A stretch of DNA of 64,000 nucleotides from TPA_inf: Saccharomyces (taxonomy: Eukaryota): the NCBI GenBank assembly GCA_000146045.2, contig BK006936.2, positions 384,001-448,000 of the forward strand, written 5' to 3'. The stretch's first letter is position 1. The number at the start of each line of letters is the position of its first letter. The notes under the pieces are model-generated. The model was not told the origin of the DNA. It did no database searches and saw only the letters and a list, made by a program, of their open reading frames with translations. This document shows, in pieces, positions 1-64,000 of this stretch. Both the position numbers and the translations under genes were made by a program.

Positions 1-1988
1 GCCCTCATCAGAGGGAAGGGGTGAAGTTCATGTATGATTGCTTAATGGGCTTGGCAAGACCAACTATTGAAAATCCGGATATCGATTGTACTACTAAAAG
101 TTTAGTGTTAGAAAATGACTCAGATATTAGTGGATGCCTTTTGGCTGATGATATGGGTTTAGGTAAAACACTAATGAGTATAACTTTGATTTGGACATTA
201 ATTAGGCAAACTCCTTTTGCATCAAAAGTTTCATGTTCGCAATCAGGCATACCATTAACTGGACTTTGTAAGAAGATTTTAGTCGTTTGTCCCGTTACTT
301 TAATAGGAAATTGGAAAAGAGAATTTGGAAAATGGTTAAATTTGTCAAGAATAGGTGTTTTGACATTAAGCTCAAGGAATTCTCCTGATATGGATAAAAT
401 GGCTGTCAGAAATTTTTTAAAAGTGCAACGAACTTATCAAGTCTTGATTATTGGCTACGAAAAACTCTTGAGTGTTTCTGAAGAATTAGAGAAAAATAAA
501 CATTTGATTGACATGCTGGTGTGTGACGAAGGCCATCGACTAAAAAACGGGGCTTCTAAAATTTTAAATACGCTGAAGAGTTTAGACATAAGAAGGAAGC
601 TTTTGCTTACGGGAACTCCTATACAAAATGATCTTAATGAGTTTTTCACTATTATAGATTTCATAAACCCAGGAATCCTTGGAAGCTTCGCTTCTTTCAA
701 AAGAAGATTCATTATCCCTATAACTAGAGCCAGAGACACTGCAAACAGATACAACGAAGAATTGTTGGAAAAGGGGGAAGAAAGGTCAAAAGAGATGATA
801 GAAATTACGAAAAGATTTATTTTGAGACGAACAAATGCGATTTTAGAAAAGTACCTTCCTCCAAAGACGGATATAATTTTATTCTGTAAACCATACAGCC
901 AACAGATATTGGCATTCAAAGATATTTTGCAGGGCGCACGTTTAGATTTTGGACAATTGACGTTCAGTTCTTCGCTAGGACTAATAACATTACTGAAAAA
1001 GGTTTGTAACTCTCCTGGATTGGTTGGCTCAGATCCCTATTACAAATCACATATAAAGGATACCCAATCTCAGGACAGCTATAGTCGTTCTTTGAACTCT
1101 GGTAAGTTAAAGGTATTAATGACATTACTAGAAGGTATTAGGAAGGGTACCAAGGAGAAGGTCGTCGTAGTGTCTAACTACACTCAAACATTGGATATAA
1201 TTGAAAATTTGATGAATATGGCTGGGATGTCACATTGCAGACTCGACGGTTCCATACCTGCTAAACAAAGGGACTCTATCGTCACATCTTTCAATCGGAA
1301 TCCAGCCATATTTGGATTCTTGTTGAGTGCAAAATCGGGAGGTGTAGGATTGAATCTAGTCGGTGCTTCGCGACTTATTTTATTTGATAATGATTGGAAT
1401 CCTTCAGTAGATTTGCAAGCGATGTCACGAATTCATAGAGATGGTCAAAAAAAGCCGTGCTTCATATATAGACTTGTCACAACTGGGTGTATCGATGAGA
1501 AAATATTGCAAAGGCAATTAATGAAGAACAGTTTGAGCCAAAAATTTCTAGGTGACTCGGAGATGAGAAATAAAGAATCTTCTAATGATGATCTTTTCAA
1601 TAAAGAGGACTTGAAGGACCTGTTTTCTGTCCATACAGATACCAAGAGTAACACACATGACTTAATTTGTTCTTGCGATGGTTTAGGTGAGGAAATTGAA
1701 TATCCTGAAACAAATCAACAGCAGAACACCGTAGAGCTGAGAAAGCGTAGCACTACGACATGGACAAGTGCGCTGGATTTACAAAAGAAAATGAATGAAG
1801 CAGCCACCAACGATGATGCCAAAAAGTCACAATACATTAGGCAATGTCTCGTTCATTATAAGCATATCGATCCAGCAAGACAAGATGAATTATTTGATGA
1901 GGTTATCACAGATTCGTTCACCGAATTGAAAGATAGTATTACCTTTGCGTTTGTAAAGCCCGGCGAGATATGTCTCAGAGAACAATGA
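1..1988 (+). CDS. RDH54: Rad54-family SNF2 DNA-dependent ATPase, C-terminal ~660 aa (N-terminus upstream of window)
   Basis: Open frame from the window edge (frame of ORF 21..1988). Walker A LLADDMGLGKT, DEGH box (CDEGHRLKN) and helicase-C motifs are present. Its position directly upstream of PFF1 matches YBR073W. Confidence 0.85.
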   Translation, partial: PHQREGVKFMYDCLMGLARPTIENPDIDCTTKSLVLENDSDISGCLLADDMGLGKTLMSITLIWTLIRQTPFASKVSCSQSGIPLTGLCKKILVVCPVTLIGNWKREFGKWLNLSRIGVLTLSSRNSPDMDKMAVRNFLKVQRTYQVLIIGYEKLLSVSEELEKNKHLIDMLVCDEGHRLKNGASKILNTLKSLDIRRKLLLTGTPIQNDLNEFFTIIDFINPGILGSFASFKRRFIIPITRARDTANRYNEELLEKGEERSKEMIEITKRFILRRTNAILEKYLPPKTDIILFCKPYSQQILAFKDILQGARLDFGQLTFSSSLGLITLLKKVCNSPGLVGSDPYYKSHIKDTQSQDSYSRSLNSGKLKVLMTLLEGIRKGTKEKVVVVSNYTQTLDIIENLMNMAGMSHCRLDGSIPAKQRDSIVTSFNRNPAIFGFLLSAKSGGVGLNLVGASRLILFDNDWNPSVDLQAMSRIHRDGQKKPCFIYRLVTTGCIDEKILQRQLMKNSLSQKFLGDSEMRNKESSNDDLFNKEDLKDLFSVHTDTKSNTHDLICSCDGLGEEIEYPETNQQQNTVELRKRSTTTWTSALDLQKKMNEAATNDDAKKSQYIRQCLVHYKHIDPARQDELFDEVITDSFTELKDSITFAFVKPGEICLREQ

Positions 1989-2285
1989 CGCCAAATATGG
2001 ACACTTATATACTAAATAAAATAGCTATTATTTAATCACTGATTGTATTTAATAGGTTTATTCTTGCACGACTCATTCAGGTTCAAGTCACATATTAAGT
2101 AGGGCCTATTGCTGATTCAAGTTGATATCCACGTTTTCACTAATTTGATAACGATACGCTGCGGGCGCAAATCAAACATCTGAAAGATTTGAATAGCCTT
2201 TAGTCCCAAAAAAAAAAAAAAAAAAATAATGTGAAAAATTATCTACAAGGAAATAAATTGATAGGTAAAGTTAAAGAATCACGGC

Positions 2286-5216
2286 ATGAAATTAAAAAGT
2301 GTATTCAGATCAGTTCTAAAGTACCGGAAAACAAATTTGAGTTTGCTTCTATTAATCACCTATTCGATTATTACGTTACTCTATATCTTTGATCATGAAC
2401 GTTATAAACTCAATCTACCAAAAGAGGATGAGCACCCTGAATTCAATGACTTATTAGAAACAGCATGGGGGGACTTACAGATTATCACGGCCTCTTTTCA
2501 TCCGTACACGTCCAAAGAAAATGATAAAGTACATGATTACTTGCTCAAAAGGGTTCTTGAAATTACAGGGAATTCTTCGTTTGCAAGTGTTTCAGATGAC
2601 AAAGAAAGCGAGAGATCCATATTATTTCAGCAACAAGATCCTTTCAATGAGTCATCTAGGTTTTCGAGAGTGACATATTTTGAATCTTCTAATATATTAG
2701 TTAAGCTTGAGGGTAAAAATCCTGAGGAAGAAGGGTTACTTCTTTCAGCTCATTTCGACTCTGTACCCACAGGATATGGAGCTACCGATGACGGCATGGG
2801 TGTAGTGTCTTTACTAGCGAACCTCAAGTACCATATAAAGCACAGACCGAACAGGACTTTAATTTTCAACTTTAATAATAATGAAGAGTTTGGCCTACTA
2901 GGTGCATCAACTTATTTTGATCACTCATGGTCTAATTTAACCAAGTATGTGATAAATTTAGAGGGAACTGGTGCTGGTGGTAAAGCTGTACTGTTCCGAA
3001 CTTCAGATACTTCAACAGCAAGAATATACCAACAGTCTGTTAAGGAAAATCCATTTGGTAACTCTATCTACCAGCAAGGTTTTTATAGCAGATATGTCAG
3101 GAGTGAGACAGACTACAAGATTTACGAAGAAAATGGCATGAGAGGCTGGGATGTCGCATTCTACAAACCGAGAAACCTTTATCATACCATAAAGGATTCA
3201 ATACAATATACCTCCAAGGCATCTTTATGGCATATGCTACATACTTCCTTACAATTAAGTGCATATGTGGCTTCTAATTCATTGGATACAGCTGACCAAA
3301 CGCCGGCTTGTTATTTTGATTTTATCGGTTTGAAGTTTTTCGTTATAAGCGCTAAAACGCTTTTCTATTGGAACTGCATATTTCTATTAGTTTCACCCGT
3401 TGTGGCCATTGGCTTGTATTTAATTTCTCGTGATAGAATGACTTGGAAATCTTATTCATGGCTATCGTGGACACGCTTTCCTCTTTCATTAGCCGCTGGT
3501 ATTATTGTCCAAAAGCTTTTCTCTAACGACATAATTCGTTCCAATCCTTTGACGTTCTCAAGGAACTACTTTTGGCCTATCTCGGCTTTTTTCACTCAAG
3601 TAATTTTTACCAGTTATGTTCTGATTAATTGCTCCAATTTTTTTTTCCCCTGTGCCGATATGAAAAGCCTATCAATTATCGAATTGTTCATTATTTTATG
3701 GACCATTTTACTTTTTACGTCGAAGTTATTGTATAGTTCCGACTATAGGTATACCGGGCTTTATCCTCTCTCGATTTTCTTTCTTCTGAGCACAATAGCT
3801 GCTATATTGAGACTACTTGCACTAGCGTTGGGAATGAGAACAAGGAAGAGGCTTGGTAGAGAATGTAGGGACCATCACTCCAATTACAGCTCCCATTCTC
3901 AAATAGATATGGAACGAGACGGTCAGGAAAACTTGGAACAACCCCAAGATCAACTTACATCGTCACAAGACGATCAAGCAAGTATCCAAGATGATAATGT
4001 GTCAACTACTTCAGCTGGCCCATCACATAATGTTGACGAGGATCATGGTATGGATTCATCGTCACAACAACATGATGAAAGGGTACCATTACTGAAGGGG
4101 TCTAATAGCATGGAGGAAGGATTGAGTACTAGAGAAAATTCTCTAAAACTTGAGTATACCGATTATGCCTGGATCATTCAATTTTTGCTAATTGTACCAA
4201 TACCATCATTTATTTTGTTTAACAGTGTGGATGTTATCATGGACGCACTAAACCATACTGTCCAGGAAGGAAGTAAGGCTACATTTGATGTACTCAGGTT
4301 CGGAATGGTGGGCAGTATTTTGATCGCGCTACCAATTTTACCTTTTTTCTATAAGGTCAACTATATCACAATTTCTTTAACTGCACTGCTTTTCTTGATT
4401 TCCGCATCCAAAACGCTCCTAGTGCACCCCTTTACCAATAGTAACCCATTAAAAGTAAGGTTTTCTCAAAATATTGATTTGTCTCAAGGGAACGCTGCCA
4501 GTGTACATGTCCTTGGAAGAGAAGGAAATTTTTTAAAACCTATGCTGCAAGATTTACCAAGTATAAAATATAGCTCTACACATATTAACTGTACTTCCGT
4601 AACCAATGGAATGGAACTTTGTATGTATGATGGAATGCAACCTAATTTATTGAGCACGAATGGAAATACGAACATCAGCAGTATGGTCAAGGTTCATGTT
4701 TTACATAATAACCGAAACTCAACAGAGAGATCTCCTTACGAACCAATAGTTGCAGAGTTACTTTTGGAGGTGAAGGAGAACAGGGCTTGCACTTTAACTT
4801 TTGAAAGTAGACATCAGGCGAAGTCACCTGTCAGAGAAATCACGGTATATCAAAAGAAAAATTCGGCCCCACAGAAAGCTAATATCACGAAGACGATCAA
4901 GTCTGCTTCTGGCATAAACGAACTGCAATTGCATAAACTTGATTTCGATCAGGAAACTTACCATATCGGAGTCCAGTGGTTTCCAAAACTTTTGACGGAT
5001 GGAAATGTAGAGGATGACAAGTTGGGGACAAAAGACGAACTGTCTGTTTCTATTAGCTGTTATTGGGGAGAATATGATTCGGAATCGGTTGTAAATGGTA
5101 CCGCTGTTAGGAAAATTCCAGCATTTGATGAATTGATAAATTACGCACCTCTAAGTTTTTCCTTTACCAACGAACAGAAAGGATTAGTTATTGTCAAGGA
5201 TGCTATAATTTTATAA
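2286..5216 (+). CDS. PFF1: Vacuolar membrane M28-family metalloprotease, 976 aa, multi-TM
   Basis: ATG at 2286. It has an M28 peptidase core (HFDSV...GATDDGMG...NNEEFGLLGA) and a long hydrophobic multi-pass region. Size and neighbours match YBR074W. Confidence 0.85.
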   Translation: MKLKSVFRSVLKYRKTNLSLLLLITYSIITLLYIFDHERYKLNLPKEDEHPEFNDLLETAWGDLQIITASFHPYTSKENDKVHDYLLKRVLEITGNSSFASVSDDKESERSILFQQQDPFNESSRFSRVTYFESSNILVKLEGKNPEEEGLLLSAHFDSVPTGYGATDDGMGVVSLLANLKYHIKHRPNRTLIFNFNNNEEFGLLGASTYFDHSWSNLTKYVINLEGTGAGGKAVLFRTSDTSTARIYQQSVKENPFGNSIYQQGFYSRYVRSETDYKIYEENGMRGWDVAFYKPRNLYHTIKDSIQYTSKASLWHMLHTSLQLSAYVASNSLDTADQTPACYFDFIGLKFFVISAKTLFYWNCIFLLVSPVVAIGLYLISRDRMTWKSYSWLSWTRFPLSLAAGIIVQKLFSNDIIRSNPLTFSRNYFWPISAFFTQVIFTSYVLINCSNFFFPCADMKSLSIIELFIILWTILLFTSKLLYSSDYRYTGLYPLSIFFLLSTIAAILRLLALALGMRTRKRLGRECRDHHSNYSSHSQIDMERDGQENLEQPQDQLTSSQDDQASIQDDNVSTTSAGPSHNVDEDHGMDSSSQQHDERVPLLKGSNSMEEGLSTRENSLKLEYTDYAWIIQFLLIVPIPSFILFNSVDVIMDALNHTVQEGSKATFDVLRFGMVGSILIALPILPFFYKVNYITISLTALLFLISASKTLLVHPFTNSNPLKVRFSQNIDLSQGNAASVHVLGREGNFLKPMLQDLPSIKYSSTHINCTSVTNGMELCMYDGMQPNLLSTNGNTNISSMVKVHVLHNNRNSTERSPYEPIVAELLLEVKENRACTLTFESRHQAKSPVREITVYQKKNSAPQKANITKTIKSASGINELQLHKLDFDQETYHIGVQWFPKLLTDGNVEDDKLGTKDELSVSISCYWGEYDSESVVNGTAVRKIPAFDELINYAPLSFSFTNEQKGLVIVKDAIIL

Positions 5217-6226
5217 TTCTAATTAGTTTTAAATGTAAATTTTTATAAACTCAAATTCGCCTACTGGGGGAGTTGTCCAAAGGCTTCGCTTCTTCCCACA
5301 AGAAGAACAAAATAATAAAAAATATTTTGAGAAATTTTTCGTAACAAAAGGAAAAACTATTGAGTTTAACTTATGAATGTACTTTACTGGCCAAGAATCC
5401 GTCTGGAACCATTCTACGGTGCTCTCTTCGTAGCGCTAAAGACAGCTATAGTGGATATTCAGACGGTATTGAAAATCACTAATGATATCAGTTAACAAAG
5501 TAAGAAACATGTTTCGTCAGATAAGTTCTACACTGCTGCAAGTGCATACAATGCTCGTTTTTATAAAGTCCTAAATTATATAACCCTCCAGTAACTATTA
5601 GAAAATAGCACGCAATAATGCTAGCGATATACAAATAACCTGTAAATCTATATATTTATTAAGTATAAAGATAATGGTCTTGGAAATGGTTCTTCAGGGA
5701 TTGTGATTGACTATAGCCGGATATCGTTTGGATCAAGAGCTTGGTTAAGCGGATATTTAAGTTATTTTAATATATCGCTTTGTCCAAAAGCAAGTTTTGG
5801 AGGTGGGATCTCAATTTACACGATACAGTATTAACCAAATCTTGATAGCAAAAAAATGCAAAATATCGTATAAGTGAAGGCAAAGCATTGTCCAATGTAA
5901 GGTTCTGTGCCGCCCTTCCCTTTTTTGAAAGCTGCTAGATATCATTGTTACCCTTTTTAATTTCTACGCTATTCTCGGACGTCATAATTTTATAGTTACT
6001 GACACTAAAAAAAGGGTCGTACGTCTTACTGGCAGCGCCGAAAAATGTTTCGAAAATACACCTTAACACATTGAAGTAGTGATGATTTCATAAAAAACCA
6101 CAAGAATTTGTTCGCTAATACATTAATTCGGTACTAGACTTTATTGACTCGTATATTTCTAACGAATAAATCACCCACTCTTGCTATCCTAACAGTATTT
6201 AATATTAGCTATTTAAAAGCCTTAAG

Positions 6227-7291
6227 ATGGACTATGGCTACTTTTTTCCCGCACAACGTATTGAAGAAACAAATGGTGTGGATTTTTGGATAGACAGTAA
6301 TGCTGAATTTACACAGTCTAAAAGACCTGACTCTTCAACATCCACTCTTTCGAGGGTTTTAACGGACACCACGAATGTATCCAATAATAGTGGATCACTC
6401 AAAAGAAAAACCATCAAGAACAAAATATTCCCACAAAGGAAAATATTCAACGATAGCGAAAATTTTGACTTTGGTAAAGCCAACACTGATTGTAAGCATG
6501 TGTTTAAAAGTATTTCTAAGCAACTGATTTTTCTTCCAAGGTGTTTCCAACATCACAGTATCCGAGGCTGGATGAAAGACAGATACTCCGAATTTGGTTA
6601 TAAAATAAAAAGAAATCAAAATTGTCCCCCCTCAGCATGTGTACAGGCACTATACAATACTAGTAGATCCAATACCGAAGAGTCAAACCCCAACAGTCTG
6701 GATTCTCTGATAATGTATAAATACATGCGATACTCTGAAAAGAAAAAGGAATTGATGTGCAGATTTTGCCAGGGGAATAATTGGATTCTAGCTGAAAACT
6801 ACCTAAAACATTTATTCTTTGCGCACGGCATTTTGTCTGAATTTAAGCCTCACACTTTATACCATTTCGAGTCTAAGCTGTTAAAAATCCAGGGAAAACT
6901 TAATTTCAAAATTCAAGTATTAAAAGAGCCAGAGTTTAGCAAAAAAATTTTGAACTCTCTTACTGTATCCATCATTCCCTCTCCTTTGGCCTACTACACT
7001 CAAACGTTGAACGGGGGATTTAGGAGAATCCATGTGAAATGCCCCCACTGCGAAAATTGGATCCGTTTGGGTTGGTGTGAATACGATGAAATCATTAGGG
7101 ATTCCTTTCAGGATTTCGAGTCTCTAAGAAACCTCAATGCTGATTATAATGGGATGTCGTATATTCAAACACGCAATAGAGAAGACATTGAAGGTATATA
7201 CGAGAATTATTTTACACACTACATCCAATGCGACTTAGCCACGTTCCGAACGAAATGTTTATATGTCCAAGTTATAACAAAAAGCAATTGA
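6227..7291 (+). CDS. ECM8: Non-essential protein of unknown function, 354 aa
   Basis: ATG-initiated 354-aa ORF in the YBR076W position between PFF1 and SLM4. Symbol is recalled from gene order, not from motifs. Confidence 0.7.
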   Translation: MDYGYFFPAQRIEETNGVDFWIDSNAEFTQSKRPDSSTSTLSRVLTDTTNVSNNSGSLKRKTIKNKIFPQRKIFNDSENFDFGKANTDCKHVFKSISKQLIFLPRCFQHHSIRGWMKDRYSEFGYKIKRNQNCPPSACVQALYNTSRSNTEESNPNSLDSLIMYKYMRYSEKKKELMCRFCQGNNWILAENYLKHLFFAHGILSEFKPHTLYHFESKLLKIQGKLNFKIQVLKEPEFSKKILNSLTVSIIPSPLAYYTQTLNGGFRRIHVKCPHCENWIRLGWCEYDEIIRDSFQDFESLRNLNADYNGMSYIQTRNREDIEGIYENYFTHYIQCDLATFRTKCLYVQVITKSN

Positions 7292-7804
7292 TTGTGTACG
7301 CAAGATATTAAAAATAAATGATCATATAACAAATCAAACAAAATTTGCCGCTAGTAACGAACTAAACGATTACGAGACGGCTGATAAATACTAATATTCA
7401 CCATCCTAGCGAAGAAACGCTTTAAATTTATAACGGTTACCATCCAAAATAATGAACATAAGCAGATCTGGCACCGTAGCAGCTCATTGGGGAAAAAAAA
7501 GCTGTCATGTAGGGCCCTCTGAGCATAATAAAAAAAGAAGATGCTTCCGTTCAATAACAGCGATAGGTAGATGGGGGAAAAAAAGGAGAGGAAGATGAGG
7601 CCCTTATGTACGTGCATATATATGTGCGAGTGCACGAAAGTGCACCACGGCAATCCGCGTAATCAAGCTTATGTAAATGGCGTGTCTGCGTAAACTCTGT
7701 CCCTGCGAAAATGTGTTTATTTATAGACTGTTCGCATTGTTTTTTCCAGCCCCCATCCGGAGACGCATGAAAAGGTGTGGCCTCGATACATATTGTTAAA
7801 CCCA

Positions 7805-8293
7805 TCAACCTAGCTTGTAGCCAAACAAATCAGTCAACTCTCTCATAGCTCTTTCAATTTTAATTACCAGTAGTCCGTAAGGGAAGCTACCTTCCGCAAT
7901 GAACAATAGCAAAAGGTCGCTATTGGGTATCTGTGCGACACAGGTATGTAAATCTTCCATTTCGTAAGTATATATTTTTGTCTTAAAGGAGTCGATTTCC
8001 ACAGGGTAACAGCTATTGGAGTGCTGTTCCTCAGTATCGTTTTCATCCTCTGACCACTTATCCTTAATCAATAAGCTCATCATTTTCAAGTTATTGACCG
8101 AGTTTATTTCGTTTATGGAATTTTTCGGTACATCGTTGTTTGACGTCGCATAGGACAGTATACCCCCATTAGTGGCGGTTATAATCATAGACGATTGCAA
8201 AGACGATGTCTTGAAGTCTACCGAATGCAAATCATACGGTTTCAAAGTGTTTTCCAGAAACCCTTTAACGTTTTTAGAATGGAGCATCACCAT
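7805..8293 (-). CDS. SLM4: EGO/GSE complex subunit (Ego3), 162 aa
   Basis: 162-aa ORF MVMLHSKNVKGFLENTLKPYDLHSV..., ATG at 8293. Position is divergent from ECM33 (YBR077C). Confidence 0.85.
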   Translation of the reverse strand: MVMLHSKNVKGFLENTLKPYDLHSVDFKTSSLQSSMIITATNGGILSYATSNNDVPKNSINEINSVNNLKMMSLLIKDKWSEDENDTEEQHSNSCYPVEIDSFKTKIYTYEMEDLHTCVAQIPNSDLLLLFIAEGSFPYGLLVIKIERAMRELTDLFGYKLG

Positions 8294-8535
8294 ATTGCTT
8301 CAATATTTTGGATACCGTTTGCTGCTGATAACTGCCTTTTTTTTTTCTTCTTATCTTCCCTTAATTAATTCATTAGAGTCTTTTTAGCTTATATGCCAAA
8401 TGAAGCAATTGTTTTTCTTTTTCTTCGTCTCTCTCTCCATATTCACCTGTTACCCAGAGGGCACCATTCATATCATTATCAACGTAAAATCTGCGAATTA
8501 CCGTAAACCGCAAAAAAAAAAGGATGGCGGGCAGT

Positions 8536-8548
8536 ATCATCCTTCACG
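8536..8548 (+). promoter_or_regulatory. Abf1 consensus (RTCRYN5ACG: ATCATCCTTCACG) in the SLM4/ECM33 divergent promoter
   Basis: Exact match to the Abf1 consensus within a GC-rich block (8520..8720) of an otherwise AT-rich intergenic region. Confidence 0.4.
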
Positions 8549-9122
8549 ACCCGGGTGGCTGCTGCGCCCTCGCGAAAAAGAAATGAAATGGAGTGCAAAA
8601 ACGGGAAAGACGCGCCACCGTTTCTGGCCCACGCGCTCATTCTCAGTGGCCAGGCACTAGAGACAGGACTGAAACCGCGTTACCACAACAAACAAAGGCA
8701 ACGTGCAGTAAACAACCATCCCTCCTGGGATCGAAATCAAAAGTACAAACCTCAGATCGAACTGAAAAATTTTCGGTAGCGTGCTTGAGCCGGTATAAAT
8801 ATTCAATGTCAAACACCTACGACTTTTCGCAATCAACGGACCTCTCTTGCATTTTTGTATTTAATATGTGAAGATCTTTCCTCTGCATTTTCTTTCCTTC
8901 TTTATCTTTCTTGGCTTTTCACCCTTTCTCTTCTTTTTAGAACATCATCTTTGAGTACTTCGGCCACTTTTAGAAAAGAAATTAAATAAAAGAGTTAATC
9001 GTTCATTCGCTTCTACACAGTTTAATCTTTTCCATTTTTCTTTCAACAAGTCCCTTTGAGCTATCAAGAATACGTTTATTTGACTTTTAAAGATCTAGTT
9101 TTAATTTTACTATTATTCCGCA

Positions 9123-9180
9123 ATGCAATTCAAGAACGCTTTGACTGCTACTGCTATTCTAAGTGCCTCCGCTCTAGCTG
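9123..9180 (+). CDS. ECM33: ECM33 exon 1 (signal peptide MQFKNALTATAILSASALA + 1 nt)
   Basis: ATG at 9123; exon ends immediately before GTATGT at 9181. The exon-1/exon-2 join restores MQFKNALTATAILSASALAANSTTSIPSS... Confidence 0.9.
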
Positions 9181-9510
9181 GTATGTACACATTCTCCTTT
9201 TTTTTCATCTTTTTTTCTTTATTTGCCTCTTTCCTCACAAATCTCGAGTAGATTCGTGGTCCTCTTCATTCTTTTCTTTTTTCTTTGTCGATTACTGGGC
9301 TTTTTTTCATAGGTCTCGATTGACGCGGACGGACAATGCGAAAAAAAAAAATTTCCAAAAGAGGAAACGGGTTTCGAGATCTCGTGAGGATGGTTTTGGA
9401 ATATTCTTCAATATTTCTGCCTGTCATAGGATTAGGGCGAGTAATGAAACAGAATAATACATGTATAAATCGATCGGGAATACTAACACTACTTTTCTTT
9501 ATCTAAGCAG
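9181..9510 (+). other. ECM33: ECM33 intron (330 nt)
   Basis: 5' splice site GTATGT at 9181, branchpoint TACTAAC at 9481..9487, 3' splice site CAG ending at 9510. An in-frame TAA at 9504 explains why the ORF track only starts at 9582. Confidence 0.9.
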
Positions 9511-10742
9511 CTAACTCAACTACTTCTATTCCATCTTCATGTAGTATTGGTACTTCTGCCACTGCTACTGCTCAAGCTGATTTGGACAAAATCTCCGGTT
9601 GTAGTACCATTGTTGGTAACTTGACCATCACCGGTGACTTGGGTTCCGCTGCTTTGGCTAGTATCCAAGAGATTGATGGTTCCTTGACTATCTTCAACTC
9701 CAGTTCTTTATCTTCTTTCTCCGCTGACTCTATCAAGAAAATCACCGGTGATTTGAACATGCAAGAATTGATCATTTTGACCAGTGCTTCTTTCGGTTCT
9801 TTGCAAGAAGTAGACTCCATTAACATGGTGACTTTGCCTGCCATTTCTACCTTCTCCACCGATTTACAAAATGCTAACAACATTATTGTTTCTGACACCA
9901 CTTTGGAAAGTGTCGAAGGTTTCTCCACTTTGAAGAAGGTTAATGTTTTTAACATCAACAACAACAGATATCTAAACTCTTTCCAATCTTCCTTGGAAAG
10001 TGTCTCTGACTCTTTACAATTCTCTTCCAACGGTGACAACACTACTTTGGCCTTCGACAATTTGGTCTGGGCTAACAACATCACTTTGAGAGATGTTAAC
10101 TCTATTTCTTTCGGTAGTTTGCAAACTGTTAACGCTTCCTTAGGTTTCATTAACAACACTTTGCCAAGTTTGAACTTGACCCAATTGAGCAAGGTTGGTC
10201 AATCTTTGTCTATCGTCTCCAACGATGAATTATCCAAGGCCGCTTTCAGTAACTTGACTACTGTTGGTGGTGGTTTCATCATTGCTAACAACACACAATT
10301 GAAGGTCATTGACGGTTTTAACAAGGTTCAAACTGTTGGTGGTGCCATTGAAGTTACTGGTAACTTCTCAACCTTGGACTTATCTTCTTTGAAGTCTGTT
10401 AGAGGTGGTGCTAACTTCGACTCTTCTTCCAGTAACTTCTCCTGTAACGCTTTGAAGAAGTTGCAAAGTAACGGTGCTATTCAAGGTGACTCTTTTGTTT
10501 GCAAGAACGGTGCCACATCTACCTCCGTTAAGCTATCCTCTACTTCTACTGAATCATCCAAGAGCTCTGCTACATCTTCCGCTTCTTCTAGTGGTGATGC
10601 CTCCAATGCTCAAGCTAACGTTTCAGCTTCCGCTAGCTCTTCTTCCTCTTCTTCTAAGAAGTCTAAGGGTGCTGCTCCAGAACTTGTTCCAGCCACTTCA
10701 TTCATGGGTGTCGTTGCTGCTGTTGGCGTTGCCTTACTATAA
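9511..10742 (+). CDS. ECM33: ECM33 exon 2; GPI-anchored cell-wall/plasma-membrane protein (Sps2 family), Ser-rich C-terminus with hydrophobic GPI signal
   Basis: Continues the frame of ORF 9582..10742. It has a Ser/Thr-rich stalk and a C-terminal hydrophobic tail (GAAPELVPATSFMGVVAAVGVALL). Confidence 0.9.
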
Positions 10743-11382
10743 GATTAAAGCAACAATTTGTGTTTCTATTATTACTTTAATTTCTTCTCTAATGATTTCT
10801 TTACCATTCCTTTTTTATTATGAGACGGTTGGTTCATCACTGAATTTTATATGTAGATAAAATTTTAGTGTCGTTAATATCTCTTTTATTTCTTATTGTT
10901 ACTATATTATTACTGTTTTGAAGTTCCAGTTTCATCAACTTTTGCTACCTTAATTAAAAGAACCACTCAGACTTTTTACCATCCTTTAGCTTTACCTAAT
11001 ATAATGAAATTTGTCTAAGTAACATAAAAAAAAGGAGTAAAGAAAAAAAAAAAATAAGTAAATGAAATAAAATATAAAAAAATTCTTACTACGGTTTAAA
11101 ACAAAGTGCTCTTCCGCTAACGTTTCAAGTTTCTAAAGAATCGTTAGGGCCTTTTAACGGATCGCTTTTTTAAAACAGTAAAACGTTATTTATAGTTATT
11201 TATACCAACTATTTCTCGAAATTCGTTTTTAAAATAACTGCCATCTTTACTGCTCTTCTGCTCCTTCCTTTGACATGAAAAAGCAATCAGAAAGAAATAG
11301 TCTAATAAATTGTTATTATGTACACATACTCTTATACGTATAAAAAACGGTATAAATTAAGTAGATCATTTTGCGTTGTCTG

Positions 11383-14277
11383 TTACCTGCCCCCCTTGGC
11401 CAATCTCTTGGCTCTCAACTTTTCAGCCATAGTCATTTTCTTTGGACCAGAAGATGGAGTTGGGGTTGCTGGGGTTGCTGGAGTAGCTGGAGTAGCTGGG
11501 GAGGACCCACCAGCTGTTCTACCGGCTAGTCTCTGTTCGATGGCTTCTTCCATTTCTCTTTGTTTTTGAGCGATCATATCCAATTTAGCTTTATCTGGAG
11601 AAACGGTCGCCTTTGGTAGAGTGCTTGGTGTACTTGGAGGTTCCCTGTTTCCTGCGCGGAAAGAGTATGGAGTTGATTTCTTGGCAGCAGCTTCTTCGAT
11701 TTCTCTTTGTTTACGGGTAGCCTCAGCGAGTTCTTGAGCACGCTTCTGTCTTTCAGCATTTGCAATTTCTTCCTTACGCCTTGCAATGGCTTCCTCGTAA
11801 CGACGCTTACGAACTTCTTCAATTCTGGCCTTTTTGGCAGCTTCCAATTCAGCCTTCTTTTGGTTGCGGATGGCAGCTAATTCGCTTTCCTTAGTGCCCG
11901 AAACATGCTCCTTGAACTTCAAATAATCATCATAGACCATGACCAAGTTCTTACGATCAGCCATTCTGGCTTCGTATTCGGCCTTGGCGGCGTCGACAAT
12001 TTTTTTCTTCATAGCTTCATAATTTGCTGTGTCTGTTTCTTGTAGCTTGTCAACTTCTTTTTGCAGCAATGGCAATTCGACCTTTCTCAAAGCTCTTTCC
12101 GTATGATCTAACTTCTTCATAGCATATTCCATACGACTTTCCAATTCACTCTTGTTCTTTGATACCTCAGCTATAATAACCTGTTTAATGGTGTCAAGAT
12201 CTAAGCTTTTAGCTTCGTTAGGGTCAATGTAAACATGTCCCTTAGCATTCACCTCAGTAATCATCTTTGTGATTTCTCTTTCTTTGATAGCTTCAAATTC
12301 ACGTTTCTTCTTTTCAATTAAGCGACGGTGAGCCTCTTCTTCCAATTTAGCTTCAATAGCAGCTTTTTCTTCCAAAATACGCTGTTGTCTGACCTCAGCA
12401 TCCTGTTCAGCATGTAGGGCAGCATGTTCCATATGTTTTTGCTTTTGCTCTTGAGATCTCTTGACACGTTCGTCAACAATCTTGGAAATCTTTTCAAGGT
12501 CATCCTTGTTCTTCTTAATTAAAGTTTCACGGGCAATTCTAACCTTTTCCATGTATGAAGCATTGTTGAAACTGTCAACATCGTGTAGGACATTGGATAA
12601 TTCAAGCAACTTGTTGTGGATGTAAGAATTGCGGATAATAACAGGATCAGATTCTTCTTCCTTTTCTTCACCGTCTTCAGTTTCTTGTGGCCCAAGAGCT
12701 TCGTCAGTTTCCTCCTTTTCTTCTTGGACTTCTGGCTCTGTGTTTTCTTCTTCAGAGACTTCTTTAGAAGCAGTTGATGCGAAAATGTCAAATGGATCTT
12801 TAGCGAATGTAACCTTAGCAGATTCATGATCGATGGTAATTGAAACATAATCTTCCACAGCAGCTTGTAACAGCGATTTTTCGATGTCCCAAGCAGATAA
12901 GTCTAACGGAGCAGGTAGGGTAGCGAGCTTGTATAATTCGGACTGGGAGACAGTAGTGAATTTTTGAGAGGCAGCAACAAAAACCCTTCTCATAATGACG
13001 TCTCTTAAAGGTGCGATGTATTGGCTGAAGTAGGTTTTAGAAGACAATTTGACTAATAAATTTTCCAGCTGTTGTTTCACTGTGTCGACATCAAAGTTAA
13101 CTTCAATGATATCGTACAATTCTTTCAATTCCTCGTCAACTTTACCATAAATGGATTCGTCTTCAATAATGGATTGCAACATTTCCTTTCTAGTTGGCTT
13201 GGCGTCCAAGTTTAATAAACGGTACATACGTAAATGAGGATCGTAGCCAATAGATGGAATTTCGTCTAGTTGGGTAGAAATAGCGGATAGGAAAATTGTA
13301 GAAGAATATGTTTTGAATTCTTCTTCCGTGGCTCTTGGATTGGTAGAATATAACTTATAAAACTTCTTCCAGGCAGTAGTGTGCAACAATGGATCACCGG
13401 AAACAAAGAAGACCTTTACGAGATTCTCGTAGTAATTAGCCAAAGTAGATGGTTTAGGAGCACGTTTGGATATTTTCATTAAGTGGAAAACATCCTCAAT
13501 GGATCTATAAGCCTCGTGCCACAATTCCAACTTGACAGAAACATCGACTTGTTGGAAACGTTGATCTAAATAACGTTGCAAGGTATCAGCATCGCTCAAG
13601 TCAACTAAATTGTTTCCTGATTTACTTTGTTGGTAGTTAGCAGCATCTAAATGTTGACGTAACATTTCAGCTAATCTCTTGAATTCGTTTTTACGCTGAT
13701 ACTTCAAACAGAAATGCATAGTTTTTTTAACGACACCAGAATAAGTAATTTCCAACAAAGCGTTGTTTCTCAATAAATCTAAGACTGCACGATATGATTC
13801 CCAAGTAAATCTTAACCATGAAGTAATGGCTTCATCATTGAAACCAGCCACAGATTGATCTGACTCGTAAACAGAAATCAGCAAATTTTCTGGGGTAACA
13901 CCACCTTCCAAATCATCATCGATTTCTTGCTTTTGAAGTTCGTCAGCTCTAGTTTGTTCAGAAGCGATTTTAGATTCGACTAAATCAATGAATTTACGTG
14001 CAACGGCACCGACAGAAACCAAACCTTCGGTAGATCCTTGAATTAATTTTTTGTACTGGTGCAAACCGTCTTTTAGCAGCTTACCTTTCTTTAGTTCAAC
14101 ACCAATTTCCAAGAATTTAAACACGACTGGCTCAACAGTTGAAGGTGTAGCCCAACGGATTCTTCTGGCAGTTATGAAATCATGCAAAGATTGTAAAGCA
14201 GCTTGTTTTTCGCCAACAGAAATAAGTTCATCGGCTCTCTTAATGGCATTTTCAGGACGGAATGGTGGGGGGGCCAT
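11383..14277 (-). CDS. RPG1: Translation initiation factor eIF3a subunit, 964 aa
   Basis: 964-aa [32 protein letters not shown]..., ATG at 14277. It has PCI-domain architecture and a charged C-terminal coiled region with a [13 protein letters not shown] tail (YBR079C, TIF32). Confidence 0.92.
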
Positions 14278-14613
14278 CTTGATGTTTCCTGGGCGTTTGT
14301 ATGGTTTATTTTGGAACTCTCTCTATAGTTGTAAGTATATCTACTTTCGATTTAGTTCACCAAGAAAAATTTTTCACCTGGCAAAGCTTCTCGGGCAAAG
14401 CGACTGAAAAATTATCATCTTTACCCGGTGGGTGATAATTATGACAGGCAGATTCCAATGACAGAATAAAAGGAAAGGATGCCTTGGTTTTGATAATTTT
14501 ATAAAATTTATCACTAAAATATATACCATAGAGGAAAGAACTTGTTCACTAGATCCTTTCTGATTGGAAGGGATAAAGAATAAAAATACAAGGACATGAA
14601 AAATTTGAAATAA

Positions 14614-16890
14614 TTATGCGGATTGGGTCATCAACTCAACAAGCTCGTTCACGGGATCTTCATCGTGCCTTGCGGTTTCAATGTTGGTCAAGGTCTTTTT
14701 AATACCGACATTGAAGTTAGGACAGCTCCTTGATAATTCATTAATAACTTTAACTCTACCAGCATCGTCAAGAAAGTTTGATTCTATCATGACGTTGTTC
14801 AATTCATCTAAATTGGTCATATTTGGAACTGCTATCTCATTGTCGAAGCAACTCAAGATATCCATTTGTTGAAGTACCGAATAAGCTGATGTAGTAGTCA
14901 TGATCAATAAACGACGGTCTTGTGGGGGTTTACGCTTCAATGCAACCTTTAGCATTTGTAAAATGTTATTAGAGAATCTTGGACCAATTGGTACCCAATC
15001 AACTAGAGTCTCTAACGAATCAATAACAAGAATGTTTAGTGGAGATTTATACGCATCTCTGAAAGTGTTATCAATATAGGCAATTTTTGCGCTTTCTGAC
15101 ATGCCTGACAACTCGTTGGGAGAAATTAACCTGATGAATGGGAATCCAGATTTTAAAGCAATTTCAGCGGCTAAAGCTGTTTTACCGGACCCTGCAGGGC
15201 CGTGGATTAATAGAGATACTAACCTGGATTTATCACTCTCGCGAACTTGGCGGACGTAACGGGCTCCGTTCTTCAATATTGAGTTAACTCGTTCGGAATA
15301 AAGCATCATTCCACCTTCCACACATGTTTTCAAATCTTCTTCACTAATCCCAAAAGCGGGAGTAACATCGTTGAGTGCATTTAAAAAGTCTTCTCTTGTT
15401 ACTTTAAGTTTTGCTATATCTTTAGTGTTAAGTTTTGTGGCACCTTTCCCGATGTTGACGGTTTTGTTGATTGCAAAAGAACTTGCACTCTTCACTAAAC
15501 CCTCAATCTCAGCACCAGAGAAGTTTTTTGTTAACGCAGCTAACTCAGCTAAGTTAACATCGTCGCTCATCATATTATTTTCCCTCATTTTCTTCGTCTG
15601 AATGTCGAAAATTTGGAGTCTTCCTTTTTCATCGGGTAAATGAATTTCAACTTGGACTTCAAATCTACCTGGACGCAAAAGAGCACTGTCTATTAAATCT
15701 TTACGATTGGTCATACCAATAACCAAAATATTATTCAATTGATCAACACCATCCATTTTAGCTAACAATTGATTAACTACATTGTCCCCTACACCGGTAC
15801 CATCACCTCTTGAACCTCTCTGCTTGAAAACAGAATCCAGCTCATCGAAAATAATAATATGTAAGGAAGATTCCTCACCCTTGGCCCTATATTCTGCTTC
15901 TGCATCCTTAAATAAATTACGAATGTTTTCTTCTGAAGAACCAACGTACTTACTCAAAATTTCTGGACCATTGACGATTTTGGGCTCTTTGGCATTCAGC
16001 ATTGTACCAATCTTTCTTGCAATTAAGGTCTTACCAGTACCTGGAGGACCGTACAATAGCAAACCTTTAACATGAGAAATACCCAGTTTTTCTATAACTG
16101 AAGGAGGAAAGATTCGACTTGCAAACGCTCTTCTGAAAATTTTAGTAAACTCTTTATCCAAACCACCGACACCCAAATCTTCAAACTTGAAATCCGGTCT
16201 GATCACAGCATTTGATCTTGGTCTTAATGAATTTGATGATTTCAAATTAACTAAACCATCTCTTCCTTTGAAAAAATTAATTTGTGTTTGTTTTGTCAAA
16301 ATTCCCTTTGTCTCTATCCCAGTTGCAACAGCGGAGGTTGGTTCAATATCACCCAAATCGATTGCTTGGACATTTCTAATTTTTAAGTCAAAGAAATGGC
16401 CTTGGAACTCCATGATAAGGTACTGGGTGGGAGAAAATATTTGAGATTCGTAGCAACGAACAAATTGTTTGGCTAACTCATCTTGATCGAATACCGTGCT
16501 TACCGCCTTACCTCTAGCTCTGAATGAGATATCTATATCTATTGAACCAAGATACGATTGCTTACCGGAATACTTGAATAAATCAAATGCTTTTGCTTGC
16601 ACGTCTTGATTTAGGGACCAACCACCCCAGGTACGCTGGTTACCGTTAAATCCAATGGTTCCCGGTGGAATGTCGTTGGAGTGTCTAGTTGTGAAAACAA
16701 ATAAATTATCGATAATAATATAAATGTTATTAGGGAAATCATTTGGTGAGACAGCAGCTACGTTTGCGAGTGCATAGGAGTTATTTGGACAGTTTGACAC
16801 CTTTAAATGGCGTGTACGGGTATCCATGTTTGTCATATCTGGTGGAGTATGATTTGCAGCAGCTTTTCCAAAACCAGGTATCTTGAACAT
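14614..16890 (-). CDS. SEC18: NSF-type AAA+ ATPase for SNARE disassembly, 758 aa
   Basis: Two AAA modules (GPPGTGKT and GPAGSGKT Walker A). True ATG at 16890 (MFKIPGFGK...); the ORF-track start at 16896 is a TTG two codons upstream. Confidence 0.93.
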   Translation of the reverse strand: MFKIPGFGKAAANHTPPDMTNMDTRTRHLKVSNCPNNSYALANVAAVSPNDFPNNIYIIIDNLFVFTTRHSNDIPPGTIGFNGNQRTWGGWSLNQDVQAKAFDLFKYSGKQSYLGSIDIDISFRARGKAVSTVFDQDELAKQFVRCYESQIFSPTQYLIMEFQGHFFDLKIRNVQAIDLGDIEPTSAVATGIETKGILTKQTQINFFKGRDGLVNLKSSNSLRPRSNAVIRPDFKFEDLGVGGLDKEFTKIFRRAFASRIFPPSVIEKLGISHVKGLLLYGPPGTGKTLIARKIGTMLNAKEPKIVNGPEILSKYVGSSEENIRNLFKDAEAEYRAKGEESSLHIIIFDELDSVFKQRGSRGDGTGVGDNVVNQLLAKMDGVDQLNNILVIGMTNRKDLIDSALLRPGRFEVQVEIHLPDEKGRLQIFDIQTKKMRENNMMSDDVNLAELAALTKNFSGAEIEGLVKSASSFAINKTVNIGKGATKLNTKDIAKLKVTREDFLNALNDVTPAFGISEEDLKTCVEGGMMLYSERVNSILKNGARYVRQVRESDKSRLVSLLIHGPAGSGKTALAAEIALKSGFPFIRLISPNELSGMSESAKIAYIDNTFRDAYKSPLNILVIDSLETLVDWVPIGPRFSNNILQMLKVALKRKPPQDRRLLIMTTTSAYSVLQQMDILSCFDNEIAVPNMTNLDELNNVMIESNFLDDAGRVKVINELSRSCPNFNVGIKKTLTNIETARHDEDPVNELVELMTQSA

Positions 16891-17252
16891 ACTCAATTTA
16901 TAAAGGCTGAATATACGGTACTATTTGCTCTTATCTTTGAGAGAAACAACGGTAGTACTTAAAGGCTACGAATAAGCCAATTTCATGAATCTCGAAATTT
17001 GGTACGCCTAACGTATAGTGTGATACCGAATTAACCCATGGGAAATACCTTTTTTTAGTGACGCTACGCTTGTGTAAAGAGAAAAAAATACTAGGTGACA
17101 TTTTAGAGAGGGTACTGCAGAAGTATAAAGCGTACTCTGAGTATTAAAGTGCATTGAATTGGAATCCTACATCAACTACAAGTAAATAGTACAACCTTTA
17201 TAAGCAAATGTATTTAATTAAAGATAAAATATTCAACTATTTAGCGCGCTCA

Positions 17253-20200
17253 TTATTGATTAAGGCGAGGAAGGCTCAAGCTAAATGAACTATTGCTGCC
17301 CATATTGGTATCATCAAAAGCATCATCCATATCCAAAGGATCTAAAGGTTGAGGCGTTCGCAAAAATAAGGAAGAATCTCCATCATTTTCTGCACCCACT
17401 TTGGCGTTTACAGTTGTTGTTGGATCCGCTTTTACGTCGTTTTCCAAGTCTTCTTCTGGAAGTATAAACGCGCTTGCGATCGGTTTCTTTTTGTATGTGG
17501 TACTTATCTTACCAGTAGGAGGTAATCTTGCCTTCGTTGCGGTTTTCTTTGAGACAAACTGATCCTCTTCTAGTAAAGCGAAAGAATTGTCTTCTGTGGA
17601 AGTCATTGAGGTTTTATCATTTGCAGATGACTTGCTTTGCTTTGCTATATAGGCCTTGGAACGTTCATAATCTTTTTGTAATAGGGGAAGTAGAGTATTC
17701 CAGAATGAACCAGCATCCAGCATACCTTTTGTAATTTTCTTATACACAATGCTGTCTGATTCTTCCGGTTGGATCTTTTTGGCCTGCACTTTGGTTTCCC
17801 CGTCAACAGTTTGAAACTGAGTAGTCAGTAACTGTAATGGAACAGATGAACTCAAAACTCCAAACTCCTTTTCTAATCCAAGCTCTCTAAAACCAAAGAA
17901 GTCTTCACCAGTCAATTCGCTGGCAAAGTCACCTGTAAAAAAGCTTTGGCTCTCGTCTTCAAAGTTTCTCTCGGACAACTCCTGCAAAGTTGGCCTTAAT
18001 AAGGCTCTCAAAAAGCTTTCTAGTTTCTGTTTGATGTCCTGAAGTTTCTTAGTTTTTTTACCAAATTCAGATTCAACATAGGAAAATAGATCGTCTGGCC
18101 TGTTGATACCGTTTTCCAACAGTGTTGTTTGCAGCATTTCCACATTTGTTCCTCTATTTAAGGAGTTAGTTTCATGATGAAGCTTCAAAGTCTTTATCAG
18201 ATTAGATAGGTAATCCCCGGCGATTTCAGTAAGCATGTTTATTGCTGATGGATGGGCAGTTTCAAACCCATTGGCCATAGCAACCTTAGATATGTTCTTA
18301 TGCATGAATTTCCATATCAGCTCCCTGTTGTTTTTGTAATCATGCGTTGGAAGCTGTGACACCGGATCAATATCGAGTGAGTCATCAATAATAGTGTAAT
18401 TATAAATGTGGTTGTTAAGGAAAGCGTTGGGATTGCTTCTGGAGTTTTGAGCCGATAAAGGGCTCTGTAACATTCTGATCAGGGATATTTTATGGCATAT
18501 GTGCCTAATTTGCTGAATCAGTGTGATATTTTGGTTCATTTTAGGTGTTAGTCCTAAATCCTTGTTAGCCAGAAATCTGCTTTGTTTGTTGATACCATTT
18601 TGAAGCATGCGGTCCACGGAAGCGTCTTCCATCTTGTCTAATGTTTTAGTATTTACTCCCTCGTATACTATGTCAGGAATGGCGTTACTAATATCATATT
18701 CCTGTAGGAATCTGGTATCATCTAACTCAATATCATTGGGTTGCTTTTCAAAAGCTTCATTTCCATTTAAAGAGTGATCATTATGAAACTGCAATTGGTC
18801 ATCGTCTTCCTGTTTTAGTACTGTTCCAAAGCCATTTTTCATAATGGAATTTTGCTCTATTTTTTGACGATATGATTCTAAAGCTTTCTGCTCTTTATAT
18901 TCAAGAAAAAGCTGGTCGAACCTTTTCATTCTTTGTGGGTTTTTCAAAAACGCCTCTGAATCACTATTTAATTTTCCATTTTTAAAATATTCAGTTCTTT
19001 TTAAGCAAATTTCCGCACGAACTTTGGCAGTTACAGTTTTCCACACGGATATTTCCAAATCGTCTCTATCGTCATCCTTTTCAAGTAAATAAGATTGGGA
19101 GTCGACCATGTCTTCGTCTTCATCTTCGTCATCATCATCCTCTTCCTCTTCATTATTTTCCCCAGCCTCCTTATTTTCTGCAGTTTTATCTTGTAGTCCG
19201 TCTTCCGTATCCTTTTTGGCAGCATCAGCATCTTTTGATGAATCCTCAGTCTTACTACTTTCCTCAACCATATCTTGCTCTTCATTTTTCCCATTTTCTT
19301 TTATTTCGTTCTTATTTACATTTTCGTGTACCGTTACAGTAGATGAAGCAGTTTTATCTTTCTCTTTTTCCCCCTCAGGGATGACAGAAGTTAGTTTGTC
19401 ATCATTGGTTGGTGCTTCATCCTTGACGGTTTTAGAGCTATCTTTTTCTGACACCTTGCCATTCTCTTTGGCCAACATATGAGCTCCCATATTCAATCCT
19501 TTTCTTCCAGAACCAGCAACTTCCTCTTCCTCATCTAATTCGTAGTCTTTGTCTTTTTCCATATCTTCAATTTCCTTTTCTAAATCAGCCCTGTTTCGGA
19601 TTGTGATATTTGGAATCATGCGAATCAACTGAAGAGATTTCTTCTGCATAGCAATAGCATGCCCTCTCAAAAAATGTGAAGGATCTGAATTATAGGTCAA
19701 ACAATTTTTCCATATTAGCATAATATCGTCTACAAATTCTTGTTTGGAGTCATATTGAAAGCTTTTCAGTTTTTTTAAAACAGTATTCAGGTCCATGGAC
19801 TTTTTGATGATTTGATGATAATTGGGGGCTTCTCTTTTGCTCACTTTATTCAGAAATGGTGTAGAATGCTCAGTGTAGTTTCTAAGTTCCAAAACAACCT
19901 TTTCACAGGCTTCGTATAATTCCTCTTGCCCAATTCTTTCATCCGATGTCCATTTTGACCGATTTTTTCTGACATCCATAATCAGATGTTTTAATTCGTA
20001 ATCTGATATTCCTAATTGGGATTTTTTTTGCTGGATAGATGATAGAAGGTGCTTTAATGATAAATTTTCGATGCCTAGATTGACTGTTAAATCTAAATTA
20101 CTTTGTTTGGGGCGCTTGTTCCCAGTATCGCTGAATGTTGAACCTTCAGGAGTGGGCAATTTTTGATTAGTATCTGGCTCATCATTTGTATTTTCGCGAT

Positions 20201-21251
20201 CTTGTTCATCGGTAGCTGCTTCTAAATCACTTCGACTTCGTTTCTTCTTTCCTTTCTCTATCATTTTATCGCTTTCTTCAAGTTTTAATCGCTTTATCAT
20301 AGTTTCTTTATCGTATTCAAAACTGTGGTAAATTTTGTTCCAATTTCCCATAATTTCTTCTACATTATTTGTTTTTAACTTTGACAGTGTTTCTTTTGAT
20401 ATTGAGATATTTAGCACCAAGCGTCGTTCATCGTCAATTTCGATATTAGAAGAGGAAATAGAATCGAGATTTTTTGGAGGATCATCGACATTTTTTACGT
20501 CTGTACTGTCTTCATCATAGTTCTCGTCTTCATCGTCGTAATCTTCATCCTCGGCGAACTTCGAAATACCTTCTTTGTTTTGTGGCTTCTCATTTTTACC
20601 AATTTCCTCTTCCTCCTTCTCTTCAACATCTAATAGGGTGTATTCTGTATCATTTTCATCACCAAACTCATTACGATCACAGTATATATAATCTATGGCG
20701 CACTGCCACAAGACGTATCTGATTTTCAAGGATAAGTTTCCAATAAACCTTGTTCCGCTTATTTGCTGCTTCAAGTCCTCTAGATCTAATTTGAATAAGT
20801 CTTCTTCAACATTATCACTTTCGTCATTATTCACAAAATTATCTTCATTTGCTATTGCGTTATCGCCTTTATCTTCAATTTCATTTTCAACATGATTTTC
20901 ATTGCTGATACTGGTGTTGGTATTAGTATTGTTATTGTCCTTAATTGTTTGTGATGATACATCATCTGATCGTGTGTCAACGGCAGGAGAGACCGCTCCG
21001 TGATGTTCTTCTTCTTGGGTTAATGGAAATGATTTTTCGACATTTAATGCTATGTTTCCCTTTAAGAAATAGTCCCATGCTTTCAGTTTGTCTTCTTCAC
21101 TTGAAATCGACAGCAGGTATTCAAGAACGACCAATTGCTGAGAGGTTAAATAGAGATCAAAAAAGTTCTTGTTAAAAAGTTTTTCAGTCAATTTAAGTAA
21201 AGCTTTGGCATTTGTTCTTTGATAATTCTTTATTGGTATTCTTTCAGTCAT
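17253..21251 (-). CDS. SPT7: SAGA complex subunit with bromodomain, 1332 aa
   Basis: 1332-aa ORF with ATG at 21251. It has a bromodomain segment (...LNTVLKKLKSFQYDSKQEFVDDIMLIWKNCLTYNSDPSHFLRGHAIAMQKK...) and long acidic D/E tracts (YBR081C). Confidence 0.92.
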   Translation of the reverse strand: MTERIPIKNYQRTNAKALLKLTEKLFNKNFFDLYLTSQQLVVLEYLLSISSEEDKLKAWDYFLKGNIALNVEKSFPLTQEEEHHGAVSPAVDTRSDDVSSQTIKDNNNTNTNTSISNENHVENEIEDKGDNAIANEDNFVNNDESDNVEEDLFKLDLEDLKQQISGTRFIGNLSLKIRYVLWQCAIDYIYCDRNEFGDENDTEYTLLDVEEKEEEEIGKNEKPQNKEGISKFAEDEDYDDEDENYDEDSTDVKNVDDPPKNLDSISSSNIEIDDERRLVLNISISKETLSKLKTNNVEEIMGNWNKIYHSFEYDKETMIKRLKLEESDKMIEKGKKKRSRSDLEAATDEQDRENTNDEPDTNQKLPTPEGSTFSDTGNKRPKQSNLDLTVNLGIENLSLKHLLSSIQQKKSQLGISDYELKHLIMDVRKNRSKWTSDERIGQEELYEACEKVVLELRNYTEHSTPFLNKVSKREAPNYHQIIKKSMDLNTVLKKLKSFQYDSKQEFVDDIMLIWKNCLTYNSDPSHFLRGHAIAMQKKSLQLIRMIPNITIRNRADLEKEIEDMEKDKDYELDEEEEVAGSGRKGLNMGAHMLAKENGKVSEKDSSKTVKDEAPTNDDKLTSVIPEGEKEKDKTASSTVTVHENVNKNEIKENGKNEEQDMVEESSKTEDSSKDADAAKKDTEDGLQDKTAENKEAGENNEEEEDDDDEDEDEDMVDSQSYLLEKDDDRDDLEISVWKTVTAKVRAEICLKRTEYFKNGKLNSDSEAFLKNPQRMKRFDQLFLEYKEQKALESYRQKIEQNSIMKNGFGTVLKQEDDDQLQFHNDHSLNGNEAFEKQPNDIELDDTRFLQEYDISNAIPDIVYEGVNTKTLDKMEDASVDRMLQNGINKQSRFLANKDLGLTPKMNQNITLIQQIRHICHKISLIRMLQSPLSAQNSRSNPNAFLNNHIYNYTIIDDSLDIDPVSQLPTHDYKNNRELIWKFMHKNISKVAMANGFETAHPSAINMLTEIAGDYLSNLIKTLKLHHETNSLNRGTNVEMLQTTLLENGINRPDDLFSYVESEFGKKTKKLQDIKQKLESFLRALLRPTLQELSERNFEDESQSFFTGDFASELTGEDFFGFRELGLEKEFGVLSSSVPLQLLTTQFQTVDGETKVQAKKIQPEESDSIVYKKITKGMLDAGSFWNTLLPLLQKDYERSKAYIAKQSKSSANDKTSMTSTEDNSFALLEEDQFVSKKTATKARLPPTGKISTTYKKKPIASAFILPEEDLENDVKADPTTTVNAKVGAENDGDSSLFLRTPQPLDPLDMDDAFDDTNMGSNSSFSLSLPRLNQ

Positions 21252-21877
21252 TATTCAGACTTAATTTCTTTGTAGTGTTACAGTTTAAAGAGTAACCAAC
21301 AATTTTCACTGATCCGAAGTTCAATCTGAAAAAAGGAAAGATCTTATTGTTTGACTTGCTAAATAAATAAAAGATGTATTTTGCCAACTTCTCCAATGAT
21401 CTTTTTTCCTTTGTACATCTAACATAATTGAAGACTTACGAGTGTACATTCACTTTTCATTACTTGGATCTGAAATATTAGAAAGTTACCCGTACCATCA
21501 AGAATATAATCGCAGCCCTAATAATTATTCACTGGAGTTAGTCCCAACAAGCATTCCTGTAGAGATTTATTTCAGTTAAAGCTGGCCAGCATTTGACCAA
21601 TTTTCCTATATGTACAATAAAAGAGCATAAGGTTTCAGTGGGGTATTTTACCTTTAAAAAAATTTCGTCTTTATTCTAAAAAGCCAATTGAAATATGCTA
21701 ACTTTCATTTAATATATCCTTGCATTGGTATTTATACAGATATATTACAGATATAAGTCTTTAATACAAGCCGACACCAAAAACAAATGAATTGTCATAC
21801 AAGAATAATACTGGAAGCACATCCATCTTTAGAGGAAACATGTTTTCGTTATTTCATAAAACCTTCAACAAATAGTA

Positions 21878-21949
21878 GCTCGCGTGGCGTAATGGCAACG
21901 CGTCTGACTTCTAATCAGAAGATTATGGGTTCGACCCCCATCGTGAGTG
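21878..21949 (+). tRNA. tRNA-Arg (anticodon UCU), 72 nt, no intron
   Basis: GCTCGCGTGGCGTAATGGCAACGCGTCTGACTTCTAATCAGAAG...TTCGACCCCCATCGTGAGTG. The anticodon loop CTTCTAA carries TCT; A-box (TGGCGTAATGG) and B-box (GGTTCGACCCC) are present. Confidence 0.93.
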
Positions 21950-21959
21950 CTTTGTTTCT

Positions 21960-22031
21960 TCCGTGATAGTTTAATGGTCAGAATGGGCGCTTGTCGCGTG
22001 CCAGATCGGGGTTCAATTCCCCGTCGCGGAG
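21960..22031 (+). tRNA. tRNA-Asp (anticodon GUC), 72 nt, second member of the Arg-Asp dicistronic pair
   Basis: TCCGTGATAGTTTAATGGTCAGAATGGGCGCTTGTCGCGTGCCAGATCGGGGTTCAATTCCCCGTCGCGGAG. Anticodon GTC; it starts 10 nt after the end of tRNA-Arg. Confidence 0.93.
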
Positions 22032-22032
22032 A

Positions 22033-22039
22033 TTTTTTT
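22033..22039 (+). terminator. RNA polymerase III terminator (T7 run) immediately after tRNA-Asp
   Basis: GGAG|ATTTTTTTG: seven T residues directly downstream of the tRNA-Asp 3' end. No T-run lies between the two tRNAs. Confidence 0.85.
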
Positions 22040-22627
22040 GGCTACTCCTGCAGTTATTCTTCTGCCTCCTTAGTACAGTGTAATGCTCCTCAGAATTTTT
22101 GCCAAACAGAGAACCAGTCATTGATCGTTGATTACATATACTAGCTATGCGTTGAACTTCAAAAATTTAAATAGGCTTCACCCCAGAAATGATGTTAATG
22201 ACAATAGTAATTAACCTACAGATAGACTAGAAATGAAAAAGGTACGGTTAACGTTGACGCTCCCTCGACAAGTTAGGTCAAATATGAACCACAACTGAAA
22301 TATATGCGGGATATACCCGCGCTTGCGTGCATGTAACTAAGCAAAAATTCTCCATACTGTTCGAGGAAAAAAATGTTCATGAATCTCCCCTGAATAAATT
22401 AAATTAAGGTTTACGATTCGAGTTGTTTGGAAAAAAAAAAAAAGGTTCCCCTGTACTGTTGCCAACAATAGTCTTATATCTTATATCAGTAAATCTATGT
22501 TATTAGAGATAGAATATACATATATTTTATTGTATTCTTTCTTAAATACATTGTATCTAATATTCTTTTCATCGTCCAATCCCATATAAATCTTGCTTCT
22601 CTTTTTCAGCTGAGTAAGGACTTCTGT

Positions 22628-23122
<495 letters not shown>

Positions 23123-23169
23123 CTTTCTAGATCACTTAGTTCTTTAGCAATACGTTTAGAAGAAGACAT
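23123..23169 (-). CDS. UBC4: UBC4 exon 1 (MSSSKRIAKELSDLE + AG)
   Basis: Minus-strand ATG at 23169..23167: ATGTCTTCTTCTAAACGTATTGCTAAAGAACTAAGTGATCTAGAAAG|GTATGT. Confidence 0.9.
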
Positions 23170-24729
23170 GTTTTTTTGGATGCTTGTTTATGTATGTACT
23201 CTATAGTCAGTGAAATTTATTTACTTGTGGCGATAGTGATTTTCCTGGCTTCTTTACTTTATTTTTTTTCAGGATAGATTTATTCTCTGGATTATTTATT
23301 AAGATGAAAAATAAGAATAAAGAAAAAGAAAGAAGGATGAAGAAAAAAGAAAAATACAGGCCAAGGCCTTTCAAGGTGAGCTGTTGCCAGGTTTTTCCGC
23401 AGCGGGAAAAATCTCGCAGACCATGTGACCGCCGGTACTCCTTTTCCTGTTGCTCGGCCATTTGATCCTCGCTTCGAGAAAAACTATAACAATTGATTAG
23501 TGCGGAGAGGAGGATAGGCGGTAAGATCAGTTTTGTTTATTGTATAAATGAGATACTTTGGAATAAGGACATTAGCCTTATGTTACATCATTTCTTATCA
23601 CGTAAGACTACTTATTGTCAAACTTTTTATGAAGTCATAAGGTGGACATATGAATAGTGCAGTTACCCTTGTTCAGGAATGACACCTTGTGCATTCCAGT
23701 GAGAAAGGAATGTTGACTAAAACAGTAGCTGTGCTTTTTTTTTTCTTTTTTGCCTTTTTATTCTTAATGTTCAAGAAAACTTTCTTTCCATGGAATGTAT
23801 GAGGACCCTTTATTTTGAGGAATGGGTTCGAATTTATCATGCAAATTGGCAAGAATTTACTAAGTGGACTATATTTAAAGAGTTGAATTTTACGGTGAAA
23901 GTAAATTAACGCTACTTCTGTTGTTTTGGAAAAGCCAAGTTCAAGTTTCTTTTCTTGATTATTTATTCTCGTAACGATTTCGCTTTTCCTCTCTATATAT
24001 TTTCCTACTCCATTCTGTAAAGAGCTTCCAGAACAAAATATAAATAAATAAAAAAAACTTCTCTTCAGGCAAGAGTACGTTCTTCGCTGGTTTCCTACAG
24101 AATCAAAAGAGTACTGCAGCTTATTGTACACACTTACAATATTCAAAACATGTGTGGCCTACTCGGTTCCTGGCAAGGTTAAGCCAAGTGGTGTAGTTAC
24201 CAGAAAAAAGTGAACACATACAAGATACGATGCGTAAGTACATAAGGTATGACAGCCTGTAACAAATCCACGTTAGATTTATATCTTCTAGGCTGAGAAT
24301 CTGGCAGGTTTTAGCAAAACATATATAACTTGCTCTCATTAAGCGGGCTCACTGCTTAAGCGATTGTTACCTGGAACTACAGGCAAGTACAATAGCCTCC
24401 TCCAGCTTTTGACTCTGAAAAAAAGGTAACGAAAGAAACTTTTCACACAGATAGGAACTATTCTAATATTACAGTAAAGCCAGCTATGGAATAACAGGTG
24501 GCATGTGCCCACTGTATTCATGTATGAGCGGCCTTTTTTTTCCACGAAAACAGATATGATGATGTTTTAGGCCAAAATGGTGAGATCCTTTTACAGGAAG
24601 ATTTTACGCCAACTCTTTCCATTTAGTGACACAGGTGAGGGTCTTTTATCGGCGCAAGGTGTTTCAGATGAGCCATTTTGCCCGTAGTCCGGTTTAATCA
24701 GCCTCATTGGAATTCCCCGGCACCGCTCG

Positions 24730-24774
24730 CATTCCGCGTACGACTCAAAGAATTTCCCATTGAATTCGGGAATG
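24730..24774. promoter_or_regulatory. TEC1: Inverted pair of Tec1-binding TCS motifs (CATTCC at 24730..24735; GGAATG at 24769..24774)
   Basis: CATTCY consensus on opposite strands, 34 bp apart and ~400-440 bp upstream of the TEC1 ATG. This is consistent with Tec1 autoregulation. Confidence 0.45.
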
Positions 24775-25009
24775 TGCGTGTTTCAGATTGCGTTTGCTTA
24801 TTATTCTGGGAAACTCTCCGGAAACAAGCTGAGCTGGACTCCACGAATGGTCCCTCACAAGGCTCTTGGCTCATGCACAGTTAAAAAGCACCTGTAGCTA
24901 CCATCAGCAATCCATGGTGCTGGAGTTTCTCTCGATGGTACGGCCCATAGCTGGAGAAAATAGCTTATTACCAAAAAAGTAATTCCCCCGCAGAGGTATA
25001 TATTAAGTT

Positions 25010-25081
25010 TGAAACAAAAGGCTTGCTTAATTTTTTACATATGACAACCCTTTTCTTACTTTTATAAATGTTTATGAAACA
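25010..25081 (+). promoter_or_regulatory. TEC1: Two Ste12 pheromone-response elements (TGAAACA at 25010..25016 and 25075..25081) upstream of TEC1
   Basis: Exact TGAAACA heptamers at -159 and -94 from the TEC1 ATG. TEC1 is a known Ste12/Tec1 (filamentation response element) target. Confidence 0.6.
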
Positions 25082-25168
25082 GGAGATTCTTCGACTGGTG
25101 CCAGATTCCTCCCATATCGACAAGAAGAATAATCCACCTATTTCAACAATTCTGATACCTGTTTAACC

Positions 25169-26629
25169 ATGAGTCTTAAAGAAGACGACTTTGGCAAGGA
25201 TAATTCTAGAAATATAGAATCATATACTGGTAGAATTTTTGACGTATATATACAAAAAGATTCGTATTCACAGTCGGCCTTGGATGATATGTTTCCAGAA
25301 GCCGTAGTTTCAACCGCCGCTTGTGTGAAAAATGAAGCGGAGGATAACATCAATCTCATAGACACGCATCCTCAATTCGAACTGGTAAATACTGGACTGG
25401 GTGCTAAATCGGACGATTTGAAATCTCCATCAGCAAAGGCTACGTTCACTGACAAGCAGAGGAAGAATGAAGTACCAAATATATCTGTGAGCAACTACTT
25501 TCCCGGACAAAGTAGCGAAACGTCGTCAACAACGGAATCTTGGACTATCGGTTGTGATAAGTGGTCAGAAAAGGTAGAAGAGGCATTCCTTGAGGCACTT
25601 AGACTGATAATGAAAAATGGGACCACAAAAATAAAAATAAGAAATGCCAATTTTGGAAGAAACGAGCTGATTTCATTATATATCAAGCACAAAACCAACG
25701 AGTTCAGAACCAAAAAGCAAATTTCTTCCCATATTCAAGTCTGGAAGAAGACCATACAAAACAAAATCAAGGACTCGCTGACCCTATCATCAAAGGAGAA
25801 GGAGCTTCTACACCTTATCGAACATGGCGCTGAACAAACTACTGAAAACTCAAACCTGTTTTATGACATATTTGAAGAAATTATCGACTCTCTACCTTCA
25901 GTCAGTGATTCTGGAAGTTTAACCCCTAAAAACCTCTATGTAAGTAATAATAGCAGTGGATTGTCAGTACATTCAAAACTGCTTACGCCAATCACTGCTT
26001 CCAACGAGAAAAAAATTGAAAATTTCATAAAAACTAATGCTGCATCTCAAGCCAAAACCCCCCTCATTTACGCTAAGCACATTTATGAAAACATAGACGG
26101 CTACAAGTGCGTTCCGTCAAAGAGGCCTCTTGAACAACTTTCCCCCACGGAACTCCACCAGGGAGATCGCCCCAATAAGGCTAGCTTTTCCAACAAGAAG
26201 GCAATCCTGGAGAGTGCAAAAAAAATCGAAATAGAGCAGAGAAAGATAATCAACAAATACCAAAGAATTTCCCGCATACAAGAACATGAAAGTAATCCTG
26301 AGTTCAGTTCCAATTCCAATTCCGGTTCAGAGTACGAATCGGAGGAAGAAGTAGTCCCAAGATCAGCCACAGTCACACAACTCCAAAGCAGACCAGTGCC
26401 ATACTACAAGAATAATGGAATGCCCTACTCACTCTCCAAAGTACGAGGAAGGCCCATGTATCCAAGACCTGCTGAAGATGCTTACAATGCCAATTATATT
26501 CAAGGTCTGCCCCAGTACCAAACATCTTATTTTTCGCAGCTGTTATTATCATCACCCCAGCATTACGAACATTCTCCACATCAAAGGAACTTTACGCCAT
26601 CCAACCAATCGCATGGGAACTTTTATTAA
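25169..26629 (+). CDS. TEC1: TEA/ATTS-domain transcription factor for filamentous growth, 486 aa
   Basis: 486-aa ORF. TEA domain: ...WSEKVEEAFLEALRLIMKNGTTKIKIRNANFGRNELISLYIKHKTNEFRTKKQISSHIQVWKK... (YBR083W). Confidence 0.92.
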   Translation: MSLKEDDFGKDNSRNIESYTGRIFDVYIQKDSYSQSALDDMFPEAVVSTAACVKNEAEDNINLIDTHPQFELVNTGLGAKSDDLKSPSAKATFTDKQRKNEVPNISVSNYFPGQSSETSSTTESWTIGCDKWSEKVEEAFLEALRLIMKNGTTKIKIRNANFGRNELISLYIKHKTNEFRTKKQISSHIQVWKKTIQNKIKDSLTLSSKEKELLHLIEHGAEQTTENSNLFYDIFEEIIDSLPSVSDSGSLTPKNLYVSNNSSGLSVHSKLLTPITASNEKKIENFIKTNAASQAKTPLIYAKHIYENIDGYKCVPSKRPLEQLSPTELHQGDRPNKASFSNKKAILESAKKIEIEQRKIINKYQRISRIQEHESNPEFSSNSNSGSEYESEEEVVPRSATVTQLQSRPVPYYKNNGMPYSLSKVRGRPMYPRPAEDAYNANYIQGLPQYQTSYFSQLLLSSPQHYEHSPHQRNFTPSNQSHGNFY

Positions 26630-27053
26630 ATGTCTACATACATACATACATCTCGTACATAAATACGCATACGTATCTTCGTAGTAAGAACCGTCACAGA
26701 TATGATTGAGCACGGTACAATTATGTATTAGTCAAACATTACCAGTTCTCGAACAAAACCAAAGCTACTCCTGCAACACTCTTCTATCGCACATGTATGG
26801 TTCTTATTGTTTCCCGAGTTCTTTTTTACTGACGCGCCAGAACGAGTAAGAAAGTTCTCTAGCGCCATGCTGAAATTTTTTTCACTTCAACGGACAGCGA
26901 TTTTTTTTCTTTTTCCTCCGAAATAATGTTGCAGCGGTTCTCGATGCCTCAAGAATTGCAGAAGTAAACCAGCCAATACACATCAAAAAACAACTTTCAT
27001 TACTGTGATTCTCTCAGTCTGTTCATTTGTCAGATATTTAAGGCTAAAAGGAA

Positions 27054-29981
27054 ATGTTGTCGAGACTATCTTTATTGAGTAACTCGAGGGCGTTCCAACA
27101 GGCCAGATGGCGCATTTACCGCTTAAAAGTTTCGCCAACTGTGCATGCTTCTCAATACCATATTCTTTCTGGTAGGAAACTTGCTCAATCTATTCGAGAA
27201 AAAGCCAATGATGAGATACAAGCCATTAAGCTTAAGCATCCTAATTTCAAGCCTACCTTGAAAATCATTCAAGTCGGGGCCAGACCAGACTCATCTACGT
27301 ACGTGAGGATGAAATTGAAAGCTTCAAAGGACAGCAATGTAGACTGTATCATAGAGAAGTTACCAGCAGAAATCACTGAAGTTGAGCTTTTGAAGAAAAT
27401 TAGTGACATCAATGATGATGACTCTATCCATGGGTTGCTAATTCAACTACCTCTACCGCGTCACTTGGATGAAACCACGATTACAAACGCTGTGGACTTT
27501 AAAAAGGACGTTGATGGGTTCCACAGATATAATGCTGGTGAATTGGCTAAAAAAGGAGGGAAACCATACTTCATACCATGTACTCCTTATGGTTGCATGA
27601 AATTACTTGAAGAAGCTCATGTTAAGTTAGATGGTAAGAACGCCGTCGTGTTAGGCAGATCAAGTATCGTCGGAAATCCAATTGCTTCGTTGTTGAAAAA
27701 TGCGAATGCCACTGTTACTGTCTGTCATAGTCATACAAGGAACATTGCAGAAGTGGTCTCCCAAGCTGATATAGTTATCGCAGCTTGCGGTATTCCTCAA
27801 TACGTTAAATCAGACTGGATTAAAGAAGGCGCCGTGGTTATTGATGTAGGTATCAACTACGTACCTGATATCAGTAAGAAAAGTGGGCAAAAATTAGTTG
27901 GTGATGTTGATTTTGATTCTGTAAAGGAAAAGACATCTTATATTACCCCTGTTCCTGGTGGAGTGGGTCCAATGACTGTCGCTATGCTTGTTTCCAATGT
28001 ACTATTAGCTGCTAAAAGGCAATTCGTGGAATCTGAAAAGCTTCCAGTTATCAAACCTCTTCCATTACACTTAGAAAGTCCAGTGCCTTCAGATATTGAT
28101 ATATCAAGAGCTCAGAGTCCTAAGCATATCAAGCAAGTTGCCGAGGAGTTGGGAATCCACTCTCACGAATTAGAATTATACGGCCACTATAAGGCAAAAA
28201 TTTCTCCAAATATTTTTAAAAGATTAGAATCTAGAGAAAACGGTAAGTACGTCCTTGTTGCAGGTATTACTCCGACTCCATTGGGTGAAGGTAAATCCAC
28301 TACGACTATGGGGTTGGTGCAGGCTTTATCCGCTCATTTAGGGAAACCATCCATCGCGAACGTTAGACAACCATCTCTTGGCCCAACCCTGGGTGTCAAA
28401 GGTGGTGCTGCTGGTGGTGGTTATGCCCAAGTTATTCCTATGGACGAGTTCAATTTACATTTGACCGGGGATATTCATGCTATCAGCGCTGCGAACAATC
28501 TTCTTGCAGCAGCTATCGACACTAGAATGTTCCATGAAGCCACTCAGAAGAATGATAGTACATTTTACAAGAGACTAGTTCCAAGAAAAAAAGGCATCAG
28601 AAAGTTTACCCCATCCATGCAGAGAAGGCTTAAAAGATTGGATATTGAAAAAGAAGACCCTGATGCTTTAACACCTGAAGAAGTCAAAAGATTTGCTAGA
28701 TTGAACATAAATCCCGATACTATCACTATCAGAAGAGTTGTCGACATCAATGACAGGATGTTAAGACAAATTACCATTGGCGAAGCCGCTACGGAGAAGG
28801 GTTTTACAAGGACCACTGGATTCGATATCACTGTTGCCTCTGAATTAATGGCCATTTTAGCTCTATCTAAAAGCTTACACGAGATGAAGGAACGTATTGG
28901 ACGCATGGTTATTGGTGCTGATTATGATAACAAACCAGTAACAGTAGAAGATATTGGCTGTACCGGTGCTCTGACTGCATTATTACGTGACGCTATAAAG
29001 CCTAACTTAATGCAAACTTTGGAAGGGACCCCCGTAATGGTTCACGCTGGTCCTTTCGCCAACATCTCCATCGGCGCATCATCAGTAATTGCAGACTTAA
29101 TGGCATTGAAGCTTGTTGGTTCAGAAAAGAACCCGTTAAATGACAAGAACATCCATGAACCTGGTTATGTAGTTACTGAAGCAGGATTCGATTTTGCCAT
29201 GGGTGGTGAAAGATTCTTTGATATCAAATGTCGTTCCTCTGGATTGGTGCCAGATGCAGTTGTCTTAGTCGCAACCGTAAGAGCTTTGAAATCTCATGGA
29301 GGTGCTCCAAATGTTAAGCCCGGACAATCATTACCAAAAGAATACACAGAGGAAAACATCGATTTTGTTGCCAAGGGTGTTAGTAATTTGGTTAAGCAGA
29401 TTGAAAACATCAAAACGTTTGGAATACCAGTCGTTGTAGCAATCAACAGATTTGAAACAGACTCACAGGCAGAGATTGAGGTAATCAAGAAAGCAGCCTT
29501 GAATGCTGGCGCATCTCATGCCGTTACTTCTAATCACTGGATGGAAGGTGGTAAAGGTGCAGTAGAATTAGCACATGCTGTGGTAGATGCAACGAAAGAA
29601 CCAAAGAACTTTAACTTTTTGTACGACGTCAATAGCTCCATCGAGGACAAGCTTACCAGCATCGTCCAAAAAATGTATGGTGGGGCAAAAATCGAAGTAT
29701 CACCAGAAGCCCAAAAAAAGATAGACACCTACAAAAAACAAGGCTTCGGTAATCTTCCCATCTGTATTGCTAAGACACAATATTCATTATCCCATGATCC
29801 ATCATTAAAGGGTGTTCCTAGAGGTTTTACGTTCCCCATCAGGGATGTGAGAGCTTCAATAGGTGCAGGTTATTTATACGCTTTGGCTGCAGAAATTCAA
29901 ACCATACCGGGTCTATCGACATATGCTGGTTACATGGCAGTAGAAGTCGACGACGACGGTGAAATTGAAGGTCTATTTTAA
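27054..29981 (+). CDS. MIS1: Mitochondrial trifunctional C1-tetrahydrofolate synthase, 975 aa
   Basis: N-terminal mitochondrial presequence (MLSRLSLLSNSRAFQQARWRIYRL). It has a dehydrogenase/cyclohydrolase domain followed by a formyl-THF synthetase domain (...GITPTPLGEGKSTTT...). Confidence 0.92.
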   Translation: MLSRLSLLSNSRAFQQARWRIYRLKVSPTVHASQYHILSGRKLAQSIREKANDEIQAIKLKHPNFKPTLKIIQVGARPDSSTYVRMKLKASKDSNVDCIIEKLPAEITEVELLKKISDINDDDSIHGLLIQLPLPRHLDETTITNAVDFKKDVDGFHRYNAGELAKKGGKPYFIPCTPYGCMKLLEEAHVKLDGKNAVVLGRSSIVGNPIASLLKNANATVTVCHSHTRNIAEVVSQADIVIAACGIPQYVKSDWIKEGAVVIDVGINYVPDISKKSGQKLVGDVDFDSVKEKTSYITPVPGGVGPMTVAMLVSNVLLAAKRQFVESEKLPVIKPLPLHLESPVPSDIDISRAQSPKHIKQVAEELGIHSHELELYGHYKAKISPNIFKRLESRENGKYVLVAGITPTPLGEGKSTTTMGLVQALSAHLGKPSIANVRQPSLGPTLGVKGGAAGGGYAQVIPMDEFNLHLTGDIHAISAANNLLAAAIDTRMFHEATQKNDSTFYKRLVPRKKGIRKFTPSMQRRLKRLDIEKEDPDALTPEEVKRFARLNINPDTITIRRVVDINDRMLRQITIGEAATEKGFTRTTGFDITVASELMAILALSKSLHEMKERIGRMVIGADYDNKPVTVEDIGCTGALTALLRDAIKPNLMQTLEGTPVMVHAGPFANISIGASSVIADLMALKLVGSEKNPLNDKNIHEPGYVVTEAGFDFAMGGERFFDIKCRSSGLVPDAVVLVATVRALKSHGGAPNVKPGQSLPKEYTEENIDFVAKGVSNLVKQIENIKTFGIPVVVAINRFETDSQAEIEVIKKAALNAGASHAVTSNHWMEGGKGAVELAHAVVDATKEPKNFNFLYDVNSSIEDKLTSIVQKMYGGAKIEVSPEAQKKIDTYKKQGFGNLPICIAKTQYSLSHDPSLKGVPRGFTFPIRDVRASIGAGYLYALAAEIQTIPGLSTYAGYMAVEVDDDGEIEGLF

Positions 29982-30185
29982 ATAGTTTGGCAGACTCCTA
30001 ATGGCATCAATTCGACCTCGATGTCCGTCTGCACGAGTACCCTTTATATAAACAATTGAGATGAGAATATTAGAAAAATGGGTTTTAGTTATGTAGGTAT
30101 ATGTGCATACATACGTATTATCGAAGTTTTTGCTACCTGTTTATTAACTGAGTATGTATATTAAGATAAATTAATTAAAGAAAAT

Positions 30186-30753
30186 TTAAGCGTCTTCCTT
30201 CAATAAAGCATCTCTCTTTTCAGCAACTCTTTGAGCTCTTCTGTCACGAGCAGCTCTGTTCTTCAATCTTCTAGCTTCAGCTTCTTCGTTCAAAGCCTTT
30301 TCACGTTGAGCATCAGCCTTAGCTTGGATGATGTGTTCAACCAAGGCTCTCTTGTGTTTGAAAGCGTTACCCTTAGATTCCTTGTACAAAACATGGTACA
30401 AGTGCTTGTCAATCTTACCAGCATCACGGTACTTAGCCAATAATCTTCTCAAGACACGTAATCTTCTGATCCAGACAACTTGGGATGGTAAACGGGCTTC
30501 TCTGGTACCCTTTCTCTTACCGTAACCACTGTGACGACCTTCTCTCTTAGATTGAGCATGGGCTCTGGTTCTGGATTTAGAGTGGACGGTAACGGCCTTC
30601 TTTACGATGGTACCGTTCTTAACCAATTTTCTAATGGCGTTTCTGGAGTTGGCTTGAGCAATTTCAGAGGTTTCATTTGGATCTAACCAAACCTTTCTCT
30701 TACCGACACCGACGACAGAAGCGGCAAGTCTCTTTTGAGTACGTAAATTAGCC
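30186..30753 (-). CDS. RPL19A: RPL19A exon 2; ribosomal protein L19 (eL19)
   Basis: Encodes (M)[52 protein letters not shown]...KEDA. It extends ORF 30186..30626 upstream to the CAG 3' splice site at 30756..30754. Confidence 0.92.
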
Positions 30754-31259
30754 CTGTTAAAGTCATGTTAGTTATTATCGTTCTGTAAGAAGGAAAAAGT
30801 CTATTCGCGTCGAAAGATAGAAATTGCGGTGGTAGACACTTTAAAACTCGCTATAGAAAAATGACATGGTTATTATGTATGCTGGATACTGCAGCAGCTC
30901 GAGTAACTTTTATCACGTAACTGGTTCTCGTATTGAATACTCATATTAATGGTCTCACTTATCGCTATAAATATCTTAATGGTAAACTGCACAGAAAAAA
31001 AATTCTTCCACAAGTTTCCTCTTTTGCCTTTTAGTGCTAAAACTCCGATTATAGAAACATCTGGCTTCACTAGCATATTCATGATGCAAATGGAACACAG
31101 TATCGTTCTTGGCATATATTACCCATATCACTTTTCAATAACGCTGGTGTTTCAGGTGATAACTCATCAAACTCGCATTCCTCAAGAGGGAGTTATTATA
31201 ACAATTCTATCTTATTCCTGATAAACTTTCATAGATTCATTATTCACTGCATCACATAC
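30754..31259 (-). other. RPL19A: RPL19A intron (506 nt)
   Basis: Minus strand: AT|GTATGT with GTATGT at 31259..31254; branch-like AACTAAC at 30773..30767; 3' splice site CAG at 30756..30754. Confidence 0.85.
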
Positions 31260-31261
31260 AT
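31260..31261 (-). CDS. RPL19A: RPL19A exon 1 (2 nt: AT of the initiator ATG)
   Basis: Minus strand reads AAAAAT|GTATGTGATG. The G of ATG is supplied by exon 2 (G GCT AAT TTA ... = M A N L). Confidence 0.85.
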
Positions 31262-31666
31262 TTTTGCTTTGGAGTTCTTAATCAACTTTCTATGTGAAGC
31301 GTAAAATCAATAGTTACCTTGTATTCTCTGTTGATCACTGTCCAAACCTATATTTTTGTTTCCCCCTCAGAGAAGTTAGGTCGATGCCTATCGTAGTTTG
31401 CAAGGAAGACGGCTTCCAACTGAGACCGCCCTAGTCTGGCAGGATTCGTGAAAGGAGTCCATGCCAGCTGCTACCCAGGGATTGCCACGGCCCCGGCCAG
31501 CGTATAGTACACTGTCAGGAGCAATTCGAAGAGGCAACCAAAATTATGCTAAGCATCGCACTCTCTCTCAGTCTGGTGCTAAGCGGAAGACATGCTTCCA
31601 ATGGCCTCCTCACCGAGAACGGATATTAAACGAAACGAAGAAAAAAAATCTTCACGGAAAATGCGT

Positions 31667-31695
31667 AATGTCTGGATGACAAAATGCATGGGTGT
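31667..31695 (-). promoter_or_regulatory. RPL19A: Pair of Rap1 sites upstream of RPL19A (ACACCCATGCATT strong; ACATCCAGACATT weaker)
   Basis: Minus strand reads CTTTTTTACACCCATGCATTTTGTCATCCAGACATTACGCATT. The two sites are tandem, ~410-450 bp upstream of the RPL19A ATG, a typical ribosomal-protein promoter architecture. Confidence 0.7.
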
Positions 31696-31784
31696 AAAAA
31701 AGGAAATGAGACGAACTTGTAATAAACCTTAGTGGGTTGACGAATTTTGAAATAAAGTTTTTCCTTTTTTTTTTTTTTTTTCTT

Positions 31785-31796
31785 TTTCATTGTTTG
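31785..31796 (+). promoter_or_regulatory. AAC3: Rox1-type hypoxic operator candidate (TTTCATTGTTTG; core ATTGTT) upstream of AAC3, preceded by a ~27-nt T-tract
   Basis: The ATTGTT core at 31789..31794 lies 190 bp upstream of the AAC3 ATG. A second ATTGTC is at 31841..31846. AAC3 is the oxygen-repressed isoform. Confidence 0.5.
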
Positions 31797-31982
31797 GTTG
31801 CCTTCAAATTACATATAAGATTTCTCGAGAAGGGTTTTCCATTGTCCTTTTCATTAGGCGTTGAAGTGAATCTAAAGTGCGCTTGAATGATTTCAGATAG
31901 AAAGACTAAAGAAGTGGTGTGAGTATAATTAACTCAATTGAAGACGGTTTACCTGAAGTGATATACTGTGCCTTGAGAAACA

Positions 31983-32906
31983 ATGAGTAGCGACGCTAAG
32001 CAACAAGAAACAAACTTTGCCATTAATTTCTTAATGGGTGGTGTGAGTGCGGCCATCGCTAAAACTGCTGCCTCACCAATCGAAAGAGTCAAGATCTTGA
32101 TCCAAAATCAAGATGAAATGATCAAGCAAGGAACTTTAGATAAAAAGTATTCCGGTATCGTGGATTGTTTCAAGAGAACTGCAAAGCAAGAGGGACTAAT
32201 ATCCTTTTGGCGAGGAAATACTGCCAATGTTATTCGTTATTTTCCCACTCAAGCTTTGAACTTCGCCTTCAAAGATAAGATTAAGTTGATGTTTGGTTTC
32301 AAGAAAGAGGAAGGCTATGGTAAATGGTTTGCAGGTAATCTGGCTTCTGGTGGTGCAGCTGGTGCTCTTTCGTTATTATTTGTTTATTCTTTAGATTTTG
32401 CCAGAACCAGACTTGCTGCTGATGCAAAATCGTCGAAAAAGGGTGGCGCTCGCCAATTCAATGGGTTGACTGATGTTTATAAAAAGACCTTGAAATCGGA
32501 TGGTATCGCAGGATTATACAGAGGATTCATGCCATCAGTAGTGGGTATCGTGGTTTATAGAGGACTATATTTCGGTATGTTTGATTCTCTCAAGCCACTG
32601 GTGCTAACTGGTTCATTAGATGGTTCATTCTTGGCTTCATTTTTATTGGGATGGGTGGTCACTACAGGTGCCTCAACATGTTCTTATCCATTAGACACAG
32701 TGAGAAGAAGAATGATGATGACTTCAGGTCAAGCAGTAAAGTACAACGGTGCTATAGATTGTCTCAAAAAAATCGTAGCTTCTGAAGGTGTAGGGTCATT
32801 GTTCAAAGGCTGCGGGGCAAATATCTTGAGAAGTGTTGCTGGAGCTGGTGTTATTTCCATGTATGACCAGTTGCAAATGATATTGTTCGGTAAAAAATTC
32901 AAATGA
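31983..32906 (+). CDS. AAC3: Mitochondrial ADP/ATP carrier isoform (hypoxic), 307 aa
   Basis: 307 aa with triplicated mitochondrial-carrier repeats and the RRRMMM signature ([16 protein letters not shown]), which is diagnostic for ADP/ATP carriers (YBR085W). Confidence 0.92.
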
Positions 32907-34906
32907 TCAGTTGGATGAAGAAAAAAGTCATTTTCTCGACTTCTCTTCACCTTTCGATCGATTTGATTTTGGCCGCCAACTTGTTTATAGAAAAAAAATA
33001 GTAGGAAGGTTATGTATCGCTTTCTTTTATTTTTTATTATAGAGTATAACTGAATAAATTTGTAAATCAGCCACTGTTGTTCGATTGCTTTTTGGGGAAG
33101 TGAACTTGAGACCTTTAACTTTCGGCTTTCAGATGGTTGGATAGCAATTTTCACACAATTTGGACATTGTCTCCAAGTTTTCCACAATGATGAAGGTTCT
33201 TTGTTAAGTGCATTCCCCCCCTTTTAAGTACCTTGGCTATCAATTTTATACCCATTTTTCGTATTTACCATTTAATTAACGATCCAATTATTAGCGTTAA
33301 TTACGGAAGCGCCAATGAATTTTTAGAAATCAGAACCATAGTTTTGAGCTCAACGGAACTATCCAGGATAATTTCTCAAAGCTTTATCAAGATGAGCATA
33401 ATTTTCCTTTCGGGGTGTAGACCTTATAAGAGCTTCCGCGTTTTTGTTCTACATTCCATTGAGAAATTTGTTGCCAAAGTTTGCCAATGATCAATGGTAA
33501 ACATAACGGTTCTAAGACTCAACCTTCACTATTTGGAGAGTGATGCTTCAAGATAAGCATCCTGATCCATTTTATAATATTTGTTAGGGTTTTCGAGAAC
33601 TTAGATAAGAATCAATTATTGTCAGTATTATTACATTTTGGTTTTTAATTTTAACATTTTATTTTTATTTTTTTGACAATTCTCAAATAAATTTCATAGC
33701 AAAAAGGGAGAAAGATTTCAGAAGAATACAAACTTAGGACCTTCTTATGACTATTTCCAACATTCTCATCGTCCTCTCAACGGGATAAAAGTTCAGTTCC
33801 TGTTAAAAAAGAATAATTCTTACTGAGAATGAAGTATTCAAAGAAATTTAATATTTTTGAAATATTTTTTGGGATTGCGCAAACATATGCCCTCTCAAAA
33901 GCAAGACAAAAATTTAGCAAACTTTATAACGATTACACCATTATTTTCTCATAATTTTCGCTAGACATTTCTACAGTACTTGTGGACGTTGGAAATGAAA
34001 GACATAGTATGAAAAAGATGATCAATTTTTCGCAATTGGTTGAGTAAATTTCAGGTCTTTTTTGGGGATATTTTTCAACTGAGAAATTCAAAACTGACAA
34101 GAATTAAAAATGAGAAAAGATTGCGAGCTTTTCTATTCATGTGATACATCGCCTTTTAATTATATATAGTCATGTTTAAGGGATTTTAGAGGGTAAAACA
34201 AGTTATTGAAAGGGTCCGTAGTCGGCTGCGCAGGAAATGCCCTTTCATAGAGCGGACGTACCACAACGCGCATGTAGTTGAGCGCCGTTCCTGCTCTGAT
34301 CATACTATACTAGACAGGGAAAAATCCATTTTTAAAACGTGTGACTGTTTTCCCTGTCGGTCCCGAAGTAAGATGAGGTTGCCTAATGAATAGCAGCAAA
34401 CGATACTTTCAGTATTCGTCCTTTAAAGAATTTTGCACTTTTGACCAAGACCTCTGATTTGCGAGACCTCCCAGTTCGGATGCTTTAAGACACCTCCAAA
34501 TCTCTAGAAAACTCAACTACAATGCGTCCAGGTATAGAGACGAAATTAATTAAATGAAAAACTTATACGTATACGAACTATCTACCAGCCTGTAATTCAC
34601 TTATTTAGAATATTTATTTAAATTTTTTTTAAAAACATCAAAAGCAGACGGACAAACGTTTTAAACCAATGACAGGGTCATGGTAATAATAATAGCTTTA
34701 TCTTTTTTTATTTCTTTCACTTTCGGTTGGTGAAATCAAGTACTTAAAAGACCTAACAAACTCTACAATTTGCGCCTTTCTTTCCCCTAATAGAACATGT
34801 TAGATTTATAAGCGAAAACGGAAAAGAAAACTACAGCCCAGCAATAAGAGTGCAAATCAAAGTGTGCATGAAGTGACTCGTATCGAACAAATATTTAGCC
34901 ACTCGT

Positions 34907-35164
34907 TCAAGCCTGGCCGGCCAAATCCAAAAGATAATCTTTGGCCTCACCAATGATATTAGCGATGACTTCGCCGTCCTTTAGCACATAACCATGTGAT
35001 TTATCCTCGCTTAAAACTGTTTGAATTTCATAGTTCTTTTTCTCTTGCTTCTTCAAAAACTCCTGGTACCCACTGACTGTCGTCAGTTCAACAGGTGCGC
35101 TTTGCAAGAAAGAACCGGTAGAATGAGTAAAATTTGTGCTTTGTTTGTATAGAGCAGATGACAT
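34907..35164 (-). CDS. YBR085C-A: Small protein of unknown function, 85 aa
   Basis: ATG-initiated 85-aa ORF (MSSALYKQSTNFTHSTGSFLQ...) standing alone in the intergenic region. Recalled as the annotated YBR085C-A. Confidence 0.7.
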   Translation of the reverse strand: MSSALYKQSTNFTHSTGSFLQSAPVELTTVSGYQEFLKKQEKKNYEIQTVLSEDKSHGYVLKDGEVIANIIGEAKDYLLDLAGQA

Positions 35165-36200
35165 GTTATAGTATAATGTAATTTATTGTAGTTGGTAACT
35201 TGAGCCCCTATCGAATGAAGAGTGCGCCGCTTTCCCTTATACAAACTGGAGCCGCAAGTCCTTTGTCCCTTTTATAATAATGAGATGATCCGGTGATAAC
35301 TACTTATTGCCAGAAAAAGCCCAGATCAGATAATTAATGGGGGCAAACCAAAACAAGAAAAAAAACCGCGAAATGAAGTGCGGGTCAAAAAGAGGAAAAA
35401 GGAATATGGATAACATGTATGCGCGCACTGACGTAACTGCACGTACTTCAGAAGCAACATATATTCAACAAAACTAAGCAAGAAGATATTATTAGCTGTA
35501 ACTATATCACATTTAGACTTACCCCTATCGTTCATACTTCCCACTGCAACCCTAGTTGTAGTTCTGCTAATAGTCGGCCAATCTTGAACATGTACTGTAA
35601 GGCCCAAAAGGGCTCCAGGGATGCCCTTCTACAAAGCATTTCACATGCTAATAAAAGCCCCGTTACATAATAACATCTCCCGCCCACAAAAGCGTTTGAT
35701 CCTGTTTTTCTATTTGCTTCCATAAAAAATCGGATCACATTTCCTTTTCTTCCGCCTTAGATCTGCACCGAGATCTTTTGCGCTCTATTTTACCCCTAGA
35801 AACTGGACCCGGCCTAGAATCTTTCACTGCCACCAGAGAGTTTTAGCCTCGCTCTCTTTTAATTTGCTGAAAAAGGGTTTCCTGATAGAAGCCGCGGTTA
35901 ATAGAAAAACGGCAAAAAAGTTATGGTCGGTATGTTCTACCCCCCTGGATATAATCGTGTGACTAACATACGTAATGAATCCTAGCTGTGACTCCTCTCG
36001 AACGAAGAAGAAAGAGGCAATGCATGCGTAGAAACTAAATCTTGAGATTTCTGTTTGATGAAAACACTGCACAAGGTAAAATGAATTATTCTTTTAAAAT
36101 TAGAGATACATAAAACATACACTTGATAGAAAGAAGAATACATATTAATTTAATGTCACCATATTATAAAAATAAAATTTGTTATCGTCCTAGCTTTTTT

Positions 36201-39041
36201 TTAAAGCTTCTTTTTCAGCTTATGCAATAGCCCCTTTTTATGTTTTGGTTTTTCCTTTGCCGCCGATGAAGAGGAAGAGGATTCGGTTGTCTTAGAATTG
36301 TTCGTGACATTCTTCACTCCAGCATCACGATGGCGGTGGTGGTGATGATGATGGTGGGGCTGAGTAGCATCTGTAGTAGTAGTAGTAGTAGTATTGTTAT
36401 TAGATGGTCTCGCAGAATCCTTAGTTTCCTTCGTGGAAATAGATCTTGATGGGCCATTTTTCGTGCTTACTTCAGTCTTTTTTGTTTGTTCAGTAGCCAC
36501 TGAAACCTTCGATTGGTTATCGTTAACAGCTGCGTTGACAACAGGCTTAATATTTGCATCTTTAATGAGTGGAGTCTTAGTGGCAGCATCGTCTTTGGCC
36601 TGGGTATTTTCGTTATTTTCGCCACCAGTAACAGCAATTTTGGGTATTTGATCAATTTTTCTACTTAGTGCATCAACGGCGTCACCATCTGGCAAAAGCT
36701 TACTTTCCGTGCCTAAGGTGTTGTTATTGGTGGCGTTGGAAGATTCTGCACTGGATTTCGCATCCCTAATGGATTTACCGTCCTCATCAAACCTTAAGTA
36801 GTAATTTTTAGATGTTGGAATTGTTTCTGGTAAAGTGGCGCCCGCAACACCATATGAGCCAACGGTAGGCACCTTCACCAAAGAATTTCTTTTTTCAGTA
36901 CTTTCTGTGGCCAATGGCTTTTTACCAGCAGATCCGGCTGTATCGTTATCAACAGCTTTGACTACACCGGTTTTGCTGCTAGAAGAAGAAGAAGATAATG
37001 AAGGCGAGGAGGCTGAGGATAAAGAAGACGGATCATTGTTGGCATGAGTGGCAGCATGTGCCTCATATCCATTGGCAGAAGAGGCAGGCTGTTTCTCACC
37101 GAGTTCTTGGTGCAACTTCTCATTCGCAGACCCTTTTCTTTGAACTAGTTCTTTTTCGTTATTCGAATTAAATTCAGGGGAGGGAATTTTTTCAAAGACT
37201 TCTTGTTTTGGTGGGTTTTGCACGTTAACTACATGCTTTGGCACAATGCCATTTGCAACGTCATCATGGGAAGATTTCAAAATACTAGAGAAAAGGAAGA
37301 AAATAGCAACACTAACATGCTCAATAAAAACAGCATATAGTACAATATTTATCCACGAGTGGTTTATTGGATTTGCTAGGTACCAAGCTTTATTCGTATG
37401 GATGGAAGTATGAGCGCCGACACCTGGTATATTACAGCTCTGGTACATATAGGTCAAAGTAGCAGTGATAACACAACCTAAGATGGAGAACATAACTAAG
37501 ACAGAGTTCCATAGACCAACCGTCAGTTTTTGGGTATTAGACACAGAGGATGGCTTATCGTAGATTGGAAATGGAAAATACTCAGGTTTACTATAAAGCA
37601 CAGCTTTCCTCAAATCGACTTGGTAAACAATCAAATTGACTATCAAACAGATAAATGGAGCTAGTGGCCAAATTGTAGAAAACATAACAAGATACCCGAA
37701 TTGTAGAAGAAGCTTTTTGAAGTTGGCGTCCAAATCAAATGTTGCTCCCCAGGGGTCTGTTTGGTACGACTTAACCTTTGACCAAATTTTCATATCTGAT
37801 GAGCTGAGTTGAGCTTTACCGATTTCACTCTCAGCTTTGACAAAGTTAGGATTTGGTCCATTAATTTTCTGCTGAGCAATGCTAACAAGGCTTGGAACAA
37901 AGTTTTCCATGCTAAATTGAATCAGTTGGTTGATAACAATAAAGTAGAAAAATTGATCTTCATAGCGCTTTGTATCAATAATAAAATCTGAATCATGGGT
38001 AGGTAAACGGGCCAATATTGAAAAGGCATTGAAAACCTTAGTTCTTATTTCTGCGGTCAACAAATGCCCCATTGGCAGATAAAGAAATAGTGTAATTAAT
38101 AGGGGAACGTAACTGGATAGAAAAATAATAACAAAGTTCTTAGCTTCTTTAGATTTCTTTGCATTCACAACACTGCTATGATTTTCCCACTTTGTCATTG
38201 GTTCTACGAAATATTTGTTGTAAATCACAGTTAAAACCGGAGTAAACGTGCAAATAAGTATAGTAGGCAAAAAAGACAAGATGGAAATCATTGGGCCGTT
38301 ATAAATTTGCTTGATGAAAATTTCCAACGCAAAACAATATAGCTGGAATGATAGTAATATTGCGCCAAACAACAAAGCCACAGGAATAAAACAACATTTC
38401 TTCAACATGATAACCGAACTAGCTTTTTTTTGGGCTTTCTGTTTATCTTGAAGAAACTCAATGGTAGAAAATGATGAGTATTTACTCAGTCTATCAGACC
38501 AAAATGGTTCATATTTATAAAGCCAAAAGGCTGTAAATGACAATGTCCATAGGATGGCGAACAGCGAGTATGTGGAATTGAATTCATACGTAAAATTAGA
38601 TAAAAATCTAATTGATAATCCAAAAAAGGAGAAGGGAATCAACCATTTTATATAGTTCTGTAAGAATGCAAAATATAAGGATTGTTTGGGATTATTGGTC
38701 AAATTCGATAGGTTGTACAACTCATACTGTTTTGGAGCCTCCAGTATTTTTGATTTGCTGATAGAAATCAGTTTATGCAAATCATCGGACAATTCAGTAT
38801 CATGATATGGTATGATGGATTCAATGAAGTCCAGATTCTGCAAAAATGAAAAAAGCGGTTTCGCATTATCCTGATGGATTCTAATAAACGCATAGCTTGT
38901 TTGCAGATCATGGCCAGGTTCGATAATAGAATGTATATTCAAACGTTTGAATTCGACATTCAAACTCTTCTCGTTTGCACTCGAAGTTTTATTGAATACA
39001 ATAACACAATTCGGATCTAGAGATGTAATTGTCTGCGACAT
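36201..39041 (-). CDS. IST2: ER-plasma membrane tethering protein, TMEM16/anoctamin homologue, 946 aa
   Basis: 946 aa with ~8 TM segments in the N-terminal 590 aa. A long disordered Ser/Thr/Asn-rich tail follows, with a poly-His run and a terminal basic patch ...KEKPKHKKGLLHKLKKKL (cortical sorting signal). Confidence 0.92.
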   Translation of the reverse strand: MSQTITSLDPNCVIVFNKTSSANEKSLNVEFKRLNIHSIIEPGHDLQTSYAFIRIHQDNAKPLFSFLQNLDFIESIIPYHDTELSDDLHKLISISKSKILEAPKQYELYNLSNLTNNPKQSLYFAFLQNYIKWLIPFSFFGLSIRFLSNFTYEFNSTYSLFAILWTLSFTAFWLYKYEPFWSDRLSKYSSFSTIEFLQDKQKAQKKASSVIMLKKCCFIPVALLFGAILLSFQLYCFALEIFIKQIYNGPMISILSFLPTILICTFTPVLTVIYNKYFVEPMTKWENHSSVVNAKKSKEAKNFVIIFLSSYVPLLITLFLYLPMGHLLTAEIRTKVFNAFSILARLPTHDSDFIIDTKRYEDQFFYFIVINQLIQFSMENFVPSLVSIAQQKINGPNPNFVKAESEIGKAQLSSSDMKIWSKVKSYQTDPWGATFDLDANFKKLLLQFGYLVMFSTIWPLAPFICLIVNLIVYQVDLRKAVLYSKPEYFPFPIYDKPSSVSNTQKLTVGLWNSVLVMFSILGCVITATLTYMYQSCNIPGVGAHTSIHTNKAWYLANPINHSWINIVLYAVFIEHVSVAIFFLFSSILKSSHDDVANGIVPKHVVNVQNPPKQEVFEKIPSPEFNSNNEKELVQRKGSANEKLHQELGEKQPASSANGYEAHAATHANNDPSSLSSASSPSLSSSSSSSKTGVVKAVDNDTAGSAGKKPLATESTEKRNSLVKVPTVGSYGVAGATLPETIPTSKNYYLRFDEDGKSIRDAKSSAESSNATNNNTLGTESKLLPDGDAVDALSRKIDQIPKIAVTGGENNENTQAKDDAATKTPLIKDANIKPVVNAAVNDNQSKVSVATEQTKKTEVSTKNGPSRSISTKETKDSARPSNNNTTTTTTTDATQPHHHHHHHRHRDAGVKNVTNNSKTTESSSSSSAAKEKPKHKKGLLHKLKKKL

Positions 39042-39764
39042 AGTATGCTCAACCGCTTGTGCTTGTTTTAATCTTTTTCAAATGTATTTGACAAATTAGC
39101 CATAAATCGACCGAAACAGTATTCACCTTCAAAAATGTTAATGATGGTGAGAACGGTTATTGGAGCGACTGTTCAAATATCTTTTCCAGCCCCCTATTTC
39201 CAGCTTCCCTTATAGAAATAATTGCAACGGGGAAAAAAGGGATATTTCTTAATGAAGTCAATAATAGCTGCAAAAAGAAAACTATTTTTCAGTTGAAAAA
39301 TATGGAAAGTGCTTATTTATCAGAAAGCTTTTACAGTCTTTCACACTGATGTAGTGGTGGAATCTTTTTGTTTTGAAAACAACAGAGAAAAAAAAAAGAT
39401 AAAAAAAAGTGCCCTTGTTTGTTTTCGTCCCTAGAAGGAAAAAAAAAGAGAAGTTTCTCGCAGAGTGAAAAAAAATGTCAAGAAAAGATCCTACAAGAAC
39501 AAATTATGCGCAATAATATGCTTCGTGCTGTTTTAGGATCTTGGAGTCAGAAATAAAATAGTTTTGTAAATTTATGTAAGATGCTGTAGTCAAATTTATG
39601 TATCGAGTCTATGCATATGTACACCGTGTTGAGGAATCTTTTCTAGAAGCACTGCGGTGTCGCCTCTTGAATATTTTAACGCGATTTTTTATTCCTTGGA
39701 ACATAAAATAGACTTTTCATTTGTATGATGGTTCATGGAAATTATAGATTAGTACAGCACAAAC

Positions 39765-40829
39765 ATGTCATTGTGGGTAGATAAATACAGACCTAAGTCC
39801 TTGAATGCTCTTTCACATAATGAAGAGTTGACAAATTTTCTAAAATCGTTATCTGATCAGCCTCGTGATTTACCTCATCTTTTACTGTATGGACCAAATG
39901 GTACAGGTAAGAAAACGCGTTGTATGGCATTATTGGAGTCCATATTTGGACCTGGAGTCTATAGATTGAAAATTGATGTCAGACAATTTGTCACTGCTTC
40001 GAACAGAAAACTAGAACTGAATGTGGTCAGCTCGCCATACCATTTAGAGATCACGCCAAGTGATATGGGTAACAATGATAGAATTGTCATCCAAGAACTA
40101 TTGAAAGAAGTGGCTCAAATGGAACAAGTGGACTTTCAAGATTCTAAGGATGGACTTGCCCATAGATATAAGTGTGTTATTATCAACGAGGCGAACTCGT
40201 TAACAAAAGATGCTCAAGCTGCTTTAAGACGTACCATGGAAAAATACTCCAAAAACATTAGGTTGATAATGGTCTGCGATTCGATGTCGCCTATAATTGC
40301 TCCTATCAAATCCCGTTGTCTGTTGATTCGTTGTCCTGCACCAAGCGATAGCGAAATTTCAACTATCTTGTCTGATGTGGTGACAAATGAAAGAATACAA
40401 CTAGAAACAAAGGATATTTTAAAAAGAATTGCTCAGGCATCGAATGGAAACTTGCGAGTCTCCCTATTAATGCTTGAATCTATGGCACTGAACAACGAAT
40501 TAGCATTGAAAAGCAGTAGCCCTATAATAAAACCAGATTGGATTATAGTGATCCATAAATTAACGAGGAAAATCGTTAAAGAGAGATCTGTCAATTCTTT
40601 AATCGAATGCAGAGCTGTCCTATACGATTTACTAGCTCATTGTATACCTGCCAATATCATCTTAAAGGAACTAACGTTTTCTTTGTTGGATGTGGAAACC
40701 CTGAATACCACGAATAAATCGTCCATAATTGAATACTCAAGTGTTTTTGACGAAAGATTATCACTTGGAAACAAAGCAATATTCCATTTGGAAGGGTTCA
40801 TAGCAAAAGTTATGTGCTGTCTAGATTAA
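39765..40829 (+). CDS. RFC5: Replication factor C subunit 5 (AAA+ clamp loader), 354 aa
   Basis: MSLWVDKYRPKSL...LLLYGPNGTGKKTR Walker A and RFC box motifs (YBR087W). Confidence 0.92.
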   Translation: MSLWVDKYRPKSLNALSHNEELTNFLKSLSDQPRDLPHLLLYGPNGTGKKTRCMALLESIFGPGVYRLKIDVRQFVTASNRKLELNVVSSPYHLEITPSDMGNNDRIVIQELLKEVAQMEQVDFQDSKDGLAHRYKCVIINEANSLTKDAQAALRRTMEKYSKNIRLIMVCDSMSPIIAPIKSRCLLIRCPAPSDSEISTILSDVVTNERIQLETKDILKRIAQASNGNLRVSLLMLESMALNNELALKSSSPIIKPDWIIVIHKLTRKIVKERSVNSLIECRAVLYDLLAHCIPANIILKELTFSLLDVETLNTTNKSSIIEYSSVFDERLSLGNKAIFHLEGFIAKVMCCLD

Positions 40830-40989
40830 TGTAAGATATGTCATAAATACTGTATAAGTCACACAAAAAGCTGATATTTAACGCATCTTAGTCTTTATTT
40901 TCTTTGTTATTTATTTTCATTTAAAACAAACTTTACTGTTTTTTTTTTGTTTATTATTTTTAGTATACAACTATATAGATAATTTACAT

Positions 40990-41766
40990 TTATTCTTCGT
41001 CATTAAATTTAGGAGCCAAGAAAAACTGTAGGAACCCACTCTTCAAATCAAATTGGAATAAAGCAGGAGCTTCGCTGGAGAGCCTGATACCAACTCTATC
41101 AGAAAGGGAGGAGCCCTTAATGATGTCCAATAAATATTTAGCTCCGAACGTCAAGTCGACAGGTTGATCCATTTCAAGTTTGATGCTTGTTTCAGGATGT
41201 TCCATATCCACGAATGGTTTTATTATGACTGAACCTGATCCGATATCACCGTCAGCTACAAACTTTATTGTTTCTTTGGTGATCATGATATTAATAGAAT
41301 CACTCAATTGGGACAAGTCACGAACAATTTTAGAGAATTCGGAAGATGGCAATGACAGGGTGGAGTCGTACTGTAATTCTTCAATCTTTAAGAAATCAGC
41401 ATCGATATCCATCAATTTCAGAGAGTATTCGGCTATACGGTCTTTCTTGGTATCCTCAAATAATAAGATGATGGAATCCGGTGTGTTGTCAGCAATTAGT
41501 GTTAATGTATCGGTGTTGTTACCACAACGTAGGATTTTACTTAGTGAGGTTAGATCCATACCTAACGTAACAGGATGGTCACATCTATATTCTTGGAAGG
41601 CTTCGACACCTATTTCCAAGGAGACCAATAGAACTCTTGAGTCATCGACAGCTTGTGCAATGATACCATCTTCTTTACATTGGAAATTGACCAACTGGAC
41701 ACAATCTTTGAAACCATCAATTATTCTCTTGAAAAGGGATGCTTCTTCAAATTTTGCTTCTAACAT
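40990..41766 (-). CDS. POL30: PCNA sliding clamp, 258 aa
   Basis: MLEAKFEEASLFKRIIDGFKDCVQLVNFQCKEDGIIAQAVDDSRVLLVSLEIG... is unmistakably PCNA. ATG at 41766. Confidence 0.95.
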   Translation of the reverse strand: MLEAKFEEASLFKRIIDGFKDCVQLVNFQCKEDGIIAQAVDDSRVLLVSLEIGVEAFQEYRCDHPVTLGMDLTSLSKILRCGNNTDTLTLIADNTPDSIILLFEDTKKDRIAEYSLKLMDIDADFLKIEELQYDSTLSLPSSEFSKIVRDLSQLSDSINIMITKETIKFVADGDIGSGSVIIKPFVDMEHPETSIKLEMDQPVDLTFGAKYLLDIIKGSSLSDRVGIRLSSEAPALFQFDLKSGFLQFFLAPKFNDEE

Positions 41767-41955
41767 TTTTTCTCTCTTTTGACTGCGTACTTAGTGCTTG
41801 CTGCTTGTTGCTGTGAGTGAAAAAGGACGGCGAAAGTGAAAGGTGCAAGTGGAAAGAAAGGAAGGCTAAAGCAAAAGTGTTTCTTATATATAATTTTATG
41901 TACCAGAGGAAGCAAAGTACGAAAACTATCAGTTGAAATCCAAAAAAAAAAAGTT

Positions 41956-41961
41956 ACGCGT
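41956..41961. promoter_or_regulatory. POL30: MCB element (ACGCGT, MBF site) in the POL30 promoter, with adjacent partial copy TCGCGT
   Basis: AAGTTACGCGTTTCGCGTTTTGG lies ~190 bp upstream of the POL30 ATG. PCNA is a classic MBF/MCB G1/S target. Confidence 0.75.
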
Positions 41962-42189
41962 TTCGCGTTTTGGTGCGTCGGATGGAGAAGAAAAATGCTA
42001 AATAATTAGATATTGAAGAATCAGCATAAGTTGTGCGAAAAAGGAAGAGAATACATAAAAGAAAAGAAGGATATATAAGTAAAATAATGATAATAGTAAT
42101 AATAATAACACATAATGCAACCTACTCAACTTCTTTCTGAAGTTTCAAAAGTACGTTGTATGGGAGGTAGAGAACATTGAGTTGTTAGA

Positions 42190-42489
42190 TCAAGCACGTG
42201 TAGCATTGTACAATTCCTTTTCAGATTCGTATCTCTTCTTGTCTGCTTGAGCCTTAGATTCATAGGGTTGCTTTTCTTCAGCAGTTAAGGCCTTCCACCT
42301 CTCACCCAATATTCTGCCTACTTGGCCAAAAGTTACGTCAGGATTCTCGGAACGGACAATGTCTCTGTTTTCATTAGCAAAGAACATATAAGCTGACAAG
42401 CCCCTCTTAGGGGCGTTAGGATCCTTCTTTCTCCTGGTGGTCCTCTTCTTTGGTTCCTTTGGTTGCTTTGCTTCTTTAGTTGCGGCCAT
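42190..42489 (-). CDS. NHP6B: HMGB-family chromatin protein, 99 aa
   Basis: [50 protein letters not shown]... is a single HMG box. NHP6B is the 99-aa paralogue (YBR089C-A). Confidence 0.92.
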
Positions 42490-42516
42490 AGCGCTAGTTT
42501 TATATATGTTAATGTT
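42333..42516 (-). CDS. YBR090C: YBR090C exon 2 (overlaps NHP6B CDS in the +1 frame); total spliced product 122 aa
   Basis: Branchpoint TACTAAC at 42535..42529, 3' splice site TTAG ending at 42517. Exon 2 reads [61 protein letters not shown] then stop. The spliced ORF is 61+61 = 122 aa, matching the length I recall for YBR090C. Confidence 0.7.
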
Positions 42517-42873
42517 CTAAGTTAATTAGTTAGTACTCTTGTCGTGCGCTATGATAAACAAAGGAAGGGGGTGCACAGAACAGCAGTCCTTTAGAGGATA
42601 CTACAGTAGAAAGCTAGAGTCCTGACTTACAACTTGAGCATGCCGTTATGGGCGGCTATTTCATTTCACCTGAACCGTATTAAAATATCATCTTCCTTGC
42701 TGCTACAACCTTCATTGTAGCCGGTTTATAAGATTACCATCATTGTCTACCCCTCTTTAACTTCTCCCGAAAAGCAGAGTTGCCCTTAGCTGTATCCTGT
42801 TCTAGCTGTGCTAAACTGTACGTTCTTATTAAGCCCATCCTCGTCCGCTGGGCTCACCCAGCGCCTTACATAC

Positions 42874-43058
42874 TTTGCGAAAAAGTCGTTTTTCTGCTTG
42901 GTGTTAGGAGCTGTCTCCCATAGTGTAAACTCCCAGTATTGCCTCAACCTCACTTGCTGTACTTTATAGTTGCCGCGCCACCTAAAAAAAAAAACAAAAA
43001 AGACACCACCTAAAAAAACGGGTGAGGGGAATGCACGTGACCCAGGTGCGGGTACCAT
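42874..43058 (-). CDS. YBR090C: YBR090C exon 1 (61 codons + 2 nt)
   Basis: ATG at 43058; ORF MVPAPGSRAFPSPVFLGG...NDFFA then AA|GTATGT with GTATGT at 42873..42868. Confidence 0.75.
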
Positions 43059-43154
43059 ATAAATGTACTTCTAAAATTGTCTACACAGCTTATAATGCTA
43101 TATATGCAGGTTACTATTATATACAAACAGCACAGACAGTCCTCATATTTACAG

Positions 43155-43484
43155 CTATTTTTTGGAATCATCAGCTATTTCTTTGGCCACAAATCGCGAA
43201 TAATGTCGTAGCTGATTCTCTGGCCCGAAACCTCGTGTTTGTACAAATCCTCCAATGAGGCGATTGCTGTAATGCATCTTTGCCACACATCTGTCTATGC
43301 AGCATTGCTCACCTTTCGTTAGATCAGGCTCACCAAAGCCCTCATGCGGAATACATTTCTCAAGACACGTACTGAGAATATTGTTGAAAGTCGAGCACAT
43401 CGCATCGAATTGCACTCCTGCAACGTCTAGCTTCTCTTGCGAGACCTCCTGGTTGCCCCTTAGACTATTTAAAAAGAACGACAT
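43155..43484 (-). CDS. TIM12: Small Tim (TIM22-associated) of the mitochondrial intermembrane space, 109 aa
   Basis: 109 aa with twin Cx3C motifs (CSTFNNILSTC...CCIDRC) typical of small Tims (YBR091C). Confidence 0.88.
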   Translation of the reverse strand: MSFFLNSLRGNQEVSQEKLDVAGVQFDAMCSTFNNILSTCLEKCIPHEGFGEPDLTKGEQCCIDRCVAKMHYSNRLIGGFVQTRGFGPENQLRHYSRFVAKEIADDSKK

Positions 43485-43697
43485 CCTTTTCTTGGTGCAC
43501 TTTAATATTATACGGGAGCTCCGATATCTATTTCAGCAATATAGACTACAATCAACTTTGCTGTTCTTACTTTTTAGTTAACTTTTTTCTTTTCATTCTG
43601 CCGCTAATCTACAAACTCGTTACCCTACTAGTACATAAAAGAAGATCAGAATCGATGGGTATTTATTTATATTTGCAATATTATTTATTTATACAAT

Positions 43698-45101
43698 TTA
43701 TTGTTTTAATAGGGTATCGTTGTAGTGAGTAGTATTCCAGTCCCAGTAGAAGGTCAATTCGGTGACGTTACTGACACTGCTGACGTTACAGACCTTTAGG
43801 AAGTCAGTACCAGCTACTCTCTTTTCAGCATAGTCGTAGAAATCATTGATTTCACAAGAGAACCCTGGGCCGGTGGAACAGGTTTCAATTGGAACGACAG
43901 CATCGTTAATGACGTATCTGACGTAGGTGTCGTTAGAACATTGGAATTTTTCGGTGTAGACACGAGCACCTTGAGGAACGTACCAGGACTTATGGAAGGT
44001 GTTGCCCATGAATGGAACGTATTCGGCAGTTAAGTTGTTTTTGTCGTCAATTATACCAGCGGTGGTCAAATAGTTTAGGATATCGGTATCGTGGGTAAAA
44101 CTCAACCAGACTTTTAAGTCTTGAGTTTCACTTTGCTTTAACAACTTCAAAGTAGCGTTAAACAAGTTGGCACCGACGGATCTGATCATATCATAACCTG
44201 GTCCATCCTGGTAAAACGATACCAGGTCCTGGCCGTATGAGTAACGTACCAATTCATCTTCGGTGAAGATATCACAAACATCACTGTAGCCTCTAGCGTT
44301 CAATTCGTATGCACACCATGCAAACAAAGTGTTGGCGTCCTTTGAGGTCAAATTCAAACCCTTGTTTTCTTTGTTTAATCTCTTGGCAATGTCATCCAAG
44401 TATGTGGTATCGTATTTGTCCAAAATGTCATCGTTAGCATCTTCATCCCATCCTGGGCACGCATTACCAGCACTCAAAGTGTTTGCGCCGGCGGACATGG
44501 CTTCACTGACAGTCTGCAAGGAGATGTTGAATTGGTCACCTAAACCATCAATGAAATATTGAGCAGTGTCATGAACCCTTTCAGAACTAGCGGCGAAAAT
44601 TGGGAAACTGGTTTGATTTTCGAACATGTAGCCATATTGCGCTAAAAACTCACGAGCATGTCTCTTAGCATCCATCTCACCAGTGTATGGATTCAAAACA
44701 TTGTCTGAGTTGGCAAAAGTGGTTTCCATTTCCAAATCATCGTCATCACGGATGAAAAACTCGTAATCATCGTTCAAGAATGACAATGAGCCGTTGAATT
44801 GACGTGTGTAATTGCTCAACTTATACCATGTTTTCATGATGGTAGCACCTTTACTGTAAGTTGGGTATCTTTCACCATGTCTGGCAAGCATTTGCAATTG
44901 TTTCATTTCACAACCTTCAGGCAAGTCACGAGAAATACCATAGTCGCCAGGGAAAGAGAAGTATGGCCCGGCACCACCCAGGAATGGGAATATGTCTTCC
45001 TGAGTGCCAATTTTGGCAACATCGGCTAACTCTCCGAGGGGAATTGTACCTGCATTAACTAAAGCAGCGGCTAGAACCGAATAAACAACAGACTTAAACA
45101 T
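43698..45101 (-). CDS. PHO3: Constitutive (thiamine-repressible) secreted acid phosphatase, 467 aa
   Basis: Signal peptide MFKSVVYSVLAAALVNA and the histidine acid phosphatase motif (LARHGERYP). It is the downstream copy of the tandem pair, ~87% identical to PHO5 (YBR092C). Confidence 0.9.
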   Translation of the reverse strand: MFKSVVYSVLAAALVNAGTIPLGELADVAKIGTQEDIFPFLGGAGPYFSFPGDYGISRDLPEGCEMKQLQMLARHGERYPTYSKGATIMKTWYKLSNYTRQFNGSLSFLNDDYEFFIRDDDDLEMETTFANSDNVLNPYTGEMDAKRHAREFLAQYGYMFENQTSFPIFAASSERVHDTAQYFIDGLGDQFNISLQTVSEAMSAGANTLSAGNACPGWDEDANDDILDKYDTTYLDDIAKRLNKENKGLNLTSKDANTLFAWCAYELNARGYSDVCDIFTEDELVRYSYGQDLVSFYQDGPGYDMIRSVGANLFNATLKLLKQSETQDLKVWLSFTHDTDILNYLTTAGIIDDKNNLTAEYVPFMGNTFHKSWYVPQGARVYTEKFQCSNDTYVRYVINDAVVPIETCSTGPGFSCEINDFYDYAEKRVAGTDFLKVCNVSSVSNVTELTFYWDWNTTHYNDTLLKQ

Positions 45102-45547
45102 AGGTAATTTGGAATGGCCCTTTCTTTACTGTAGTATTTTTTTTATGATAATCAAGGCATAATTGACTTCCATCCAGCAAATTTAAGCACTTATATATGT
45201 TGCATAGGACTACTCAAAGCTGTTTACTATTTCCCAAACTGGTATTATTTAGTAAATTTCTTTTGAATTTTTTTTTTTTCACTCTTCCTTTTTTTCATTT
45301 TTGCGATGCCAGTTCTTTGAGTTTCCCTTATACGGCATATGCACTTAAGGTTTGATTTTGCTAATTAAAGGCGTGCCTAAGCGGCGACTAATACTGTAAT
45401 ATAATATGGGTTCCTGACTGACTACAGGGATTGAAACATCCATTTACCTGTTTCGGATATCTCTGCAGATTTTAATCTTTCGGCAAAATTTAGATAAAAA
45501 ATTTGGGTATTCGTATTTAGTTTCCAATATTATTTAGTTATACAAAA

Positions 45548-46951
45548 CTATTGTCTCAATAGACTGGCGTTGTAATGAGTAGTGTTCCAGTCCCAGTAGA
45601 AGGTCAATTCAGTAGAGTTACTGACGCTGCTGACGTTACAGACCTTTAGGAAGTCAGTACCGGCTACTCTCTTTTCAGCATAGTCGTAGAAGTCATTGAT
45701 TTCACAAGAGAACCCTGGACCAGTGGAACAGGTTTCAATTGGAACAACAGCATCGTTAATGACGTATCTGACGTAGGTGTCGTTAGAACATTGGAATTTT
45801 TCGGTGTAGACACGAGCACCTTGAGGAACGTACCAGGATCTGTGGAAAGTGTTGCCCATGAATGGAACGTATTCGGCAGTTAAGTTGTTTTTGTCGTCAA
45901 TTATACCAGCGGTGGTCAAAAAGTTTAGGATATCGGTATCGTGGGTAAAACTCAACCAAACCTTTTGGTCTTGAATCTCACTTTGCTTTAATAATTTGAC
46001 TGAGGCATTGAACAAGTTGGAACCGACAGACTTGATAATGTCGTAACCTGGACCCTCATGGTAATAAGTGTGCAAGTCTTGGTAGTAGGAGTAATGGACT
46101 AATTCATCCTTGGTGAAAATATCACAGACATCACTGTAACCTTTAGCGTTCACTTCAAATGCACACCACGAGAATAAAGTACTAGCGTCAGTTGAGGTCA
46201 AGTTCAAACCCTTGTTTTCCTTGTTCAATCTCTTGGCAATGTCATCCAAGTAGGTTGTGTCGTATTCATTTACAATGTCATCATTGGCATCGTAGTCCCA
46301 AGCAGGACATGAGTTACAAGCACTCAAAGTGTTGGCACCAGCGGATTCAGCTTCACTGACAGTCTGCAAGGTGATGTTGAATTGGTCACCTAAACCATCA
46401 ATGAAATATTGAGCAGTGTCATGACATCTCTTAGAATTAGAGGTAAAAACGGCGAAACTGGTTTGGTTTTCGACCATGTAACCGTATTGAGCCAAGAAGT
46501 CACGAGCATGTCTCTTGGCGTTCATTTCACCAGTGTATGGGTTCAAAACATCGTCCGAGTTGGCAAAAGTGGTTTCCATTTCCAAATCATCGTCATCACG
46601 GATGAAAAACTCGTAATCATCGTTCAAGAATGACAATGAGCCGTTGAATTGACGAGTGTAATTGCTCAACTTATACCATGTACTCTTGATAGTCTTAGCC
46701 AGACTGACAGTAGGGTATCTTTCACCATGTCTACCAACCATTTGCAGTTGCTTCATTTCACAACCTTCAGGCAAATCACGAGAAATACCATAGTCGCCAG
46801 GGAAAGAGTAGTATGGTCCGGCACCACCCAAAAATGGGAAGATATCTTTTTGGGTACCAATCTTGTCGACATCGGCTAGTTTGCCTAAGGGAATGGTACC
46901 TGCATTGGCCAAAGAAGCGGCTAAAATTGAATAAACAACAGATTTAAACAT
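45548..46951 (-). CDS. PHO5: Phosphate-repressible secreted acid phosphatase, 467 aa
   Basis: Signal peptide MFKSVVYSILAASLANA and the RHGERYP motif. It is the upstream copy, carrying the canonical PHO5 promoter (UASp1, UASp2, TATA) at the known distances from the ATG. Confidence 0.93.
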   Translation of the reverse strand: MFKSVVYSILAASLANAGTIPLGKLADVDKIGTQKDIFPFLGGAGPYYSFPGDYGISRDLPEGCEMKQLQMVGRHGERYPTVSLAKTIKSTWYKLSNYTRQFNGSLSFLNDDYEFFIRDDDDLEMETTFANSDDVLNPYTGEMNAKRHARDFLAQYGYMVENQTSFAVFTSNSKRCHDTAQYFIDGLGDQFNITLQTVSEAESAGANTLSACNSCPAWDYDANDDIVNEYDTTYLDDIAKRLNKENKGLNLTSTDASTLFSWCAFEVNAKGYSDVCDIFTKDELVHYSYYQDLHTYYHEGPGYDIIKSVGSNLFNASVKLLKQSEIQDQKVWLSFTHDTDILNFLTTAGIIDDKNNLTAEYVPFMGNTFHRSWYVPQGARVYTEKFQCSNDTYVRYVINDAVVPIETCSTGPGFSCEINDFYDYAEKRVAGTDFLKVCNVSSVSNSTELTFYWDWNTTHYNASLLRQ

Positions 46952-47044
46952 TGGTAATCTCGAATTTGCTTGCTCTATTTGTTGTTGTTCTTATTCTCAT
47001 GAGAGATGAAGCCATACTAACCTCGACTTAGCAAAACATCAGCG

Positions 47045-47052
47045 CTTATATA
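47045..47052 (-). promoter_or_regulatory. PHO5: PHO5 TATA box (TATATAAG)
   Basis: PHO5-sense reads CGTATATAAGCGCT, ~-100 from the ATG. Confidence 0.85.
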
Positions 47053-47198
47053 CGTTTCATTTCGACAATTCAAAGATGTTTACCCTTATCCCAAATGGGT
47101 ATATGCCTTGCCAAGTAAGGTGACCAATTTGATAATTTGGCATGTGCGATCTCTTCGAAAACAGGGACCAGAATCATAAATTTAGTCTGTGCTAGTCC

Positions 47199-47204
47199 CA
47201 CGTG
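47199..47204 (-). promoter_or_regulatory. PHO5: PHO5 UASp2 (high-affinity Pho4 E-box CACGTG, intranucleosomal)
   Basis: PHO5-sense reads GCACTCACACGTGGGACTAGC. It lies ~-250 from the ATG at 46951, matching the described UASp2. Confidence 0.9.
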
Positions 47205-47307
47205 TGAGTGCCAAGGTTGTATCGATTCATTTAGAGATTGCCTATTCAATTAACTCTTTTAATCACTTTTACTTTTTTTGGCATTGTGCAGTTGCGTTCT
47301 ATGCGAA

Positions 47308-47313
47308 AACGTG
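47308..47313 (-). promoter_or_regulatory. PHO5: PHO5 UASp1 (low-affinity Pho4 site CACGTT in the hypersensitive linker)
   Basis: PHO5-sense reads TAAATTAGCACGTTTTCGCATAGAACGCAAC, ~-360 from the ATG. Confidence 0.88.
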
Positions 47314-48035
47314 CTAATTTAATATATATTTCTTTGTGCAGACAAAGAAAAAGCGCTATGAACCTTTTACCTTCGTTTGAAGTTTATAGACGACGTCCGC
47401 TTACATGAGAAAACATTAAAGCAGCGCACATAAGATGACTTCCAAATACGTTGACATATTTGCGCATTCTTGTTGAATACAACTTTCGGATCCTTGTAAT
47501 GCCGGTCTCCGGCGTCCTGTAAAGAGAGCGTGCGACACGCCGCTATTAGCGTGGGGACTGACATCAGGTCAACATTATTATTGTAGCGAGCTACTTTCGG
47601 TCAGTAAATAGAACATATGTAGAGATACAAGCGATTATTAGAAGGAGCGGACCTACAACAAAGTTGGGTCACGTTTCTCGCAATTATTACTTGGATGCCC
47701 TCCTAGCTAATGCCAATGTGCAGTAGTAACTTATCAGTCCGATGTGTAAAAAATAGAACTAATTTTTTGCGAAAAGATGGACAAAAACCATCTCTGGTCA
47801 ATTTTCTCACTAAAGAGGGACGGAGTCTCTTGTTTTCTTCTATTAGTGCACAGGGAATGTTTTGATTTTCCCTTTTTTTTTCTTTCGCTTCTTCAACAGT
47901 GGTAAAAATAAAAATTATTGGCGATGGGATAACCAAGGAACATTGTATTTAGCAATTGAAAATTACGGTAAAGGCAGCCGCTCTGACTTGATCTCTGACA
48001 TTAAAAATTCGGAAACAATAAATATTTCTTTTAAG

Positions 48036-50297
48036 ATGCGGGTTTTAATAACTAACGATGATGGTCCCTTAAGTGATCAGTTTTCACCATACATTAGACC
48101 TTTTATTCAGCACATTAAAAGAAATTATCCTGAATGGAAAATCACGGTTTGTGTACCTCATGTCCAGAAATCATGGGTGGGTAAGGCTCATCTTGCTGGT
48201 AAAAATTTGACAGCTCAATTCATATATTCTAAAGTTGACGCTGAAGACAATACTTTTTGGGGCCCATTTATCCAGCCACAAATTAGGTCAGAAAACTCTA
48301 AATTACCTTATGTTCTCAATGCTGAAATTCCGAAAGATACAATTGAGTGGATATTAATCGATGGAACTCCAGCATCGTGCGCAAACATCGGGCTGCACCT
48401 ATTGTCTAATGAACCGTTTGATCTAGTACTGTCGGGTCCAAATGTTGGTAGAAATACATCTGCTGCTTATATTACCTCTTCTGGTACCGTAGGAGGCGCA
48501 ATGGAATCTGTTATTACTGGAAATACAAAGGCCATTGCTATTTCTTGGGCCTATTTTAATGGATTGAAAAACGTCTCCCCACTTTTAATGGAGAAGGCCT
48601 CTAAGAGATCTTTAGATGTTATCAAACATCTTGTTAAGAATTGGGACCCAAAAACAGATCTATATAGTATCAATATTCCTTTAGTGGAGAGTTTAAGTGA
48701 TGATACAAAGGTTTACTATGCACCAATTTGGGAAAATAGATGGATTCCAATATTCAACGGCCCTCACATTAACCTAGAGAATAGCTTTGCTGAGATCGAA
48801 GACGGTAATGAATCATCATCGATTTCCTTTAATTGGGCTCCAAAATTTGGGGCACATAAGGATTCTATTCACTATATGGACGAATACAAGGACAGGACTG
48901 TTTTAACTGATGCTGAAGTTATTGAATCCGAAATGATCAGTGTCACTCCCATGAAAGCCACTTTCAAGGGTGTGAACCACCTTCTTGGAGAGTTGAAACT
49001 GACTGAGGAAGAAAATAATTTATCAAAAACAAATAACCTCATCGTGGTAAGTATAGACCCAATGGAATATATATACAAACCTCTAACCCACGCCCTGAAA
49101 AAATATCTGCCACAAGTGGAGATTGTATCAAACTTGCCAGAATTTGACAATGGAGGGTGTGAAAAAGAAATGAAGGTTTTTCATTACGGTGATTACGAAC
49201 AGCTAGATATGGACAAACTAATGGAACTGCCCAATAATTACTTCACAAACTCTTATATATATAGGAAGGCATTGATAAGAAAACACTTTCTTTCGCATAC
49301 CATACAGACTTATACTGCGAAGAACCCAGAGTCCATTTTAAAGAAGGCATATTTGGAATCATTCACTATTGATTTAGATTATGCTGAATTTCTAGACGAC
49401 GCATTAGATGAAAATTGGGAATTACGCCAAGAGTTGGAGAATGAAAGCCAAGATAAATGGTGGATCGTGAAACCGAGTATGAGCGATAAAGGTCAAGGTA
49501 TCAGGGTATTTAAGACTATTGAAGATTTACAGGCTATTTTCGATTCCTTTGACGATGAAGACAGCGAAGCAGAAGAGAGTGGAAATGACGACGATGCTGA
49601 TGATGTAAATGGCGAATTCATGGATAATAACAAGGTTAACATTTCCCAATTGCGCCACTTTATTATACAAGAATATTTAACCAATCCGTTACTATTGGCA
49701 TCTATGGATAATAGAAAGTTCCACATAAGATGTTACGTCGTCTGTAGGGGAGATTTGCAAGTTTTTGTTTATGATAGAATGCTAGCGCTCTTTGCTGCCA
49801 AGCCATTTGTTCCTCTAGATCCATATGCGTATTCCGTAACTGATTTGAAAGATTTGGAATGCCACTTGACTAACACATGTCTGCAGAGCAAAAAGAAGGA
49901 TAAAGATTCTTCTGTTTTGGAGTTTGACTCCATAGAGGAAATTCCAAATGAGAGAAAGTCCAATATTAAGGAGCAAATCCATAGCATAACGAACGACGTT
50001 TTCTTAGCTGCTGTAAATGTAAATAGATTAAACTTCCAACCGTTACCAAACGCATTTGAAACATATGGCGTAGACTTTTTGATTGATTCGAATTACGAAG
50101 TTAAATTACTAGAGATCAACGCTTTCCCAGACTTCAAACAAACTGGGAAAGATTTGAAGAACCTCATTGATGAATTATTTGATGACACTGTCAAATACTG
50201 TGTTACCCCCATCTTTAACGAGAATAGAAATAAGACAGATGATGAAACAGACCCGAACTTCGTAAAAGTCATTGATTACACTTCAAACGGTTGGTGA
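48036..50297 (+). CDS. PBY1: P-body-associated protein with N-terminal SurE-like domain and C-terminal tubulin-tyrosine-ligase-like domain, 753 aa
   Basis: First ATG in frame at 48036 (MRVLITNDDGPLS..., SurE signature). The ORF-track start at 47862 is a TTG. The C-terminal half has TTL-like ATP-grasp motifs (YBR094W). Confidence 0.85.
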   Translation: MRVLITNDDGPLSDQFSPYIRPFIQHIKRNYPEWKITVCVPHVQKSWVGKAHLAGKNLTAQFIYSKVDAEDNTFWGPFIQPQIRSENSKLPYVLNAEIPKDTIEWILIDGTPASCANIGLHLLSNEPFDLVLSGPNVGRNTSAAYITSSGTVGGAMESVITGNTKAIAISWAYFNGLKNVSPLLMEKASKRSLDVIKHLVKNWDPKTDLYSINIPLVESLSDDTKVYYAPIWENRWIPIFNGPHINLENSFAEIEDGNESSSISFNWAPKFGAHKDSIHYMDEYKDRTVLTDAEVIESEMISVTPMKATFKGVNHLLGELKLTEEENNLSKTNNLIVVSIDPMEYIYKPLTHALKKYLPQVEIVSNLPEFDNGGCEKEMKVFHYGDYEQLDMDKLMELPNNYFTNSYIYRKALIRKHFLSHTIQTYTAKNPESILKKAYLESFTIDLDYAEFLDDALDENWELRQELENESQDKWWIVKPSMSDKGQGIRVFKTIEDLQAIFDSFDDEDSEAEESGNDDDADDVNGEFMDNNKVNISQLRHFIIQEYLTNPLLLASMDNRKFHIRCYVVCRGDLQVFVYDRMLALFAAKPFVPLDPYAYSVTDLKDLECHLTNTCLQSKKKDKDSSVLEFDSIEEIPNERKSNIKEQIHSITNDVFLAAVNVNRLNFQPLPNAFETYGVDFLIDSNYEVKLLEINAFPDFKQTGKDLKNLIDELFDDTVKYCVTPIFNENRNKTDDETDPNFVKVIDYTSNGW

Positions 50298-50405
50298 AAC
50301 AAAAAAAAAAAAAGAACCCATCCTAAAATACTGTTATTATTACTAAATAGTGCTAAATAATACATATGCCTTGATTTTATTTCCGAAATTTTTTGTTTTG
50401 TCAAT

Positions 50406-51698
50406 TTAGGCTCTATTAGCTTCTTCATCAGGTTCATTATCGTCTACAACACCGTCTTCCATGGTATTTTCAATTTCTTCCTCAAAATTTGTTGTCTTAT
50501 TTGTTGTAGCACTGATCAGACCTCTCTTCACAACACGTAGAGCCACCGGGATAGTAATATCATCGTCAGATATACCCAAATATTCCCGACTCCAATTTAA
50601 AATCCTACCTCTTATTCTATTGGCTTTTATTACAGACTTTCTGATTTTTTGTAAGTTTCTTATGAATTCTTTATTCCTCTGTAGTGCAATCTGCGACAGC
50701 TGTCGGGCAGACTCAATTTCCTCATTTAACTGTTGTTGTTCGGCCGCTGTTAATGTTGATATAGAAGCAGAACCGGAAGAAGATGGCAGCAACGATAACA
50801 GCGCATTAGATTGTTCCAACCTTGGCAATGCAAAAAAAGGATCTTCCTCTCCAAATTCTTCCATGCCATTATTGATATGACCAGCTTCAGTAGACAAACT
50901 ATTCGAGTTAACCTCGTTGATATTGTTTTTGTTGTTAATGTCATCCTCGTCGCTTGCCCCTCTATCCTCTGGAAGGGTCAAATTGTGATTATAAGATGGT
51001 AGGTTCAAGTTAGATTCATAAATTGGTTCAGGATGATCTCCTAAAAAAACCTCCAAAAACTGGGAATATCTAACAACTGACATCTGTTCTTTTTCAATCA
51101 TTAGAATTATTTGCAAGGCTAAATTTTTCAAAATTGGGCTTGAAAATGTCCTTGAGATAGTTTTATGATTTATTATATCCCCTAGGGAAAGAATGGGAGT
51201 CAAAATCTCCTTTACATTCACTAGTTTTGATAGGTCGTCATCGTCTTCTTCGCCGTAATACTCATCAGTGATATTTTCGTCTTCCTTCTCACTACCATCG
51301 ATGTCGTTTTCATCACCGACTAAAACAGGCTCGACGTTGATGTCAGGTGTGAATTTTATTCTTTTGCGTCTACTATCAGTGACAATATTTGTTTGCAGAA
51401 GGCGATGCTCCGAACCGTTATAGAACACAGTTTGCTCAATCATTGGCTTAGAATTGTTCAAGTCTCTTCTTGTTACTACTTCGCTTCTCTGCAAAAGTTT
51501 GTTACCTCTGTTAGAGGATATGCCAGTGGCCTCAGGATAGATTAGTTTTCCATCAAGGGATCTTTTCAGTACCTGATAGTTACCGCTTTTTTCCTTTATT
51601 ATCCTTCTAGTAAATGTGCTAATTATATTCGATTCATTAGCTAACACACTCTTGCTTTCCAATTCTGCGTTGTTTTTCATACTGCTCCTAATAGTCAT
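50406..51698 (-). CDS. RXT2: Rpd3L histone deacetylase complex subunit, 430 aa (an in-frame ATG also exists at 51767)
   Basis: ORF 50406..51770. I recall the annotated protein as 430 aa, which corresponds to the ATG at 51698 (MTIRSSMKNNAELES...). An in-frame ATG 23 codons upstream (51767) is also possible. Confidence 0.75.
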   Translation of the reverse strand: MTIRSSMKNNAELESKSVLANESNIISTFTRRIIKEKSGNYQVLKRSLDGKLIYPEATGISSNRGNKLLQRSEVVTRRDLNNSKPMIEQTVFYNGSEHRLLQTNIVTDSRRKRIKFTPDINVEPVLVGDENDIDGSEKEDENITDEYYGEEDDDDLSKLVNVKEILTPILSLGDIINHKTISRTFSSPILKNLALQIILMIEKEQMSVVRYSQFLEVFLGDHPEPIYESNLNLPSYNHNLTLPEDRGASDEDDINNKNNINEVNSNSLSTEAGHINNGMEEFGEEDPFFALPRLEQSNALLSLLPSSSGSASISTLTAAEQQQLNEEIESARQLSQIALQRNKEFIRNLQKIRKSVIKANRIRGRILNWSREYLGISDDDITIPVALRVVKRGLISATTNKTTNFEEEIENTMEDGVVDDNEPDEEANRA

Positions 51699-52020
51699 CT
51701 CGATCAACAAGAAGCAACAGCTGAGATATTTGTTTCTCAACCTCTTTTTTGCAGGAGATGCTGTCATCAAGCAACGTTTCTTCTATTTGAAAGCGATTGT
51801 TTTACCAGAACAAAGTTCGCTACCCGGCTTCGGTCCTCTTGGGTATAGGAGACAATAATGATCTTCGAATAACGCCGTTATAAAGTGAACATTATAATTA
51901 TCCGCTTAAAGGCTTTTTAGTAATTTTGTAAAACAATTGCTTCTAATTTCAAGACTTCCAAAAGGTTTCTCGAGTAACTAGTGCTTTCCAATATCTACAA
52001 CAAAATAAAATAATAGAATA

Positions 52021-52713
52021 ATGGGTGTTTGCACTATTTTTAGGTGGCTCTTTGCTGCTTACTTGCTCTCTTCATATAAGTCGCTTCCTGGGGCATATTT
52101 TGTTAGGTTTTATTATTATGTTATTCAAAACTTGTTCTTGCCTATGTTTACAGGGTTTGAAACCGAGAATATTAAGAAACTTGAGAAAAATGAATATGGC
52201 TGTTTCTCGTACACCAGCCTAGATACCTATGCCTCTCCATTCGAATGTGACTTCTACTTTCATAAGAGCAATAGCACCTATTTTGCGGAATTGGACATTT
52301 CAAGAGGTAATCTCATGTGCAAGATTTTTCAAAAATTGATGCTGAATTCCAAGCATTATCCATATATTCCAGTTGCGAACGTTTTCACTAATTTCTTGAA
52401 GGAAATCAAGCCTTTTCAAAAGTACTCGGTTTCATCAAGGATTATCTGTTGGGATGAGAAATGGATTTACGTCATGAGTAGATTCACAATTAAAAAGGGC
52501 ACCGTCTTATGCTCATTATCATTGACCAAATACGTCCTTAAGGACGGTAGAAAGACCATCAAACCAAAGGATGCTCTTGAATACTGTGGTTTATATAATG
52601 AGAAGGTCGCCAAAATTTCTGAGGACAATCTAAAGCTTTTAACCGAGCGTTGTGGTTTCCACGAGACAGTACCATTGGAAAACTTGAGCCAAGAGTACTG
52701 TTCAGAAATCTAA
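52021..52713 (+). CDS. YBR096W: Uncharacterised ER-localised protein, 230 aa
   Basis: ATG-initiated 230-aa ORF with an N-terminal hydrophobic segment. Position is divergent from RXT2. Confidence 0.75.
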   Translation: MGVCTIFRWLFAAYLLSSYKSLPGAYFVRFYYYVIQNLFLPMFTGFETENIKKLEKNEYGCFSYTSLDTYASPFECDFYFHKSNSTYFAELDISRGNLMCKIFQKLMLNSKHYPYIPVANVFTNFLKEIKPFQKYSVSSRIICWDEKWIYVMSRFTIKKGTVLCSLSLTKYVLKDGRKTIKPKDALEYCGLYNEKVAKISEDNLKLLTERCGFHETVPLENLSQEYCSEI

Positions 52714-52950
52714 CTTCTATACACATATAGCCGGTATTATAAAATATATAAATCTATCTTCTTTCAAAAGTTTCTCTGTGCAGTCTGCGTTATATTTTAT
52801 CTTCGGTAGAAAACAAGGTAAATTTCCCTTATTTTTCAACATCATAAAAATGAAAAACAGATATATCTTAAGTAAGATACTTAAGCAGACAAGTTGAATT
52901 GGAGAAATACAAAAGCTGTAAGGTTATCAAAAAGGAAGGCATACAGTATA

Positions 52951-55900
52951 ATGGGGGCACAATTATCACTAGTGGTCCAAGCATCACCTTCCATAGCCAT
53001 TTTTTCATATATCGATGTCTTAGAGGAAGTACACTACGTTTCACAGTTAAACTCATCAAGATTCTTAAAAACATGCAAGGCACTGGACCCTAACGGCGAA
53101 ATTGTTATCAAAGTGTTTATTAAACCAAAAGACCAATATAGCTTACGACCTTTTCTCCAACGTATAAGGGCTCAATCGTTTAAGTTGGGACAACTACCGC
53201 ACGTTTTAAACTACAGTAAATTGATCGAGACAAATAGAGCCGGCTACATGATACGGCAGCACTTAAAAAATAATTTATATGACAGATTGAGTTTGAGACC
53301 TTACTTACAAGACATTGAACTGAAATTCATTGCTTTCCAGTTGTTAAATGCATTAAAGGACATTCATAATCTGAATATTGTCCATGGTGATATAAAGACA
53401 GAAAATATCCTAGTAACAAGTTGGAATTGGTGTATATTGACAGATTTTGCTGCATTTATCAAACCCGTATATTTGCCTGAAGATAATCCAGGTGAATTTT
53501 TATTCTACTTCGACACCTCGAAGAGAAGAACCTGTTATCTAGCCCCGGAGAGGTTTAACTCTAAACTTTACCAAGATGGAAAATCTAACAATGGTAGGCT
53601 AACTAAAGAAATGGACATATTTAGTCTTGGATGTGTTATTGCAGAAATATTTGCTGAAGGAAGACCCATCTTCAACTTATCACAGCTATTCAAATATAAA
53701 AGTAATTCATATGACGTAAACAGGGAATTTCTCATGGAGGAAATGAATTCTACCGATTTAAGGAACTTGGTTCTAGACATGATTCAACTAGATCCATCCA
53801 AAAGACTTTCATGTGATGAACTACTGAATAAATATCGTGGCATTTTCTTCCCCGATTATTTCTACACTTTCATTTATGATTATTTCAGAAATTTGGTTAC
53901 TATGACAACAAGCACACCGATATCAGATAACACTTGCACCAATAGTACCTTGGAAGACAATGTAAAACTTTTAGATGAAACTACGGAAAAAATATACAGA
54001 GATTTTTCCCAAATATGTCATTGTTTGGACTTTCCTTTAATAAAAGACGGGGGTGAGATTGGTTCAGACCCCCCAATTTTGGAATCTTACAAAATAGAGA
54101 TAGAAATTAGTCGGTTTTTAAACACAAACTTATATTTCCCCCAAAATTACCATTTAGTCTTACAGCAGTTTACCAAAGTATCCGAAAAGATAAAATCAGT
54201 TAAAGAGGAATGTGCCTTACTCTTTATCTCTTATTTGTCTCATAGTATAAGAAGTATTGTTTCGACTGCTACGAAACTTAAAAATTTAGAACTATTAGCA
54301 GTATTTGCACAATTCGTTTCTGATGAAAATAAAATTGATCGAGTCGTACCTTATTTCGTATGTTGTTTTGAAGATAGTGACCAGGACGTCCAGGCCCTAT
54401 CTTTGTTAACATTAATCCAGGTACTCACCTCTGTAAGAAAATTGAATCAATTGAACGAGAATATATTTGTGGACTACTTACTTCCGAGACTGAAAAGATT
54501 ACTTATTTCCAATAGGCAGAATACCAATTATTTAAGGATTGTGTTTGCTAATTGTTTGAGCGACTTGGCCATTATCATTAATAGATTTCAAGAATTTACA
54601 TTTGCTCAGCACTGCAATGATAACTCAATGGATAACAACACGGAAATCATGGAAAGCAGTACCAAGTATTCAGCAAAATTGATCCAAAGTGTCGAAGATT
54701 TAACTGTCTCTTTTTTAACAGATAATGATACTTATGTAAAGATGGCACTTTTGCAAAACATTCTTCCACTTTGTAAATTTTTTGGTAGGGAAAGAACAAA
54801 CGATATTATACTGAGTCATTTAATAACCTACCTTAATGATAAGGACCCAGCATTGCGAGTTTCCTTAATTCAAACAATATCCGGAATATCAATTCTTTTG
54901 GGTACCGTTACATTAGAACAGTATATTTTACCATTGTTAATCCAGACCATCACTGATTCGGAAGAATTAGTAGTGATCAGTGTTTTACAAAGCTTAAAAT
55001 CTTTGTTCAAGACTGGGTTGATTAGGAAAAAATATTATATTGATATATCAAAAACAACATCTCCCTTGTTGTTGCATCCTAATAATTGGATAAGACAGTT
55101 TACTTTGATGATAATTATAGAAATTATTAATAAGTTATCAAAAGCCGAAGTGTACTGCATTCTCTATCCAATAATAAGGCCTTTCTTCGAATTTGACGTT
55201 GAGTTCAACTTCAAATCAATGATAAGCTGTTGCAAGCAACCAGTGTCAAGATCGGTTTACAATCTATTGTGTAGTTGGTCTGTTAGAGCGTCAAAATCTT
55301 TATTTTGGAAAAAAATCATCACAAATCATGTAGATTCATTCGGAAATAATAGAATCGAATTTATAACAAAAAATTACTCAAGTAAAAATTATGGATTTAA
55401 TAAAAGAGATACGAAATCAAGTTCCTCGCTGAAGGGTATTAAAACATCATCCACCGTCTATTCACATGACAACAAGGAAATTCCCTTAACTGCTGAAGAC
55501 AGAAATTGGATTGATAAGTTCCACATTATTGGGCTAACAGAAAAAGATATTTGGAAAATTGTGGCTTTGAGGGGTTATGTAATAAGGACAGCGAGAGTTA
55601 TGGCAGCGAACCCTGATTTTCCATATAATAATAGTAATTACCGTCCATTAGTACAGAACTCACCACCTAACCTAAACCTTACGAATATTATGCCAAGAAA
55701 CATTTTCTTTGATGTAGAGTTTGCTGAAGAGTCGACAAGTGAGGGACAAGATTCTAACTTAGAGAACCAACAGATATATAAATATGATGAAAGTGAGAAA
55801 GATAGCAATAAGCTAAATATTAACGGTAGCAAACAGCTATCTACCGTCATGGACATAAATGGATCACTAATATTCAAAAATAAGTCCATTGCCACTACTA

Positions 55901-57315
55901 CTTCTAATTTGAAGAACGTTTTTGTTCAGTTAGAACCAACGTCCTATCACATGCATTCTCCAAATCATGGCTTGAAAGATAATGCAAATGTTAAACCAGA
56001 AAGGAAGGTAGTCGTCAGCAACAGCTATGAAGGCGACGTTGAAAGCATAGAAAAATTCCTATCGACTTTCAAAATTTTACCTCCTCTGAGAGATTATAAG
56101 GAGTTTGGGCCTATTCAAGAGATTGTACGGAGTCCAAACATGGGTAATTTGAGGGGCAAGTTGATAGCTACTTTGATGGAAAACGAACCCAATTCTATTA
56201 CGTCTTCTGCTGTTTCTCCAGGAGAAACACCCTATTTAATAACAGGTTCAGATCAAGGTGTAATCAAGATTTGGAACCTGAAAGAGATTATCGTGGGCGA
56301 GGTTTACTCTTCTTCTTTAACTTATGACTGCTCCTCTACCGTAACTCAGATAACCATGATTCCTAACTTTGACGCGTTTGCCGTTTCCAGTAAAGATGGA
56401 CAAATAATTGTATTAAAGGTTAATCATTACCAACAAGAAAGTGAAGTCAAATTTTTGAATTGCGAATGCATCAGGAAAATTAACTTGAAGAATTTTGGTA
56501 AAAATGAATACGCAGTGAGAATGAGAGCATTTGTGAATGAGGAAAAATCTCTACTAGTAGCATTGACGAATTTGTCAAGGGTTATTATATTTGATATTAG
56601 AACCCTGGAGAGGTTACAAATTATAGAGAATTCTCCAAGGCATGGTGCCGTTTCAAGCATCTGTATCGATGAAGAGTGTTGTGTCCTAATTTTGGGGACG
56701 ACTAGAGGTATTATTGATATATGGGATATCCGTTTCAACGTGCTGATAAGGAGTTGGTCCTTTGGGGACCACGCACCAATCACGCATGTGGAGGTTTGTC
56801 AGTTTTATGGAAAGAATTCTGTAATTGTTGTAGGAGGTAGTTCAAAAACATTTCTAACAATATGGAATTTTGTTAAGGGGCATTGTCAGTATGCTTTCAT
56901 AAATTCTGATGAACAGCCATCTATGGAGCACTTTTTACCAATTGAGAAAGGCTTAGAAGAATTAAATTTTTGTGGAATCAGGTCTTTAAACGCACTAAGC
57001 ACTATCTCAGTATCTAATGATAAAATTCTTCTTACCGATGAAGCAACAAGTTCCATTGTTATGTTTAGCCTAAATGAGCTTTCTTCTTCTAAAGCAGTAA
57101 TAAGTCCTTCAAGATTCAGTGACGTTTTTATTCCTACACAAGTTACGGCAAATCTCACAATGTTATTGAGAAAAATGAAACGTACTAGCACTCATTCAGT
57201 AGATGATTCTCTATATCATCATGATATTATAAATTCTATATCTACATGTGAAGTTGATGAGACACCTTTGCTGGTTGCTTGTGATAACTCAGGGCTTATT
57301 GGAATCTTCCAATAA
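52951..57315 (+). CDS. VPS15: Vps34 PI3-kinase regulatory Ser/Thr protein kinase, N-myristoylated, HEAT + WD40, 1454 aa
   Basis: Real start MGAQLSLVVQ (myristoylation consensus MGxxxS) at 52951. Kinase catalytic loop HGDIKTENILV, and C-terminal WD40 repeats (...GSDQGVIKIWNL...). The ORF-track start at 52894 is upstream and not an ATG. Confidence 0.92.
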   Translation: MGAQLSLVVQASPSIAIFSYIDVLEEVHYVSQLNSSRFLKTCKALDPNGEIVIKVFIKPKDQYSLRPFLQRIRAQSFKLGQLPHVLNYSKLIETNRAGYMIRQHLKNNLYDRLSLRPYLQDIELKFIAFQLLNALKDIHNLNIVHGDIKTENILVTSWNWCILTDFAAFIKPVYLPEDNPGEFLFYFDTSKRRTCYLAPERFNSKLYQDGKSNNGRLTKEMDIFSLGCVIAEIFAEGRPIFNLSQLFKYKSNSYDVNREFLMEEMNSTDLRNLVLDMIQLDPSKRLSCDELLNKYRGIFFPDYFYTFIYDYFRNLVTMTTSTPISDNTCTNSTLEDNVKLLDETTEKIYRDFSQICHCLDFPLIKDGGEIGSDPPILESYKIEIEISRFLNTNLYFPQNYHLVLQQFTKVSEKIKSVKEECALLFISYLSHSIRSIVSTATKLKNLELLAVFAQFVSDENKIDRVVPYFVCCFEDSDQDVQALSLLTLIQVLTSVRKLNQLNENIFVDYLLPRLKRLLISNRQNTNYLRIVFANCLSDLAIIINRFQEFTFAQHCNDNSMDNNTEIMESSTKYSAKLIQSVEDLTVSFLTDNDTYVKMALLQNILPLCKFFGRERTNDIILSHLITYLNDKDPALRVSLIQTISGISILLGTVTLEQYILPLLIQTITDSEELVVISVLQSLKSLFKTGLIRKKYYIDISKTTSPLLLHPNNWIRQFTLMIIIEIINKLSKAEVYCILYPIIRPFFEFDVEFNFKSMISCCKQPVSRSVYNLLCSWSVRASKSLFWKKIITNHVDSFGNNRIEFITKNYSSKNYGFNKRDTKSSSSLKGIKTSSTVYSHDNKEIPLTAEDRNWIDKFHIIGLTEKDIWKIVALRGYVIRTARVMAANPDFPYNNSNYRPLVQNSPPNLNLTNIMPRNIFFDVEFAEESTSEGQDSNLENQQIYKYDESEKDSNKLNINGSKQLSTVMDINGSLIFKNKSIATTTSNLKNVFVQLEPTSYHMHSPNHGLKDNANVKPERKVVVSNSYEGDVESIEKFLSTFKILPPLRDYKEFGPIQEIVRSPNMGNLRGKLIATLMENEPNSITSSAVSPGETPYLITGSDQGVIKIWNLKEIIVGEVYSSSLTYDCSSTVTQITMIPNFDAFAVSSKDGQIIVLKVNHYQQESEVKFLNCECIRKINLKNFGKNEYAVRMRAFVNEEKSLLVALTNLSRVIIFDIRTLERLQIIENSPRHGAVSSICIDEECCVLILGTTRGIIDIWDIRFNVLIRSWSFGDHAPITHVEVCQFYGKNSVIVVGGSSKTFLTIWNFVKGHCQYAFINSDEQPSMEHFLPIEKGLEELNFCGIRSLNALSTISVSNDKILLTDEATSSIVMFSLNELSSSKAVISPSRFSDVFIPTQVTANLTMLLRKMKRTSTHSVDDSLYHHDIINSISTCEVDETPLLVACDNSGLIGIFQ

Positions 57316-57514
57316 TTTTTTTTATTTTATTCAGCTTCTTTATTCTAAATGCGTATAAATTTGTATTCACCTTAAACATTTTCGATCATTTAGGAAAGGG
57401 CTTGCAACGCGTTGAAGTACCCTTTTCACGAAAAAAATGGTTGTATACGTAAATAAAGAACAATGTATGGATTATGGTATAGAATAATAGTAGTCACATA
57501 TTGCAGCTAGTTAA

Positions 57515-59590
57515 ATGAGCCAGATCGTTGATTTTGTTGAGGACAAAGATTCAAGAAACGATGCCAGTATTCAGATCATCGATGGACCCTCAAATGTTGA
57601 AATTATCGCTCTCTCGGAATCAATGGATCAAGATGAGTGCAAAAGGGCACATGTAAGCTCTGCAGAGATGATTCCATCATCACCGCAAAGAAAATCTGTT
57701 TCGAATGATGTTGAGAATGTTGACCTAAACAAATCTATCGAACTTTCTGCGCCGTTCTTCCAAGATATCAGTATAAGCAAGCTAGATGACTTTTCTACAA
57801 CAGTAAATTCCATCATAGATTCGTCTCTCAGAAATGAGAATAATGCAAAAGGAAACGCGAAAAAACTTTTGGATGATCTAATAAGTGATGAATGGTCAGC
57901 TGATCTTGAGTCGAGTGGAAAGAAGCACAACAAATCACAATACAATTTGAGGGACATCGCAGAGAAATGGGGAGTACAGTCTTTAAAAAATCCAGAGCCT
58001 ATTGCTGTTGACTGCGAATATAAGACACAAGGAATCGGAAAAACCAATAGTGACATTAGTGATAGTCCGAAATCACAGATAGGAGCAGCTGATATACTGT
58101 TCGATTTTCCACTGTCTCCAGTAAAACATGAGAACCCAACTGAAGAAAAGCACAATTCGATTGCTAATGAAAATTCTTCACCAGATAATAGCCTGAAACC
58201 AGCAGGAAAACAAAATCATGGTGAAGATGGGACATCCATGGCAAAAAGGGTATACAATAAAGGTGAAGACGAGCAAGAACACCTTCCGAAAGGAAAGAAG
58301 AGAACCATAGCGTTATCAAGAACACTAATCAACAGCACCAAACTACCTGATACAGTAGAACTAAATCTTTCTAAATTTCTCGATTCCTCAGATAGTATTA
58401 CTACTGATGTACTTTCAACCCCTGCAAAGGGGTCTAACATAGTAAGGACAGGTAGTCAACCAATCTTTAGCAACGCTAATTGTTTTCAGGAAGCAAAACG
58501 CTCGAAAACATTAACGGCTGAGGATCCCAAATGTACTAAAAATACTGCCAGAGAGGTATCACAACTAGAGAATTATATTGCCTATGGGCAATACTATACT
58601 AGAGAAGACTCAAAAAACAAAATACGACACTTGTTAAAAGAAAACAAAAATGCTTTTAAGCGAGTTAACCAGATATATCGAGATAATATAAAAGCACGCT
58701 CTCAAATGATTATAGAGTTTTCGCCTAGCCTTCTCCAGTTATTTAAAAAAGGAGACAGTGATCTGCAACAACAATTGGCACCAGCAGTTGTGCAATCAAG
58801 CTATAACGATTCTATGCCGCTTTTAAGATTTCTTCGAAAATGTGACAGTATTTACGACTTTAGTAACGATTTCTATTACCCCTGTGATCCCAAAATAGTT
58901 GAAGAAAACGTTTTGATTCTATATTATGATGCGCAAGAATTTTTTGAACAATACACTTCACAAAAGAAAGAATTATATAGGAAGATACGATTTTTCTCAA
59001 AGAATGGAAAACATGTGATTCTTATACTAAGCGATATAAATAAACTCAAAAGAGCTATTTTCCAATTAGAAAATGAAAAGTACAAAGCTAGGGTAGAACA
59101 ACGATTGTCAGGAACAGAAGAAGCTTTAAGACCGAGAAGTAAAAAATCAAGCCAAGTTGGAAAATTAGGGATAAAAAAATTTGATTTAGAGCAACGATTG
59201 CGCTTCATTGATAGAGAATGGCATGTCAAAATACATACTGTAAATTCACATATGGAGTTTATTAATTCTCTGCCGAACCTAGTGTCATTAATTGGAAAAC
59301 AGCGCATGGATCCCGCAATTCGGTATATGAAATATGCTCATTTGAATGTAAAATCCGCTCAGGATAGTACAGAAACGCTAAAGAAAACCTTTCATCAGAT
59401 AGGGAGAATGCCTGAAATGAAGGCGAATAATGTCGTGAGCCTATACCCCAGTTTTCAATCATTACTTGAAGATATTGAAAAGGGAAGACTGCAATCAGAC
59501 AACGAAGGTAAATACTTGATGACTGAGGCAGTAGAAAAAAGATTGTACAAACTGTTTACTTGTACTGATCCAAATGATACTATTGAATGA
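57515..59590 (+). CDS. MMS4: Mus81-Mms4 structure-specific endonuclease regulatory subunit, 691 aa
   Basis: 691-aa ORF MSQIVDFVEDKDSRNDASIQIIDGPSNVEIIALSES... (YBR098W). Confidence 0.88.
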   Translation: MSQIVDFVEDKDSRNDASIQIIDGPSNVEIIALSESMDQDECKRAHVSSAEMIPSSPQRKSVSNDVENVDLNKSIELSAPFFQDISISKLDDFSTTVNSIIDSSLRNENNAKGNAKKLLDDLISDEWSADLESSGKKHNKSQYNLRDIAEKWGVQSLKNPEPIAVDCEYKTQGIGKTNSDISDSPKSQIGAADILFDFPLSPVKHENPTEEKHNSIANENSSPDNSLKPAGKQNHGEDGTSMAKRVYNKGEDEQEHLPKGKKRTIALSRTLINSTKLPDTVELNLSKFLDSSDSITTDVLSTPAKGSNIVRTGSQPIFSNANCFQEAKRSKTLTAEDPKCTKNTAREVSQLENYIAYGQYYTREDSKNKIRHLLKENKNAFKRVNQIYRDNIKARSQMIIEFSPSLLQLFKKGDSDLQQQLAPAVVQSSYNDSMPLLRFLRKCDSIYDFSNDFYYPCDPKIVEENVLILYYDAQEFFEQYTSQKKELYRKIRFFSKNGKHVILILSDINKLKRAIFQLENEKYKARVEQRLSGTEEALRPRSKKSSQVGKLGIKKFDLEQRLRFIDREWHVKIHTVNSHMEFINSLPNLVSLIGKQRMDPAIRYMKYAHLNVKSAQDSTETLKKTFHQIGRMPEMKANNVVSLYPSFQSLLEDIEKGRLQSDNEGKYLMTEAVEKRLYKLFTCTDPNDTIE

Positions 59591-59656
59591 TGATCGAACG
59601 AAACTTTGTATATAAGAACATACCTTAAGGCAGTCGTTTTGAAAATCACTGCAGCT

Positions 59657-59705
59657 CTATTTCCCCCTCCTTACCTTTTTAATGAATTCCATTTTACAGA
59701 AAGTA
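59657..59705 (-). CDS. FES1: FES1 alternative terminal exon (Fes1L tail NTFCKMEFIKKVRRGK, includes stop)
   Basis: 5' splice site AA|GTATGT at 59833; 3' splice site CAATAG ending at 59706. Exon 2 reads T ACT TTC TGT AAA ATG GAA TTC ATT AAA AAG GTA AGG AGG GGG AAA TAG, replacing KYVL with a basic tail. Confidence 0.6.
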
Positions 59706-59820
59706 CTATTGATAAATATTCGTAATAAAATAAAACAGTGTTAATAATAAATGTTCGAGATTCCGGTTAAAGATAATATGAAATGGTGAATGTAATATCA
59801 TTTTATTTCTACGGACGTAA

Positions 59821-60693
59821 TCATAATACATACTTTACGGCTAAATAATCGTCTTCATTAAGTCTGTCCTTTAGAGGCTCGATATGTTTGTAACCTTCGT
59901 TCAATTTGTGCAATTCCTGTTCATTAAATTTTATTCCGGAAGATATCAGGTGAGAGAGAAAAGACAGAACTCTATCTATGATGTTCAAGTTACTCTCGTC
60001 AGACAAGCACTCAATCGTACTTTCAATTACTCCATCCTTTCTCAGCACACTGATTATATTTTCATCAATCTTAACAGATGACAAATATGCGGTCAATAAG
60101 GCAATGGCTCTCATTTTCAGTTTTGGTTTGGCGGTGTTATCACTTAATACAGGTGCTATGCAGTCGAGCCCATTTAATTTGAAAAACTTTTCTGAGATAT
60201 CTTTGTGGTTTCTTATTAGATTAGATAGTGCGTAAAAAGCTTTTGTTCTCACGTCGAGTGGCTTTGTCTTGTCACTAGCTATTTCGATAAGGCTTCGCAG
60301 ACCATTGTCGTATTTCATGAAATTATTTTGCGAATCCAAGTTGTTTTGCACAGCCGTTCCAATAATGGATAAAGCAGCAGCACGTAGTTCTTCATCCTTC
60401 GTCTGAACAAGAACATCCAACAATGGCTCCCACAGTTTTAAATTTTCGATATTATTAGCATTATCTAAGTTCTCAATCAACATTTCAAAGTTGTCAAATG
60501 CAACGAGTTTTGTTTCTAAGTCAACCTCCGGATTCATAATAACAGCCATGGATTCTTTCATTAAGGTTGGATCGTCAGGACCACCACCACCGAATAACTG
60601 CTGTAGCAATTTAGGATCAGGTTGGCCGGCCCTAGCCATAGCTTCTTTGTCCCCTTGAGAATTCGCAATAGACCACTGTAATAGCTTTTCCAT
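59821..60693 (-). CDS. FES1: Hsp70 nucleotide exchange factor (armadillo-repeat), short isoform Fes1S, 290 aa
   Basis: MEKLLQWSIANSQGDKEAMARAGQPDPKLLQQLFGGGG... with armadillo repeats. The stop TGA at 59823..59821 lies inside an unspliced GTATGT. Confidence 0.92.
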   Translation of the reverse strand: MEKLLQWSIANSQGDKEAMARAGQPDPKLLQQLFGGGGPDDPTLMKESMAVIMNPEVDLETKLVAFDNFEMLIENLDNANNIENLKLWEPLLDVLVQTKDEELRAAALSIIGTAVQNNLDSQNNFMKYDNGLRSLIEIASDKTKPLDVRTKAFYALSNLIRNHKDISEKFFKLNGLDCIAPVLSDNTAKPKLKMRAIALLTAYLSSVKIDENIISVLRKDGVIESTIECLSDESNLNIIDRVLSFLSHLISSGIKFNEQELHKLNEGYKHIEPLKDRLNEDDYLAVKYVL

Positions 60694-61061
60694 AGTTATG
60701 TATGTGTTTTTTTTTCTATTTTACTCTTTCGTTGAAAGGTAATGGCTTTCTGACTGACGATGAGTGCTCTTTTAGATATAGCCAATCGCTGGTTTATAAG
60801 CAAATTTCTGTCAGCGCGAGATGCCTTCCTCTTTTCTAACCTCCAAAAAACTTCCAGAAGATTCCAGTCCAAGAGGTATATCATTTCAAACGAATAAGCT
60901 GATTACAACCTTAATAGGGCCCAACTTGACCAACCAGTAGCTGAAAAGCTTACCTACAAAATAGGAAATAGGTTAGTACACTGTCGACAGCAGTGGTATA
61001 AGTATATACCCTACCTACACATCATATATATTGAAGTGAGGTTTATTTTCTGTGATCTTGT

Positions 61062-63323
61062 TTAGCGAATTTTATCACTGTTCTTTTTGATAAACTCGTC
61101 CAATTTGTAGACAAAATCCAAACCTACGGCCTTCAATCCATCTATCTGTTTTCTGGATGACTTAATGGACCCTGGGGATAACATTTCATCATTCAGTAAT
61201 TGCTTGTCTATCAATTTGAAGTGATTATCCACTTCGTCGCTACACCAATCTACTAGGATGGAAGAAATCTTAGCCCCGAGTTCTTTGAAAATATCCTGGA
61301 AGTCCTCCACTGTTTTTTTAATGGTTTGGAACCTGATAACAGCCAATTGAGTCAAATAGTTCGTAGGATTGTCCACTGATCCAATCTGTAGAATCAAATC
61401 TTGAATGAAATTAGATCTATTCTGTAAGAATAGGTCAAGAGCTTGCTCTGGTAATCCTAACTTAATCATATTTTCAGTACCGCTTTTCAAATGCACTATT
61501 TCATTCGATGATAAAATGCTCTGAGAAAGTTTGCTAGAAATGGCCTCTCTTCTTTGTTCGATTTTTAAAGATATCAGGTTAAGTAACATTAACTCTTCAT
61601 CAGAAATTCTTTCAGAAAGATCCTCCAATTGTGATTCAATATCCAATAATGTTTCCACGGCACTTTCAAACCTAAGCCTAGCTAATTCAATATCTATCTC
61701 TTCCACGCCTTCATCCAGGAATTTAAGCCTCTGGGCGGTTGAACTCATATCTCTGGACCTTGGCCTCGAATGCATTGATAGAGTTAGGTTCTGCAAAAGA
61801 TATTGATCCATTGCGCCTGTTACATTTCGGCCAGGAGTGATTGAACCCCCCATACTACGTCTTTTGTTTTTGTTAGGGCTTCTGTTGTTTTCTCTACCTG
61901 GGGTTTGTTGCGTAGATTGCAAATATCTAAAGGACTCTCTAATACGTTTAGAGTTCTCCTCTTCTACATGGAATATGTCGCACAAATCATCCTTAGCCTT
62001 TCTTATAACGTCCAACAACCTAGAGCATTCGTCTGCGTCTCTACATTCATACAAACTTGAATTCGAATTGCTAAACTTGAAAAGTAGCCTCTTAGTGGAA
62101 AATTCCTCTTGCGTGACAGTGACATCCTTTAAAGGATAGCACTGGCTTACTATAAAGTCATTTTGCTTATCTCTTGATTTATCGGCGATAAGTACCAAAT
62201 CATTCAAAATGAAAATCTGTACCATCTGCAAGGGTTTACCAGTGGTAGTATTTAATTCCATCCAATTGGCACTATTCATTAAAATATGTCTTCCTTTCGT
62301 AGAATTGATAAACTTCTGAGCACCTTCAACGTTCTTAAACAGCTGATCCAGTTCCGTATCCCAAAATTTCTCTAATATCAAGACGCTCGATCTGTCCCTC
62401 CTCATGAGATTCCCATTTTGTCCTGCTTTCAAAGGCGGAAGTAACGCTGGACTATTAGAATGACTTTCAACATTGTTAAAATTGCCTTGTCTCTCTTGAT
62501 CTATTTGATCCTGCAATTGTAACCTTTTTTCAGCTATTTTGGTGCACTGATCCAAAACCTCGTTTAAATCATTTATATTTGCTCTAACCCTTTTAAGCTC
62601 CAACATAGCAACATTTAGGTCGTTGTTTACCGTCATGATTTCGTTATATGATTTATTGATATTTAACTTTACTTCTTCTTGGACCTGTATCGATAAATCT
62701 GTTAAATTTGAGGTAAATTTATCAATAGTAATGGCACTCGCATTGCCTAGTTTATCATGAACAAAATCTTTAGCATTAAAATGCGGGTTTGCCAACATCT
62801 TTCTTAGCGACGTGCTATTATTGAAAGGATCATTACTGCCGGAAGGATTGACAGTATTTCGCATTGCTGATCTAGCAGGCACCTTATTATAGGAGCTGTC
62901 GTTCAGGGAGAGATCGGCAGTTGAAAGATTTAAACTGTTGGAAGGGCCTTTAGAGCTTACCGATTCGTTCTCAGTGGTGAAACTACTATTATTATGACTA
63001 CTATCCACATTATCATTGGGAACTATCATGTTTGGCATATCAGGTAGGGGCATTGAGTAATCTAGTGTAGGTGGAGCATAATTTGTATTATGAATTGATA
63101 GTCTTCTCTGCATTGAAGTTGCTACCCTACTTCTCTCCCTTGCATTGATTGTTGGTAGCGTATAACTGGTAGCCGGATCCTTGAGATCACTATAAGGGTT
63201 CTTTTTTGTTTTTTGTTTAGGCTTAGCAGGCGATGGAGGTGTCTTTTGCTTAGCAGGAGAGCTTGCAGACTTCTTTACATGCTTCCAATTGTTTCTGGCC
63301 TTCTTCAAAGAAAACTCAACCAT
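61062..63323 (-). CDS. EXO84: Exocyst complex subunit, 753 aa
   Basis: True ATG at 63323 ([18 protein letters not shown]...). The ORF-track start at 63329 is a GTG. It has a coiled-coil and a PH-like region (YBR102C). Confidence 0.9.
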
Positions 63324-63708
63324 TTTCACAGTACAAATATTTCAACTTTCAGTCTCTTACCTGGTCTAATATGAAGGCTTTTTGTTCATTCGGCTTTGCT
63401 CAAGGTCTTACAAATATACTATTAACTGCAGTCTCTAGTCTCTTTTTCCAGTCATCTATTTTCATGGAGCGGAACTTAGCAAACGAGAAATAAACAAAAA
63501 TGATTAGGAATGTATTCATGTTGAAAAGGTTATGAGATATGCAAGACCATTCGTTTTGATTTGCAATTAGTGAGAACAATTTAAACACCTTGGTGCGAAA
63601 TTGAAGGTTTTTTTTTCCAAAGAAGTGTACAGCCCACACTAACAACTGCTAACTCAGATAAAAATAACAGAAACAAAAAAAAGGTAGGGAAGGCCCATCA
63701 CACGGAAA

Positions 63709-64000
63709 ATGAGTATAACAAGTGAAGAACTAAACTACTTGATATGGAGGTATTGTCAAGAGATGGGACACGAGGTGAGTGCATTAGCATTGCAGGATGA
63801 AACAAGAGTATTGGAATTTGATGAGAAGTATAAAGAACACATTCCTTTGGGTACACTGGTGAATCTAGTACAAAGGGGAATCTTGTATACAGAAAGTGAG
63901 TTAATGGTTGATAGTAAAGGTGATATCAGCGCTTTAAATGAACATCATCTTTCTGAAGATTTCAATTTGGTTCAGGCGCTGCAAATAGATAAAGAAAAAT
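63709..64000 (+). CDS. SIF2: WD40 subunit of the Set3C deacetylase complex, N-terminal LisH fragment (continues beyond window)
   Basis: ATG at 63709: MSITSEELNYLIWRYCQEMGHEVSALALQDETRVLEFDEKYKEH... is a LisH motif. It stays open to the window end, so it is absent from the ORF track. Confidence 0.8.
   Translation, partial: MSITSEELNYLIWRYCQEMGHEVSALALQDETRVLEFDEKYKEHIPLGTLVNLVQRGILYTESELMVDSKGDISALNEHHLSEDFNLVQALQIDKEK

Follow-up and report, generated by a model that had tools for sequence, protein, structure and literature searches.

Features of the locus

The stretch of DNA analysed here, referred to throughout as the window, is 64,000 nucleotides (64 kb) in length. Two complete tRNA genes lie head-to-tail on its + strand, a tRNA-Arg(UCU) gene at 21878-21949 (72 nt, including the discriminator G) and a tRNA-Asp(GUC) gene at 21960-22031 (also 72 nt), each detected with both ARAGORN and Rfam. 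They are separated by a U-rich spacer of 10 nt, CTTTGTTTCT, at 21950-21959 on the same strand. In the 64 kb, ARAGORN made just two tRNA calls, one for Arg(tct) (21878-21950) and one for Asp(gtc) (21959-22032), each on the + strand. The full Rfam model RF00005 was covered in each gene, with scores of 67.5 bits for tRNA-Arg and 56.3 bits for tRNA-Asp (gathering score 29), and it is on the 72-nt Rfam boundaries, discriminator base included, that the spacer limits given here rest. The initial annotation had described two complete head-to-tail tRNA genes with a 10-nt spacer, and that description was exact to the base when set against the ARAGORN and Rfam results.

Runs of at least four T residues within 21800-22100 were confined to a TTTT at 21843-21846, which is upstream of the unit, a T7 at 22033-22039 and a T5 at 22096-22100. 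None was found inside the unit (21878-22031), and the longest T-run of the spacer is 3. The T7 on the + strand, separated from the end of tRNA-Asp by one A, is the sole Pol III terminator of the unit. The T-run scan thus bears out the earlier statement that the spacer contains no run of four or more T residues and that a single T7 follows tRNA-Asp.

The internal promoter elements of both genes were located by pattern matching on the + strand, using published patterns (A box, TRGYnnAnnnG; B box, GWTCRAnnC; PMC2566860). The A and B boxes of tRNA-Arg are TGGCGTAATGG (21885-21895) and GTTCGACCC (21929-21937), and those of tRNA-Asp are TAGTTTAATGG (21967-21977) and GTTCAATTC (22011-22019). Upstream of tRNA-Arg on the same strand, an A+T-rich, TATA-like stretch, TTATTTCATAAAA, was read from the sequence at 21849-21861 (positions -29 to -17 of tRNA-Arg), and the 5' leader, or start-site region, CAACAAATAGTA, occupies the 12 nt at 21866-21877. 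A scan for bacterial-type promoters and terminators, which is irrelevant to a Pol III gene, gave nothing above shuffle level.

Chromosomal neighbourhood and identity

The tRNA unit is flanked by two protein-coding genes on the - strand. SPT7 (17253-21251) is divergent from it, with a start codon 626 bp upstream of tRNA-Arg; its ORF of 1332 aa matched S. cerevisiae Spt7 (chain 6t9i_K) end to end, with a score of 2923 bits. UBC4 (22628-23169) is convergent with the unit. Two exons were read from the sequence, 22628-23027 and 23123-23169, separated by an intron of 95 nt, and a UQ_con gene was called at the matching position in L005. Yeast PCNA (POL30) was recognized by an ORF match at 40990-41766 on the - strand, and the farther neighbours include a TEA-domain protein (TEC1), C1-tetrahydrofolate synthase (MIS1), eIF3a (RPG1) and an NSF-type AAA ATPase (SEC18). 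Twin histidine acid phosphatase genes (His_Phos_2) of 467 aa, 87% identical to each other, are found on the - strand at 43698-45101 and 45548-46951; this tandem is consistent with PHO3 and PHO5.

The window was 99.98-100% identical to S. cerevisiae assemblies; for two of them, in which the Spt7 protein is likewise encoded, identity over 12 kb was 99.98-99.99%. We take the gene set SPT7/UBC4/TEC1/POL30 to be that of the right arm of S288C chromosome II, hence the copy name 'B'. Since its neighbours place the window on S. cerevisiae chromosome II, the tRNA pair is tR(UCU)B/tD(GUC)B, one of four genomic Arg-Asp tandems. [quoted passage not shown] All of the features tested (gene order, anticodons, linker, terminator, neighbours and spacer probe) matched tR(UCU)B/tD(GUC)B; no difference was found, and the unit in the window is that locus. 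The pair had been described beforehand as a classic known case, which agrees with the sequence and with four published accounts (PMC6673722, PMC2615624, PMC12129344, PMC2566860).

The four copies in S. cerevisiae

Metagenome contigs were scanned with a junction pattern in which the gap was free to vary from 1 to 30 nt. Four loci were returned, and the gap was 10 nt in all four. One of them (L002) is the chromosome II locus in another strain, with 99.36% identity over 13.7 kb; the three paralogous tandems account for the others (L001, L003 and L004). It is apparent that tRNA-Arg, tRNA-Asp and the spacer are identical in the four paralogues, all of which have a T7-T8 terminator. The 12-nt leader, CAACAAA(T/C)AGTA, is conserved in all four as well, and is almost unchanged in S. 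paradoxus and S. uvarum. Four tR(UCU)-tD(GUC) tandems (B, D, J1/J2 and J2/J3) have been reported, expressed as dimeric transcripts (PMC6673722). The initial annotation had called such an arrangement rare in budding yeast. The term has to be qualified: there are four of these pairs in S. cerevisiae alone (PMC6673722), and for other hemiascomycetes tandem tDNAs have been described as quite common (PMC2566860).

The chromosome IV copy, L004, resembles the window beyond the tRNA genes. A UBC4 paralogue (the UBC5 side; 91% protein identity) follows the tandem at L004 5731-6063, and an ECM33 paralogue (63% protein identity) precedes it at L004 24-1358, the counterpart in the window being at 9582-10742. 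The order and orientation of the ECM33-like and UBC4 paralogues are alike in L004 and in the window.

A different relationship was observed for L003. The immediate flanks of the chromosome II tandem (21857-21877 and 22032-22062, i.e. 21 nt upstream and 31 nt downstream) are 99% identical to L003 7439-7644, and are unlike those of the orthologue in S. paradoxus (L008 4176-4413). This near-identity to L003, combined with the dissimilarity to the orthologue, suggests a tract of approximately 206 bp of ectopic gene conversion or recent duplication between the chromosome II and L003 copies.

Ty LTR sequences

LTR queries for Ty1/Ty2 delta and Ty3 sigma gave no match better than E=0.06 in the 64-kb window. 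As a positive control, the same queries detected remnants at L003 3975-4491 and 7126-7179, with E values down to 2e-15. The SPT7-UBC4 intergenic region (21254-22622) is, moreover, colinear with that of S. paradoxus over 1390 alignment columns (77% identity, 47 gap positions), which leaves no room for an LTR-sized insert. An LTR-associated tRNA locus has a delta, sigma or tau element within about 1 kb, and none was present at the chromosome II pair as judged by the delta and sigma queries. The initial annotation's statement that no Ty LTR accompanies the pair is upheld by the null queries in the window, which covered the delta and sigma elements, and by the colinearity with S. paradoxus. An LTR remnant at the chromosome II pair was rejected on these same two grounds.

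The surroundings of the L003 copy (contig ERZ794936.151) are of another kind. Delta/sigma LTR remnants lie beside a tRNA-Val(AAC) gene at L003 3600-4491, and a further remnant, at L003 7126-7179, is located 5' to the tRNA-Arg of this copy, at a distance of about 280 bp; the copy in the window is without any.

The same site in other yeasts

Syntenic regions were fetched from other yeasts by way of their Spt7 orthologues. An Arg-Asp tandem was present in five of these species. The spacer is 9 nt in S. paradoxus (L008; CTTTGTTCT) and 12 nt in S. uvarum (L009; TTATTTTCCTTA), each pair being followed by a T8, and it is 19 nt in T. phaffii (L015) and 13 nt in T. globosa (L014), each pair being followed by a T7. 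In Z. rouxii (L010) the spacer is 15 nt, and the pair is followed by a T5 at +6 and then a T8. Two species have tRNA-Arg(UCU) only, L. lanzarotensis (L012) at 4256-4327, followed by TTTTTAATTTTTTT, and E. gossypii (L013) at 4753-4824, followed by CTTTTTTT. These lone genes have their own oligo(dT) terminator directly 3', and no tRNA-Asp. The UBC4-SPT7 adjacency is kept in S. ludwigii (L016) and C. dubliniensis (L017), with no tRNA gene at the site. Synteny is lost in K. lactis (L011), where the UBC4 neighbour is gone, and in W. ciferrii (L018), again with no tRNA gene. The juxtaposition of tRNA-Arg and tRNA-Asp is far beyond chance, since an identical unit occurs at three more paralogous loci and five other species have the tandem at the syntenic site.

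The spacers of the Arg-Asp tandems range from 9 to 19 nt, and their longest T-run is 4, in S. uvarum, never reaching T5. In S. uvarum, the T4 in the spacer might lead to a small amount of premature termination. A T7-T8 run lies 2-3 nt after tRNA-Asp in eight of the nine tandem loci, Z. rouxii being the exception. In this comparison the spacer is free in both sequence and length, the only evident constraints being that it is short and that it contains no terminator.

The nine tandem loci together provide 377 cloverleaf cells, and standard pairs are formed in 100% of them. There are four compensatory double changes, two in each tRNA, a number not reached in any of 500 shuffles or in any slid control. 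Complete pairing and compensatory change together argue that the tRNA-Arg and tRNA-Asp products are both under purifying selection. These results bear directly on the idea that tRNA-Asp is a silent passenger or pseudogene, brought next to tRNA-Arg by a neutral duplication accident. About a dozen stand-alone copies of tD(GUC) are present in S. cerevisiae. The existence of tD(GUC) genes outside the four tandems (PMC6673722) would make the tandem copy dispensable in principle. Nevertheless, tRNA-Asp forms a perfect cloverleaf with no degenerate positions, and its two compensatory changes, in the acceptor and anticodon stems, have kept 100% of the pairing. Furthermore, six species retain the tandem at the syntenic site, it is present in both of the duplicated blocks discussed below, and the terminator always stands after tRNA-Asp and never before it. 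A silent tRNA-Asp is, on this evidence, scarcely credible.

Several other observations were made in the course of the comparison. The tRNA-Arg(UCU) genes of S. uvarum (L009 4329-4400) and Z. rouxii (L010 4509-4580) end in ...GAGC-T, giving a G1-C72 pair and a discriminator U, and those of S. cerevisiae, S. paradoxus, T. globosa and T. phaffii end in ...GAGT-G, giving G1.U72 and a discriminator G; a change at position 72 is accompanied by one at the discriminator. UBC4 and the tandem are approximately 1.7 kb apart in S. uvarum (L009 2539-4245), compared with approximately 0.6 kb in both S. cerevisiae and S. paradoxus. The S. uvarum interval aligns to the window at its ends only, and the extra 1.1 kb or so contains no match to the S. 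cerevisiae LTR queries.

A Candida margitis SPT7 gene model (P0094) contains a UQ_con domain in addition to a bromodomain, and is probably a gene-model fusion of adjacent UBC4 and SPT7. The UBC4-SPT7 adjacency reaches the CTG-clade yeasts (P0094, and also C. dubliniensis L017). In addition, a SNORD18 (snR18-type) box C/D snoRNA was found inside the EF-1-beta gene of Torulaspora globosa (L014 13238-13322), presumably in an intron.

Transcription of the unit

The base composition of the -40 to -15 zone differs between the two genes, with an A+T content of 73% upstream of tRNA-Arg versus 46% upstream of tRNA-Asp. Over all nine tandem loci the corresponding values are 65-81% for tRNA-Arg and 35-50% for tRNA-Asp. 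The zone upstream of tRNA-Asp is made up of the T-arm and acceptor end of tRNA-Arg, and neither a TATA-like nor a CAACAA element was found in it at any of the nine loci. The A+T-rich stretch at 21849-21861 is a putative TFIIIB-binding zone for the unit as a whole. Initiation would be expected at an A within CAACAA, judging from the known start-site consensus of yeast tRNA genes.

It had been claimed that the downstream gene must be transcribed as part of a dimer from the tRNA-Arg A and B boxes. The claim itself is supported by the sequence and by the literature; the 'must', drawn from the missing T-run alone, is too strong. A spacer without a terminator accounts for read-through into tRNA-Asp, but does not by itself exclude a second start, since tRNA-Asp keeps consensus A and B boxes. 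The argument against independent initiation at tRNA-Asp is rather that its TFIIIB zone falls inside the G+C-rich T-arm of tRNA-Arg. A dimeric precursor was reportedly described by Schmidt et al. in 1980, and mutational proof of coordinate dependence on the tRNA-Arg promoter is said to have been provided by Reyes, Newman and Abelson in 1986.

Published data also locate the promoter activity of such pairs. Ty3 integrates at Pol III start sites, and its insertions lie overwhelmingly at the start of the upstream tR(UCU), with far fewer at the paired tD(GUC) genes; the Brf1/Rpc34 signal is likewise concentrated on the upstream gene of the pairs (PMC6673722). Transcription of tandem tDNAs has been considered to rest on the upstream promoter, TFIIIB assembly on the G+C-rich upstream gene being penalized (PMC2566860). 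The primary transcript is approximately 170 nt in length (PMC12129344). A precursor of about 155 nt had been predicted in the initial annotation, which is too short, as the two tRNAs and the spacer, with neither leader nor U-tail, amount to 154 nt.

The alternative is that the two genes are independent, with the A and B boxes of tRNA-Asp directing most of its transcription, from a start in the spacer or at the end of tRNA-Arg, and with tRNA-Arg transcripts merely reading through. The intact boxes of tRNA-Asp are in keeping with this, as is the sequence of tRNA-Asp, which does not differ among the four S. cerevisiae tandems and hardly varies from species to species, as expected for TFIIIC binding. 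Against it, the zone upstream of tRNA-Asp is G+C-rich at nine of nine loci (35-50% A+T), and spacers of 9-19 nt, whatever the species, could not accommodate a separate start-site region. The preference of Ty3 for the tR(UCU) start over that of tD(GUC) (PMC6673722) and the assignment of transcription to the upstream promoter in a review (PMC2566860) point the same way. Finally, a precursor of approximately 170 nt and a tRNA-Arg intermediate of approximately 90 nt are seen on northern blots, accumulating in pop1-1 (PMC12129344). Independence of the two genes is thus very improbable, although minor internal initiation at tRNA-Asp may occur. This alternative was rejected, as was that of a tRNA-Asp pseudogene.

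The unit is almost certainly a dicistronic Pol III unit that is driven by tRNA-Arg, ends in one terminator after tRNA-Asp and is separated by processing, and the arrangement is ancient. According to this model, TFIIIC would bind the A and B boxes of tRNA-Arg, and TFIIIB would assemble on the A+T-rich flank approximately 30 bp upstream of that gene. Pol III would start in the CAACAA leader, some 10 nt before tRNA-Arg, read through the 10-nt spacer, with no run of more than three T residues, and then through tRNA-Asp, and terminate in the T7 at 22033-22039, yielding a dimeric precursor of approximately 170 nt. The A and B boxes of tRNA-Asp, though kept, would not recruit TFIIIB productively, because the zone upstream of them is the G+C-rich tRNA-Arg gene, itself occupied by TFIIIC. 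Co-transcription and processing rest on the literature; the expression of this particular chromosome II copy is what we infer, the literature being unable to separate four identical loci.

Processing of the dimeric precursor

The order of processing events has been established in published work. [quoted passage not shown] The dimeric precursor accumulates in pop1-1, and 3'-extended tRNA-Arg in rex1-delta (PMC12129344). A 10-nt U-rich linker, endonucleolytic separation and trimming by Rex1 were also reported in PMC2615624, and the role of Rex1 is cited in PMC3866640. Release of the two tRNAs had been attributed in the initial annotation to RNase P and RNase Z. The first of these enzymes stands, and the second is to be replaced by Rex1 (PMC12129344, PMC2615624, PMC3866640).

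Applied to the window, this scheme predicts that RNase P would remove the tRNA-Arg leader after separation, and that the spacer would be the 3' trailer of the tRNA-Arg intermediate, to be trimmed by Rex1. The U-tail of tRNA-Asp would be trimmed and CCA added. The minimum free energy of a 173-nt precursor was -54.1 kcal/mol (z = -1.47), versus -44.5 for two cloverleaves, so that the minimum-energy fold is not the double cloverleaf. A non-cloverleaf minimum of this kind is usual for unmodified tRNA sequences and is silent on processing.

Age and origin of the tandem

Gene order in yeasts without a duplicated genome provides evidence regarding the age of the pair. The order in Z. rouxii and L. 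lanzarotensis is MAK21-UBC4-[tRNA]-SPT7-YOS9-EMC10-SEC18, and T. globosa shares the order from MAK21 to EMC10. This ancestral-type order, from MAK21 to SEC18, interleaves the chromosome II and chromosome IV neighbourhoods of S. cerevisiae. Such a merged order in non-duplicated yeasts means that the chromosome II and chromosome IV tandems are sister copies from the whole-genome duplication, the pair having been retained in both blocks. By the same reasoning from gene order, the Arg-Asp tandem predates the yeast whole-genome duplication. The tandem is kept at the UBC4-SPT7 site from Zygosaccharomyces and Torulaspora to Saccharomyces.

The species with a lone tRNA-Arg offer an indication of how the pair may have originated. 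In Lachancea and Eremothecium this gene is followed by T5AAT7 or CT7, and the S. cerevisiae spacer, CTTTGTTTCT, resembles an interrupted oligo(dT) run (compare CTTTTTTTGTTCT in E. gossypii). The spacer might thus be the eroded terminator of a once monocistronic tRNA-Arg, next to which tRNA-Asp was captured in the ancestor of Zygosaccharomyces/Torulaspora and the post-duplication yeasts, the terminator decaying afterwards. We regard this as a tentative reading, quite possible but somewhat short of probable. If true, it would mean that tRNA-Asp became locked into dependence on tRNA-Arg, and such dependence would account for the pair having remained intact, in both of the duplicated copies too, for more than 100 My. 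With the species sampled here, the reverse polarity is just as parsimonious: an ancestral tandem from which tRNA-Asp was lost in the Kluyveromyces/Lachancea/Eremothecium clade. The K. lactis, S. ludwigii, C. dubliniensis and W. ciferrii loci are of no help in ordering the gain or loss of tRNA-Asp.

Relation to known systems and significance

The dimeric tRNASer-tRNAMet genes of S. pombe are similar to the unit described here in that a close pair is transcribed from the internal promoter of the upstream gene, one transcript giving rise to two tRNAs (PMC2566860); an allele of the tRNASer-tRNAMet type has been used as a read-through reporter (PMC4982682). The S. pombe genes differ, however, in the identities of the tRNAs and in lineage, and are therefore of independent origin. 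Other hemiascomycete tandem tDNAs share with the Arg-Asp unit a terminator after the second gene only, and their spacers are as short as 3 nt (PMC2566860). Debaryomyces hansenii has 17 such tandems, and pair types are shared between neighbouring genomes (PMC2566860), in contrast to S. cerevisiae, which has only one pair type, in four copies (PMC6673722). Units in which a leader tRNA precedes a non-tRNA gene are comparable as well: the tRNA supplies the Pol III promoter, the downstream RNA is 4-17 nt away and the only terminator is at the end (PMC2566860). The unit in the window is unlike these in yielding two tRNAs, separable by RNase P alone.

The tRNA-Arg/tRNA-Asp dicistronic unit is already well known, and the comparative dating presented here is a new but modest addition. 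The locus is a standard model substrate for Pol III read-through, for the order of RNase P cleavage and for 3' trimming by Rex1, and its correct identification avoids mistaking a known unit for a new one. The comparison leaves the understanding of mechanism unchanged; what it does is to date a eukaryotic Pol III 'operon' and to suggest a plausible way in which it arose.

What the first reader, a model, noticed from the sequence alone, without database searches (positions are those of the whole stretch)
42333..43058. YBR090C is a spliced ORF whose second exon overlaps the NHP6B coding sequence out of frame
The evidence has four parts:
- the YBR090C ATG-initiated ORF (43058) has a perfect 5' splice site AA|GTATGT at 42873;
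- a perfect TACTAAC branchpoint lies at 42535..42529, only ~45 nt upstream of the NHP6B ATG (42489);
- splicing to the TTAG at 42517 gives a 122-aa product whose last 52 codons run through the NHP6B CDS in the +1 frame;
- the alternative CTAG 8 nt before the NHP6B ATG would instead fuse YBR090C in frame to NHP6B.
The geometry suggests YBR090C and NHP6B are one transcription unit. The intron then looks like the NHP6B 5'-UTR intron, and YBR090C behaves as a long overlapping upstream ORF that would have to be bypassed by leaky scanning or by a downstream start within the intron to make Nhp6B. That is a potential translational control point for an abundant chromatin protein.
Basis: partly seen in the sequence, partly recalled or inferred. 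Interest (0 to 1): 0.6.

Follow-up and report, generated by a model that had tools for sequence, protein, structure and literature searches.

The report
NHP6B 5'-UTR intron; YBR090C spurious
The splice signals are real, but they belong to the already documented intron in the untranslated leader of the yeast chromatin gene NHP6B. The "YBR090C" reading frame drawn across it is a baker's-yeast-only accident that starts in the NHP6B promoter, upstream of where the mRNA begins, so it is not an upstream ORF controlling Nhp6B.

Summary
The window is S. cerevisiae chrII (window coordinate + 384000). Every sequence fact in the finding checks out:
- GTATGT 5' splice site at 42873.
- TACTAAC branchpoint at 42535-42529.
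- TTAG 3' splice site at 42517.
- A 122-aa spliced ORF that overlaps NHP6B by 157 nt, out of frame.
- A CTAG whose use would fuse the ORF in frame to NHP6B.

This is the existing annotation, not a new result. The intron is published as the NHP6B 5'-UTR intron (chrII 426873..426517). A 2025 preprint already calls YBR090C a dubious gene containing a real, conserved NHP6B leader intron.

My own comparisons agree:
- The splice signals are kept in S. paradoxus, S. mikatae, S. kudriavzevii, A. gossypii, L. thermotolerans and N. castellii.
- No ATG-started ORF reads into the 5' splice site in any sister species.
- In the overlap, 27 of 31 variable sites fall on NHP6B codon position 3.

Published TSS-seq puts the NHP6B start cluster at window 42912-42775, 146 nt downstream of the YBR090C ATG (43058), with no sense cluster further upstream before TIM12's own. 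"Exon 1" is the NHP6B promoter: a Reb1-like site, an E-box, T-tracts and TATAAAG. The spliced leader is at most 66 nt and has no AUG. Verdict: already known, low interest.

The parts
42190..42489 (-). NHP6B (YBR089C-A) coding sequence, 99 aa HMG-box protein
   Evidence: ORF list and translation. Orthologs with HMG_box Pfam domains sit in a syntenic TIM12-NHP6-POL30 context in 7 species.
42490..42516 (-). 27-nt untranslated leader of NHP6B in exon 2, with no AUG
42517..42873 (-). 357-nt spliceosomal intron, the NHP6B 5'-UTR intron. It is the same intron that is annotated inside YBR090C.
   Evidence: Sequence. Listed as chrII 426873..426517 in PMC3226532 Table 1. Junction reads in PMC3983031. 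Conserved across Saccharomycetaceae (PMC12157680). No Rfam family lies in it.
42868..42873 (-). 5' splice site GTATGT
   Evidence: Invariant in S. cerevisiae, S. paradoxus, S. mikatae and S. kudriavzevii. GTATGT is also present upstream of NHP6 in A. gossypii, L. thermotolerans and N. castellii.
42529..42535 (-). Branchpoint TACTAAC, with the branch A 13 nt from the 3' splice site
   Evidence: It is CACTAAC in A. gossypii.
42517..42519 (-). 3' splice site TAG
   Evidence: Invariant in the sensu stricto alignment. A TAG/CAG polymorphism within S. cerevisiae is noted in PMC2839277.
42874..42912 (-). Non-coding first exon of NHP6B mRNA, at most 39 nt. Its 5' limit is the upstream edge of the mapped TSS cluster.
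   Evidence: TSS cluster chrII 426775-426912, about 2000 reads in wild type (PMC4434318 suppl. file 1). Four-species identity is 90%. No ATG.
42962..42968 (-). TATAAAG, the likely NHP6B TATA box, 56 nt upstream of the TSS cluster edge
   Evidence: Sits inside the invariant block GGTGGCGCGGC[A/G]ACTATAAAG. Its role as a TATA box is inferred from position and consensus.
42984..43055 (-). Promoter-type elements inside YBR090C 'exon 1': Reb1-like GTACCCG (43055-43049; TTACCCG in the sister species), E-box TCACGTG (43040-43034), and T-tracts (43018-12, 43001-42996, 42994-84)
   Evidence: The motifs are conserved, while the T-tract lengths differ by indels that are not multiples of 3. Factor binding is inferred from consensus motifs and was not tested.
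42333..43058 (-). Annotated spliced ORF YBR090C (122 aa). It is open only in S. cerevisiae and is best read as non-coding.
   Evidence: Protein search finds S. cerevisiae entries only. No ATG ORF reads into the 5' splice site in S. paradoxus, S. mikatae or S. kudriavzevii. In-frame stops occur in the orthologs, and 27 of 31 variable overlap sites are YBR090C codon position 2. The ATG lies upstream of the mapped TSSs.
42494..42497 (-). Alternative CTAG that would fuse exon 1 in frame to NHP6B; no evidence that it is used
   Evidence: It is CGAG in S. paradoxus, CTAG in S. mikatae and CCAC in S. kudriavzevii. No such junction appears in PMC3983031.
42904..42921 (-). 5-codon mini-ORF ATGGGAGACAGCTCCTAA, whose ATG lies 9 nt upstream of the TSS cluster edge
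   Evidence: The ATG is kept in all four species, but the stop is lost in S. kudriavzevii. It probably lies outside most mRNAs.
42435..42495 (-). Minor internal TSS cluster around the NHP6B ATG, about 6-7% of the reads of the main cluster
   Evidence: PMC4434318 suppl. file 1, cluster chrII 426435-426495, 135 reads in wild type.

Best explanation
The TIM12-NHP6B intergenic region holds one gene, NHP6B. Reading 5' to 3' on the minus strand, it is laid out as follows:
- The TIM12 3' end region (43154 to about 43060), which is poorly conserved.
- The NHP6B promoter (about 43058-42913): a Reb1-like site, an E-box, T-tracts and TATAAAG.
- A short non-coding first exon (at most 42912..42874).
- A 357-nt canonical intron (42873..42517).
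- A 27-nt leader, then the NHP6B ATG (42489).

Splicing produces a leader of about 66 nt with no AUG, so Nhp6B is made by ordinary cap-dependent scanning. Unspliced pre-mRNA carries 8 intronic AUGs and is cleared by nonsense-mediated decay.

YBR090C is an annotation artefact. In S. cerevisiae alone, an ATG overlapping the Reb1-like promoter site happens to open a frame that stays open to the 5' splice site and, after the intron is removed, runs +1 through the first 51 NHP6B codons.

Shown directly: the sequence anatomy, the conservation pattern, and the published TSS, junction and NMD data. Inferred: which factors bind the promoter motifs, and the complete absence of translation in the YBR090C frame.
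For: 1. The intron is published as the NHP6B 5'-UTR intron with the same coordinates. It is spliced in RNA-seq. The NHP6B pre-mRNA is a validated NMD substrate.
2. The intron signals are conserved in S. paradoxus, S. mikatae, S. kudriavzevii, A. gossypii, L. thermotolerans and N. castellii, all at syntenic TIM12-NHP6-POL30 loci. The paralog NHP6A has none.
3. The YBR090C ORF is not conserved. The ATG becomes GTG or CTG. Orthologs carry 2-3 in-frame stops and indels that are not multiples of 3. No ATG ORF reaches the 5' splice site in the three sister species. The protein search returns only S. cerevisiae entries.
4. In the overlap, 27 of 31 variable sites are NHP6B codon position 3, which is YBR090C position 2.
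5. The TSS cluster lies at window 42912-42775 with about 2000 reads. No sense cluster lies between it and TIM12's TSS. A divergent antisense XUT starts at window 43129-43157, so the ATG at 43058 sits between divergent start sites.
6. The invariant TATAAAG lies 56 nt upstream of the TSS edge. The spliced leader has 0 ATG.
7. PMC12157680 reaches the same conclusion independently.
Against: - Only one TSS dataset could be read (rich-medium cultures of wild type, upf1, rrp6 and set2 mutants), and only cluster bounds are given, not the peak position.
- The cluster extends about 100 nt into the intron, so some transcripts start downstream of the 5' splice site.
- Rare or condition-specific upstream starts, or TIM12 read-through, cannot be excluded.
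- From my own recollection of the SGD entry (not checked here), a YBR090C-GFP fusion was scored as cytoplasmic and nuclear. That would imply some translation in that frame in the tagged strain.
- No ribosome-profiling data could be examined.
Confidence: 0.9

Rival explanations
1. One reading: NHP6B mRNAs start upstream of 43058, and YBR090C acts as a long overlapping uORF. Ribosomes would have to skip it by leaky scanning, giving translational control of Nhp6B.
For: The ORF geometry is real. A supplementary table flags NHP6B as 'has uORF' (PMC4434318 file 4). That table takes 426873, the intron's 5' end, as the gene start, so the flag probably reflects intronic ATGs in unspliced sequence.
Against: - No TSS cluster lies upstream of 42912 until TIM12's own.
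- The ATG is not conserved and the ORF is closed in sister species.
- The main TSS cluster is insensitive to upf1 deletion (log2 0.32, p = 0.43), unlike what is expected for an mRNA with a 122-codon overlapping uORF.
- Nhp6B is an abundant protein (general knowledge).
Confidence: 0.03
2. YBR090C is a genuine, very young (S. cerevisiae-specific, de novo) protein. It would be translated at a low level from rare upstream-initiated or TIM12 read-through transcripts that use the NHP6B intron.
For: The ORF is intact in S. cerevisiae entries, apart from small in-frame variants such as P0001 and P0006. A GFP-fusion localisation is recorded in SGD (my recollection, not checked here).
Against: - There is no sign of selection on the frame: 27 of 31 overlap substitutions are at its codon position 2.
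- The product is low-complexity, with F-rich and basic stretches arising from T-tracts and frame-shifted lysine codons.
- No transcript start is mapped upstream of the ATG.
- PMC12157680 proposes that it be made 'dubious'.
Confidence: 0.05
3. Use of the downstream CTAG (42497-42494) yields an N-terminally extended Nhp6B isoform of 162 aa.
For: The fusion is in frame. Some automated annotations of other S. cerevisiae assemblies predict exactly this protein, for example P0002 from CEN.PK113-7D.
Against: - No junction to that AG was reported. The only alternative events seen were two alternative 5' splice sites, GTAAGT and GCATGC.
- The AG is absent in S. kudriavzevii.
- This isoform would also need the ATG at 43058, which lies upstream of the mapped TSSs.
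- The first AG after the branchpoint, 13 nt away, is the conserved one.
Confidence: 0.01

Closest known systems
Annotated NHP6B (YBR089C-A) 5'-UTR intron of S. cerevisiae, chrII 426873..426517
   Same: Identical: same coordinates after the 384000 offset, same GTATGT/TACTAAC/TAG signals, and the same transcription unit.
   Different: Nothing. This is that feature.
YBR090C as discussed in 'Core gene set of the species Saccharomyces cerevisiae' (PMC12157680): a proposed dubious gene containing a real intron
   Same: Same conclusion as reached here. [quoted passage not shown] The intron is shared with A. gossypii ADL310W (reproduced).
   Different: This analysis adds three things: the TSS argument (the ATG lies upstream of the mapped mRNA starts), the promoter-motif reading of 'exon 1', and the codon-position test in the overlap.
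Other yeast 5'-UTR introns (RPS8A and RPS8B, RPL32, MTR2, COX4, ARF2 and others; 24 genes in PMC3226532 Table 1)
   Same: A short non-coding first exon, canonical signals, and a 3' splice site a few to a few dozen nt upstream of the start codon. Unspliced pre-mRNA is an NMD substrate, as for MTR2.
   Different: Here a chance ORF spanning the promoter, exon 1 and exon 2 was given a systematic gene name.
Regulatory overlapping uORFs and long undecoded transcript isoforms (e.g. GCN4 uORFs, NDC80-LUTI)
   Same: Only the formal geometry: an upstream ATG whose frame ends inside the main CDS.
   Different: The upstream ATG is not in the mapped mRNA, is not conserved, and the mRNA shows no NMD response. 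It is neither a member of this class nor a functional analogue on present evidence.

Membership tests
Yeast spliceosomal 5'-UTR intron | Consensus 5' splice site GTATGT | tested here: met
   42873-42868. Invariant in 4 Saccharomyces species.
Yeast spliceosomal 5'-UTR intron | TACTAAC branchpoint followed by a YAG 3' splice site within about 10-60 nt | tested here: met
   TACTAAC at 42535-42529. The TAG ends at 42517, 13 nt from the branch A. Conserved.
Yeast spliceosomal 5'-UTR intron | Spliced junction observed in RNA | tested here: met
   Taken from published data, not from raw reads. GTATGT-TAG junction reads for YBR089C-A appear in PMC3983031 suppl. file 6, and PMC12157680 reports splicing in SRR488142.
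Yeast spliceosomal 5'-UTR intron | Transcription starts upstream of the 5' splice site, and the whole intron lies upstream of the gene's start codon | tested here: met
   The upstream edge of the TSS cluster is at window 42912, 39 nt upstream of the 5' splice site. The 3' splice site is 27 nt upstream of the NHP6B ATG. Caveat: the cluster extends into the intron, and the peak position was not available.
Yeast spliceosomal 5'-UTR intron | Positional conservation in orthologs | tested here: met
   Signals are present upstream of syntenic NHP6 genes in 6 other species and absent from the paralog NHP6A.
Protein-coding gene (YBR090C) | ORF and start codon conserved in closely related species | tested here: not met
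   The ATG becomes GTG in S. mikatae and CTG in S. kudriavzevii. Orthologs have 2-3 in-frame stops. No ATG ORF enters the 5' splice site in S. paradoxus, S. mikatae or S. kudriavzevii.
Protein-coding gene (YBR090C) | Substitution pattern showing purifying selection on its frame | tested here: not met
   27 of 31 variable sites in the overlap are at YBR090C codon position 2, which is NHP6B position 3. Exon 1 has indels that are not multiples of 3.
Protein-coding gene (YBR090C) | Homologs outside the species, or a known domain | tested here: not met
   Only S. cerevisiae entries were found among 5.8 billion clusters. No Pfam domain appears except where the entry is fused to NHP6B.
Protein-coding gene (YBR090C) | Start codon contained in a mapped transcript | tested here: not met
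   No minus-strand TSS cluster lies between 426912 and TIM12's at 427493-427549. One dataset only.
Protein-coding gene (YBR090C) | Direct evidence of the protein (footprints in frame, peptides) | not testable with these tools
   No ribosome-profiling or proteomics data were accessible. The GFP-fusion note in SGD is from memory only.
Regulatory overlapping uORF | uAUG present in the mature mRNA leader | tested here: not met
   The spliced leader starting at 42912 is 66 nt with 0 ATG. ATG 43058 lies 146 nt upstream of the TSS edge.
Regulatory overlapping uORF | Conservation of the uAUG or uORF | tested here: not met
Regulatory overlapping uORF | NMD sensitivity or translational repression of the main ORF | tested here: inconclusive
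   Main TSS cluster: wild type 2005 versus upf1 2521 reads, log2 0.32, p = 0.43. Only the unspliced pre-mRNA is an NMD target. Translation was not measured.

The most novel reading that the evidence does not exclude
Under conditions not sampled by the TSS data (for example meiosis, starvation, or TIM12 terminator read-through past the weakened Reb1-like site GTACCCG), a longer NHP6B isoform could start upstream of 43058. In that isoform the S. cerevisiae-specific 122-codon ORF would capture ribosomes and silence Nhp6B, giving a lineage-specific, LUTI-like switch and/or a de novo protein.
Probability: 0.04. Interest if true: 0.4.

Novelty: already known. Interest (0 to 1): 0.07.

Why it matters
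The practical value is in annotation and strain interpretation.
- YBR090C should be treated as non-coding, with its intron credited to NHP6B.
- Because the YBR090C annotation spans the NHP6B promoter, leader intron and first 51 codons, a ybr090c deletion or C-terminal tag would be expected to disrupt NHP6B. Phenotypes assigned to YBR090C should be read with that in mind.
- Automated pipelines that fuse 'exon 1' to NHP6B produce spurious N-terminally extended Nhp6B models.
- No new regulatory principle emerges.

Tried and rejected
- Second and third TSS or leader datasets: the supplements of Arribere & Gilbert 2013 and Park 2014 are not held as text. The Waern & Snyder 2013 supplements hold only GO lists for these genes.
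- The Morgan 2019 stable-intron paper is not held. I therefore could not check whether the short 13-nt distance from branchpoint to 3' splice site puts this intron among the stationary-phase stable introns.
- The supplementary Figure S13 of PMC12157680 is not held.
- An Rfam scan of 42100-43200 found only a sub-threshold U4 hit (15.9 bits against a gathering score of 46). There is no snoRNA or other known RNA in the intron.
- RNAalifold on four Saccharomyces introns gave a weak covariation term (-1.69 kcal/mol). Four close species are too few, so I claim no structure.
- I considered and rejected the in-frame CTAG fusion, the uORF model and the de novo protein model; see the rival explanations.
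- The 'has uORF' flag in Malabat file 4 was set aside because that table starts the gene at the intron's 5' end.

Full report
**Identity of the region.** The window is S. cerevisiae chromosome II, with window coordinate + 384000 = chrII coordinate. On the minus strand lie POL30 (40990-41766), NHP6B (42190-42489), TIM12 (43155-43484) and PHO3 (43698-45101). The finding's span 42333-43058 equals chrII 426333-427058. From my own knowledge, this is the annotated extent of the spliced ORF YBR090C. The published NHP6B 5'-UTR intron, chrII 426873..426517 (PMC3226532 Table 1), maps exactly to window 42873..42517.

**Check of the observation.**
- Exon 1 is 43058..42874 (185 nt).
- The intron is 357 nt and begins GTATGT.
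- TACTAAC lies at 42535-42529, with the branch A 13 nt from the TTAG 3' splice site (G at 42517).
- Exon 2 is 42516..42333.
- The spliced product is 122 aa.
- The ORF overlaps the NHP6B CDS by 157 nt, with the YBR090C frame +1 relative to NHP6B.
- Splicing to the next AG (CTAG, 42497-42494) would fuse exon 1 in frame to NHP6B.

The only correction is that the overlap holds about 51 sense codons plus the stop. The signals are functional rather than fortuitous. GTATGT-TAG junction reads are tabulated for YBR089C-A in PMC3983031. PMC12157680 reports that the intron is spliced in RNA-seq. PMC5393182 validated the intron-containing NHP6B pre-mRNA as an NMD substrate by Northern blot.

[quoted passage not shown] It also says the intron is shared with the A. 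gossypii ortholog ADL310W. The 'one transcription unit / NHP6B 5'-UTR intron' part of the finding is therefore correct and known.

**Independent comparative test.** I retrieved NHP6B loci from six other species:
- S. kudriavzevii (L001, L002), S. paradoxus (L008) and S. mikatae (L010).
- NHP6 loci from A. gossypii (L011), L. thermotolerans (L012) and N. castellii (L013).

All are syntenic (TIM12-NHP6-POL30), and none has a gene called between TIM12 and NHP6 in the NCBI genome-assembly records. One synthetic-metagenome contig of S. paradoxus (L009) carries an unannotated 60-aa gene call there, which I did not examine. A GTATGT, a (T/C)ACTAAC 21-46 nt before the ATG, and an intervening YAG are present in every species. 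The S. cerevisiae paralog NHP6A (L014) has no such signals in its 305-bp upstream region. The intron is therefore ancestral and was lost from NHP6A.

**The YBR090C ORF is not conserved.**
- Its ATG is ATG only in S. cerevisiae and S. paradoxus. It is GTG in S. mikatae and CTG in S. kudriavzevii.
- Read in register, the orthologous 'exon 1' has 2 in-frame stops in S. paradoxus and 3 each in S. mikatae and S. kudriavzevii. It also has indels of 1, 2, 4 and 6 nt in the T-tracts.
- In none of the three sister species does any ATG-initiated ORF read into the 5' splice site.
- In the 157-nt overlap, 27 of 31 variable sites fall on NHP6B codon position 3, which is YBR090C position 2. Selection therefore acts on the NHP6B frame only.
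- A search of 5.8 billion protein clusters with the 122-aa product returned only S. cerevisiae entries.

**What 'exon 1' really is.** Although it is not coding, 43058-42913 is well conserved: 70-77% of columns are identical in all four species, against 35% for the TIM12-proximal 100 nt and 32% for the middle of the intron. The conserved blocks are promoter-type motifs:
- TTACCCG (Reb1-type core), which is GTACCCG in S. cerevisiae at 43055-43049 and overlaps the YBR090C ATG.
- TCACGTG (Cbf1/Pho4-type E-box) at 43040-43034.
- Three T-tracts of variable length.
- An invariant GGTGGCGCGGC[A/G]ACTATAAAG containing TATAAAG (42968-42962).

The assignment of factors is inferred from consensus sequences (established knowledge) and was not tested.

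**Transcription start sites.** TSS-seq clusters from Malabat et al. 2015 (PMC4434318, supplementary file 1) list four consecutive clusters on the chrII minus strand:

| Cluster | chrII coordinates | Window coordinates | Reads |
|---|---|---|---|
| POL30 | 425788-425878 | 41788-41878 | WT 112 |
| 'Internal' | 426435-426495 | 42435-42495 | WT 135 |
| NHP6B 'mRNA' | 426775-426912 | 42775-42912 | WT 2005, upf1 2521, rrp6 1341, double mutant 1590 |
| TIM12 (next cluster id) | 427493-427549 | 43493-43549 | WT 228 |

- The upstream edge of the NHP6B start cluster is window 42912. That is 56 nt downstream of TATAAAG, within the usual 40-120 nt yeast spacing (general knowledge).
- It is 146 nt downstream of the YBR090C ATG, and 9 nt downstream of the only other exon-1 ATG (42921, a 5-codon mini-ORF).
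- On the plus strand, an antisense XUT starts at 427129-427157 (window 43129-43157). The ATG at 43058 therefore lies between divergent start sites, which is the position expected for a nucleosome-depleted promoter core.
- The spliced leader from 42912 is 66 nt with no ATG. The intron contains 8 ATGs, which explains the NMD sensitivity of the unspliced RNA.
- The main cluster is unchanged in upf1 deletion (log2 0.32, p = 0.43), which argues against a long overlapping uORF on the mature mRNA.
- The 'has uORF' flag for NHP6B in supplementary file 4 uses 426873 as the gene start. It most likely counts intronic ATGs, so I discount it.

**Alternative 3' splice site.** The in-frame CTAG is CGAG in S. 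paradoxus, CTAG in S. mikatae and CCAC (no AG) in S. kudriavzevii. PMC3983031 lists only two alternative events for this intron, both to the normal TAG: a GTAAGT 5' splice site (window 42630-42625; 3, 1, 0, 1 reads) and a GCATGC site (1 read). Sequencing depth there was low, with 12, 2, 5 and 2 reads for the main junction. Some automated annotations of other S. cerevisiae assemblies nevertheless predict fused proteins of 129-187 aa (P0002, P0005, P0007, P0008). These are gene-model artefacts.

**Mechanism.** NHP6B is transcribed from a TATA-containing promoter that occupies YBR090C 'exon 1'. The transcript has a non-coding first exon of at most 39 nt. A canonical intron is removed to give a short AUG-free leader, and Nhp6B is translated by ordinary scanning. 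Unspliced molecules are degraded by NMD. YBR090C is a species-specific chance ORF. I put confidence in this reading at about 0.9. The remaining uncertainty comes from three gaps: only one TSS dataset, with cluster bounds only; no ribosome-profiling or proteomic data; and the GFP-fusion note I recall from SGD.

**Verdict.** Novelty: already known. Interest: low.

Noticed in passing
window 42774-42873 (first 100 nt of the intron): This stretch is about as conserved as the coding sequence: 71% of columns are identical in 4 species, against 32% in the middle of the intron. It also coincides with the downstream part of the published TSS cluster (42912-42775). It includes a possible hairpin CGCTGGG-TGAG-CCCAGCG (42863-42846), whose 3' arm carries an uncompensated G>C change in S. 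mikatae and S. kudriavzevii. The cause is unknown; it could be a downstream promoter or initiation region, or a splicing-related element.
   Followed up: partly
window ~42638-42662 (intron): A conserved intronic block, ATAGCCGCCCATA..GGCATGCT, sits within otherwise divergent intron sequence. RNAalifold pairs GCCG with CGGC locally, with two G-C to G-U changes. No function is known.
   Followed up: no
window 42868-42873 and 42500-42506: The exon-2 leader contains ACATAT (ACATAC in S. paradoxus and S. mikatae), complementary to the 5' splice site GTATGT. RNAalifold pairs the two. It is a 6-mer in four close species, so it may be chance.
   Followed up: no
window 42625-42630: An internal GTAAGT is used at a low level as an alternative 5' splice site to the normal TAG (3, 1, 0, 1 reads in PMC3983031). 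It is conserved in S. paradoxus only.
   Followed up: partly
window 42517-42535: The distance from branchpoint to 3' splice site is short, at 13 nt. In the sister species an even closer AG (TTAG, 8 nt from the branch A) precedes the conserved TTAG. I could not check whether this intron is among the stationary-phase stable introns, because that paper is not held.
   Followed up: no
window 42435-42495: A minor internal TSS cluster straddles the NHP6B ATG, with about 6-7% of the reads of the main cluster. Starts downstream of 42489 would lack the start codon, and the next in-frame ATG is Met35.
   Followed up: no
window 43129-43157 (+ strand) and 42037-42086 (+ strand): Published non-coding antisense start sites. 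XUT_2F-177 starts next to the NHP6B promoter and runs antisense through TIM12 and PHO3. A CUT (CUT_GIM_0092) starts in the NHP6B 3' region, antisense to NHP6B.
   Followed up: no
proteins P0002, P0005, P0007, P0008 (S. cerevisiae assemblies): Automated gene models in other S. cerevisiae genomes fuse parts of YBR090C exon 1 or the intron in frame to NHP6B, giving 129-187 aa 'Nhp6b' proteins. These are probable annotation artefacts now propagating in nr.
   Followed up: partly
L014:1196-1500 (NHP6A upstream) versus window 43012-43028: Both paralog promoters carry TCACCCG followed by a T-run (NHP6B CTCACCCGTTTTTTT; NHP6A ATCACCCGCCTTTT) and GC-rich GCGCG-type motifs. This may be a shared regulatory element.
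   Followed up: no
L001:3001-3309 (S. kudriavzevii NHP6B): S. kudriavzevii Nhp6B is 102 aa against 99 aa in the other species, with 9 gap columns in the four-species CDS alignment. A related 102-aa cluster member (P0137) shows a 3-residue insertion (KQP) in the lysine-rich N-terminal tail.
   Followed up: no

Follow-up and report, generated by a model that had tools for sequence, protein, structure and literature searches.

At the 3' end of FES1 in Saccharomyces cerevisiae, the same few nucleotides can be read as the last codons of a protein or as the beginning of an intron, and the locus raises the question of which reading the cell uses, whether it uses both, and what the second protein would be. 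[quoted passage not shown] The gene and its promoter element are placed as follows.

59821..60693, minus strand: FES1 open reading frame (290 aa), from the program's open reading frame list and translation
60852..60864, minus strand: heat-shock element GAAtcTTCtgGAA in the FES1 promoter, from a pattern scan

The product of this reading frame matches S. cerevisiae Fes1 (P0001) at 100% identity. A Pfam search detected the Fes1 N-terminal domain (PF08609, E = 1.7e-26, exceeding the curated cut-off), as well as weak ARM-type matches, and no PDB chain matched Fes1 by sequence at E <= 1e-5. The gene is preceded by EXO84 and followed by a convergent ERCC4/MMS4-like gene. The heat-shock element recurs upstream of the gene in both S. 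kudriavzevii and S. uvarum, and the FES1 promoter has been described as carrying a canonical element bound by Hsf1 (Gowda 2016, PMC4831876).

The reading frame closes with GCC GTA AAG TAT GTA TTA TGA, giving a protein that ends in LAVKYVL. A splice donor begins at the last base of the AAG codon, and the following elements can be laid out from this point.

59834..60693, minus strand: exon I, shared by the two isoforms and running from ATG to the AA of the split codon; placed by sequence, Pfam and identity to Fes1
59706..59833, minus strand: alternative intron of 128 nt; sequence reading, identical to the published intron
59828..59833, minus strand: 5' splice site GTATGT; junction AA|G within a Lys codon, phase 2
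59740..59746, minus strand: candidate branch box TATTAAC with the branch A at 59741, one mismatch to TACTAAC (C3 to U)
59706..59708, minus strand: 3' splice site TAG (CAATAG), the first AG past the branch box
59657..59705, minus strand: exon II, T plus 15 codons plus TAG, encoding the Fes1L-specific tail NTFCKMEFIKKVRRGK; spliced translation
59660..59680, minus strand: codons of KKVRRGK, a basic cluster acting as NLS; found as K-[KR]-x-[KR] (KKVR), function from Gowda 2016
59609..59614, minus strand: TATATA efficiency-element consensus from a pattern scan, 43 nt past the Fes1L stop and about 20 nt from the MMS4-like stop

When the intron is retained, its first 13 nt (59821..59833, G-TAT-GTA-TTA-TGA) supply the end of the short isoform, Fes1S, namely KYVL and the stop codon. 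When it is removed, AA is joined to T and the frame reads through NTFCKMEFIKKVRRGK to a TAG stop at 59659..59657, giving a product of 302 aa, the long isoform Fes1L. The TATATA string beyond this stop may be the signal that specifies the distal poly(A) site.

Most of this layout had been proposed by a first-pass annotation made from the letters alone, and on re-reading the sequence its coordinates for the reading frame, donor, intron, acceptor and exon II were all recovered, together with the TATTAAC sequence upstream of the acceptor, present at 59746..59740. Three of its details have to be corrected. The donor G precedes the initial T of the stop codon by 10 nt and not by 8 nt; the stop codon is not inside the 5' splice site, being located 4 nt past the GTATGT hexamer, within the intron; and the change of GTATGT to GTCTGT, put forward as synonymous for Fes1S, turns TAT (Tyr) into TCT (Ser). 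A synonymous change that destroys the donor G1 is AAG to AAA.

At least four papers have described the alternative terminal intron of FES1, which is thereby well characterised. For YBR101C, a new intron that takes in the stop codon has been reported on the minus strand at chrII 443706..443833 (128 nt), supported by 200 junction reads and PCR validation and leading to the tail TFCKMEFIKKVRRGK (Schreiber 2015, PMC4607428). Adding 384000 to 59706..59833 gives exactly these coordinates, so that the predicted 128-nt intron ending in CAATAG agrees with the published one base for base, and reads across 59834/59705, the result on which the first-pass annotation had staked its own proposal, were thus in print beforehand. 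A dedicated study described the 128-bp intron with its GTATGT and TAG sites and a branch element, named the TAG as the 3' splice site, and obtained an RT-PCR product smaller by 128 bp whose junction was sequenced (Gowda 2016). In the same work Fes1S was characterised as a cytosolic protein of 290 aa and 32.6 kDa, and Fes1L as a nuclear-enriched protein of 302 aa and about 34.1 kDa with 16 residues of its own, which bears out the suggested match to the reported isoforms; masses computed from the two frames (32.6 kDa for Fes1S and 34.07 kDa for Fes1L) agree with these values. The replacement of KYVL by the basic tail through splicing, also foreseen from the sequence, agrees with both studies. 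An HA tag placed on exon II shifted Fes1L only, deletion of mud2 or prp18 lowered Fes1L, and changing five basic tail residues to Glu left Fes1L-GFP cytosolic, with its nuclear enrichment abolished (Gowda 2016). A later study again reported this intron of 128 nt, along with the proximal poly(A) site, and found the ratio of the isoforms to depend on the speed of RNA polymerase II (Aslanzadeh 2018, PMC5793784). The event has also been confirmed by RNA-seq (Hurtig 2020, PMC7491326).

A trace of the spliced molecule was also found in a public assembled contig. The tail profile was searched against a set of 5.8 billion proteins, in which the word index limited the outcome to a single candidate, a 55-aa protein from an ENA assembly (P0121) identical to the spliced Fes1L C-terminus. 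The contig that encodes it, L004, matches the window in three blocks (60729-59809, 59936-59834 and 59705-59004). The first block ends exactly at 59809, the published poly(A) site, and the second and third are directly joined, reproducing the exact 59834|59705 junction. This concatenation looks like the work of an assembler that fused a short and a spliced transcript at a 9-nt microhomology.

The poly(A) site at which the first block ends is the element around which the choice between the isoforms turns.

59809..59811, minus strand: proximal cleavage and poly(A) site T-A-G inside the intron, position from Gowda 2016

This site lies 10-12 nt past the Fes1S stop and 24 nt past the donor, and most FES1 transcripts have been reported to be polyadenylated 11 bp past the reading frame, equal to 24 bp past the donor; a T-to-C mutation at the site increased Fes1L (Gowda 2016), and the T at 59811 is consistent with that mutant. 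The poly(A) signals visible in the sequence are weak, comprising a UAUGUA at 59832..59827 and an AATAAA at 59807..59802. The first-pass annotation missed the intronic poly(A) site, the actual switch competing with splicing.

These elements and the published work give the following course of events. Transcription of FES1 is driven by the heat-shock element at 60864..60852. The majority of transcripts are cleaved and polyadenylated about 24 nt past the donor, within the intron, yielding the cytosolic Fes1S that ends in KYVL. A minority extend beyond the proximal poly(A) site, allowing the spliceosome to excise 59833..59706; the joined AA and T then form an Asn codon, followed by 15 further codons, to give Fes1L (302 aa). 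KKVRRGK acts as a monopartite NLS that concentrates Fes1L in the nucleus, and the ratio of Fes1S to Fes1L is set by the competition between intronic polyadenylation and splicing. Experiments in the literature have established the junction, both proteins, the need for Mud2 and Prp18, the consequence of mutating the poly(A) site and the function of the NLS, and the poly(A) site and its competition with splicing have been demonstrated in two studies (Gowda 2016; Aslanzadeh 2018). The branch point is one that we infer.

To assess conservation, the window was aligned with its orthologous regions in S. kudriavzevii and S. uvarum. Across the three Saccharomyces species the donor, TATTAAC and the acceptor are invariant in 100% of columns and exon II in 70%, while the intron interior is invariant in 35-43% and the region past the Fes1L stop in 28%. 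In exon II, variation affects 11 of 16 third codon positions, compared with 3 of the 30 that are first or second in their codon (Fisher p = 8e-5), and NTFCKMEFIK followed by a basic cluster is encoded in all three species. Judged from the alignment, this pattern is the signature of a translated exon II flanked by selected splice signals.

Nine further yeast loci were then considered, making eleven other yeasts in all, and in each of the eleven (11/11) a donor interrupts the corresponding codon in an unchanged phase, and a homologous tail follows. In the nine, a branch box, an acceptor and a tail in frame could be read behind the donor, as follows.

N. castellii: donor GTATGT, branch box TATTAAC, tail NTFCKMQFIKRMRMSK
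Z. rouxii: donor GTATGT, branch box TATTAAC, tail NTYYSVTFFKRHKQQQ
K. marxianus: donor GTATGT, branch box AACTAAC, tail HTYNNQLGHKRTRY
L. thermotolerans: donor GCATGT, branch box TATTAAC, tail KTFYKMHFLIPTKQRHD
Saccharomycodes ludwigii: donor GCAAGT, branch box TACTAAC, tail NTYYKMVFIKRHRF
Pachysolen tannophilus: donor GCAAGT, branch box TACTAAC, tail KSFSKVQYVKKLHSESKSKR
Babjeviella inositovora: donor GCAAGT, branch box AACTAAC, tail KTFCKVAYIKLQHSK
Komagataella phaffii: donor GCAAGT, branch box AACTAAC, tail NTFVKVEHIKQFKRSKKK
Ogataea philodendri: donor GTCAGT, branch box AACTAAC, tail KTYMKVEYLRGLSKK

The Komagataella intron is 61 nt long and its tail is annotated as spliced in that way in protein P0102; homologous spliced tails are annotated in four database proteins. 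Splicing of the Ogataea philodendri unit is doubtful, since the unit measures just 34 nt. Homologous Fes1L tails were collected from 14 other sequences, with the first ten or eleven residues aligning without gaps. The best-kept part is x-T-[FY]-x-K-x-x-[FY]-[IL]-K and not the basic cluster, and this motif can be traced from Saccharomyces as far as Komagataella, Pachysolen and Babjeviella. The strict pattern K-[KR]-x-[KR] occurs in 11 of 15 tails and is missing in L. thermotolerans, Pachysolen, O. philodendri and Babjeviella.

The origin of the FES1 intron was at first placed within the Saccharomycetaceae (Gowda 2016), a dating superseded when FES1 intron retention at the same position was reported in eight other species out to O. 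polymorpha, more than 304 MYA (Hurtig 2020). The cross-species reading presented here reproduces the latter conclusion and does not extend it; the lineages it adds (Komagataella, Pachysolen, Babjeviella and Saccharomycodes, with suggested GC-type donors) are small increments to that work. An exhaustive profile search retrieved one further tail-bearing protein, P0145 (ending in TMFLKVESIKRK), whose best named relative is Babjeviella (49% over 64% of the query), and no more annotated long forms were present among its relatives. A deeper origin by way of P0145 was considered and set aside: the protein is without a close named relative and leaves the origin unmoved.

A functional interpretation of this conservation has to be weighed against the view that the intron is truly spliced and Fes1L is a tolerated by-product, the unit being kept for regulation, either of FES1 3'-end choice and expression or by limiting transcription into MMS4. 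Several observations agree with it. Cells lacking Fes1L behaved as wild type in the published assays (Gowda 2016), and it has been argued that the NLS is perhaps not critical, since three species have lost exon II and duplicate genes have in no case taken its place (Hurtig 2020). The spacing is also tight, with just 66 nt between the Fes1L stop and that of the convergent MMS4-like reading frame (59590), and the convergent order of the two genes is retained in 12 of 12 loci. Nonetheless, exon II evolves as a coding sequence, varying at third codon positions; its tail motif is recognisable as far as Komagataella, Pachysolen and Babjeviella, where a purely regulatory intron would need none; and the Fes1L tail is a working NLS (Gowda 2016). 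Fes1L as a mere by-product is therefore considered very unlikely, and a translated, nuclear-directed isoform remains the preferred reading.

The sites used in splicing can be questioned separately, as splicing might be real and the branch point or acceptor other than those proposed. The branch box departs from the consensus, and neither a branch-point sequence nor its mapping was found for FES1 in the main texts of Gowda 2016 and Hurtig 2020; FES1 is also absent from the main text of Gould 2016, consulted for branch-point mapping. The position of the acceptor, on the other hand, follows from the published coordinates and from the intron length of 128 nt, and a scan of the sequence between 59790 and 59707 detected no other AG. 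TATTAAC at 59746..59740 is probably the branch point because it is the only branch-like heptamer that the scan reported 3' of the donor, is invariant in Saccharomyces, and recurs identically in three remoter genera; its branch A would lie 35 nt from the acceptor G. A different choice of sites appears very unlikely. With the proposed sites retained, the mismatch in the branch box and the closeness of the poly(A) site may jointly account for a low splicing efficiency.

The splice motifs have also been compared with chance expectation. The window contains 30 GTATGT sites on both strands, 18 of which are followed by a one-mismatch branch box and then YAG, while mononucleotide shuffles of the window gave about 42 GTATGT sites and 23 +/- 4 complete units. 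No enrichment of the combined motif was therefore detected in the window (18 observed versus 23 +/- 4 shuffled), and since such units occur at chance level, the sequence signals by themselves are no evidence of splicing. The support above chance comes from conservation, in the invariant signals and the third-position bias of exon II, and from the published RNA evidence. Commonplace as GTATGT with a relaxed branch box and YAG is in this AT-rich window, at or below the shuffled expectation, the notion that the motifs are fortuitous, that only the 290-aa Fes1 is made and that any longer form arises by stop-codon readthrough or frameshifting has a negligible likelihood against the published junction reads, PCR and sequenced RT-PCR product, the selective conservation of the splice signals, the exact junction in the contig, and the fact that readthrough of the TGA meets the next stop three codons on, after LRP.

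Other arrangements in the vicinity were examined and rejected. A TACTAAC with a pyrimidine tract and a TAG at 60978..60955 has no donor-like hexamer upstream and is unconserved in S. kudriavzevii and S. uvarum; a GTATGT at 59623 is likewise unconserved in these two species. Both are taken as chance occurrences. An ancient tandem duplication of the end of exon I was considered as the source of the intron and exon II, and was discarded, as the 42 identities among 128 positions in the proposed register are equalled or exceeded in 95 of 700 alternative registers. The idea of a duplication had come from equal 103-nt pieces in contig L004.

Two further features of the donor and the best-kept part of the tail are leads rather than findings. 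It is a tentative and rather doubtful proposal that the GTATGT donor doubles as a poly(A) efficiency element and that it goes back to a weak ancestral donor of GC type that was later upgraded. For the first part, GUAUGUA at the donor contains UAUGUA, one base off the Hrp1-binding efficiency element UAUAUA; this string stands 16-23 nt before the point of proximal cleavage, with a UAG ahead of it. The combination TAG...TATGTA is an old 3'-end signal. In UAUAUA the central positions are the least sensitive to mutation, and at position 4 a G is better than a U (Savinov 2021). U1 snRNP and Hrp1/CF I may therefore compete for the same nucleotides of the FES1 donor, and FES1 would then be, if this is true, a naturally occurring example in yeast of a proximal poly(A) site suppressed in a U1-dependent manner. 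The main text of Gowda 2016 holds no discussion of this overlap. Against a general role of UAUGUA, S. kudriavzevii has GTATGTG and the species with GC donors are without the UAUGUA string.

As for the second part, the homologous junction outside the Saccharomycetaceae, and in L. thermotolerans, reads GCAAGT or GCATGT, so that the introns would belong to the GC-AG type; GCAAGT is precisely the donor chosen in the Komagataella annotation. The ancestral donor may have been of a weak GC type imposed by a K-Q-V coding sequence, and may have been upgraded to GU in the Saccharomyces lineage with a change of Gln to Tyr. In the main text of Hurtig 2020, GcAaGU is mentioned for SRC1 only.

A reading of raw sequence alone has thus recovered, with exact coordinates, a rare functional alternative splicing event in yeast. 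As the FES1 event was already in the literature with functional follow-up, the result carries no weight as a discovery, and what is left as new is the proposed branch point, a donor that may coincide with a poly(A) element, and the suggested GC-type donors of other lineages.

When set beside known systems, the feature is identical to the published FES1 system in its locus, its 128-nt intron to the base, its tail, its isoform sizes and its mechanism. PTC7 is, like FES1, a rare yeast case in which spliced and unspliced mRNAs give functional proteins in different compartments (cited in Gowda 2016 and Hurtig 2020); it differs in having an internal, in-frame intron through which the ribosome reads when it is retained. 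SRC1 also represents conserved yeast alternative splicing with weak donors, including GcAaGU (Hurtig 2020). The same GC-type hexamer occurs at the FES1 junction of Komagataella, Pachysolen, Babjeviella and Saccharomycodes, but SRC1 picks between two donors 4 nt apart in one intron and does so without poly(A) competition. Animals have composite terminal exons with intronic polyadenylation, an example being the switch between secreted and membrane immunoglobulin mu. There, a donor close to the end of a terminal coding exon is in competition with a poly(A) site a short way 3' of it; polyadenylation at that site yields a short C-terminus, and splicing yields an alternative C-terminus and another localisation. 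FES1 differs in relying on yeast CPF-CF and an intron-definition spliceosome, as well as in the far smaller size of its alternative part (16 aa), and the likeness between the two systems is one of logic and not of homology.

The exact FES1 exon I/exon II junction is carried by a public contig (L004; ENA ERZ21852962 NODE_4915, 1727 nt) matching the window between 60729 and 59004, as its block 59936..59834 adjoins its block 59705..59004. Three blocks make up this contig, with FES1 mRNA to 59809, the published poly(A) site, placed first, followed by the two adjoining blocks. The concatenation is odd. The exon I insert and the intron piece replaced are both 103 nt long, with a GGAATAAAAT/GAAATAAAAT microhomology detected at the start of each. 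The contig is probably an assembly artefact originating from RNA-derived reads; less probably, it represents an engineered allele or a retro-copy.

In the Saccharomyces lineage, the FES1 junction has a GTATGT donor, which codes for K-Y-V. Different hexamers were read in five other yeasts, at L001 3349..3409 and at the homologous Lys codon of loci L008, L009, L010 and L012:

AA/GCAAGT, donor at the homologous Lys codon of the FES1 junction in Komagataella, Saccharomycodes, Pachysolen and Babjeviella
AA/GCATGT, donor at the same codon in L. thermotolerans

Judging from sequence, these donors would be of the GC-AG type and would be forced by the coding sequence, K-Q-V or K-H-V. A tally of Fes1 C-termini gave 40 with KYV and 25 with KQV.

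Alignment of the exon II segment 59705..59660 with the homologous tails (A4) revealed that the best-conserved part of this exon is x-T-[FY]-x-K-x-x-[FY]-[IL]-K, rather than the basic cluster, and a strict K-[KR]-x-[KR] is missing from the tails of L. thermotolerans, Pachysolen, O. philodendri and Babjeviella. The Fes1L tail may do more than act as a simple monopartite nuclear localisation signal. In Ogataea philodendri, the homologous intron-like unit (GTCAGT...AACTAAC...CCAG, L011 2354..2387) comprises only 34 nt and is followed by a recognisable tail, KTYMKVEYLRGLSKK. Yeast introns are not known to be this short, and splicing of the unit is therefore doubtful. A homologous tail (...TMFLKVESIKRK) is also included in the annotated P0145, a divergent Fes1 of 275 aa from Logan assemblies, with 37-41% identity to named Fes1 proteins over most of its length; no close named relative was detected for it, the best being Babjeviella (49% over 64% of the query).

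On either side of FES1, the following genes were listed:

57515..59590, plus strand, ERCC4/MMS4-like ORF, convergent with FES1 (Fes1L stop ending at 59657, minus strand)
61062..63329, minus strand, EXO84 in a mechanical ORF list, with a GTG start (755 aa, MKMVEF...)

EXO84 presumably begins in reality at an ATG, two codons past the listed GTG. Only 66 nt separate the stops of Fes1L and the convergent ORF, so the Fes1L mRNA must end over the MMS4 3' end. This convergence is retained in all 11 other species examined, Komagataella and Pachysolen included (L001-L003, L005-L012).

Other splice-like strings occur in the window:

60978..60955, minus strand, perfect TACTAAC, then a pyrimidine tract and TAG (GTACTAACCTATTTCCTATTTTGTAG), in the EXO84-FES1 intergenic region
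59623..59618, minus strand, second GTATGT, 34 nt past the Fes1L stop
donor 9181, plus strand, GTATGT-TACTAAC-YAG unit of 330 nt
donor 42873, minus strand, GTATGT-TACTAAC-YAG unit of 357 nt
donor 23122, minus strand, GTATGT-TACTAAC-YAG unit of 95 nt

S. kudriavzevii and S. uvarum conserve neither of the first two, no donor-like hexamer lies upstream of the TACTAAC string, and both strings probably reflect chance. At the remaining three donors, GTATGT is followed by a perfect TACTAAC and YAG; with a chromosome II offset of 384000, these units probably correspond to annotated introns in ECM33, YBR090C and UBC4.
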